Origin: an uncultured Opitutales bacterium
GTDB taxonomy: Bacteria; Verrucomicrobiota; Verrucomicrobiia; Opitutales; Intestinicryptomonadaceae
NCBI GenBank assembly: GCA_934660865.1
Contig: CAKUIA010000008.1
Span: 1-32,000 of the forward strand
DNA length: 32,000 nucleotides
Direction: 5' to 3'
Positions 1 through 32,000 of the stretch are shown in pieces. A program made the translations under genes and the position numbers. How positions within the stretch are numbered: the first letter of the stretch is position 1; the number at the start of each line of letters is the position of its first letter. Under the pieces are notes generated by a model. The model was not told the origin of the DNA and ran no database searches. It was given only the letters and a program-made list of their open reading frames with translations.

Positions 1-80
1 ATTGTAAGAGATTTTTTCTCTTCTTTGCCCTCCTTTTTTTTATCCATTCCACTATCTTTGACGATGAGCGAAAATATTTT

Positions 81-120
81 TATAAAAAAAGAAGCCCGCG
101 CTAGCGGGCGCAACTTTTTG
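81..120. terminator. Possible bidirectional intrinsic terminator
   Basis: Hairpin GCCCGC-GCTA-GCGGGC at 94-109, with an A-run upstream (84-92) and a T-rich run downstream (114-130). Confidence 0.45.
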
Positions 121-642
121 TTTTGTTTTTTACACGGAAAGACAAGGGATGGCCGCAAAGCGGCAATCCCGCTTTCCTAGCATTAAGTTGCGAATCTGCC
201 TTTTCTTATGACGCCCCCCATTTGCAAGTGCTTCATAATTAGGGTTCAACTGGTGCGTTTCACGCTCGGATGTGCGACAAAACAACAACCGTGTCTTGGC
301 AAAATCTGTTGAAGACGCTGTATCGCGCCACAAGGTTTGAGGTAATTATGCCATACGTTTGAGCATTTTTTGAAAAAACGCGATATTTTAAAGCCCCTTT
401 GCAATGGGGTTGCATTATGGTTGCAAGGTTGCTGTAAGGAGGTTTTTTGCGGCTACAAGCATTTGACGAATTTAATCACCATGCTTGGCATTTTTTTACG
501 GTTTTTTTATAGATTGAGCCTACAGGAGTTATTTCGGGTTCGGTTATCCGCCCGTCTGAAAGCATTTGACGAATTTAGTCTTTTTGTGCAGATTTGCGAA
601 GTCGATTTTGCTGGCGGCAAAGATATACGATTGGCAATAGAC

Positions 643-684
643 AAAAAAACGGTCTTTCGGGATTTCCGAAAGACCGTTTTTTTT
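643..684 (-). terminator. Intrinsic terminator downstream of the first PEP-CTERM pentapeptide-repeat gene
   Basis: Perfect 11-bp stem CGGTCTTTCGG (650-660) / CCGAAAGACCG (666-676) with a 5-nt loop. It is flanked by A7 and T8 runs and lies 17 nt past the stop codon of the minus-strand gene. Confidence 0.8.
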
Positions 685-700
685 AGCGCGCTATGGCGTT

Positions 701-2053
701 CTACTTTCTTTTGCGGTATACCGCCAAACCCACGGCCAATGCGCCGAAGATTGCGGCTATTGTGGAGGGCTCGGGAACGCTGATGGAAATTGTCATCGAA
801 GTTCCGTCTACGGAATAATCCCAGTCGCCCAAATAGGTTTCGCCGTTTATTGTAAGGAACAATGTTTCGCCTTTTACAAAATTGCTTACGCCCGCAATGT
901 TGGCGTCTTTGTCGAACAGCAATGCGTCGAATACGCAATCGTCTAACGCCGCAATGTCGGCTATAAGGTTTATAACAAGAGTAGCGCCGTCTTCAAAAAC
1001 AAGGCCGGAATTGGCGTCTACATTAAACATTGTAGAAGACGCAAGATCGGTATCTATTTGAACGGAAGCGCTGGAGGCAACCGTTAAGGTTTTGCCGTTC
1101 GTGATTTCAAACGCAGCGCCCTGTTCGAGCGTCAGTTTAGCACCGCCGGAAATCGTTGCGTCGCTTTCGGAAATTTTAGCCGAAATTTTTGCACCGTCGC
1201 TAGTTGCAGATTTGTATTTGCGAATCGAAAAACTGTCGTCGGCAGATGCCATCGAAAAGCCCTTTATTACGCCGTCTGCCATTATCGTATTTTTGTAGGT
1301 TGCTCTGTCAAAGTCGGCATTTTCAACATTTGCGCCGCGCAAGTCTACATTGGTCATACTTGCATAGAAGAAATTGGCATCGGAAAGGTCGGCATTCACA
1401 AAGGTTGTATCATTCAATGTAGCCCAACCCAAATTCGCCCCCGACATGCTTTGCCCGTTAAAATCCCAGCCGCTTAAATAGCAGCTGGAAAAGCCTATAG
1501 AGCCCAAATCCTTGTCTTGATAGCTCTTTGTTGATTTCAACTGCTCGTAGGTGAAGCCTGTTACGTTGTTGAAATACGTATCTTTTACAATGGCGTTTGT
1601 AAAGTCGGCGTTTGTAAGTGTCGAATCCACGAACTGAGTGTTCGCCAAATCGGCGCTCGCAAAATTAGTGCCGGCAAATGTCATATCGTGAATGAACGAA
1701 TATTCCAGATTCTGTCCGCTAAAATCCCAGCCGCTAAAATCGTTGTCCGATAAAGTAATGCCTCTGAGGTTCTTGTCTTTATAGCTTTTTGTAGATTTCA
1801 ACTGCTCTTCGGTGAACCCTATTACACCGCTGAAATTCGCGCTTGTTATTGTGGAATCGGTAAAATTAGCTCCCGTAAGCGTCGAGTTCGAGAATTTCGT
1901 ATAATCCAGTTCCGCGTTTGAAAAATTGGTATTTATATACGAGTTGTTCGAGAGGTCTTGTCCCGATAAAATTTGTCCCGAAAAATCTTCGTTATCGGCA
2001 AAAGCCAGCGTTGAAAGGGATATTATCCCCGCAATAGTGAGTATGTTTTTCAT
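701..2053 (-). CDS. Secreted pentapeptide-repeat protein with a C-terminal PEP-CTERM sorting signal
   Basis: I chose the internal ATG at 2051-2053, which gives MKNILTIAGIISLSTLAFA, a signal-peptide-like N-terminus. The body has long runs of A(D/N)LxG/F-type pentapeptide repeats (for example NFSNAELDYTKFSNSTLTGANFTDSTITSANFSG). An internal module (FTxEQLKSTKSYxDKxL...SGWDF) of about 87 aa occurs twice. The C-terminus VPEPSTIAAIFGALAVGLAVYRKRK is a canonical PEP-CTERM motif. Confidence 0.85.
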   Translation of the reverse strand: MKNILTIAGIISLSTLAFADNEDFSGQILSGQDLSNNSYINTNFSNAELDYTKFSNSTLTGANFTDSTITSANFSGVIGFTEEQLKSTKSYKDKNLRGITLSDNDFSGWDFSGQNLEYSFIHDMTFAGTNFASADLANTQFVDSTLTNADFTNAIVKDTYFNNVTGFTYEQLKSTKSYQDKDLGSIGFSSCYLSGWDFNGQSMSGANLGWATLNDTTFVNADLSDANFFYASMTNVDLRGANVENADFDRATYKNTIMADGVIKGFSMASADDSFSIRKYKSATSDGAKISAKISESDATISGGAKLTLEQGAAFEITNGKTLTVASSASVQIDTDLASSTMFNVDANSGLVFEDGATLVINLIADIAALDDCVFDALLFDKDANIAGVSNFVKGETLFLTINGETYLGDWDYSVDGTSMTISISVPEPSTIAAIFGALAVGLAVYRKRK

Positions 2054-2340
2054 ATAGTTAGATTGTATATTTTTTAACGGCCAGCATGGGCATTTAAAAA
2101 CTTCTCTGCAAAAATGGCATTTCGCCTTAACAGCCAAGACATTTTGCGAATACAGAAAATGGCGGCAACCAACCGTTGGAATTTATCCGCATTGTTATTT
2201 CATTTTTGAACACTCCAGTCAAGAAAATTGCGAATGGCAAACTATTTCAATTCCGATTTAAAGCGAATAAAAACAATATCCTGCAAACGCCTAACATACA
2301 CTTACCCCGCAAAAAAACTTAACATCGACGCAAATAATAA

Positions 2341-2373
2341 ATAAAAAAGCCTTTTTAGAAACTAAAAAGGCTT
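2341..2373 (-). terminator. Intrinsic terminator downstream of the second PEP-CTERM pentapeptide-repeat gene
   Basis: 12-bp stem AAGCCTTTTTAG (2347-2358) / CTAAAAAGGCTT (2362-2373) with a 3-nt loop. On the minus strand it is followed by a T-run (complement of the A-run at 2343-2348). It lies 28 nt past the stop. Confidence 0.6.
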
Positions 2374-2400
2374 CGCGTTATATTCTAAAAATTTCCAAAT

Positions 2401-4158
2401 TTATTTACGGCGGCGGTATATAGCCAACCCTAACGCCAATGCGCCGAATATTGCAGCTATTGTTGCAGGTTCTGGAACTTGCGTTGCCAAAATCGAAAAC
2501 TTGTTTTCGTTTATAACGCAGGTCCAATAGCCGTTAAATGTTTCGCCTTTAATTGTTAGGTATAGGATTTCGTCGGGCTTTAGGTCTTTTAGGCTTGCTA
2601 TGTTCGAATCGCTTTCAAACGAAATTAAATCGAACTTATATTCAACATCGGGCAAAAGATCTTCGGTTATGTTAATTGTAAGCTTGCCGTCTATAACCAA
2701 GCCCGCCAAAGATTCTATGTATATTTGTGTCGGGTCGCTTATAGAGGTGTCTATAATAAGCACGCCGTTTTCTGCTATAGTAAGCGTCTTTTTATTTACT
2801 ACATCTAGGCGTGCCCCTGTATCTAACTTAAGGGTTGCCCCGCCAGAAACCGTTGCATCGCTTTCCGAAATTTTAGCACTTATCATTTCTCCGCCGCTTG
2901 TAGCAGGCGTATATTTGCGAATGGTAAGGCTGTCGGCAGCAGACGCCATAGAGAAGTTTTTAATAACGCCGTCTGCCATAATGGTGTTTTTGTAGATAGC
3001 AGCACCACTTGTAGCTGTAGTTTCAGCACCTCTTAAATCTGAATTAGTGAAATTTACATTTGTAATTCTTGTTGCAAAGAAACTTGCATTTTGAAGATTT
3101 TGGTTTGATAAATCCCATTTTGAAATATTGTTGTAATCGAACATTACCCCTGTAAGATTTCCTTCTTTGTAAGAAGCTGTAGATTTTAATTGAGCCTCGG
3201 TAAATCCATTAGCTACAGTTGAGGACAAATCTGCACCCTGAATTATCGCATTTGTAAAATCTGCACCATTAGTTGATGTACCAGAAAGCACTGCTCTAGT
3301 AAAGTTTGCACCAGACAAATTTGCTTTATCCAAGGTAGCATCGGTTAAATCTGCATTTGTAAAATCTGCATCTTCTGCGTTTGCACCATATAAATTTGCT
3401 CCTGACATATTTAACCCAGATAAATTGAATTTACTTATATTATCTATGAAAATTTTTGTGATATCAGATGCAGAACGTAATTGTGTGTCTGTTAAATTCT
3501 CTACTCCCTTTAACCATGCTCCTGATAGGTTTGCGTTTGTAAAATCTGCATCTTGCACATTTGCACCAGATAACCATGCTCTTGATAGATTTGCGTTTGT
3601 AAAATCTGCATCTTCTGCGTTTGATAAACTTGCTCCTGACATATTTAACCCAGATAAATTGAATTTACTTATATTATCTATGGAAATTTTTGTGATATCA
3701 GATGCAGAACGTAATTGTGTGTCTGTTAAATTCTCTACTCCCTTTAACCATGCTCCTGATAGGTTTGCGTTTGTAAAATCTGCATCTTGTACATTTGCAC
3801 CATATAAATTTGCTCCTGATAGGTTTGCATTTGTAAAATCTGCATCTTCTGCGTTTGCATCAGATAACCATGCTCCTGATAGGTTTGCATTTGCAAAAAT
3901 TGCTCCTGATAGGTTTGCACTCGAAAAATATGCTTCAGATAGGATCGCATTTGTAAAATTCGAAAACGCATAAGATGCTTCTGACCCATTATCTTCACTA
4001 AAAGTTGTTCCTTTTGCCGTAACACCTATCCAACTTGAATTTCTATGAGATATCCCAGAAAAGTCCTTTCCAGACACGTCTTGCCCATCGTAATTTTCAT
4101 AGTCGCCAAAGGCAAAGCCTGCCGCGAATATTGACAATATTGTTATATACTTTTTCAT
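2401..4158 (-). CDS. Secreted pentapeptide-repeat protein with a C-terminal PEP-CTERM sorting signal (paralog of 701-2053)
   Basis: The N-terminus MKKYITILSIFAAGFAFG looks like a signal peptide. The repeats are very regular (ANLSGAWLSDANAEDADFTNANLSGANLYGANVQDADFTNANLSGAWL). The C-terminal third (YKNTIMADGVIKNFSMASAADSLTIRKY...ISAKISESDATVSGGATLKL) matches the first paralog. The protein ends VPEPATIAAIFGALALGLAIYRRRK. Confidence 0.9.
   Translation of the reverse strand: MKKYITILSIFAAGFAFGDYENYDGQDVSGKDFSGISHRNSSWIGVTAKGTTFSEDNGSEASYAFSNFTNAILSEAYFSSANLSGAIFANANLSGAWLSDANAEDADFTNANLSGANLYGANVQDADFTNANLSGAWLKGVENLTDTQLRSASDITKISIDNISKFNLSGLNMSGASLSNAEDADFTNANLSRAWLSGANVQDADFTNANLSGAWLKGVENLTDTQLRSASDITKIFIDNISKFNLSGLNMSGANLYGANAEDADFTNADLTDATLDKANLSGANFTRAVLSGTSTNGADFTNAIIQGADLSSTVANGFTEAQLKSTASYKEGNLTGVMFDYNNISKWDLSNQNLQNASFFATRITNVNFTNSDLRGAETTATSGAAIYKNTIMADGVIKNFSMASAADSLTIRKYTPATSGGEMISAKISESDATVSGGATLKLDTGARLDVVNKKTLTIAENGVLIIDTSISDPTQIYIESLAGLVIDGKLTINITEDLLPDVEYKFDLISFESDSNIASLKDLKPDEILYLTIKGETFNGYWTCVINENKFSILATQVPEPATIAAIFGALALGLAIYRRRK
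3361..3868. repeat. In-frame tandem duplication (period 234 bp = 78 aa) inside the pentapeptide-repeat CDS
   Basis: CCTGACATATTTAACCCAGATAAATTGAATTTACTTATATTATCTATG starts at 3401 and again at 3635. About the first 165 bp of the two copies differ at only 2 positions that I could see, after which they diverge. In the protein, the block NLSGAWLKGVENLTDTQLRSASDITKI(S/F)IDNISKFNLSGLNMSGA occurs twice. Confidence 0.85.
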
Positions 4159-4162
4159 AACT

Positions 4163-4549
4163 TTAGTATCCTAGATATTTGAAAATTGAAGGAAGAAGTG
4201 GGTCTAGATGAATATTAAATGGGCCTTTCCAAGTAGCTCCATTAGATTGAGTATAGTTTGAAACCGAATATTCGCTAGTATTCCCAGATTTTGTAAATTG
4301 CCCGTGTAATGAATTAAAATATGTCGCTATTTGAACATACTCTTTTTGGCGAACAACAAATGATGTATGCCCTGGAGCGAGATATAAAATTTCAATCTCT
4401 CCATTTGTTTTGTCCAACGACAAAATATTGCAACCGGCACCGCCTTTGTTTCCCATCGATGGAATATGCAATGGCAGTTTATTGCCAGTTAAAACTAGTT
4501 GCGAAACGATATCGTTTATGCAAACGGATATATTTAATGGTGCTGACAT
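4163..4549 (-). CDS. Hypothetical protein (128 aa from the ATG at 4549; the ORF extends to 4618)
   Basis: The ORF stops 4 nt upstream of the pentapeptide-repeat gene start on the same strand, so co-transcription is likely. It is low in GC. I recognise no family. The start is uncertain: MSAPLNIS at 4549, or MHKFCS at 4618, which would place the left dyad site inside the coding sequence. Confidence 0.45.
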   Translation of the reverse strand: MSAPLNISVCINDIVSQLVLTGNKLPLHIPSMGNKGGAGCNILSLDKTNGEIEILYLAPGHTSFVVRQKEYVQIATYFNSLHGQFTKSGNTSEYSVSNYTQSNGATWKGPFNIHLDPLLPSIFKYLGY

Positions 4550-4579
4550 AACTCTTTCAAAGAAATTATGTACAGGTAT

Positions 4580-4598
4580 ATGGTATTTAGAATACCAT
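4580..4598. repeat. 19-bp dyad site ATGGTATT-TAG-AATACCAT (left copy)
   Basis: 8-bp perfect inverted arms around a 3-nt asymmetric core. It is the exact reverse complement of the site at 4747-4765. Confidence 0.8.
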
Positions 4599-4746
4599 AT
4601 GCTGCAAAATTTATGCAATATTCTGATTATCAGAGAAAAATATTTATTTGGATATTGATTCTTTTAAAGTCTATCTTTGAAATAGAAATCCTGGAATTGT
4701 CAACAAACCAAACAGTACAAAAGTTCTTTGGCTTTTGTTGTTGACA

Positions 4747-4765
4747 ATGGTATTCTAAATACCAT
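4747..4765. repeat. 19-bp dyad site ATGGTATT-CTA-AATACCAT (right copy, inverted relative to the left copy)
   Basis: The arms match 4580-4598 and the core is reverse-complemented. The site overlaps the ATG (4764) of the recombinase gene. It abuts an 11-bp inverted repeat, ATTGTCAACAA (4696-4706) / TTGTTGACAAT (4738-4748). Confidence 0.8.
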
Positions 4766-5762
4766 GAACAAAGAATTGATATCGGCGAGGGCTCTTTTAA
4801 AAGGCAAAAATATTAGCGTTTTAGACGCAGCTAGGCTTATTTGCAATATTGTAGATTTTATGCCAAAAAAATCCAAACTTACTACCCTTCAGTTTTGCGC
4901 CAAAGTAATTGAAATTGGCAAAAATAACTTTAGGCAAAACGAAATGCCTATCGCCAAAGGTTTTGATATTTATTTGCAGACTAAGCAAGATTTGCGCAAA
5001 GCTTCGTTTAGCGACATTAAATACTTGGGCAACAAGTTGATGAAATTTAAACCCGAATTTGCAAAGCGCAATTTTTCGGAGCTTAGTGTATCTGAATGCG
5101 AAGAGTGGCTAAGCTGCGCGTTTAGCACCCCAAGCCAATACAACAAAGGGCGCGCTATGTTGCACGGGTTGTTTGAATTTGCAATTCGCCGCGAGTGGTG
5201 CGACAAAAATCCCATTAAGCAAATTTTAAGAAAAAAGGTAATAGAAAAGGAAATTTTGCCGCTAAAGCTATTTGAAATTAAAAAGATTATAGCCAATGCA
5301 AAAAAGGAGAACAACGGCATATATTTGCCTGCCGTAGCCCTTTTGGTCTTTGCGGGGATAAGGCCAAGAGAAGTTAGGCGTTTAACTTGGCAAGATATTG
5401 ATTTGCAGGAAAACACAATAACGGTGCGCTCGCTGTGTTCCAAAACAGGCGGGGTGCGCCAAGTAGAAATTATGCCGCAACTAAAGCGAATTTTGCTAAG
5501 CTATAACCCTAAACCCCAGCAAAAAATATGCCCTGTAAACTGGCAGCGCCGTTGGCAAAAAATACGCAACAACGCAGGCTTTGGCGGCTGCTGGGTGCAA
5601 GACGTTTTGCGCCACACCTACGCCAGCTTTTTTGCCAAACGCTTTAAAGACCTGCCGAGGCTGCAGCTAAATATGGGACACAGGAACCAAATGCTTTTAA
5701 AAAGCCGCTACATAAATATGCGCAACATCTCGCGCTTTGAAGCCGAAAAGTTTTTTAACTAG
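4764..5762 (+). CDS. Tyrosine recombinase / phage-integrase family protein
   Basis: The C-terminal catalytic domain carries AGIRPREVRRLTWQDIDL (Arg I), VLRHTYAS (Arg II region) and MGH...SRYINM (His and the Tyr nucleophile). The start is either ATG at 4764 (MNKELIS) or the upstream TTG at 4728. Confidence 0.85.
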   Translation: MNKELISARALLKGKNISVLDAARLICNIVDFMPKKSKLTTLQFCAKVIEIGKNNFRQNEMPIAKGFDIYLQTKQDLRKASFSDIKYLGNKLMKFKPEFAKRNFSELSVSECEEWLSCAFSTPSQYNKGRAMLHGLFEFAIRREWCDKNPIKQILRKKVIEKEILPLKLFEIKKIIANAKKENNGIYLPAVALLVFAGIRPREVRRLTWQDIDLQENTITVRSLCSKTGGVRQVEIMPQLKRILLSYNPKPQQKICPVNWQRRWQKIRNNAGFGGCWVQDVLRHTYASFFAKRFKDLPRLQLNMGHRNQMLLKSRYINMRNISRFEAEKFFN

Positions 5763-6427
5763 GGCTTTGCGTTTTGCGGCAGCCAAAACAGCGGCGCATT
5801 TTTAAATGTCTTTAGTTGTGCTTTTATTTGTTTTGTTTTTTCGCGCGGGAAAGGCTCTTGCTTTAATTTTGCTTTTAGTTCGGCAACTTTTTGCGCATTG
5901 TTTTCGGCCTTTGCCTGTTTTAATTCGTTAAATAGTTTTTTGCGCTCCGCCGACAATTCTTTCATTATTTTCGCATATTCTAGCTGTGCGTTTAGACATT
6001 CATCAGACACGTCTTTTGCGCAAAAGGCAACCGCCCTTGCCAAGTCAAAACATACAAAACTTGCGGTGTTCTTATTTTTGTGGCGAAAAACCACCGTGGC
6101 GGTTTGCAATTTTTTGTCTGCGCAAACAGAAAAGTTTTTTTCGATTATCTCGTAGGCAGACAATTTGCCGTAGCCTTTTGTAAAATCTTTGGCGTTTTCG
6201 CACTTTGCGCCCTCCTCTAAAACTACAAGCTGCCTTGCAATTAAAGAATTTATTTGGGCAACGGCTTTTTTTGCAAACTCGGGCTTTTCGGAATCGAACA
6301 TATTTTCGGGATAGGCAATTTTTAGAGTTTCGCAAAATTTAAACTCGCCACCCTTTTGCCCCAAAAATTGCGCGGCGTTTAGCGAAAAATACACAAGTAA
6401 AAACAAAGCAAACACTGTAGCTTTCAT
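5759..6427 (-). CDS. Hypothetical secreted protein with a Lys/Ala/Glu-rich C-terminal helical region
   Basis: The internal ATG at 6427 gives MKATVFALFLLVYFSLNAAQ, which looks like a signal peptide. The C-terminus (KKLFNELKQAKAENNAQKVAELKAKLKQ) looks like a coiled coil. Its stop overlaps the recombinase stop, with CTAG shared. No family recognised. Confidence 0.55.
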   Translation of the reverse strand: MKATVFALFLLVYFSLNAAQFLGQKGGEFKFCETLKIAYPENMFDSEKPEFAKKAVAQINSLIARQLVVLEEGAKCENAKDFTKGYGKLSAYEIIEKNFSVCADKKLQTATVVFRHKNKNTASFVCFDLARAVAFCAKDVSDECLNAQLEYAKIMKELSAERKKLFNELKQAKAENNAQKVAELKAKLKQEPFPREKTKQIKAQLKTFKNAPLFWLPQNAKP

Positions 6428-6538
6428 GCAAAAAGCGTAGGGGCAAATGCGCGTTCTTTCAAGGATTTTCTTGCAACACACAAGCTTAATCTTGTTGACC
6501 AAGTTTTGCGGATATTAAGAATATAAATTTTCCATTGC

Positions 6539-7057
6539 ATGCAAAAAATTAAGATAGACAGCACCCTGCACCAAATTTACCCGCAATTTTTGGGGCTTTA
6601 CAAAAAAAGCTTTCCCCTTTGCGAGCAAAGAACAAATGCCGAGTTGCAAAAGGCAATAGCCAACAAAAACTTTTCGCTTTTTTGCTACACGCAAAACGGC
6701 GCGCTTTTGGGCTTTGTGTCGTTTTGGGATTTTAAAAACTGCGTATATATAGAGCACCTTGCGGTAAACGACACAATGCGTGGCTGCGGCATTGGAAGCA
6801 AAATTATGCAAGATGTTTTGGCAAGCAGCCCAAAAATTTTTGTACTTGAAGTAGACCATGTTGTAGACGAAATTTCGGCAAAAAGGCTGCGCTTTTACAA
6901 ACGCTGCGGCTTTTTTGAAACGCCGCACAAGCACGCCCACCCGGGCTACGGCAACGGCCCCAAATGCCCTATGGCAATTTTAAGCACAAAGCGCCCCATA
7001 AGCGAAAGCGAGTATGCCGATTTTTACCACAGTTTGCTGACCATAGCAATGGGCTAA
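6539..7057 (+). CDS. GNAT family N-acetyltransferase
   Basis: Acetyl-CoA binding motif A is present, IEHLAVNDTMRGCGIGSKIMQDVL (R/Q-x-x-G-x-G/A). At 172 aa the size is typical, and RFYKRCGF is the usual C-terminal motif. Confidence 0.8.
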   Translation: MQKIKIDSTLHQIYPQFLGLYKKSFPLCEQRTNAELQKAIANKNFSLFCYTQNGALLGFVSFWDFKNCVYIEHLAVNDTMRGCGIGSKIMQDVLASSPKIFVLEVDHVVDEISAKRLRFYKRCGFFETPHKHAHPGYGNGPKCPMAILSTKRPISESEYADFYHSLLTIAMG

Positions 7058-7071
7058 GCCCAAGCTAAACG

Positions 7072-7113
7072 CAAAAAAGCGGCTTTGCCCTTTTAAAGGC
7101 CGAGCCGCTTTGC
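7072..7113. terminator. Bidirectional terminator between convergent genes
   Basis: Stem AAAGCGGCT (7076-7084) / AGCCGCTTT (7103-7111) with extra inner pairing (CCTTT/AAAGG). An A-run lies upstream. The site sits between the GNAT stop (7057) and the beta-helix gene stop (7137). Confidence 0.6.
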
Positions 7114-7136
7114 ATGGTATTTTGCGCTTTTGTATG

Positions 7137-9515
7137 CTAGGGTTTTACAAGCCTGTTGCCCTCAAAAACAAAGCCTTTAACGTTGTCTTTGTCTACAAAC
7201 ACTCCGGGGGTTTTCACCAAAGGCGATTCCACCCAAGTGTTGTTTACCACCTTTACATTGCTTGCAAACGCCACAAAGATAGAGCCTCTGTAGTCTTTTT
7301 CGTTTTTGCGCGGCGTTTTGGCAATAAACGTGTTGTTTGCAAACACAACATTGCCCGCCGACGAAACCGTTGCCATAACCCCGTATGTGTCTATGAAGGT
7401 GTTGTTTTCGAACAAAAGCCCGTCTACAATCGGGTACATTGTCTGGTATTGGAACGAGTTGCGCCTTGAATACGAGCCTATAAAAATATCCCTTGCCTTT
7501 TTGTAGTCTACAACGCCGTCGGGGCAGCCGTCTTCGAAAGTGCAGTTGCGTATTACTATGTTGTTTGCGCCAAAGCCCTCGCTCCACAAGTGGTTTGTAT
7601 AGCCCGACTCTATTTTCATGGCGCCGTGCTCGTTATGCTTAAAGCGGCAGTTTTCCAAAGTTACGTCGCTGCACTCTATAATTACGCCCCTTGCCCTGTT
7701 GTCGTGGAAATAGCAGTTGCGCACAATCATATTCCTTGTACCGAAATTGCGGTTGAACAAAACAAAGCCCGTGTTTTTTGCCATTGGCAGTTTCCTGTCG
7801 AAGCAAAGCAAATATATGCCCTTTTTGGCGTCTATTTCTTTTCTGTCTACAATCCTGCCCGTATAGTTTGCCGGCGAAAAATCGTCGTGCCTTAGTTCCA
7901 CATTTGCGCCCTTGTTGTAGGCGCTTTTTGTAAAGCCCATCATGCCGCGGGTCTGCAAAGTGTAGTCGTCTTTTCGGGTGGCGTATGCCGACTTGTCGTT
8001 AAAGTTAATGCAGTCGTCGGCGCCGAAAGAAATTTCGCAGTTTTCCATCTTAAAAAAGCCCAATGTGTTGCTTATGTTGCAGTGGTCTGCCGTGCATGTT
8101 ATGGCTCTGCGATAAGAATTTTTGGGCTTTACAATATTTACGTTTTTAAACTGCCAATACTGCTGGTAGTCGTAAACTGCCAAGGCAAAGCCGCAGCACG
8201 ACCATATATTTACATTCTCGAGCGTAAGGTGCCTGTTGTTTTTCATGTGAATGCCGCCCATTGTATAGTAGTAGTGCTGCATTCTAAAGAACTGGCCCAC
8301 CCTGTATTTTTTGTGTATTTTGGGCAAATGCAGCCTAAGCAAATTGCCCTTCAGCCATTCCTTTTTCGGAACTATAACTTCGTTGCCTACGCCGAAATCG
8401 TAATATACGTCGAAAGACCCCTCCATGCCTACCGTCTGCGTTTTTTCGTTATACAGCGACAAATTTATTATTTTGCAGTCTTTTTTGGGGAAGTCGTCGT
8501 ATTCGGTAAATTCGAAATCCACATACTTGTCTTTGCCTTTGTCGTTTATTGCAACAAGTTTTACAACGCTTGCCAGCGGCGACTTTTGCCAGTCCCAATC
8601 CATATTAAAGTTGCGTATTTTAATGCGCCGGCAGTTTTGTATGTTCATATTGTTTACTTTGCCGTTGGTTTTGTAGTAGACAAATGTAGAGCCGCCGCCG
8701 TCGAATTCGAAGTCGTTTATGCCCTTTATTTCAACCGACTTTTCCTCGTCGAAGTAATAGGTACCCCTGTCTAAAACAAGCTTTGCCGCCCCTATTTTTT
8801 TGCAGTGGGCTATTGCGTTGTTCAGTTTTGTAATCAAGTCTTTTTCGCCCGCTTTTACGCCGAAATCGGCGGCCCTAACCGTTGCGCCATTCGGGTTGTT
8901 GGGCATATCGACAACAAAGTCCTTTGCGCCCGTTGGCAATGTTTTGCGGTTTAGTTTGTAGGGCTTGGGGTTTTCCGTTGCCGAGTAGAATGTTTCTATT
9001 TTGCCCTCTTTAATTTCTATATCCTTAACCTTTGCCGAAATTTTACCCGCGGCGTTAAAGGATATTTTAAAGTTTGCGTCGCCGCCGCCCGTAAAAAATT
9101 CGGCCCGCCGCGGCAAAAATTCTCCGTCGCTATCGTGCTGCGAAATATCCATTACAAGCTCGGGTTTTTTGCCGGGCACAACTTTCCAAATAAAAATCTG
9201 CAAACGGCTTTTGCCCTTAAGCGATTTTACGTCGGAAAGCATATTAAAAACATAGTGCGTATTCGGCTTGAATTTTACGGGCTTTGTTTTAAACAAAACG
9301 TCGTATTCCTTTGCCGAACTTTCGTTCGAGGCAAAAATCTTGCCGTCTTTAAACTCGGCAAAATTCGCATTTTCGTACATTTGCGGGCTTAGGTATGCAG
9401 ACTCAACCGCCTTTTTTTCGGCGGCAATATCGGCCTTTTGCAAATTGGAACACCCCACGCAAAGCACCGCAAAAATTGCGGCAACAAACATTTTTTTAAG
9501 CTTAAATATTTTCAT
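7137..9515 (-). CDS. Secreted right-handed parallel beta-helix protein, pectate-lyase-3 / GH28-like glycoside hydrolase candidate
   Basis: The N-terminus MKIFKLKKMFVAAIFAVLCVGCS is a signal peptide and may be a lipoprotein signal. AADFGVKAGEKDLITKLNNAIAHCKKIGAAKLVLDRGTYYF resembles the entry motif of the pectate-lyase superfamily. Repeated beta-helix coils follow (NIVIRNCTFED, MIVRNCYFHDNRARGVIIECSDVTLENCRFKHNEHGAMKIE). The specific activity cannot be assigned. Confidence 0.65.
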   Translation of the reverse strand: MKIFKLKKMFVAAIFAVLCVGCSNLQKADIAAEKKAVESAYLSPQMYENANFAEFKDGKIFASNESSAKEYDVLFKTKPVKFKPNTHYVFNMLSDVKSLKGKSRLQIFIWKVVPGKKPELVMDISQHDSDGEFLPRRAEFFTGGGDANFKISFNAAGKISAKVKDIEIKEGKIETFYSATENPKPYKLNRKTLPTGAKDFVVDMPNNPNGATVRAADFGVKAGEKDLITKLNNAIAHCKKIGAAKLVLDRGTYYFDEEKSVEIKGINDFEFDGGGSTFVYYKTNGKVNNMNIQNCRRIKIRNFNMDWDWQKSPLASVVKLVAINDKGKDKYVDFEFTEYDDFPKKDCKIINLSLYNEKTQTVGMEGSFDVYYDFGVGNEVIVPKKEWLKGNLLRLHLPKIHKKYRVGQFFRMQHYYYTMGGIHMKNNRHLTLENVNIWSCCGFALAVYDYQQYWQFKNVNIVKPKNSYRRAITCTADHCNISNTLGFFKMENCEISFGADDCINFNDKSAYATRKDDYTLQTRGMMGFTKSAYNKGANVELRHDDFSPANYTGRIVDRKEIDAKKGIYLLCFDRKLPMAKNTGFVLFNRNFGTRNMIVRNCYFHDNRARGVIIECSDVTLENCRFKHNEHGAMKIESGYTNHLWSEGFGANNIVIRNCTFEDGCPDGVVDYKKARDIFIGSYSRRNSFQYQTMYPIVDGLLFENNTFIDTYGVMATVSSAGNVVFANNTFIAKTPRKNEKDYRGSIFVAFASNVKVVNNTWVESPLVKTPGVFVDKDNVKGFVFEGNRLVKP

Positions 9516-9764
9516 ACACGACCCGAGTTTGGGCTAAAAAATTCCATTTGCAATAAAAAACGATTAACCTGCCTATTTATCAGCTCTATTGACAGTTTTG
9601 CACACGGCGTTTTTTTTGGAAAAAACTATCCATAAAATTGCGAAATACTTTTGCTTTTAGCTAAAAAAGTTTGGAGATTGTGCGAAATAACACGAAAATT
9701 TTTTGCAAAACCCACAAATAAAAATTTTGTTGCCATTGTGCCCGCCATTAAAAAAATTTCGGGT

Positions 9765-10313
9765 ATGCTAGATATTTCTTTATGCAGGTACGATTGCATT
9801 TTAGGCGAGCTGCTTTTGGCAGCCGAAGACTGTGCATTATGCGGGCTTTGGATTGCCGACGAAAAACACTACCCTTGCAATTTAAAAGGCCTTCCCGAAA
9901 AAAATTCGAAAATATTGAGCCTTTCAAAAAAATGGCTGGATATTTACTTTTCGGGCAAAGAGCCGAATTTTAAGGTTCCAATTAAGATGTCGGGCACGCC
10001 GTTTCAGCTAAAAGTTTGGCGGCTTTTATTGAAAATTCCATACGGCAAAACAACAACATACGGCCGCCTTGCCGAGGAAATCGCAAAAGAATGCGGCATA
10101 AAAAAGATGTCGGCGCAGGCCGTAGGCAACGCAGTCGGCAAAAACAATATTTCGATTATCGTTCCCTGCCACAGGGTAATGGGCGCAAACTGCAACCTTA
10201 CGGGCTATGCGGGCGGCATAGAAAACAAAATAAAGCTGCTTAAAACCGAGCATATAGACACAACGCACTTTACAGTGCCAAAAAAGCGCGCAAATAAACT
10301 TTGCACGCTTTGA
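9765..10313 (+). CDS. ogt: Methylated-DNA--protein-cysteine methyltransferase
   Basis: The active-site motif IVPCHRV is present, along with FQLKVWRLLLKIPYGKTTTYGRLA, the helix-turn-helix and Asn-hinge region typical of Ogt/Ada-C. I prefer the start at ATG 9765 (MLDISL) to the upstream TTG at 9651. Confidence 0.85.
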   Translation: MLDISLCRYDCILGELLLAAEDCALCGLWIADEKHYPCNLKGLPEKNSKILSLSKKWLDIYFSGKEPNFKVPIKMSGTPFQLKVWRLLLKIPYGKTTTYGRLAEEIAKECGIKKMSAQAVGNAVGKNNISIIVPCHRVMGANCNLTGYAGGIENKIKLLKTEHIDTTHFTVPKKRANKLCTL

Positions 10314-10342
10314 ATGTTTTTTAACGCTTTTGGGCAATAAGC

Positions 10343-11314
10343 TTATTTTGTTTGGCGCACAACCCTAAACCCTACATTGCCGTAGGCCGAGCCGGCGTCG
10401 CGCGTTTCGTCTCTATATTCGGTTCTGCAACTCATTCTGGGCGAATCGAATGCGCCGCCTTTTACCTTTATTTGCGTTTTGCCGTTTTTGTTTAAGCTAG
10501 TAGACGTCATTTCCCAGCAGTTGCCCCACATGTCTATTGCACCGCTTGCCGAAAGCGTTTTCGAGTATGCAAACACATTGCTTAGCGACTTTTGAACGCC
10601 GCAGTTAAAATCGGCGTCTTTGGGCATGTGGCCCGCGGCATATTCCCATTCCGTTTCGGTGGGCAAGCGGTATGTTGCGCCTTTGTCTTTTTCGGAAAGC
10701 CAGCTGCAATATTTTACCGCAGTTTCGTACGAAACGTTTACAACGGGCATATTCTCTTTGCCTTTGGCAACAACGCCGTTTTGCCAATCTTTTGGAGCTT
10801 TTGCGTTTGTCGCCTTTACAAATTCTGCAAACTGGGCGTTTGTAACGGGCGTGTAGGCAATGTTAACGTTTTGGGCTGCGCCCAATACGGGCAAGAATCC
10901 GCCGCTTGCATTGCGGGCGTTAGGCCTTAAGCGGGGGTCTGTAAAACGGCGCATGCTTTGCTCTATGCGGTTTTGGCGGTCTTTAATAACGTCGTTTACA
11001 ATCTCCTGCATTTCGGCTATTTTGCTTGCGTGCTTCGCCGTTTTTTTCAATTCCTCCAATTTTGCCTGCTTGCGCGCAATAACGGCGTCGTAGTTAAGCT
11101 CTACCTGCTTTTTTAGGGCGTCGTAATTTTCCTTTGTGGGGTTTTTGCGGTATGCCGAAATCAGCTTTTTTGTGGCTTCGTTAAGCTGCGGGCGCTCTTT
11201 TTCTATTGTCGTGCTATATTTAAACTGCTTTGCCTCTTTGTTGACTTGCCCCGCAAAAGTGCAGCACGCAAAGACGCAAACAACGGCAAACAATACATAT
11301 TTTTTTATCTTCAT
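10343..11314 (-). CDS. Secreted formylglycine-generating-enzyme (SUMF1/FGE-sulfatase) domain protein with an N-terminal helical extension
   Basis: Signal peptide [22 protein letters not shown]. The C-terminal domain has family hallmarks: [29 protein letters not shown] and the terminal GFRVVR. Confidence 0.75.
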
Positions 11315-11398
11315 ATAAAAACCTTTCTGTTTTTGGGGATCAGTTTATAGTCAATAAAACGCGACCAAACTAAAAAGGTTTCGTGGAAAGCAAAAAAA

Positions 11399-11965
11399 CT
11401 ATTGGCAGATTTTCCGTATCTCTTTTGCGGGAACGCCGCCTACTATTGTGTTTGCGGGAACGTCTTTTACAACAACGGCCCCCGCGGCAACAATGGCGTT
11501 GTCGCCAATGTTTACACCCTGCAAAATTGTGCTGTTAGAGCCTACCCAAACATTTTTGCCAAGCCTTATAGCGGCCGGAATTGTATATTTCCTTTCTTCG
11601 GGCAAAATGCCGTGGTTAAGAGTGGCAAAAACCACATTGTGGCCAATTTGGCAGCCGTCGCCAATGCTTACGCCGCCGTGGTCTTGAAACTGGCAGCAGG
11701 CATTTATGAACACGTTTTTGCCGATTTTTATGTTTTGCCCGAAGTCGCTATAAAAGGGAGGGAACACCCTAAGGGTTTCGTCTACCCTATACCCGAATAG
11801 CTCCGACAAAATTTCCCTAATTTCGTCCGGCGTTTTATACGCCGAATTAAGCCTAAAAGTAGCGCGGCGCGCCCTTTCGCTGGCCTCGTTCATAAAGGCG
11901 AAAATTTCGGGCGTATCAAGCGGTTTTTGCAGTTTTACATATTCTAAAAATTCTTTAAGTTGCAT
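11399..11965 (-). CDS. Sugar O-acetyltransferase, Maa/LacA family (left-handed beta-helix hexapeptide repeats)
   Basis: A Mac-type N-terminal region is followed by hexapeptide repeats ([59 protein letters not shown]) and the terminal [13 protein letters not shown] chose the start at ATG 11965 (MQLKEF). Confidence 0.85.
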
Positions 11966-12087
11966 GGGGTTTTTTTCCCGTTTTTTGGTTTTTATTTCCG
12001 CAACATAATACAAAATTTTTTAAAATTGTAAATGCCCCTTCCTTTCAAAAAACTGCCTTTTTATGCCTTTTTCGAAATTTGGCGCGC

Positions 12088-12119
12088 AAAAAAATCTCCG
12101 CCAAAAAAAGAGGCGGAGA
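12088..12119 (-). terminator. Intrinsic terminator downstream of the oxidoreductase remnant
   Basis: Stem TCTCCGCC (12095-12102) / GGCGGAGA (12112-12119). On the minus strand it is followed by T7 (complement of the A-run at 12088-12094). Confidence 0.65.
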
Positions 12120-12139
12120 CTGCAATAAAAATTTTGCCG

Positions 12140-12685
12140 CTAGCTAATTTTGTATTTGCCGGGACACGGAATTTCGCCCACGGCAAGTTTGCCGAATTTC
12201 CATTCTTTTGGAGCCAGCGATTGTTTCGATTTTTTTACGATAAAGACGTACTTAAACCTTTGCCCCGAATAGCACGACTCGCGGCCTGCAATGGCAACAA
12301 GCGTTGAATTTACCATATCGCGCAGCATATTTTTGGGCGAATTGTTTATTACGCTATCTATAAGCACGCGGTGCTCTTGTACAAGACACGGTTCAATGTC
12401 TTTTTTTGCCTGCCACGGATTTTCGCCTTTTATGCGCTGCAAGCCGCTTATTGTATCCAGCTCTAAAACGCCCTTTGTGCCTATAAAGCGCTCCATAACA
12501 TAGTCGTTTGATTTGTCTTCGCGGCGGCTGTAGCTTGAGCAGTGCAAGCCGTTGCCGAAATCGTAGTCTACGGCAAAGTGGCTGAACCTGTCGCCCAGTT
12601 GGGGGTATGGGATAAGTCCGCATTTTTCAGGGCAAGCGCCATTAGCGGCGAAAGCGCCACAGTTTTAATGAAATTTCTTCTGCAT
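12140..12685 (-). pseudogene. Truncated and interrupted Gfo/Idh/MocA-type oxidoreductase remnant
   Basis: My manual minus-strand translation from ATG 12685 reads MQKKFH-TAA(stop)-NCGAFAANGACPEKCGLIPYPQLGDRFSHFAVDYDFGNGLHCSSYSRRE...GTKGVLELD..., in frame with the 135-aa ORF at 12140-12547. Only a signal-like N-terminus and the C-terminal alpha/beta domain are present. The Rossmann NAD-binding domain is missing. The total is 182 codons, against more than 350 expected. Confidence 0.5.
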
Positions 12686-12828
12686 AATTTTTGCACTTTT
12701 TAATCCTTCCCGTTTTTATCTAAGCCAGGCAAAACAACCGCGCTGCCGAAAGCCGAACAAAGTTTCTATGTATTTAAGGCAAAAGCCTATGCGCAAATAA
12801 CATTCGCAAAATTCAGGCTGTTTTTTGC

Positions 12829-12863
12829 AAAAAAAAGCGGCATATCCAAAAGGAATATGCCGC
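12829..12863 (-). terminator. Intrinsic terminator downstream of the SIMPL-domain gene
   Basis: Stem GCGGCATATCC (12837-12847) / GGAATATGCCGC (12852-12863) with one bulge. On the minus strand it is followed by T8. Confidence 0.7.
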
Positions 12864-12882
12864 CGCGCCGAAATTTTTTAAT

Positions 12883-13599
12883 CTATTTTGTGGCAAACTC
12901 CATTGTTACAACGCACTTTACGTCTTTTTCGTAGGTGGTTGTGTCGTAGGCGCCCCAATCGCTTGTGTCGGTCGAAAGCGGCTCTGTAATTTGAAATACC
13001 CCCTGCGAGGCCGAAATTACGCCGCCCAAACCAGAGCCGCTGCCCGAAACCAGTTTTTGCGCCCTTTCCTTTGCGTTGGCCGCCGCTTTTTCAAGCAAGT
13101 CCATTTTAAGCGATTCAAGTTTTGTGTAGTAGTATCTTGTGCCGTTGTCGTAGGCCGAAATGTCGTTTTTCATCAGTTGGCTTATGCACTCGGAAAGTTT
13201 TTTTGCCTGTTCCTGTGTTTTGGGGTTAAGCGACATCGAAATGGAGGCGGTATACCCTTCTATTTCGTTTGTTTCCTTGCCGTCGGTTTTTTTATAGGTT
13301 ACATACCATCTAGCCATGCTAAATTTCACGTCGTCTAGCTTATTTTTGGCAAAAAGCTCTTTTGCAAAGGCGGCGTCTTTTTCCGCCTGGCAAACCGCCT
13401 CTTTTATTGTGGGCTTTAACCCGCTGCTTAACGAAGCCGACCACTCCATTGCGTCGCTTTGCACGCGGGCAACCGCAGTTCCCTTTACCCTTACGCCGCT
13501 GGCATTGCGCAAAACAATGTGCGGCTTAACCAAAATTGCGGCGCACACTATCAATGCAAACGCCACAACCACCGAACAAAATATAACAGTTTTTTTCAT
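12883..13599 (-). CDS. SIMPL (DUF541) domain-containing secreted/periplasmic protein
   Basis: There is an N-terminal hydrophobic anchor or signal (MKKTVIFCSVVVAFALIVCAAILV). The size (238 aa) and layout resemble the YggE/SIMPL family: VRVKGTAVARV..., GYTASISMSLN, AKERAQKLV...GGVISASQG. This assignment comes from memory of the family pattern only. Confidence 0.5.
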   Translation of the reverse strand: MKKTVIFCSVVVAFALIVCAAILVKPHIVLRNASGVRVKGTAVARVQSDAMEWSASLSSGLKPTIKEAVCQAEKDAAFAKELFAKNKLDDVKFSMARWYVTYKKTDGKETNEIEGYTASISMSLNPKTQEQAKKLSECISQLMKNDISAYDNGTRYYYTKLESLKMDLLEKAAANAKERAQKLVSGSGSGLGGVISASQGVFQITEPLSTDTSDWGAYDTTTYEKDVKCVVTMEFATK

Positions 13600-13690
13600 A
13601 GGCCGAGATATTTACTTAAGCTATAAAAGACAATCAATACAAAATTGCGGCAGCCTATAATATTTTTGCAACGCTTTTATTTGCAGTATA

Positions 13691-14104
13691 TTACAACACC
13701 AACACAAGCGAGCCCGCAACTATTAAAAGCCCGCCTACAACGGTTTTGCAGCTTAAAGGCTCGCCCAATATTACAACGCTTAGCAGAATTGTAATTGCAA
13801 CGCTAAGCTTGTCTACCGGCGCAACTTTAGAGGCGTCGCCAAGCTGCAAAGCCTTAAAGTAGAACAGCCACGAAGCGCCCGTGGCAAAGCCCGACAATAC
13901 CAAAAACAGCATTGTGTGCCAGCTTATTGCCGCAACCGATTTTAGCGGCACGGTGCAAAGGGCAATGCCCCATGTAAAAGCCAAAATAACGGTTGTTCTT
14001 ACAGCCGTAGCCAGGTTCGAATTTATGTTTTCTACGCCGACTTTTGCCAATATGGCGGTAAACGCCGCAAAAAACGCCGAAAGCAATGCGTATATTTGCC
14101 ACAT
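13691..14104 (-). CDS. Small EamA-domain (DMT superfamily) transporter
   Basis: The product is 137 aa from ATG 14104 (MWQIYALLSAFFAAFTAILAKVG). It has about four or five hydrophobic helices and the motifs APVDKLSV and GEPLS that are typical of single-EamA-domain proteins. Confidence 0.7.
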   Translation of the reverse strand: MWQIYALLSAFFAAFTAILAKVGVENINSNLATAVRTTVILAFTWGIALCTVPLKSVAAISWHTMLFLVLSGFATGASWLFYFKALQLGDASKVAPVDKLSVAITILLSVVILGEPLSCKTVVGGLLIVAGSLVLVL

Positions 14105-14225
14105 ATCTTTTTTTGACGAATTTTCTGCTCGCAAAGCCCCAAAACGCAACAAAAAAATGCGCACCCCGAAAGGAGTGCGCATGAAGATTGTTCAACAGAT
14201 AAAAATCGTACCAAAAAAGGAAAAA

Positions 14226-15494
14226 TTAGAATACAACTTCAAGCCTTGCGCCCGCTACGTATACCGCATTCGATTCGTCGCGCGCACCGGAGTTAAAGAA
14301 AATCTGGAAGTCGGGCTGGAAGGAGATTGCAGGTGTAATTTGGCACCTGTATGTAACTTCCAAAGTACCCTGATAGTGCGAAAATTCGTCGCGCTGTGCC
14401 CTTTCGTTTTCTATAACCGAAAAGCCCGCGGCAAATACGTCGTTTTCCCTGCAGGGAATGGGGGCAAACCAGTTAAAGCCGAAGTCTGCATAGAAATTGT
14501 TGTCGGACGATTCCGAATTGGGAACAAAGCCGACCCTGCCGTATACGCCGAATTTTGCGTTGCCTTCGTCGTCGTTAAACAATGCCTGCTGAATGCCCGC
14601 ATAGAACGAATAGAAGTTGTTTGTAGTGCCTTCTTCGAAATTGGCCTTGGTGGGATCGCTGTGGTAGTTGCCGCCAACCATTACACGGCCGTCCAAACCG
14701 CCAACTTTGTAGTTGTAGCCAAACTGATACCAGAAGGCAACGGTGTCGAAAGTGTTTTTGTAGTCGAAGCCGTTGTTCGAGGAAATGTCTTCGCCGATAT
14801 TGCCGTTATATACGCCGAAAGTTGCGTCGAAATTCTCGTAGGTGTAGTATACAACCAAGCCGAGAGTTGCAACGTTGTATTGCGAGAACAAATTGCCGGG
14901 GGCAATGTTGGGCATTGCACCGAAAGACGAATTTAAGAATGTGTCGGAATAATCCATACCCATAAAGTCTTCGTCGGCCGCAAGCTGGCCAATTCTAAAA
15001 CCGAAAGTACCCGCCTTTGTTTCGAATTCGTTGGCGTAGTAGATTTCGAAAACCCTTGCCATATCGCCCGCAACAATGTTGCTTACGTAGCCCTGGTTGG
15101 ATTTGTCCGATACATTTTCCAACGAGCCGCCGTGGGTTTGGTTGTAGTAGAAAGCGCTAACGCCGATTCTGCCCATATTGTCTTTGCCCGACAATACCGA
15201 CAAATCCTGCTCTACTTCGATTGTAAAGAGCGAGTCTACAAACGAGTTCATATTGTTTTTGTTGGAAACGTCGCCCCAAACTTCGCCGGCCCAGGTAAGA
15301 GCGGGAGTAAAGCCCGTCTTTTCGGAAAGGCTTTCGGTTGCCGAAGCCAAAAAGAGGCTGTCGCGTTCGTACCACGACTGCGGCGCTTCTTCTTTTGCCG
15401 GAGTTTGTACGGCTTCTTGTGCATTGGCAAAAGTAGCCATAGTTAAAATCGAGCCTAACGAGGCTGCTATAACTTTGTTGTTTATGCTGTTCAT
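14226..15494 (-). CDS. Outer-membrane beta-barrel porin, OprB-like carbohydrate porin candidate
   Basis: Signal peptide ...LTMATFANAQEA. The body has alternating aromatic/Gly-rich beta-strand patterns. The C-terminus ARLEVVF ends in the Phe typical of outer-membrane proteins. The family assignment is tentative. Confidence 0.55.
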   Translation of the reverse strand: MNSINNKVIAASLGSILTMATFANAQEAVQTPAKEEAPQSWYERDSLFLASATESLSEKTGFTPALTWAGEVWGDVSNKNNMNSFVDSLFTIEVEQDLSVLSGKDNMGRIGVSAFYYNQTHGGSLENVSDKSNQGYVSNIVAGDMARVFEIYYANEFETKAGTFGFRIGQLAADEDFMGMDYSDTFLNSSFGAMPNIAPGNLFSQYNVATLGLVVYYTYENFDATFGVYNGNIGEDISSNNGFDYKNTFDTVAFWYQFGYNYKVGGLDGRVMVGGNYHSDPTKANFEEGTTNNFYSFYAGIQQALFNDDEGNAKFGVYGRVGFVPNSESSDNNFYADFGFNWFAPIPCRENDVFAAGFSVIENERAQRDEFSHYQGTLEVTYRCQITPAISFQPDFQIFFNSGARDESNAVYVAGARLEVVF

Positions 15495-15894
15495 TTTTGT
15501 TGGTTTTGTATTATGAAAATTTATTAGTTTAATCTAACTTTGTTTGCAAAAAATTTTCAGTCCGCTAAAAGTCGCCCTGGCGCCCATTGCCGAAACGAGC
15601 CTGCCTATGGGACTAAGAAAGCCGCGAGCTTCGTTTTTGCCGCCCGCGCATACGCTGCAGCTTCCGCAACGAGAACCGCGCCTTGCGCAGCCTTCCTCTT
15701 TCCTGTTCAAATCCGATTTCATTTTTCCTGTCAAATAAAATTAGGCGCCTCTAACTTGTCAAGAAAAAATATTAGCCATATCTAACTTTTTTGTTTTTGT
15801 TCGTTTTTTTGCTTTCGCAATCGGCAAAATATTTGCCCGAAAAATTTAAGACTTTGTATTTGACTACGTTTTTTAGCCTATAGATAATCTTTGA

Positions 15895-16911
15895 ATGATA
15901 AAGACGCTTGCCATACTTTCCCTGTGCTTTGTCTGCGCGCTTAGCCAGGCTAAAACAAACATAATTTTCGACACCGACATGGGCAACGACGTAGACGACG
16001 CTTTGGCTTTGAATATGCTGTACGGCTACCAACAAAAAGGACTTGCCGACATAAAGGCAATTCTTGTCAATAAAGACAACCCCTATGCCGCAGTATATGT
16101 TTCGATACAAAACTGCCACTACAACATAGACATTCCCATAGCGGCCGCAAAAAACGCCCCAAAAAACACGGCGCACAAAAACGAGCACCCAAACGGAAAG
16201 TTTATAGGCAAAATTGCAAACGCAAAAAATGCCGACAATTCCTACAAATACAAGCGCACCGTTTTTAACGGATACGAGCTAATAGACCCCGTAAAGCTTG
16301 CCAGAAAAACTTTGGCAGAATGCCCGGACAACTCCGTTGTATATATAAGTGTCGGCTTTTCCACAAACATTGCAAACCTCTTAAAATCTACTGCCGACGA
16401 CATTTCTCCCCTAAGCGGAACGGAGCTTGTAGCAAAAAAGGTAAAGTTTTTTTCGGTTATGGCGGGGCAATTCGGGCTTTCCAAAAGGGTAAAGCGCAAC
16501 AACCCCGAATTTAACGTTTATAACGACCCCAATTCGGCGCGATACTTTGTACAAAACTGCCCCGTAGACATTGTTTTTAGCGGCTTTGAAGTTGGCGAAG
16601 AAGTGGGCATTACGGGCAAAAAAATCCTAGGCGGCCTTTCCGACAAAAACCCCTTAAAGGAAGCCTATATATTATATGCGGGCCGCCACGGCAACGCCCG
16701 AACGTGGGACTTAACCAGCGTATTATACGTCTTTAACCCCGAAATTTTCGATATTTCCGAAAGGGGCACGGTTTGTGTAAACGATAAAATTAGAACAGAT
16801 TTTACGGCCGACAAAAACGGCAAACACCGCTTTCTTATATTAAGAAAAGACTCGGAACAACTTATTACAAACGCGCTGGACGCCGCGGTTTTGTCGCCAA
16901 AAGAACCCTGA
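15895..16911 (+). CDS. Secreted nucleoside hydrolase family protein (IUNH fold)
   Basis: The N-terminal Asp cluster IIFDTDMGNDVDDALAL is the inosine-uridine nucleoside hydrolase fingerprint. It is preceded by the signal peptide MIKTLAILSLCFVCALSQA. Confidence 0.75.
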   Translation: MIKTLAILSLCFVCALSQAKTNIIFDTDMGNDVDDALALNMLYGYQQKGLADIKAILVNKDNPYAAVYVSIQNCHYNIDIPIAAAKNAPKNTAHKNEHPNGKFIGKIANAKNADNSYKYKRTVFNGYELIDPVKLARKTLAECPDNSVVYISVGFSTNIANLLKSTADDISPLSGTELVAKKVKFFSVMAGQFGLSKRVKRNNPEFNVYNDPNSARYFVQNCPVDIVFSGFEVGEEVGITGKKILGGLSDKNPLKEAYILYAGRHGNARTWDLTSVLYVFNPEIFDISERGTVCVNDKIRTDFTADKNGKHRFLILRKDSEQLITNALDAAVLSPKEP

Positions 16912-16938
16912 CCGTATTCTTCGCGCAAAATTTTGCAT

Positions 16939-16975
16939 TAACGCCCAGGCAGATTTTTGTTCGGGCGTTTTTTTG
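16939..16975 (+). terminator. Intrinsic terminator after the nucleoside hydrolase gene
   Basis: Stem AACGCCC (16940-16946) / GGGCGTT (16963-16969), followed by a T7 run. Confidence 0.65.
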
Positions 16976-17044
16976 CGTACTTTTTGCAGCCCCAATTTCG
17001 TTTCTTTGCAAAAAAGTTTTAAAAAATTTGTTGACTTTCCGTTT

Positions 17045-17070
17045 TATAGGGTATACCCCCATACCCTATA
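17045..17070. promoter_or_regulatory. Candidate CsoR/RcnR-type operator
   Basis: Perfect dyad TATAGGGTAT-ACCCCC-ATACCCTATA, 37 bp upstream of the csoR-family start codon. A TTGACT hexamer lies at 17031-17036. AT-rich inverted repeats flanking a G/C tract are the architecture described for operators of this family. Confidence 0.6.
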
Positions 17071-17106
17071 AACAATTTCAAAAAACCGTTATAAAAAGAA
17101 AAAATT

Positions 17107-17379
17107 ATGGCACACTGCAGAACCCCCGAAGAAAAGAAAAAACTTATAACGCGCCTTAAAAGACTTGAAGGCCAAATGCGCGGCCTGCAAAAAATGATAG
17201 ACGCCGACGCCGAGTGCATAGACATTCTGCGCCAGATAAATTCGGCGTCGGGAGCGCTGCACGGGGTGTGGCTTGAAGTTTTAAGCGCGCACATGAAAGG
17301 CTGCATATCGAACGCCCTTGCGCACAAAGACACAAAGCTTGTAGACGAACTAATAGAGCATTTAAAGAAAGTATCGTAA
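17107..17379 (+). CDS. CsoR/RcnR (DUF156) family metal-sensing transcriptional repressor
   Basis: The product is 90 aa. The core RLKRLEGQMRGLQKMIDADAECIDILRQI is typical of the family. The candidate ligand set is H3/C4, C37 and the H-x3-C in SAHMKGC. Confidence 0.85.
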   Translation: MAHCRTPEEKKKLITRLKRLEGQMRGLQKMIDADAECIDILRQINSASGALHGVWLEVLSAHMKGCISNALAHKDTKLVDELIEHLKKVS

Positions 17380-17380
17380 T

Positions 17381-19462
17381 ATGGAAGACAAAAACGGGCA
17401 CGAACACTGCTGCTGCCACAACCACAATGCGGCGGGCAAGGAACACCAACACAGCCGCAACGAAGCCGAACACGAACATTCGTGCTGCTGTTGCCACGGC
17501 GAAAGCCACAACGACCACTCGTGTTGCCACGGGCATAAAAACGAGTCGCACTCGTGCTGTTCGACACACAAAAGCGAAGGGCTGTTAAGCGAAAAGTCGC
17601 AGTTGTGGGTTTCGTTTTTGGCATTGGCAATAAGTTTTATTTGCGTTGCCTACGGCTACGAATTTCCGCTTAAGGGCTTTGCGGACCCCTCGTGGGTAGC
17701 CATATATTTTTGCGCAATGCCGATAATTAGCGAAGCCTTTAATATGCTTAAAAACAGGCAAATATCCAGCCCCTTGCTGGTAAGCGTTGCAATATTCGCC
17801 TCGCTTGCGCTGCAGGTTTTGTGCGCTTTCGGCTATTCGGGCGAAGGCGGGCACGGCCACAGCTACATATTTGTTGCGGGCGAAATAGCATTTTTGATGG
17901 CGCTGGGCGAATTTTTGGAGGAACGCACCGTGCAAAAGGCAAGGTCGGGCATAAACGCGCTTTCGGCAATGATGCCTAAAATAGCCAGGGTAAAACGCAA
18001 CGGCCGAGAAATCGAAATTCCCGCCCCGGAAATTGCCAAGGGCGATATTCTGTGCGTGCGCAGCAACGAAATGTTCGCCTCCGACGGCATTTTGCTTAGC
18101 GAAAGCGCAAGCGTAAACGAAGCGAATATGACGGGCGAAAGCCTGCCCGTTTCCAAAAAGGCGGGCGATTCGGTAATGTCGGGCACATTCAATGTTTCGG
18201 AATACGCCGAAGTTTTGGTGCAAAAAAGCGCGGCAAATTCGGCGCTTGCAAAGCTTGTAAAGCTTGTAGAGGAAGCCGAGGGCAAAAAAGCCCCCATTTC
18301 GAGGCTGGCAAACAAATGGGCTTCGTTCATAGTGCCAAGCGCCATAATATTGTCGGTTTTAGTTTTCGCGCTCTCAATGCTGTGCTTTTCGATTGGCTGG
18401 CAACAGGCCCTAATTAGGGGCATAACCATTTTGGTTGTATTTTGCCCGTGCGCCTTTGTGCTTGCAACGCCCACCGCCATAGCGGCGGCTATAGGCAACG
18501 GCGCAAAACATTCGGTGCTCATAAAAAGCGGCGAAGCCGTTGAACGCCTTGCAAAAACAAACACCGTGTTTTTCGACAAAACGGGCACTTTAACTACCGG
18601 CGAAATTTCGCTTTCGAAAATTGTTCCATGCGCCGATTTAAGCGAAGGCGAAATAGCGTCGCTTGCGGCCTCGGCCGAAGAGTTTAGCGACCACCCCATA
18701 GCAAAGGCGGTTGTAGACTTTGCAAAGTCTAAAAACATAGCCGTTGCAAAGGCCGACCATTCAAAAAACATTGCGGGCTTCGGCACGCAGGCTTTGGTAG
18801 ACGGCAAAACTGTATTTGTCGGCAAAGTAGACAAACAAAGCACAGAAAAGGCCCCCGAGGGCAAAGCTTGTACCCTTTCGCAGGTTAAGGTAGACGGCAA
18901 AATTGTCGGCTATCTGGAATTTGCCGACACAATAAGAGCGTCGGCCAAGGCTGCAATAGAGCAGTTGAAAGCGCTCGGCATAGACTACGCAATGCTTAGC
19001 GGCGACAACAAGTCGGCAGCCAACAACATTGCAAGCCAAGCCGACATTAAAAAGGTATTTGCCGAACTTTTGCCGCAAGACAAGCTCGACATTGTTTCTA
19101 AAACGCAATCTTCGGGCAAAAACGTATGTATGGTTGGCGACGGCGTAAACGACGCCCCCGCCCTTGCCCTTGCAAACGCCTCCATTGCCGTTGCCGACTT
19201 AAAGAACGACATAGCGTTGTCTACGGCGCAAGCCTCGCTACTGGGCGGCGACCTTACAAAAGTAGCCGGCCTTATAAGGTTTTCAAAAACTACAATATTT
19301 ACGGCAAAGGCGAATATGGTATTTTCGGTTTGCGTAAACATATGCTCGGTAGTGCTGGCGTTTTTCGGAATTGTTACTCCCGTATGGGGCGCGCTTATAC
19401 ACAACCTGTCGTCGGTAACGGTTGTGCTAAATTCGGCTTCGCTTTTAAAGCGCAAACTATAA
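17381..19462 (+). CDS. P1B-type heavy-metal-translocating ATPase with a His/Cys-cluster N-terminal tail
   Basis: The P-type motifs are all present: TGES (MTGESLPV), CPC in TM6 (VVFCPCAF), DKTGTLT and GDGVNDAPAL. The N-terminus HEHCCCHNHN...HEHSCCCCHGESHNDHSCCHGHKNESHSCCSTHK takes the place of a ferredoxin-like HMA domain. The start codon lies 1 nt after the repressor stop. Confidence 0.9.
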   Translation: MEDKNGHEHCCCHNHNAAGKEHQHSRNEAEHEHSCCCCHGESHNDHSCCHGHKNESHSCCSTHKSEGLLSEKSQLWVSFLALAISFICVAYGYEFPLKGFADPSWVAIYFCAMPIISEAFNMLKNRQISSPLLVSVAIFASLALQVLCAFGYSGEGGHGHSYIFVAGEIAFLMALGEFLEERTVQKARSGINALSAMMPKIARVKRNGREIEIPAPEIAKGDILCVRSNEMFASDGILLSESASVNEANMTGESLPVSKKAGDSVMSGTFNVSEYAEVLVQKSAANSALAKLVKLVEEAEGKKAPISRLANKWASFIVPSAIILSVLVFALSMLCFSIGWQQALIRGITILVVFCPCAFVLATPTAIAAAIGNGAKHSVLIKSGEAVERLAKTNTVFFDKTGTLTTGEISLSKIVPCADLSEGEIASLAASAEEFSDHPIAKAVVDFAKSKNIAVAKADHSKNIAGFGTQALVDGKTVFVGKVDKQSTEKAPEGKACTLSQVKVDGKIVGYLEFADTIRASAKAAIEQLKALGIDYAMLSGDNKSAANNIASQADIKKVFAELLPQDKLDIVSKTQSSGKNVCMVGDGVNDAPALALANASIAVADLKNDIALSTAQASLLGGDLTKVAGLIRFSKTTIFTAKANMVFSVCVNICSVVLAFFGIVTPVWGALIHNLSSVTVVLNSASLLKRKL

Positions 19463-19486
19463 AAAGCACGCCAAACGCAAAATTTC

Positions 19487-19516
19487 GGGGCGCGGCAAAA
19501 AACCGCGCCTTTCTTG
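19487..19516 (+). terminator. Intrinsic terminator after the ATPase gene
   Basis: Stem GGCGCGG (19489-19495) / CCGCGCC (19503-19509) with loop CAAAAAA, followed by TTTCTT. Confidence 0.6.
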
Positions 19517-19694
19517 TGTATATTTCAAAAGCAAAGTTATACGAAACCCAGCACTTTACCGCACTTAGCTATGGCTGCGTTCCCAAAAATATCTTGCAAT
19601 AGATATATTATTGGGCAAACTTTAAAAGCTTTATTGCGTGCGTTCTTTTTATAGTTTACAAAATTATGCGCCAGTAGAACAACACATCAACACA

Positions 19695-21137
19695 ATGAAC
19701 CCTAAAAAACTTGTATACCTTATAATTTGTATGGCGGTTGCATTAACTGCATGGTTTTTGCCCCCCGAAACATTCCACATACAAAATTTGACAGTAATAG
19801 AACAGCGCGTAATAGCAATTTTCCTGTTTGCGGCCCTTATGTGGATTACCGAAGCAATCCCATCGTGGACAACGTCGGTTTTAACAATAGCGCTTATGCT
19901 GTTTACCGTTTCCGACTATTCGCTGTTTTGCTTTAAACCCGCCGAGGGCGTTTCGGCCGAAGTTTTCGGCCATGCGGTTAAATACCGAACCCTTATGGCT
20001 ACCTTTGCAGACCCTATAATTATCCTCTTTATGGGCGGCTTTGTTTTGGCGATAGGCGCCGAAAAAGTGGGGCTGGACAAAAACTTGGCAAGAGTTTTGT
20101 TTAAACCCTTCGGCAAAAGGTCGGGTGTGGTTTTATTGGGCCTTATGTTTGTAACCTCGGTATTTTCGATGTTTATGAGCAACACGGCCACAACCGCCAT
20201 GATGTTTGCTGTTATGGCGCCCCTTCTAAAACCCGCGGCCGACAGCGGCAGGGGCAGAACCGCCCTTATTTTGGCCATTCCCGTTGCGGCAAACATAGGC
20301 GGAATAGGCACGCCGATAGGCACGCCGCCAAACACTATAGCGCTGGGCTACCTTAACGAACAGCTTAATTTGGGCATAGGTTTCGGCCAGTGGATGCTTG
20401 TAATGGCGCCCTTTGTGCTTGTTTTGATAGGCATTATGTGGCTTTTCCTCTTAAAAATGTTCCCCTTTAAAAGAAAGGAACTAGAGCTTAACTTCGACTG
20501 CAAATTCGAAAAAAGCACAAAGGCCTACATTGTATATGTCGTCTTTGCGGTTACCGTTTTGCTTTGGATGTTCGACAAGGCAACGGGGCTAAATTCAAAC
20601 ATTATTGCAATTATACCCATTGCGGCCTTTGCGGTTACAGGCGTGCTTACCAAAAACGACCTTAAATCCATCAGCTGGGACGTTCTTTGGTTGGTGGCAG
20701 GCGGTTTTGCGCTGGGTGTTGGGCTAAACCAAACGGGCTTGGCAAAGCACTTGGTAGATTCCATTCCCCTTAGCACCTGGAGCCCCGTTATGACAATAAT
20801 AGGCGCGTCGCTCTTGTGCTATGCAATGTCTACTTTTATGTCGCACACGGCGGCAATGAACCTGCTTGTTCCCGTGTTGGCCGCAGTCGGCGTCGGCATG
20901 AAAGACGCGCTTACACCCTACGGCGGCATACCCACGCTGCTTATAAGCGTGGCTTTGTCGGCCTCGCTGGCGATGATTTTGCCGATAAGCACGCCGCCAA
21001 ACGCCATCGCGTATTCAACCGATATGATTAAGCAAAAAGACATGGCCATAGTCGGCATATTTGCGGCCGTTGTCGGCCTGCTTGCAAGCTTTGCCCTGTT
21101 GATAGGCTTGGGAACGCTAAAATATTTTAATTCGTAA
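19695..21137 (+). CDS. DASS/SLC13 family anion:sodium symporter (di/tricarboxylate or sulfate type)
   Basis: Both hairpin-tip motifs are present: SNTATTAMM, with GTPPNTIA and STPPNAIAY. The protein is strongly hydrophobic across about 480 aa. I prefer the start at ATG 19695 (MNPKKLVYL) to the GTG at 19638. Confidence 0.8.
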   Translation: MNPKKLVYLIICMAVALTAWFLPPETFHIQNLTVIEQRVIAIFLFAALMWITEAIPSWTTSVLTIALMLFTVSDYSLFCFKPAEGVSAEVFGHAVKYRTLMATFADPIIILFMGGFVLAIGAEKVGLDKNLARVLFKPFGKRSGVVLLGLMFVTSVFSMFMSNTATTAMMFAVMAPLLKPAADSGRGRTALILAIPVAANIGGIGTPIGTPPNTIALGYLNEQLNLGIGFGQWMLVMAPFVLVLIGIMWLFLLKMFPFKRKELELNFDCKFEKSTKAYIVYVVFAVTVLLWMFDKATGLNSNIIAIIPIAAFAVTGVLTKNDLKSISWDVLWLVAGGFALGVGLNQTGLAKHLVDSIPLSTWSPVMTIIGASLLCYAMSTFMSHTAAMNLLVPVLAAVGVGMKDALTPYGGIPTLLISVALSASLAMILPISTPPNAIAYSTDMIKQKDMAIVGIFAAVVGLLASFALLIGLGTLKYFNS

Positions 21138-21157
21138 AAACGAAAAAACCGGCGACA

Positions 21158-21188
21158 AAAAAGCCCCGAATTAGGGGCTTTTTTTTGC
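21158..21188. terminator. Bidirectional intrinsic terminator between convergent genes
   Basis: Stem AGCCCC (21162-21167) / GGGGCT (21174-21179) with loop GAATTA, flanked by A6 upstream and T9 downstream. Confidence 0.8.
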
Positions 21189-21227
21189 GCAATAAAACGC
21201 GATAACTTACCCGCAAAGGGAAAGCGC

Positions 21228-21770
21228 TTAGTAGTTTTTGCACGGCTCTATTTCGAAATACGCCCTTGCATGCGAGCAAACGGGACACGTTTCGGGGGCG
21301 CGTTTGCCCCTGTGCAAATGCCCGCAGTTAGAGCACTTCCACACAAGCTCTTCGCCGCGCTCGAACACTTTGTTGTTTTCGATGTTTTCCAGCAGTTTTT
21401 TATAGCGCAACTCGTGCGCCTTTTCTATCTTTGCAACACCCTCGAACAATACCGCTATTTTGTCGAAACCCTCGGCGCGCGCCTGCTCGGCAAAATTCAG
21501 ATACATATCGGTCCATTCGTAGTTTTCGCCGGCAATGCAGTCTTTTAAATTCTCGGCCGTATCGGGAATTTCGCCGCCTTTTAGCAGTTTAAACCAAATT
21601 TCGCCGTGTTCCTTTTCGTTGGCGGCCGTGTCTTCGAAAAACGCCGCTATTTGCACAAAGCCCTCGGCTTTGGCCTTTGAAGCGTAATATGTGTATTTTG
21701 TGCGCGCTTTTGCCTCGCCGGCAAAGGCCTCCAGCAAATTGCGTTCGGTTTTTGAGCCTTTTAAATCCAT
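21228..21770 (-). CDS. rbr: Rubrerythrin
   Basis: The N-terminal ferritin-like diiron domain is present ([27 protein letters not shown]). So is the C-terminal rubredoxin-like CxxC...CxxC (CSNCGH...CPVCSH). A strong Shine-Dalgarno sequence, AAGGAGAT, precedes ATG 21770. Confidence 0.9.
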
Positions 21771-21835
21771 ATATCTCCTTTTGTTGATATACAGACAATC
21801 GTAATTTTTGCGCACAAACTTAAAAATTTGCGCAC

Positions 21836-21876
21836 AAAAAAAGCGCGTTAAAATGCTTTTTACACCCTAACGCGCC
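21836..21876 (-). terminator. Intrinsic terminator downstream of tyrS
   Basis: Stem GCGCGTTA (21843-21850) / TAACGCGC (21868-21875). On the minus strand it is followed by T7. Confidence 0.6.
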
Positions 21877-21896
21877 TTTAAAATTTGCAATGCTAC

Positions 21897-23123
21897 CTAC
21901 TGTTTTAAAAGCGCCTTGTGGAATATCTTTTTGCCCTTTTTAATCTTAAGGGTTTCCTGCAAATCTTTTGCAAAATAAAAAGGCTCGGGCAGCGAAACTT
22001 TTTGCCCGTTAACACTTACGCCGCCCTGCTGCACAAGCCTGCGGGCTTCGCCCTTGCTGGGGGCAAGCTTGCATTTTACCATAAGCTCGGTAATGCTTAT
22101 GCCCCTTTCGGGGATTTCCGAAGCGTCTATTTCGGTAGAGGGCATATTTGCGTCGTCGCCCTCGCCCGAAAACAGCGCATGCGAAAGGGACTTTGCCTTG
22201 TCGGCGTTTTCTTTGCCGTGCACAAGCTCGGTAAGGCTGTATGCCAAAATTTCCTTCTTTTCGTTTATGCGGCCGTCGTCCCAAGCCTCCATTTGGGCGA
22301 TTTCTTCTAGGGGAATAAACGTAAGCATTTTAAGGCATTTGTTTACGTCGGCGTCGTCTACATTGCGCCAGTATTGGAAAAATTCGAACGGAGTGGTTTT
22401 TTCGGGGTCTAGCCATACCGCGCCCTTTGCGGTTTTGCCCATTTTTTTGCCCTCGCTGTTCAACAGCAATGTAATTGTCATGGCATAGGCGTCGTCGCCC
22501 GTTTTGCGGCGTATAAGGTCGGTGCCGCCAAGCATATTGCTCCACTGGTCGTCGCCGCCAAACTGCATATTGCAACCGTAGTTGTCGTGCAGATACAGAA
22601 AGTCGTACGACTGCATTATCATGTAATTGAATTCCAAAAAGCTAAGCCCCTTTTCGAGCCTTTGTTTATAACACTCGGCGCGCAGCATGTTGTTTACCGA
22701 AAAACACGCGCCTACGTCCCTTAGCAGGTCTATGTAGTTTAGCTTTAAAAGCCAGTCGGCGTTGTTTACCATAATGGCCGCGTCGTCGCCGAATTTTATG
22801 AAGCGCTCCATCTGCTTTTTAAAGCAGTCGCAGTTATGCTGAATGGTTTCGGGCGTCATCATCGAGCGCATGTCGGTTCTGCCCGATGGGTCTCCTATAT
22901 AGCCCGTGCCGCCGCCTATCAAAACCACGGGTTTGTTGCCCGCCATTTGCAGGCGTTTCATAAGGCAAAGCGCCATAAAGTGCCCAACGTGAAGCGAGTC
23001 GGCCGTAGGGTCGAAACCTATGTAAAATTTGGCCCCGCCCTTGTTTATAAGCTCCTTAATTTCGCTTTCGTTGGTAAGTTGGGCAATAAGCCCCCTTGCT
23101 TTTAATTCTTCGAAAATTCCCAT
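21897..23123 (-). CDS. tyrS: Tyrosine--tRNA ligase
   Basis: Class I signature motifs are present: the HIGH variant (DSLHVGH) and the KMSKS variant (KMGKT). The C-terminal S4-like domain is present (EARRLVQQGGVSVNGQKV). The length is 408 aa. Confidence 0.95.
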   Translation of the reverse strand: MGIFEELKARGLIAQLTNESEIKELINKGGAKFYIGFDPTADSLHVGHFMALCLMKRLQMAGNKPVVLIGGGTGYIGDPSGRTDMRSMMTPETIQHNCDCFKKQMERFIKFGDDAAIMVNNADWLLKLNYIDLLRDVGACFSVNNMLRAECYKQRLEKGLSFLEFNYMIMQSYDFLYLHDNYGCNMQFGGDDQWSNMLGGTDLIRRKTGDDAYAMTITLLLNSEGKKMGKTAKGAVWLDPEKTTPFEFFQYWRNVDDADVNKCLKMLTFIPLEEIAQMEAWDDGRINEKKEILAYSLTELVHGKENADKAKSLSHALFSGEGDDANMPSTEIDASEIPERGISITELMVKCKLAPSKGEARRLVQQGGVSVNGQKVSLPEPFYFAKDLQETLKIKKGKKIFHKALLKQ

Positions 23124-23229
23124 AGTAAAAAATTTTTATGCCTTGCAATAGAACACACAATTTGCGCAATTTGCAATATATAAAGAAAATTGCGCGGGCT
23201 ATTTTTCCGTTTTTTCGGGCCGCGCAGGC

Positions 23230-23808
23230 CTATTTAAAACTCCATTTATATTTTATGGTGGCGGCCCTCAACGCAAAAATCATCAAAAAGGCAAGCACGG
23301 GCATATTTGTAAAATGCAAAAACAAAAGGCCTATAATTGAATTTGTAGCATACAGCTCGCCCCTGAATATAAACGGGCGCCTGTTTAGTGCAATGTCACG
23401 CAAAAGGCCTCCGCCGCAGCCCGTAAACAAGCCCATAACAACGGCAACTTCGCCCGAGTCTACAACGCTTTGCGAAATCATATAGCCTTGCACCGAAAAC
23501 AGCGCCAACCCTGCGGCGTCGAACCAGTTTACTATATTTTCGCGCCTTTGCATAAACCTCGACACTATGTAGGTTAAAACCGCGCAAACTATGCAAATGT
23601 TAAGGGAATATAAATAGGCGTCGTGCAGCCAAAATACGTTGCGGTTTAAAATTACGTCCCTGATTGTGCCGCCGCCTATGCCCGTAAATGTGGCGACAAA
23701 AACAACTCCTACAATGTCCAAATCCTTTTTAAACGCAGCCAGCGCGCCCGATACGGCAAAGGCGGCCAACCCCAAGATTTCGAAAATCAACGGCAAATTC
23801 GGTTCCAT
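23230..23808 (-). CDS. Trimeric intracellular cation channel (TRIC / UPF0126) family membrane protein
   Basis: There are two UPF0126 repeats, each with the conserved glycine motif: GIGGGTIRDV and GCGGGLLRDI. Confidence 0.8.
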   Translation of the reverse strand: MEPNLPLIFEILGLAAFAVSGALAAFKKDLDIVGVVFVATFTGIGGGTIRDVILNRNVFWLHDAYLYSLNICIVCAVLTYIVSRFMQRRENIVNWFDAAGLALFSVQGYMISQSVVDSGEVAVVMGLFTGCGGGLLRDIALNRRPFIFRGELYATNSIIGLLFLHFTNMPVLAFLMIFALRAATIKYKWSFK

Positions 23809-23864
23809 ATTTTCATTATGCCATGCGCGGCTTTCACGTTAAAGCACAAACTTTGCAAAGCGCA

Positions 23865-23900
23865 AAAAAAACGCCCCTCTTAAAATGCGGGGCGCTTTTG
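23865..23900 (-). terminator. Intrinsic terminator downstream of the GH2 gene
   Basis: Stem CGCCCC (23873-23878) / GGGGCG (23890-23895). On the minus strand it is followed by T8. Confidence 0.65.
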
Positions 23901-23906
23901 CAACTG

Positions 23907-26387
23907 CTAGTCTCTAACTATATTCAAGGCTTTGTTCCACTTTTTATAGTCGGCAATCTTAAAGGGCGGCTTGCCGTACATATAGTGGTTAAGGCTTTCG
24001 TCTTTTTCGCCCTGCCCTTTGTACGTTATAAGCAACATTCCCTGCGCTGCGGGCTGTTTTAGCTTTGCAATAGTGTTTTTTGCATTTGCATTTACGGCAA
24101 ATTCGCCGTTAAACAATTCGGCGCCCGAATCTATGTCTACAACCTTTACGCTTCCCTTTGCGGGCTTTAGCGAATCGTTTACAGCCACAAGTTCCAGATT
24201 GTCGTTTACCATGCAGCACACCGTTTTTTGTGCGCGCTTTATATAGTAGTAGGCAAGTTTTTTGGAATTGTAGTAGTCTACAACGGCGTCCGACAAAATG
24301 GGCCAGGCGTCGCGCAAATTCCACCAAATTATGCCCGTTTTTGCGGCAAATTTTTGGCTGCGCCAAAGCTCTATAAAATATTTCTTGGCCTCGGCCTGCA
24401 CGCTTTGCGAGGCAAAAATAAATTCGTCCAAATCTTCGGGGCATTCGCCGAACAAATGCTTTATTTGGTTTACCATAAGCATATTGCGGTGCGCTTCGGT
24501 GTCGCCGTCTTTATACGGCATAACAGCCTTGCACTGCCACTGCTTGTTAAACTGGAAATCTTTGCCCTTTATAAAGGGATACACATAGTCTTTGTCCATC
24601 ATCTTTTGCAGGCTGCTTTTGTTGGGGCAGCCGTGGTAGCCTATTTCGCTTACAAACCTGCATATTGCGTTTGTGTAAAAGGGTATTTTATAATGGCCTC
24701 TCGGCCCCCACATGTGCGCTTCGGGCGGGGCATATTTTTTGTTGTGCACAACGGTTTTTTCCGACATATACGGCGAACTTGGCAGATACGGGATTATCCA
24801 GTCGTATTCCCTTATAACCGCGGGTATTACCTTTCTGCTTAAAGTGTCGTGCTGCGGGGCGAACAGCTTTTCCCTTATGCGCCAGTTGTAGGCCTGGTCG
24901 TTTTCGTTATTGCCTGCATACAGCGCAAGCGATGTTCTGTGCCTTAGCCTCTTTACCTGAAAGGCCACCTCTTTTCTTATCTTTTCGTAAAACTCTTCGG
25001 TTTGCGGGTAAACCGAACAGCCCATCGCAAAATCCTGCCAAACCATAATTCCGTATTTGTCGCATAGGTCGAAAAACTTTTCGCTTTCGTATACATTGCC
25101 GCCCCAGCACCTTACCATATTGCAGTTTAAGTCCGCCATCATTTCAACCGCGCTTTGAACGTGCTCTAAATCCCTGCTATGCGAAGCATCTAGCGGAACC
25201 CAATTTGTGCCCCTTATAAATACGGGAATATCGTTTACGTAAAACTTAAATTCGCCCTTAAGCGAGTTTTCGTCTACTTTGCCGAAGGCTTCGCCGTTTC
25301 TGGTTGTGATAACTTTTTTTGAGGCTTCGCCGCTTAGCTCTATTTCCGAAAAATCCAGCCTTACGGTTCTAAAGCCCATTTTCTTTCGACATTCGGCAAG
25401 CGTTTTGCCCGTTTTGTCCAAAAGGCTTACGTTTATGTCGTATAGCGGCTGGTCGCCGTAGCCGCGGGGATACCACAAATCCACGCCGCCTATCCACCGC
25501 GCGTCCTTTACGTTGTACGAAAGCGGCTTTTTCGTGTACGAAGCAATTTCCCTGCCGTCTTTGCAAACCGAAATTTTCACGGTAATGTTGTCCAGCTCTT
25601 CGAAAGGCGTTTGAATTTTCAAATCGAACGCCAGCATTGCCCTGCGCTTAGACGGCTCTACATACAAGGTAAAGGGGTAAAACTCCGAAATCGCAACTTC
25701 GTTTTCCACATTCAAAAAAACCGACTTAAACAAACCGCAGTTTACAAGCCTGGGGTGAATGTCCCAACCGAAAGACGCGGGGGCTTTTCTTATGTGCACA
25801 AGCTCGGCGCGGTTGCCGCCCGAAGAGCCGGCAATGTCGTCGTACTTGGCGCTTTCTATTACGGGCGAACGCAGTACAACTTCCAGCAGATTTTCGCCGT
25901 TTTTATTTGCAACACCGCTTATGTCGTATTTTTGCGAAACAAACATATTGTCGCTGCTGCCTACAAGTTGCCCGTTTACAAAAACGTCTCCCAAAGTGTC
26001 TATTCCGTCGAAGTTTATAAAAAGCCTTTGCTTTTCGCCGAAGTCGGGGGCTTTAAATTTCTTTGAATACAGCCACTGGCAGCCCTCGAAGGGTCTGAAC
26101 AAGTATACATTGTCGCCCTTTTGCAAATCGGGCAAAACGCCCGCCTTTTGCAAATCAAGCTCGCAGTTGCCGGGAACTTTTGCCTTTACGGTTTTAACAT
26201 CTTTTAGCGCCTTAAACTCTTCGGGGCTTTTTGCAGCCCCCGCAAAGGGCTGTTTGGCATACGAGAGCTTCCAGTCGTCGCCGTCAAGACAAACGGTTTG
26301 CCCGCCAGATTGCGATTTGCCTCCGGCAAAAAGCGCAAAAATTGCGCAGGCTATAATTATAACGATAAATATGTATTTCTTTTTCAT
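23907..26387 (-). CDS. Glycoside hydrolase family 2, beta-mannosidase-like
   Basis: Signal/anchor MKKKYIFIVIIIACAIFALFAGG. RCWGGNVYESEKFFDLCDKYGIMVWQDFAMGCSVYP matches the conserved beta-mannosidase block. GNNENDQ fits the acid/base region and SEIGYHG fits the nucleophile region. At 826 aa the size fits. Confidence 0.7.
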   Translation of the reverse strand: MKKKYIFIVIIIACAIFALFAGGKSQSGGQTVCLDGDDWKLSYAKQPFAGAAKSPEEFKALKDVKTVKAKVPGNCELDLQKAGVLPDLQKGDNVYLFRPFEGCQWLYSKKFKAPDFGEKQRLFINFDGIDTLGDVFVNGQLVGSSDNMFVSQKYDISGVANKNGENLLEVVLRSPVIESAKYDDIAGSSGGNRAELVHIRKAPASFGWDIHPRLVNCGLFKSVFLNVENEVAISEFYPFTLYVEPSKRRAMLAFDLKIQTPFEELDNITVKISVCKDGREIASYTKKPLSYNVKDARWIGGVDLWYPRGYGDQPLYDINVSLLDKTGKTLAECRKKMGFRTVRLDFSEIELSGEASKKVITTRNGEAFGKVDENSLKGEFKFYVNDIPVFIRGTNWVPLDASHSRDLEHVQSAVEMMADLNCNMVRCWGGNVYESEKFFDLCDKYGIMVWQDFAMGCSVYPQTEEFYEKIRKEVAFQVKRLRHRTSLALYAGNNENDQAYNWRIREKLFAPQHDTLSRKVIPAVIREYDWIIPYLPSSPYMSEKTVVHNKKYAPPEAHMWGPRGHYKIPFYTNAICRFVSEIGYHGCPNKSSLQKMMDKDYVYPFIKGKDFQFNKQWQCKAVMPYKDGDTEAHRNMLMVNQIKHLFGECPEDLDEFIFASQSVQAEAKKYFIELWRSQKFAAKTGIIWWNLRDAWPILSDAVVDYYNSKKLAYYYIKRAQKTVCCMVNDNLELVAVNDSLKPAKGSVKVVDIDSGAELFNGEFAVNANAKNTIAKLKQPAAQGMLLITYKGQGEKDESLNHYMYGKPPFKIADYKKWNKALNIVRD

Positions 26388-26629
26388 ATCTTGTTAAAAA
26401 CAAACATTCTACAAAAACCTACCCCCATAAAGCACAAAGCGATACGCTAAAAACCGGCAAAGAAGTGTAAAACGCAGTTCATTTCATTTGTGTGCAAACT
26501 CTGTATAAAAATCGAATAACCATGTCAAACAATTTTGAGAGATTTACCCCAATATGCAGCCCTAAAAATAGAAATATGCGCTTGACATAATTTGGCGCTG
26601 ATAAAAGATTGCCCGAATAGTTCTTACCA

Positions 26630-26815
26630 TACTATGCGCCCAATGCAAAAAAACTTTGGGCGAAGTTTTTAACGCAAACGGAAGTCCCGTTAAATTCGGG
26701 CGCGGTCCCGCCGCTGTAATTTTCCGACACGTCTTTTACGCCACTGCAAACACGGGAAGGCAAAAGACGGTTTTCGCCAAACGAAATGGGAAATAGCCAG
26801 AAGACGCGCGTTAAA
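26630..26815 (+). promoter_or_regulatory. Cobalamin (adenosylcobalamin / B12) riboswitch
   Basis: Three conserved blocks appear in the correct order. The first is GGAAGTCCCGTTAAATTCGGGCGCGGTCCCGCCGCTGTAA (26680-26719), comparable to E. coli btuB GGGAAUCCAGUGCGAAUCUGG...GCAGCGGUAAGG. The second is GCCACTG...GGGAAGGC (26740-26761). The third is a B12-box-like AGCCAGAAGACGCGCG (26795-26810). Supporting helices are GGCGAA (26659-26664) / TTCGCC (26773-26778) and CGTCTTTT / AAAAGACG around the GCCACTG block. A BtuB-like receptor operon lies downstream. Confidence 0.85.
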
Positions 26816-27006
26816 AATGTCCTAACTTCCCGAGAGAGGAACTACTATGCGCGGCCGTGCAAATAGGCGGTTGCGCACGGACAAAATTATAGCGCACGCG
26901 CTTTTTTGTAAAATGCAAAAGCTTGTGCGCCGCGTTTTGTTGCGCCTTTTTCGGGAAGTCGGGGTTATCTACCGCTTCGATGCAAACCGGAAAGATAAAG
27001 CAACAA

Positions 27007-27855
27007 ATGAAAAACAAACTACTATCTACTGCGGCGGTTTTAACCGCCTTAACACTAACCGCACAAGGCCTTAGTGCCGATGTGTTCGATTTTTCGGGGG
27101 CAACTCCCGTATACGACGCCAACCGCTCGACAACGGCAACAGGCAGCGGCGTACATTATTACGAAGACTATATGTACAACCCGCAAGTCGGCTTTAATTG
27201 GAGCAACAGCCTATACAACGAAGACTGGTACTATTCGTGGGACGGCATAAACGTGTCGAACTGCGCCGACAAAACCGTAGACATTTCAAGATACTGGGAA
27301 GCCGGACAACTCGGGCAATACACTTCCGTTACCGGTACCGACGGCAGCGGCGTAGCCGGCGGCTACTACGGCATTTACTACGGAAACACCTCGGCAAATT
27401 CGGGCTACTCAAGCTCCGACATGGGCCAAATCCTCTTTTCGGATTTGATAAGCGTAAGCTCAATTCAAATTGCAAACACCCTAATTAGCTACGACTATCT
27501 AACAAAAACCCTTACCGACGACGGCGAATACCATTCGTTTAAAGTGCTAATCTATGCAATAAATTCGATGGGCGAATTTTCCGAAAACTTTGTAGAATGC
27601 GAGCTTTCGAACGCCGATACGGTTACAAACAGCTGGATAGACGTAGACCTTTCCTCCCTAAACGAAGCCGACGGCATTTACGGGCTTTACTTTAAAACCC
27701 TTACCGACGACTACGGCGAATGGGGGGCAAACGCACCCTCGTATTTTGCGATGGATAACCTCTCATACTCTTCGGCAGTTCCCGAACCTTCGACATACGC
27801 CGCAATATTCGGCGCATTGGCATTGGCGTTGGCTATATACCGCAGGCGCAAATAG
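27007..27855 (+). CDS. Secreted PEP-CTERM protein of unknown function, first gene of the B12-riboswitch operon (candidate corrinoid-binding surface protein)
   Basis: The ATG at 27007 gives the signal peptide MKNKLLSTAAVLTALTLTAQGLSA. The body is rich in aromatic residues, Gly and Ser. The C-terminus VPEPSTYAAIFGALALALAIYRRRK is a PEP-CTERM motif. The stop lies 11 nt before the receptor start. Confidence 0.75.
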   Translation: MKNKLLSTAAVLTALTLTAQGLSADVFDFSGATPVYDANRSTTATGSGVHYYEDYMYNPQVGFNWSNSLYNEDWYYSWDGINVSNCADKTVDISRYWEAGQLGQYTSVTGTDGSGVAGGYYGIYYGNTSANSGYSSSDMGQILFSDLISVSSIQIANTLISYDYLTKTLTDDGEYHSFKVLIYAINSMGEFSENFVECELSNADTVTNSWIDVDLSSLNEADGIYGLYFKTLTDDYGEWGANAPSYFAMDNLSYSSAVPEPSTYAAIFGALALALAIYRRRK

Positions 27856-27866
27856 GGTCAAATTAA

Positions 27867-29951
27867 ATGAAAACGGTGTCTAAACTTCCGCATTTTTTTG
27901 CGGCTTTTGCACTTTTTTGTTCGCACAATGCAATTTCGGCACAGGAGCAAAACGGGGTAAACGAAGCCCAATATGCGGGAGCTTTAGACACTATATACGC
28001 TACGGCCTACAGGTTTTCGGCGCCCAATTTATACACGCCCGCTAACACGGTGCAAATTTCGTCCGAAAAGCTGGAAAACTCGCAATATACAAACGTTGCC
28101 GACGCCCTTAAAAATTTCGCAAACTTAAATTTTATGAGCGTAACGTCGTCTATGGCGGCGGGCAACTTTGCAATGCGCGGCTTCGGCGAAAATTCGCAGA
28201 CAAGAATAATGGTTGTAGTAGACAACCACAGAATAAACCGCCCCGATATGGGGACTATAAATTGGCTGCAAATACCCCTTAGCTGCGTCGAAAGCATGGA
28301 GGTGCTAAGAGGCTCGCAAACGGCGCTGTACGGCTCGGCGGCCTCGGCGGGCGTTATAAAAATAAAGACAAAGCGCCCCAAGGAAAACTCGTATGTATTT
28401 AAAGGCCTATACGGCTCGTACCAAACCTACGATTTGGCGGCACAAGCTTCACTTGTAGAGGGCAACTTTTTTGCAAACGTAGGCATAAACTATTTTAATT
28501 CGGCGGGCTGGCGCGACAACTCGGCAAGCGACGCTGCAAGCGCAAACCTAAGCCTTGGCTACGACATAAACGAAAACAACTCGCTTGTTTTTTCGGGCAA
28601 CTATACCGATTCAAACACAAAGTATGCGGGGCCGCTGAGCTTGGCGCAATACAAGACAGACCCCCAGCAGAGCTTCTACAACTCGAAATCCTATTCAAGA
28701 GACGGCTCGTATAGCCTAAGCTTGGACACACAGTCGGCAGTAGGCGAAGGCGATGTCGGGCTTGGCTGGAATTTTAGGGACATATTTTGGGATATGGGCG
28801 GCAAGACGAAAAATTTTCAGTACACCGCGTCTTTTACGCCGAAATACAAATTCGAAACTTCCGAAAACACCCACATTCTTGTGGGTTTCGACGGCGAATA
28901 CAGCAATATAGACTTTAAGCGCCTGCACGACGGCTCCGCCCCCTACAAGGGCTATGCCGACGCTTCGCAAATTTCGGCCGAACCCTACATAGGCGGCGAC
29001 TGCACGCTGTTCGAAAAACTCGTTTTAAACGCAGTAGGCCGCATAAGCTTTTCGCGCCTTAGCGTAGACAACACCGAATTCAAGCAAAATTCGCTGGACG
29101 AATTTAGGGAAATTTCGGTGCGCGGCACTACCATTTTAGTTCCCAACCCCGACTGGCCGCCGCAGATAAACCCCGCAAATACCTACAAAGAACACGTTTC
29201 GTTTACGGGCCTGGGTGCAAATTTCGGCGCAACATACAAGGTGGAAAACAACACCGCCTTGTTTTTTAAGTTCGACCAAATTTACCACTACCCCGTTGCC
29301 GACGAAGTTTGCTCGTACCAAACCTACGGCGGCTTGAACGTGCCCTTTAACAAAGACATTTCGCCCGAAAAGGGGCAAAACTACGAAGTGGGCGCAAAAT
29401 TCGAAAACGAAAACTGGTCTTTTACGGGCAGCTTCTTTTTAAATATGCTTGTCGACGAAATTTCGTACTACCAAACGCTTACGCCCGGCGGGCTTGAATG
29501 GCTAAACACGAACCTAGACCCCACAATGCGCTTTGGCACCGATATTTCGCTTGAATACGACGCAAAAATTTGGGGATTTAGCGCGATGTTTTCGGCGGTA
29601 AAAGCGCAGTTTTTAGAGGGCGACAACAAAGACAACGAAATACCGCTTGTCCCCAATTTTTCGGGCACGCTGTCGGCCTTTATACGCCCGATTGAACCGC
29701 TTACTTTAACATGCTCGGCCACCTTTTTAAGCGACCAATATGTGGGCAGCGACTACGAAAACAAAGTCTCTAAAATACCCGCATACGCGCTTTTGTCGCT
29801 TAGGGCAAACTACAAAATCTGCGAATATGCAAGCTGCTTTGTAGCAGTCGACAACCTGCTCGACAAACGCTACATTTCGTGCGCGTGGAAATCGGGCTAC
29901 TACCCCGGAGTTGGCCGGACTTTCAGCGCGGGCATAACTTTAACGTACTAA
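27867..29951 (+). CDS. btuB: TonB-dependent outer-membrane receptor, BtuB-like (cobalamin/corrinoid)
   Basis: A signal peptide is present. The plug domain is recognisable (VQISSEKLENSQYTNVADALK...MRGFG...VVVDNHRINRPDMGTINWLQIPLSCVESMEVLRGSQTALYGSAASAGVIKIKTK). The C-terminal barrel ends GRTFSAGITLTY. Substrate is inferred from the upstream cobalamin riboswitch. Confidence 0.85.
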   Translation: MKTVSKLPHFFAAFALFCSHNAISAQEQNGVNEAQYAGALDTIYATAYRFSAPNLYTPANTVQISSEKLENSQYTNVADALKNFANLNFMSVTSSMAAGNFAMRGFGENSQTRIMVVVDNHRINRPDMGTINWLQIPLSCVESMEVLRGSQTALYGSAASAGVIKIKTKRPKENSYVFKGLYGSYQTYDLAAQASLVEGNFFANVGINYFNSAGWRDNSASDAASANLSLGYDINENNSLVFSGNYTDSNTKYAGPLSLAQYKTDPQQSFYNSKSYSRDGSYSLSLDTQSAVGEGDVGLGWNFRDIFWDMGGKTKNFQYTASFTPKYKFETSENTHILVGFDGEYSNIDFKRLHDGSAPYKGYADASQISAEPYIGGDCTLFEKLVLNAVGRISFSRLSVDNTEFKQNSLDEFREISVRGTTILVPNPDWPPQINPANTYKEHVSFTGLGANFGATYKVENNTALFFKFDQIYHYPVADEVCSYQTYGGLNVPFNKDISPEKGQNYEVGAKFENENWSFTGSFFLNMLVDEISYYQTLTPGGLEWLNTNLDPTMRFGTDISLEYDAKIWGFSAMFSAVKAQFLEGDNKDNEIPLVPNFSGTLSAFIRPIEPLTLTCSATFLSDQYVGSDYENKVSKIPAYALLSLRANYKICEYASCFVAVDNLLDKRYISCAWKSGYYPGVGRTFSAGITLTY

Positions 29952-29956
29952 ATAAA

Positions 29957-30979
29957 ATGAAATCTAAAATAATTTCCAACGCTCTTTTAATTTCGGCGGC
30001 AACATTCCAGCCGCTATGCGCACAAAGTTTGGGCATAGACTGCTTTTTACCGTCAAACGAATACTATTCGTACGACTCGAACTACGGCTACATTACGGGC
30101 TTTGCCCCCGGCATAGGCGACGACAACAACGCCGGCATTCACGTTAGCGGCAAGGTTTGGACAACTTCTGGCATGAAGCCGAAATACACCTTTAAAGGCT
30201 GGGCTACAAAATGCGTTTCGTACGTTCAAGGCAGCGGCATTACCGGCAGCGAAACCGACTACGATGCCAGCTATTGGACCGACACTAAAAAGGCGCTCGG
30301 CAAGGCAACTTCAAGCGACACTTCCGACGTTCTTGTTTTAGGCGACGGCGGCTCTATAATTTTGGGCTTCGACAGAGCCATACGCAATGGCGCAGGCTAC
30401 GACTTTTGCGTGTTCGAAAACGCCCTAAACGACACATTTTTGGAGTTGGCCTTTGTAGAAGTTTCTACCGACGGCAGCCACTTTGTAAGGTTTCCCAATT
30501 TCTATTTGGGCACAAAGCCCGTAGGCTCCGACGGCGACGTCGGCGGCGGCGTAAACGACCCTACGTTGATATACAATTTAGGCTCGAAATACAGAATAGG
30601 CTACGGCTCGGGCTACGACCTGCAGGAATTGGCCGACGTTTACAGCTATATATTGGACCACTACGATTTCGATACTAAAACCGCAAAGTCTAGCAGTATG
30701 TTTTCGACCGAATATATGCGCGACTTTCTAAACAACTACAATTATCTTGATTTGGACAACGTAAACTACGTTAGAATTGCCGATATTGTAGGCGACGGCA
30801 AAACTTTGGACAGCGGCGGCAACCCCATTTACGACGCGTATCCAACTTCGGGCACGCCTGGCTTCGACCTAAGCGGGGTCGGCGTTTTAAACGAGGTTCC
30901 CGAAGCCGCCCAATGCGCCTTTATTGCCGCGCTTTCGGCGTTTGCATTCGCGCTTTTGCGCAAAAGAAAAAGGGCTTAG
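29957..30979 (+). CDS. Secreted protein of unknown function with a variant PEP-CTERM-like tail, third gene of the B12-riboswitch operon
   Basis: The ATG at 29957, 5 nt after the receptor stop, gives the signal peptide MKSKIISNALLISAATFQPLCAQS. The core block is GDGGSIILGFDRAIRNGAGYDFCVFENALNDTFLELAFVEVSTDGSHFVRFP. The C-terminus VPEAAQCAFIAALSAFAFALLRKRKRA has VPEA instead of VPEP, then a helix and a basic tail. Confidence 0.7.
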   Translation: MKSKIISNALLISAATFQPLCAQSLGIDCFLPSNEYYSYDSNYGYITGFAPGIGDDNNAGIHVSGKVWTTSGMKPKYTFKGWATKCVSYVQGSGITGSETDYDASYWTDTKKALGKATSSDTSDVLVLGDGGSIILGFDRAIRNGAGYDFCVFENALNDTFLELAFVEVSTDGSHFVRFPNFYLGTKPVGSDGDVGGGVNDPTLIYNLGSKYRIGYGSGYDLQELADVYSYILDHYDFDTKTAKSSSMFSTEYMRDFLNNYNYLDLDNVNYVRIADIVGDGKTLDSGGNPIYDAYPTSGTPGFDLSGVGVLNEVPEAAQCAFIAALSAFAFALLRKRKRA

Positions 30980-31098
30980 CCTTGTTTTAGTCTGGGAAAA
31001 TCCTGCATATTTTTGTGAAAGGTTATATGCAGTACGCGATGAACGCTCGTTCATTGTGTGTTGACATAATCGCCTTTTTATGATTTAACAAAGTTATA

Positions 31099-32000
31099 AT
31101 GAAAATAACGCTGATAAAATGTTCGAATAAAAACGCCGTGTATTTCGGCGGCAAATCCTATTCGTACAAAACACTTTGCTCCTACATAAAAAAGGCGGCT
31201 TTGCTTTGCCAAAATGCCGCCAAAGTTGCAATTTTTGCCGCAAACAGCCCCGAATGGATTGCGGCCTTGCAGGGGGCTTGGGCGGCAAAAGCCTCGGTAA
31301 TACCCATAGACGCAAATTCGACCGAAAGCGAGCTGCAGTTTTTATTGGCCGACAGCGACACCGAAACCGTTTTCGCTTCGCCCGAAAACCTGGAAAAGAC
31401 AAAGGCGGCCATTGCAAAAACAAACCGCAATATCCGCGTTATAGACATTTCGCAAATTTCCGAACAGCCCCTTTTAGATGTCGGCGCAGATTTTTCGGTA
31501 GAGCGCACTTTAGACGAGCTTGCCCTTATTGTATACACTTCGGGCACAACGGGCGCGCCCAAAGGCGTAATGCTTACATTTAAAAACATCTACACAAACA
31601 TAGACGCCGTTTGCAAAACGCAGTATTTCCCCAAAGGGCTGAAATGCTTTGCAATGCTACCCTTCCACCACATTCTGCCCATTGCGGGCACGGTTATTGT
31701 GCCCCTTTATGTGGAGGGCGAAATCGTAATGCCGAAATCGCTTACTTTCGAAGACATTTCGTCGGCTATGAAGGCGCGCAAAATCCACCTTTTTATAAGC
31801 GTGCCGCGCTTTTACGAAACTTTGCATGCGGGCATAATGGGCAAAATTTCAAAATCAAAAACGGCAAAGCTTTTGTTTGCCGCGGCAAAAACCGCAAACA
31901 AACTTTGGCTTTCAAAAAAGATTTTCGGCAAAATACATTCCGCGCTAGGCGGCGGGGCAAACTTTTACGTTTCGGGCGGCGCCGCCCTTAACAAAACCGT
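31099..32000 (+). CDS. AMP-dependent synthetase/ligase (long-chain acyl-CoA synthetase-like), 3'-truncated by the window edge
   Basis: This ORF is not in the supplied track because it has no stop within the window. My manual translation from ATG 31099 stays open to position 32000: MKITLIKCSNKNAVYFGGKSYSYKTL...IVYTSGTTGAPKGVMLTFKNI.... It contains the AMP-binding core motif YTSGTTGxPKG. Confidence 0.85.
   Translation, partial: MKITLIKCSNKNAVYFGGKSYSYKTLCSYIKKAALLCQNAAKVAIFAANSPEWIAALQGAWAAKASVIPIDANSTESELQFLLADSDTETVFASPENLEKTKAAIAKTNRNIRVIDISQISEQPLLDVGADFSVERTLDELALIVYTSGTTGAPKGVMLTFKNIYTNIDAVCKTQYFPKGLKCFAMLPFHHILPIAGTVIVPLYVEGEIVMPKSLTFEDISSAMKARKIHLFISVPRFYETLHAGIMGKISKSKTAKLLFAAAKTANKLWLSKKIFGKIHSALGGGANFYVSGGAALNKT

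What the first reader, a model, noticed from the sequence alone, without database searches (positions are those of the whole stretch)
26630..30979. Cobalamin-riboswitch operon in which a BtuB-like receptor is flanked by two exosortase-sorted (PEP-CTERM) surface proteins
A well-formed B12 riboswitch precedes three tightly packed same-strand genes, with gaps of 11 nt and 5 nt. The order is an unknown secreted PEP-CTERM protein, a TonB-dependent receptor, then an unknown secreted protein with a PEP-CTERM-like tail. No btuFCD genes are in the window. In Bacteroides, B12 loci pair BtuB with surface lipoproteins (BtuG, BtuH) that capture corrinoids. Here the accessory proteins are anchored by a completely different route (PEP-CTERM/exosortase), and I cannot match them to a characterised family. 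This could be an undescribed, analogous corrinoid-piracy apparatus.
Basis: partly seen in the sequence, partly recalled or inferred. Interest (0 to 1): 0.8.

Follow-up and report, generated by a model that had tools for sequence, protein, structure and literature searches.

The report
Riboswitch-controlled vitamin B12 capture operon
This is a vitamin-B12-sensing RNA switch controlling an outer-membrane importer and two secreted helper proteins; both helpers are relatives of known Bacteroides B12-capture proteins (BtuJ and, more distantly, BtuH) but carry a different cell-surface sorting tail.

Summary
A cobalamin riboswitch (26655-26827, 58.1 bits against a threshold of 31.5) precedes three same-strand genes separated by 11 and 5 nt. 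There is no btuFCD in the window.

That is wrong for both.
- Gene 1 is a DUF4465/BtuJ-family protein, a family shown experimentally to bind B12. It passes the Pfam threshold, its model matches only BtuJ-type structures, and it keeps the conserved HI-loop tyrosine. It ends in a PEP-CTERM tail that passes the curated model.
- Gene 3 is annotated "hypothetical". It belongs to a large family with no Pfam model (3,596 representatives at 50% identity) that is a remote homolog of the BtuH B12-binding domain (hhalign 94.9% local; a BtuH HMM retrieves the family almost exclusively).

Evidence from other genomes:
- 41 of 52 homolog loci scanned carry a same-strand cobalamin riboswitch.
- 49 of 80 loci have DUF4465 next to or fused with the gene-3 domain, and 41 of 80 have a TonB-dependent receptor nearby.

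The functional reading, surface corrinoid capture feeding a TonB-dependent importer, is therefore well supported. The system is homologous to the Bacteroides one, not merely analogous. What is new is the wide spread of BtuH-like domains outside Bacteroidota and the use of PEP-CTERM tails instead of lipoprotein anchors. B12 binding by gene 3 is inferred, not shown.

The parts
26655..26827 (+). Cobalamin riboswitch aptamer (RF00174)
   Evidence: cmscan 58.1 bits against gathering score 31.5, E 3.9e-12, full-length model match including the B12-box region AGCCAGAAGAC. Riboswitches sit at the same position in the closest relatives L003, L004, L005 and L006.
26828..26960 (+). Expression platform: a strongly structured leader with a terminator-like hairpin (about 26892-26930) followed by the U-rich tract GUUUUGUU (about 26934-26941)
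   Evidence: MFE -62.2 kcal/mol, z = -5.2, and 0 of 200 shuffles fold as well. L003 has a hairpin with a different stem sequence followed by the same CGUUUUGUUG. The regulatory mechanism is inferred, not shown.
27007..27855 (+). Gene 1: secreted DUF4465/BtuJ-family B12-binding protein with a PEP-CTERM tail. Signal peptide residues 1-24, DUF4465 residues 73-252 (nt 27223-27762), PEP-CTERM residues 257-282 (nt 27775-27852). Alternative start at 26980.
   Evidence: Pfam PF14717 52 bits (cutoff 25). TIGR02595 20.6 bits (cutoff 16). The top 8 PDB fold hits of the AF2 model are all DUF4465/BtuJ structures, E 1e-9 to 5e-7. The family profile hits 9HMU at 2.5e-18. The HI-loop motif NAPSYF is conserved. 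There is no lipobox cysteine, seen by inspection of the sequence.
27867..29951 (+). Gene 2: TonB-dependent outer-membrane transporter, the presumed corrinoid importer. Plug residues 57-163, barrel residues 180-664.
   Evidence: PF07715 75.6 bits and PF00593 87.1 bits. It is below all NCBIfam equivalog cutoffs; TonB-B12 TIGR01779 scores 99.7 against 599.7. Best PDB sequence hits are YncD, PqqU, then the plug domain of E. coli BtuB. Related receptors are syntenic with DUF4465 and gene-3 homologs in 41 of 80 loci.
29957..30979 (+). Gene 3: secreted BtuH-like domain protein with no Pfam family and a degenerate PEP-CTERM-like tail. Signal peptide residues 1-23, conserved domain about residues 30-312, tail residues 313-340 (nt 30893-30976).
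   Evidence: 2,579 homologs without any Pfam domain on the conserved region; 3,596 representatives at 50% identity. AF2 model pLDDT 92.6. The top PDB profile hit is the BtuH domain of BtuG1, 8blw_B. hhalign against the BtuH domain: 94.9% local and 79.6% over 195 columns. A BtuH HMM retrieves this family specifically, and the window's copy scores E 1.3e-4.

Best explanation
This is a three-gene corrinoid (vitamin B12 family) scavenging operon from an Opitutales-type verrucomicrobium, switched off by a cobalamin riboswitch when the cell has enough B12.

Proposed mechanism:
1. When B12 is scarce, the leader lets transcription run through. The likely control is a terminator/antiterminator choice (inferred).
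2. Gene 1 (BtuJ-like, DUF4465 jellyroll) and gene 3 (BtuH-like domain) are exported through ordinary Sec signal peptides. They are sorted by their PEP-CTERM-type tails, presumably by an exosortase, to the cell surface or exopolysaccharide layer (inferred).
3. There they capture free corrinoids with high affinity. This has been shown for DUF4465 homologs and is inferred for gene 3.
4. They hand the corrinoid to the TonB-dependent transporter encoded between them, which imports it into the periplasm.
5. Inner-membrane transport (BtuFCD or equivalent) is encoded elsewhere.

Compared with Bacteroides, the system keeps BtuJ- and BtuH-type binders, lacks the BtuG lid, and replaces lipoprotein anchoring with PEP-CTERM sorting.
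For: Riboswitch:
- RF00174 scores 58.1 bits.
- The leader is structured, with a hairpin plus U-tract shared with L003.

Gene 1 is a DUF4465/BtuJ protein:
- Pfam 52 bits against a cutoff of 25.
- Fold hits are exclusive to BtuJ1, BtuJ2 and 9HMU-type structures.
- The family profile matches 9HMU at 2.5e-18 with the HI-loop Tyr aligned.
- B12 binding was demonstrated for eight divergent DUF4465 proteins, including the verrucomicrobial D5EK51 (PMC13398666).

Gene 3 is BtuH-like:
- Its best PDB profile hit, out of 177,635 sequences, falls in the BtuH domain of BtuG1 (8BLW identified in PMC10404256).
- hhalign gives 94.9% and E 4.6e-8 locally, and 79.6% over 195 collinear columns.
- A BtuH HMM built only from Bacteroides sequences gave 27 hits at E<=0.01 among 3,586 ORFs. 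Of these, 25 are strong gene-3 family members and 2 are intermediates matching both profiles.

Guilt by association for the gene-3 family:
- 41 of 52 loci have a cobalamin-class riboswitch. All hits are on the gene's strand.
- 49 of 80 loci have DUF4465 adjacent or fused, and 41 of 80 have a TonB-dependent receptor.
- Pfam confirms true fusions with DUF4465 (L033, L078, L042) and with DUF4430 (L055).

Surface location:
- The same domain carries PEP-CTERM, VPLPA-CTERM, T9SS C-terminal domains or dockerin in different phyla.
Against: - No experiment shows B12 binding by gene 3 or by any member of its family.
- Only two of the five BtuH2 metal-site residues (Asn399, Glu406) can be mapped with confidence onto invariant gene-3 residues (N155, E163). 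That mapping is my inference from motif spacing.
- By sequence the receptor is not a BtuB equivalog. It is at least as close to YncD and PqqU.
- Gene 3's own tail fails the PEP-CTERM model.
- No exosortase gene was seen, and the final location of PEP-CTERM proteins is not established in general.
- The terminator assignment is weak. The simple consensus terminator scan did not flag a site there.
Confidence: 0.78

Rival explanations
1. Genes 1 and 3 are not surface proteins. They are periplasmic corrinoid chaperones tethered to the inner membrane by the uncleaved C-terminal helix (hydrophobic segment plus RRRK). They would take B12 from the receptor on the periplasmic side, partly replacing BtuF.
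For: - No btuF is in the operon or the window.
- A PEP-CTERM tail is topologically an inner-membrane anchor until it is processed.
- PMC13398666 classes non-lipoprotein DUF4465 members as carrying periplasmic targeting signals.
- No exosortase was found here.
Against: - In Bacteroidota, homologous gene-3 domains carry T9SS secretion tails.
- In Planctomycetota they carry dockerin or the 'Planctomycete extracellular' motif.
- BtuJ and BtuH are surface-exposed in B. thetaiotaomicron (PMC13616437).
- Many paralogous proteins share nearly the same PEP-CTERM tail in related organisms, which is the usual signature of an active exosortase system.
Confidence: 0.12
2. Gene 3 does not bind corrinoid. 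It would be a CBM32/discoidin-like carbohydrate- or calcium-binding module that positions or scaffolds the B12 machinery in the exopolysaccharide layer or on the receptor, comparable to the non-binding BtuK2 and BtuL proteins of Bacteroides.
For: - The only fold hits are weak matches to CBM32 and F5/8C domains.
- BtuH2 ligand residues are only partly conserved (and my inference).
- B. thetaiotaomicron B12 loci do encode accessory proteins that do not bind B12 (PMC13616437).
Against: - Homology to the BtuH B12-binding domain.
- The domain is repeatedly fused to two different domain families, DUF4465 and DUF4430. DUF4465 binds B12 (PMC13398666); that DUF4430 is B12-related is from memory, not tested here.
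- About 80% of loci are under a B12 riboswitch, including loci with no neighbouring receptor or DUF4465 gene.
Confidence: 0.2
3. The transporter imports something other than corrinoids, such as cobalt or another metal chelate, or a PQQ-like cofactor. The riboswitch would only couple its expression to B12 status.
For: - The receptor's best PDB sequence matches are YncD and PqqU.
- It fails the BtuB equivalog models.
- From general knowledge, cobalamin riboswitches also control cobalt transporters and B12-independent isozymes.
Against: - The receptor sits between a DUF4465 B12-binding protein and a BtuH-like protein.
- That three-way synteny recurs across phyla.
- PMC13398666 reports that DUF4465 genes frequently sit beside TonB-dependent transporters in B12 transport loci.
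Confidence: 0.07

Closest known systems
BtuJ1/BtuJ2 of Bacteroides thetaiotaomicron and the DUF4465 family (PF14717), including D5EK51 of Coraliomargarita akajimensis (PDB 9FCT, 9QPM, 9I2L, 9HMU)
   Same: - Gene 1 passes the Pfam model.
- Its model has the same augmented beta-jellyroll fold.
- It keeps the HI-loop Tyr motif.
- It lies in a B12-riboswitch locus next to a TonB-dependent transporter.
(PMC13398666)
   Different: - It has no lipoprotein signal and ends in a PEP-CTERM tail.
- PMC13398666 describes the family only as lipoproteins or as carrying periplasmic targeting signals.
- The 9HMU chain ends at '...VVPE', so the characterised verrucomicrobial protein probably has the same kind of tail.
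- Identity to the solved structures is only 16-18%.
BtuH B12-binding domain (BtuH1 BT1488, BtuH2 BT1956 = PDB 7BIZ, and the H-domain of BtuG1/BtuGH BT1490 = PDB 8BLW chain B)
   Same: - Gene 3 shares collinear motifs: PAxGQ (family consensus), LGxGGxIT..F...I.N..G.DF....N, an acidic E...V.VS.D block, and L..I.fV.I.
- The homology is statistically supported by profile-profile and reciprocal HMM tests.
- Both give the same weak CBM32-like fold signal.
- Both sit in B12-riboswitch loci with a receptor.
   Different: - The relationship is very remote.
- BtuH has an insertion of roughly 100 residues that gene 3 lacks, and gene 3 has its own helical insert.
- Neither 7BIZ nor 8BLW was in the top 50 Foldseek hits.
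- Ligand residues are only partly conserved.
- Gene 3 is anchored by a PEP-CTERM-like tail, not as a lipoprotein.
- The gene-3 family is spread over many phyla, whereas BtuH is described as predominantly in Bacteroidota (PMC13616437).
BtuB-BtuG outer-membrane B12 import complexes of Bacteroides, and E. coli BtuB
   Same: - A TonB-dependent transporter under a cobalamin riboswitch, co-encoded with surface B12 binders.
- A TonB-box-like DTIYATA near the N-terminus, compared with E. coli DTLVVTA. The E. coli sequence is recalled from memory and the match is by inspection.
   Different: - No BtuG or DUF5074 beta-propeller lid gene is in the operon.
- The receptor is far below the BtuB equivalog cutoffs and matches E. 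coli BtuB only in the plug domain.
- B. thetaiotaomicron BtuB chains were not hit at E<=1e-5.
PEP-CTERM/exosortase protein sorting (TIGR02595; Haft et al. 2006)
   Same: - Gene 1 passes the curated model.
- Related organisms encode many proteins with nearly the same tail.
- Homologs of gene 3 pass the PEP-CTERM or VPLPA-CTERM models.
   Different: - PEP-CTERM proteins have mostly been linked to exopolysaccharide and biofilm functions.
- I found no paper in the searched library linking them to vitamin uptake.
- Gene 3's own tail (VPEA) is below threshold.
- The exosortase itself was not observed.

Membership tests
Cobalamin riboswitch (Rfam RF00174) | Covariance-model score at or above the curated gathering threshold over the full aptamer | tested here: met
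   58.1 bits against 31.5, model positions 1-189 of 189, E 3.9e-12.
Cobalamin riboswitch (Rfam RF00174) | Ligand-dependent control of the downstream genes | not testable with these tools
   Only a structured leader with a terminator-like hairpin plus U-tract was seen. RT-qPCR or in-line probing with and without B12 is needed.
DUF4465 / BtuJ family (PF14717) | Sequence match above Pfam's gathering score | tested here: met
   52 bits against 25, residues 73-252 covering profile positions 2-176 of 176. The family profile hits all six distinct solved DUF4465 sequences in the PDB, E 2.5e-18 to 2e-11.
DUF4465 / BtuJ family (PF14717) | Augmented beta-jellyroll fold of BtuJ1, BtuJ2 and D5EK51 | tested here: met
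   For the AF2 model (pLDDT 71.5), the top 8 Foldseek PDB hits are all DUF4465 structures (E 1e-9 to 5e-7). The next hit is at 7e-4.
DUF4465 / BtuJ family (PF14717) | Conserved HI-loop motif (GTPAYF/NTPAY) with the B12-contacting tyrosine | tested here: met
   Gene 1 has G-A-N-A-P-S-Y-F. The Tyr (Y246) is at least 90% conserved in A2 and aligns with PSY in 9HMU. Motif definition from PMC13398666.
DUF4465 / BtuJ family (PF14717) | High-affinity corrinoid binding | not testable with these tools
   Shown for eight family members (PMC13398666) but not for this protein.
DUF4465 / BtuJ family (PF14717) | Lipoprotein anchoring, as in B. thetaiotaomicron BtuJ1 and BtuJ2 | tested here: not met
   The signal peptide MKNKLLSTAAVLTALTLTAQGLSA|D has no lipobox cysteine (by inspection). 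A C-terminal PEP-CTERM tail is present instead. This is a feature of the Bacteroides members, not of the Pfam family.
BtuH B12-binding domain | Sequence or profile homology to the BtuH1, BtuH2 and BtuGH H-domain | tested here: met
   - hhalign: 94.9%, E 4.6e-8 local; 79.6% over 195 columns.
- The top PDB profile hit lies in the 8blw_B H-domain.
- Reciprocal BtuH HMM: 25 of 27 hits at E<=0.01 are family members, and the window protein scores E 1.3e-4.
- The relationship is remote, at superfamily level rather than close family level.
BtuH B12-binding domain | Structural match to BtuH2 (7BIZ) | tested here: inconclusive
BtuH B12-binding domain | Conserved metal and nucleotide-loop site (BtuH2 Asn399, Glu406, Asp522, Ser582, Glu584) | tested here: inconclusive
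   The Asn399 and Glu406 equivalents align with invariant N155 and E163 (numbering mapped by my inference from the NPFsGSsE motif in BtuH1). The other three residues could not be aligned reliably.
BtuH B12-binding domain | Corrinoid binding | not testable with these tools
   Inferred only from homology, riboswitch linkage (41 of 52 loci) and fusions to DUF4465 and DUF4430.
BtuB (TonB-dependent vitamin B12 transporter) | Plug plus 22-strand barrel TonB-dependent architecture | tested here: met
   PF07715 75.6 bits and PF00593 87.1 bits. The strand count was not checked.
BtuB (TonB-dependent vitamin B12 transporter) | Score above the curated equivalog cutoffs (TIGR01779, NF007926) | tested here: not met
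   99.7 against 599.7, and 72.2 against 836. PDB hits to E. coli BtuB cover the plug only, and YncD and PqqU score higher. I therefore do not file it as a BtuB family member, only as a probable functional equivalent.
BtuB (TonB-dependent vitamin B12 transporter) | Cobalamin riboswitch control and co-location with B12-binding proteins | tested here: met
PEP-CTERM / exosortase substrates (TIGR02595) | C-terminal PEP motif, hydrophobic helix and basic cluster scoring above the curated cutoff | tested here: met
   Gene 1: 20.6 bits against 16. Pfam PF07589 gives 20.5 against 20.7, just under.
PEP-CTERM / exosortase substrates (TIGR02595) | The same criterion applied to gene 3 | tested here: not met
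   No hit at E<=0.1 for the window protein (VPEA variant). Homologs P0008 (18.5) and P0032 (22.7) pass, P0004 scores 15.6, and P0109 passes VPLPA-CTERM.
PEP-CTERM / exosortase substrates (TIGR02595) | An exosortase (EpsH/Xrt) gene in the same genome | not testable with these tools
   None in the window or in L001. The only indirect support is many paralogs sharing the same tail.

The most novel reading that the evidence does not exclude
The gene-3 family is an unrecognised corrinoid-binding domain found across many bacterial phyla and distantly related to BtuH. It has about 3,600 clusters at 50% identity, no Pfam or NCBIfam model, and is annotated "hypothetical". Together with DUF4465 and a non-canonical TonB-dependent transporter, it would form a minimal outer-membrane B12 relay that works without BtuG. 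Its binders are delivered by whichever surface-sorting system the lineage uses (PEP-CTERM/exosortase, VPLPA-CTERM, T9SS, dockerin). This would make vitamin capture a new functional role for exosortase substrates.
Probability: 0.5. Interest if true: 0.65.

Novelty: new variant of a known kind. Interest (0 to 1): 0.55.

Why it matters
Competition for B12 shapes gut and environmental microbial communities. Multi-protein surface capture relays are currently understood almost entirely from Bacteroides lipoproteins.

[quoted passage not shown] This locus and its relatives point to a much larger BtuH-like family. It occurs in Verrucomicrobiota, Planctomycetota, Proteobacteria, Desulfobacterota, Spirochaetota and Bacteroidota, is under B12 riboswitches in about 80% of the loci scanned, and is repeatedly fused to DUF4465.
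- **Annotation.** This gives a concrete, testable function for thousands of "hypothetical" proteins and a basis for a new family model.
- **Localisation of DUF4465 proteins.** Some members classed in the literature as carrying periplasmic targeting signals may in fact be PEP-CTERM surface proteins.
- **Exosortase biology.** It would link the poorly understood exosortase sorting system to micronutrient acquisition.

The advance is incremental rather than a new kind of system.

Tried and rejected
1. A single-sequence PDB search with gene 3 found nothing. The bridge attempt with a Bacteroidales family member gave only spurious WD40-repeat hits in its T9SS tail.
2. A database search with a 52-aa BtuH fragment returned one 80-aa fragment protein. 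Its contig (L083) is full of frameshifts. A metagenome scan was needed to obtain clean BtuGH and BtuH1 sequences.
4. I considered whether gene 3 is a BtuG- or BtuK-type beta-propeller. It is not. The model is a beta-sandwich with helical inserts, and there is no DUF5074 hit.
5. I considered filing the receptor as BtuB. I rejected membership because it fails the curated cutoffs.
6. The simple terminator and promoter consensus scans were uninformative; counts equalled shuffled expectation.
7. Literature searches for PEP-CTERM together with cobalamin found only an unrelated paper on c-di-GMP riboswitches.
8. Apparent "fusions" in L028, L032 and L040 contain an internal PEP-CTERM motif. They may be lost stop codons or assembly errors rather than designed fusions, so I rely on L033, L078 and L042 as true fusions.
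Full report
**Observation**

- Rfam's cobalamin riboswitch model matches 26655-26827 on the + strand at 58.1 bits (gathering score 31.5, E 3.9e-12, full model). It is the only Rfam match in the 32 kb.
- Three + strand genes follow: 27007-27855 (282 aa), 27867-29951 (694 aa) and 29957-30979 (340 aa). The gaps are 11 and 5 nt. The same gene calls appear on the public contig that carries this sequence.
- The next gene, an AMP-binding/acyltransferase, lies about 120 nt downstream and is unrelated, so the operon has three genes.
- Pfam scans of the other large ORFs found pentapeptide-repeat proteins, an integrase, a GH2 enzyme, transporters and housekeeping genes. They found no btuFCD, no exosortase and no B12-dependent enzyme.
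- The closest genome is an Opitutales MAG (Verrucomicrobiota) with the same operon (L003, 86% identity for gene 3). NCBI names its three proteins "DUF4465 domain-containing protein", "TonB-dependent receptor" and "hypothetical protein".

**Gene 1**

- It matches Pfam DUF4465 (PF14717) at 52 bits against a cutoff of 25.
- DUF4465 is the BtuJ family. B. thetaiotaomicron BtuJ1 and BtuJ2 are surface B12 scavengers. A 2026 study showed B12 binding for eight divergent members and solved the complex of D5EK51 from the verrucomicrobium Coraliomargarita (PMC13398666).
- An AlphaFold model (pLDDT 71.5) has as its top eight PDB matches only DUF4465 structures: 4E9K, 9HMU, 4JQR, 9I2L, 9QPM and 9FCT, with E from 1e-9 to 5e-7. 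The next hit is at 7e-4.
- A profile of gene 1 and its relatives hits 9HMU at 2.5e-18.
- The HI-loop motif that the paper singles out (GTPAYF/NTPAY, Tyr retained in 97% of homologs) is present as NAPSYF and is conserved in the alignment.
- The protein has an ordinary signal peptide with no lipobox cysteine. Its C-terminal AVPEPSTYAAIFGALALALAIYRRRK passes the curated PEP-CTERM model (20.6 bits against 16).
- All of its full-length close homologs have such tails.
- The crystallised 9HMU chain ends at "...GVVPE", aligned to this motif. The characterised verrucomicrobial protein is therefore probably PEP-CTERM-tailed too, although the paper speaks only of lipoproteins and periplasmic targeting signals.

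**Gene 2**

This is a TonB-dependent transporter with Plug and barrel domains.
- It falls far below every NCBIfam equivalog cutoff. TonB-B12 (TIGR01779) scores 99.7 against 599.7.
- Its best PDB sequence matches are YncD and PqqU, followed by the plug domain of E. coli BtuB.
- I therefore do not file it as a BtuB family member. Its role as a corrinoid importer rests on context.

**Gene 3**

This protein has no Pfam hit and no single-sequence PDB hit.
- *Family size.* It belongs to a large family: 2,579 word-indexed homologs, and 3,596 representatives at 50% identity with E<=1e-3 among 1.84 billion proteins.
- *Model and fold.* The AlphaFold model is confident (pLDDT 92.6). Foldseek returns only weak CBM32/discoidin-type hits, including AlyQ.
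- *Profile-profile test.* I retrieved clean Bacteroides BtuGH and BtuH1 sequences and compared profiles. hhalign gives 94.9% probability and E 4.6e-8 for the core block, and 79.6% over 195 collinear columns spanning the domain.
- *Reciprocal test.* An HMM built only from eight Bacteroides BtuH domains was searched against all 3,586 ORFs of the fetched loci. It gave 27 hits at E<=0.01. Of these, 25 are strong gene-3 family members and 2 are intermediates that match both profiles. It recovered 82 of the 84 family ORFs at E<=10, and the window's protein scored E 1.3e-4.
- *Pfam coverage.* Genuine BtuH1 has no Pfam family either, which explains why neither is annotated.
- *Conclusion.* Gene 3 is a remote, superfamily-level homolog of the BtuH domain.

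**Genomic context of the gene-3 family**

I fetched 80 loci from distinct species across Verrucomicrobiota, Planctomycetota, Beta- and Gammaproteobacteria, Desulfobacterota, Myxococcota, Spirochaetota and Bacteroidota.
- 49 loci have a DUF4465 domain in a same-strand gene within 3 kb or in the same ORF. 41 have a related TonB-dependent receptor, and 57 have at least one of the two. Many loci are truncated, so these are lower bounds.
- Gene order differs by lineage. It is DUF4465-receptor-gene3 in Verrucomicrobiota and Desulfobacterota, and gene3-DUF4465-receptor in Proteobacteria.
- Pfam confirms true fusions: DUF4465 plus the gene-3 domain in L033 and L078, and three DUF4465 copies plus the gene-3 domain and a dockerin in L042.
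- In a Bacteroidetes protein (L055) the domain is fused to DUF4430 with a T9SS tail. From memory, DUF4430 is the transcobalamin-like C-terminal domain.
- Rfam scans of 52 of these loci found a cobalamin-class riboswitch in 41. Every hit is on the gene's strand, and this includes loci with no adjacent receptor or DUF4465 gene.

**Anchoring**

- Full-length close homologs of gene 1, and nearly all close homologs of gene 3, carry VPEP/IPEP tails followed by a hydrophobic helix and an Arg/Lys cluster.
- Gene 3's own VPEA tail is a degenerate variant that does not reach the model threshold. Homologs P0008 and P0032 do, and a Methylomonas homolog passes VPLPA-CTERM.
- Elsewhere the same domain ends in T9SS C-terminal domains (Bacteroidota), dockerin (Planctomycetota), a Gly-Cys-rich motif (Desulfobacterota) or an extra beta-domain.
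- This argues that the domain works outside the cell and that each lineage uses its own sorting route.
- The exosortase itself was not observed.

**Regulation**

- The 180 nt between the aptamer and the start codon are strongly structured (z = -5.2).
- A long hairpin is followed by CGUUUUGUUG. L003 has a hairpin of different sequence followed by the same tract.
- This suggests transcription attenuation, but it is an inference. The simple consensus scan did not flag it.

**Mechanism proposed**

1. B12 scarcity leaves the riboswitch unliganded and the operon is transcribed.
2. The BtuJ-like and BtuH-like proteins are secreted and displayed.
3. They capture corrinoids and pass them to the receptor for TonB-driven import.
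4. Inner-membrane transport is encoded elsewhere.

What is shown here:
- the riboswitch identity;
- the domain identities;
- the conserved synteny and fusions;
- the riboswitch linkage of the gene-3 family.

What is shown in the literature: B12 binding by DUF4465 proteins.

What is inferred:
- B12 binding by gene 3;
- surface display via exosortase;
- hand-over to the receptor;
- the terminator mechanism.

**Comparison and novelty**

The system is a differently anchored, BtuG-less relative of the Bacteroides BtuJ/BtuH/BtuB relay. It is not an independent analogue.

Already published:
- the broad distribution of DUF4465;
- its association with TonB-dependent transporters (PMC13398666).

What appears not to be described in the searched literature:
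- a very large BtuH-like family outside Bacteroidota, whereas the 2026 review calls BtuH predominantly Bacteroidota (PMC13616437);
- that family's riboswitch linkage and its fusions with DUF4465 and DUF4430;
- PEP-CTERM-type sorting of B12-capture proteins.

I rate this a new variant of a known kind, of moderate interest.

Noticed in passing
L015:1935-3615: A Deltaproteobacteria MAG has two cobalamin riboswitches (1935-2119, 3228-3429) and a c-di-GMP-I-GGC riboswitch (3538-3615, 63.3 bits against 59). The last two sit in tandem just upstream of its DUF4465 gene. This may be combined B12 and c-di-GMP control of a B12-capture gene.
   Followed up: no
L023:1-167 and 3973-4167; L038:643-810 and 4372-4572: Two separate cobalamin riboswitches occur within one gene-3-homolog locus. 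This resembles the dual-riboswitch layout described for B. thetaiotaomicron operon 1.
   Followed up: no
L044, L053, L054, L062, L074 (C-termini of the gene-3 homologs): Desulfobacterota members end in a Gly-rich ...G-G-x-G-G-C-F-[IV]-x-T... motif instead of PEP-CTERM. This may be a different C-terminal sorting signal.
   Followed up: no
L032:6899-8491, L028:3712-5466, L040:6716-8518: In these Betaproteobacteria, a single ORF reads gene-3 domain, then DUF4465, with no stop codon between. Pfam found the internal PEP-CTERM motif in L032 and L028; L032 also has a terminal one, and L028 is cut by the contig end. L040 was not scanned. These could be recent stop-codon loss, fusion or assembly error. 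Neighbouring species have two separate genes.
   Followed up: partly
PDB 9HMU chain A, C-terminus (aligned to window 27775-27786): The crystallised B12-binding DUF4465 protein D5EK51 from Coraliomargarita ends at '...GVVPE', aligned to gene 1's 'AVPEP'. It is probably a PEP-CTERM protein whose tail was removed in the construct. The paper does not mention this.
   Followed up: partly
L041:3794-7852, L055:5900-7852, L061:634-3876, L079:5426-7849, L081:1531-3708: Bacteroidales proteins combine one to five repeats of a module of roughly 130-170 aa, a C-terminal gene-3 domain and a T9SS tail. Pfam called the module DUF4430 in L055; the others share it by inspection. L041, L055, L061 and L079 were scanned and lie behind a cobalamin riboswitch; L081 was not scanned.
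   Followed up: partly
window 30326-30514 (gene 3 residues 124-186): The core motif of gene 3 and its homologs repeatedly gives a weak hit to NCBIfam NF033170, the LIC_13355 family of Leptospira lipoproteins (E 3e-4, far below cutoff). This may be another branch of the same superfamily.
   Followed up: no
window 701-5762: Two large pentapeptide-repeat proteins (701-2137 and 2401-4158, minus strand) lie next to a phage-type integrase (4728-5762, plus strand). This could be a mobile-element remnant. It is unrelated to the B12 operon.
   Followed up: no
L018:1733-2569 and L024:1307-2470: Two proteins match both the BtuH HMM (3.7e-7, 5.2e-5) and the gene-3 family HMM (4e-8, 8e-7). They are sequence intermediates linking the two families. 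The L018 protein sits directly after a DUF4465 gene.
   Followed up: partly
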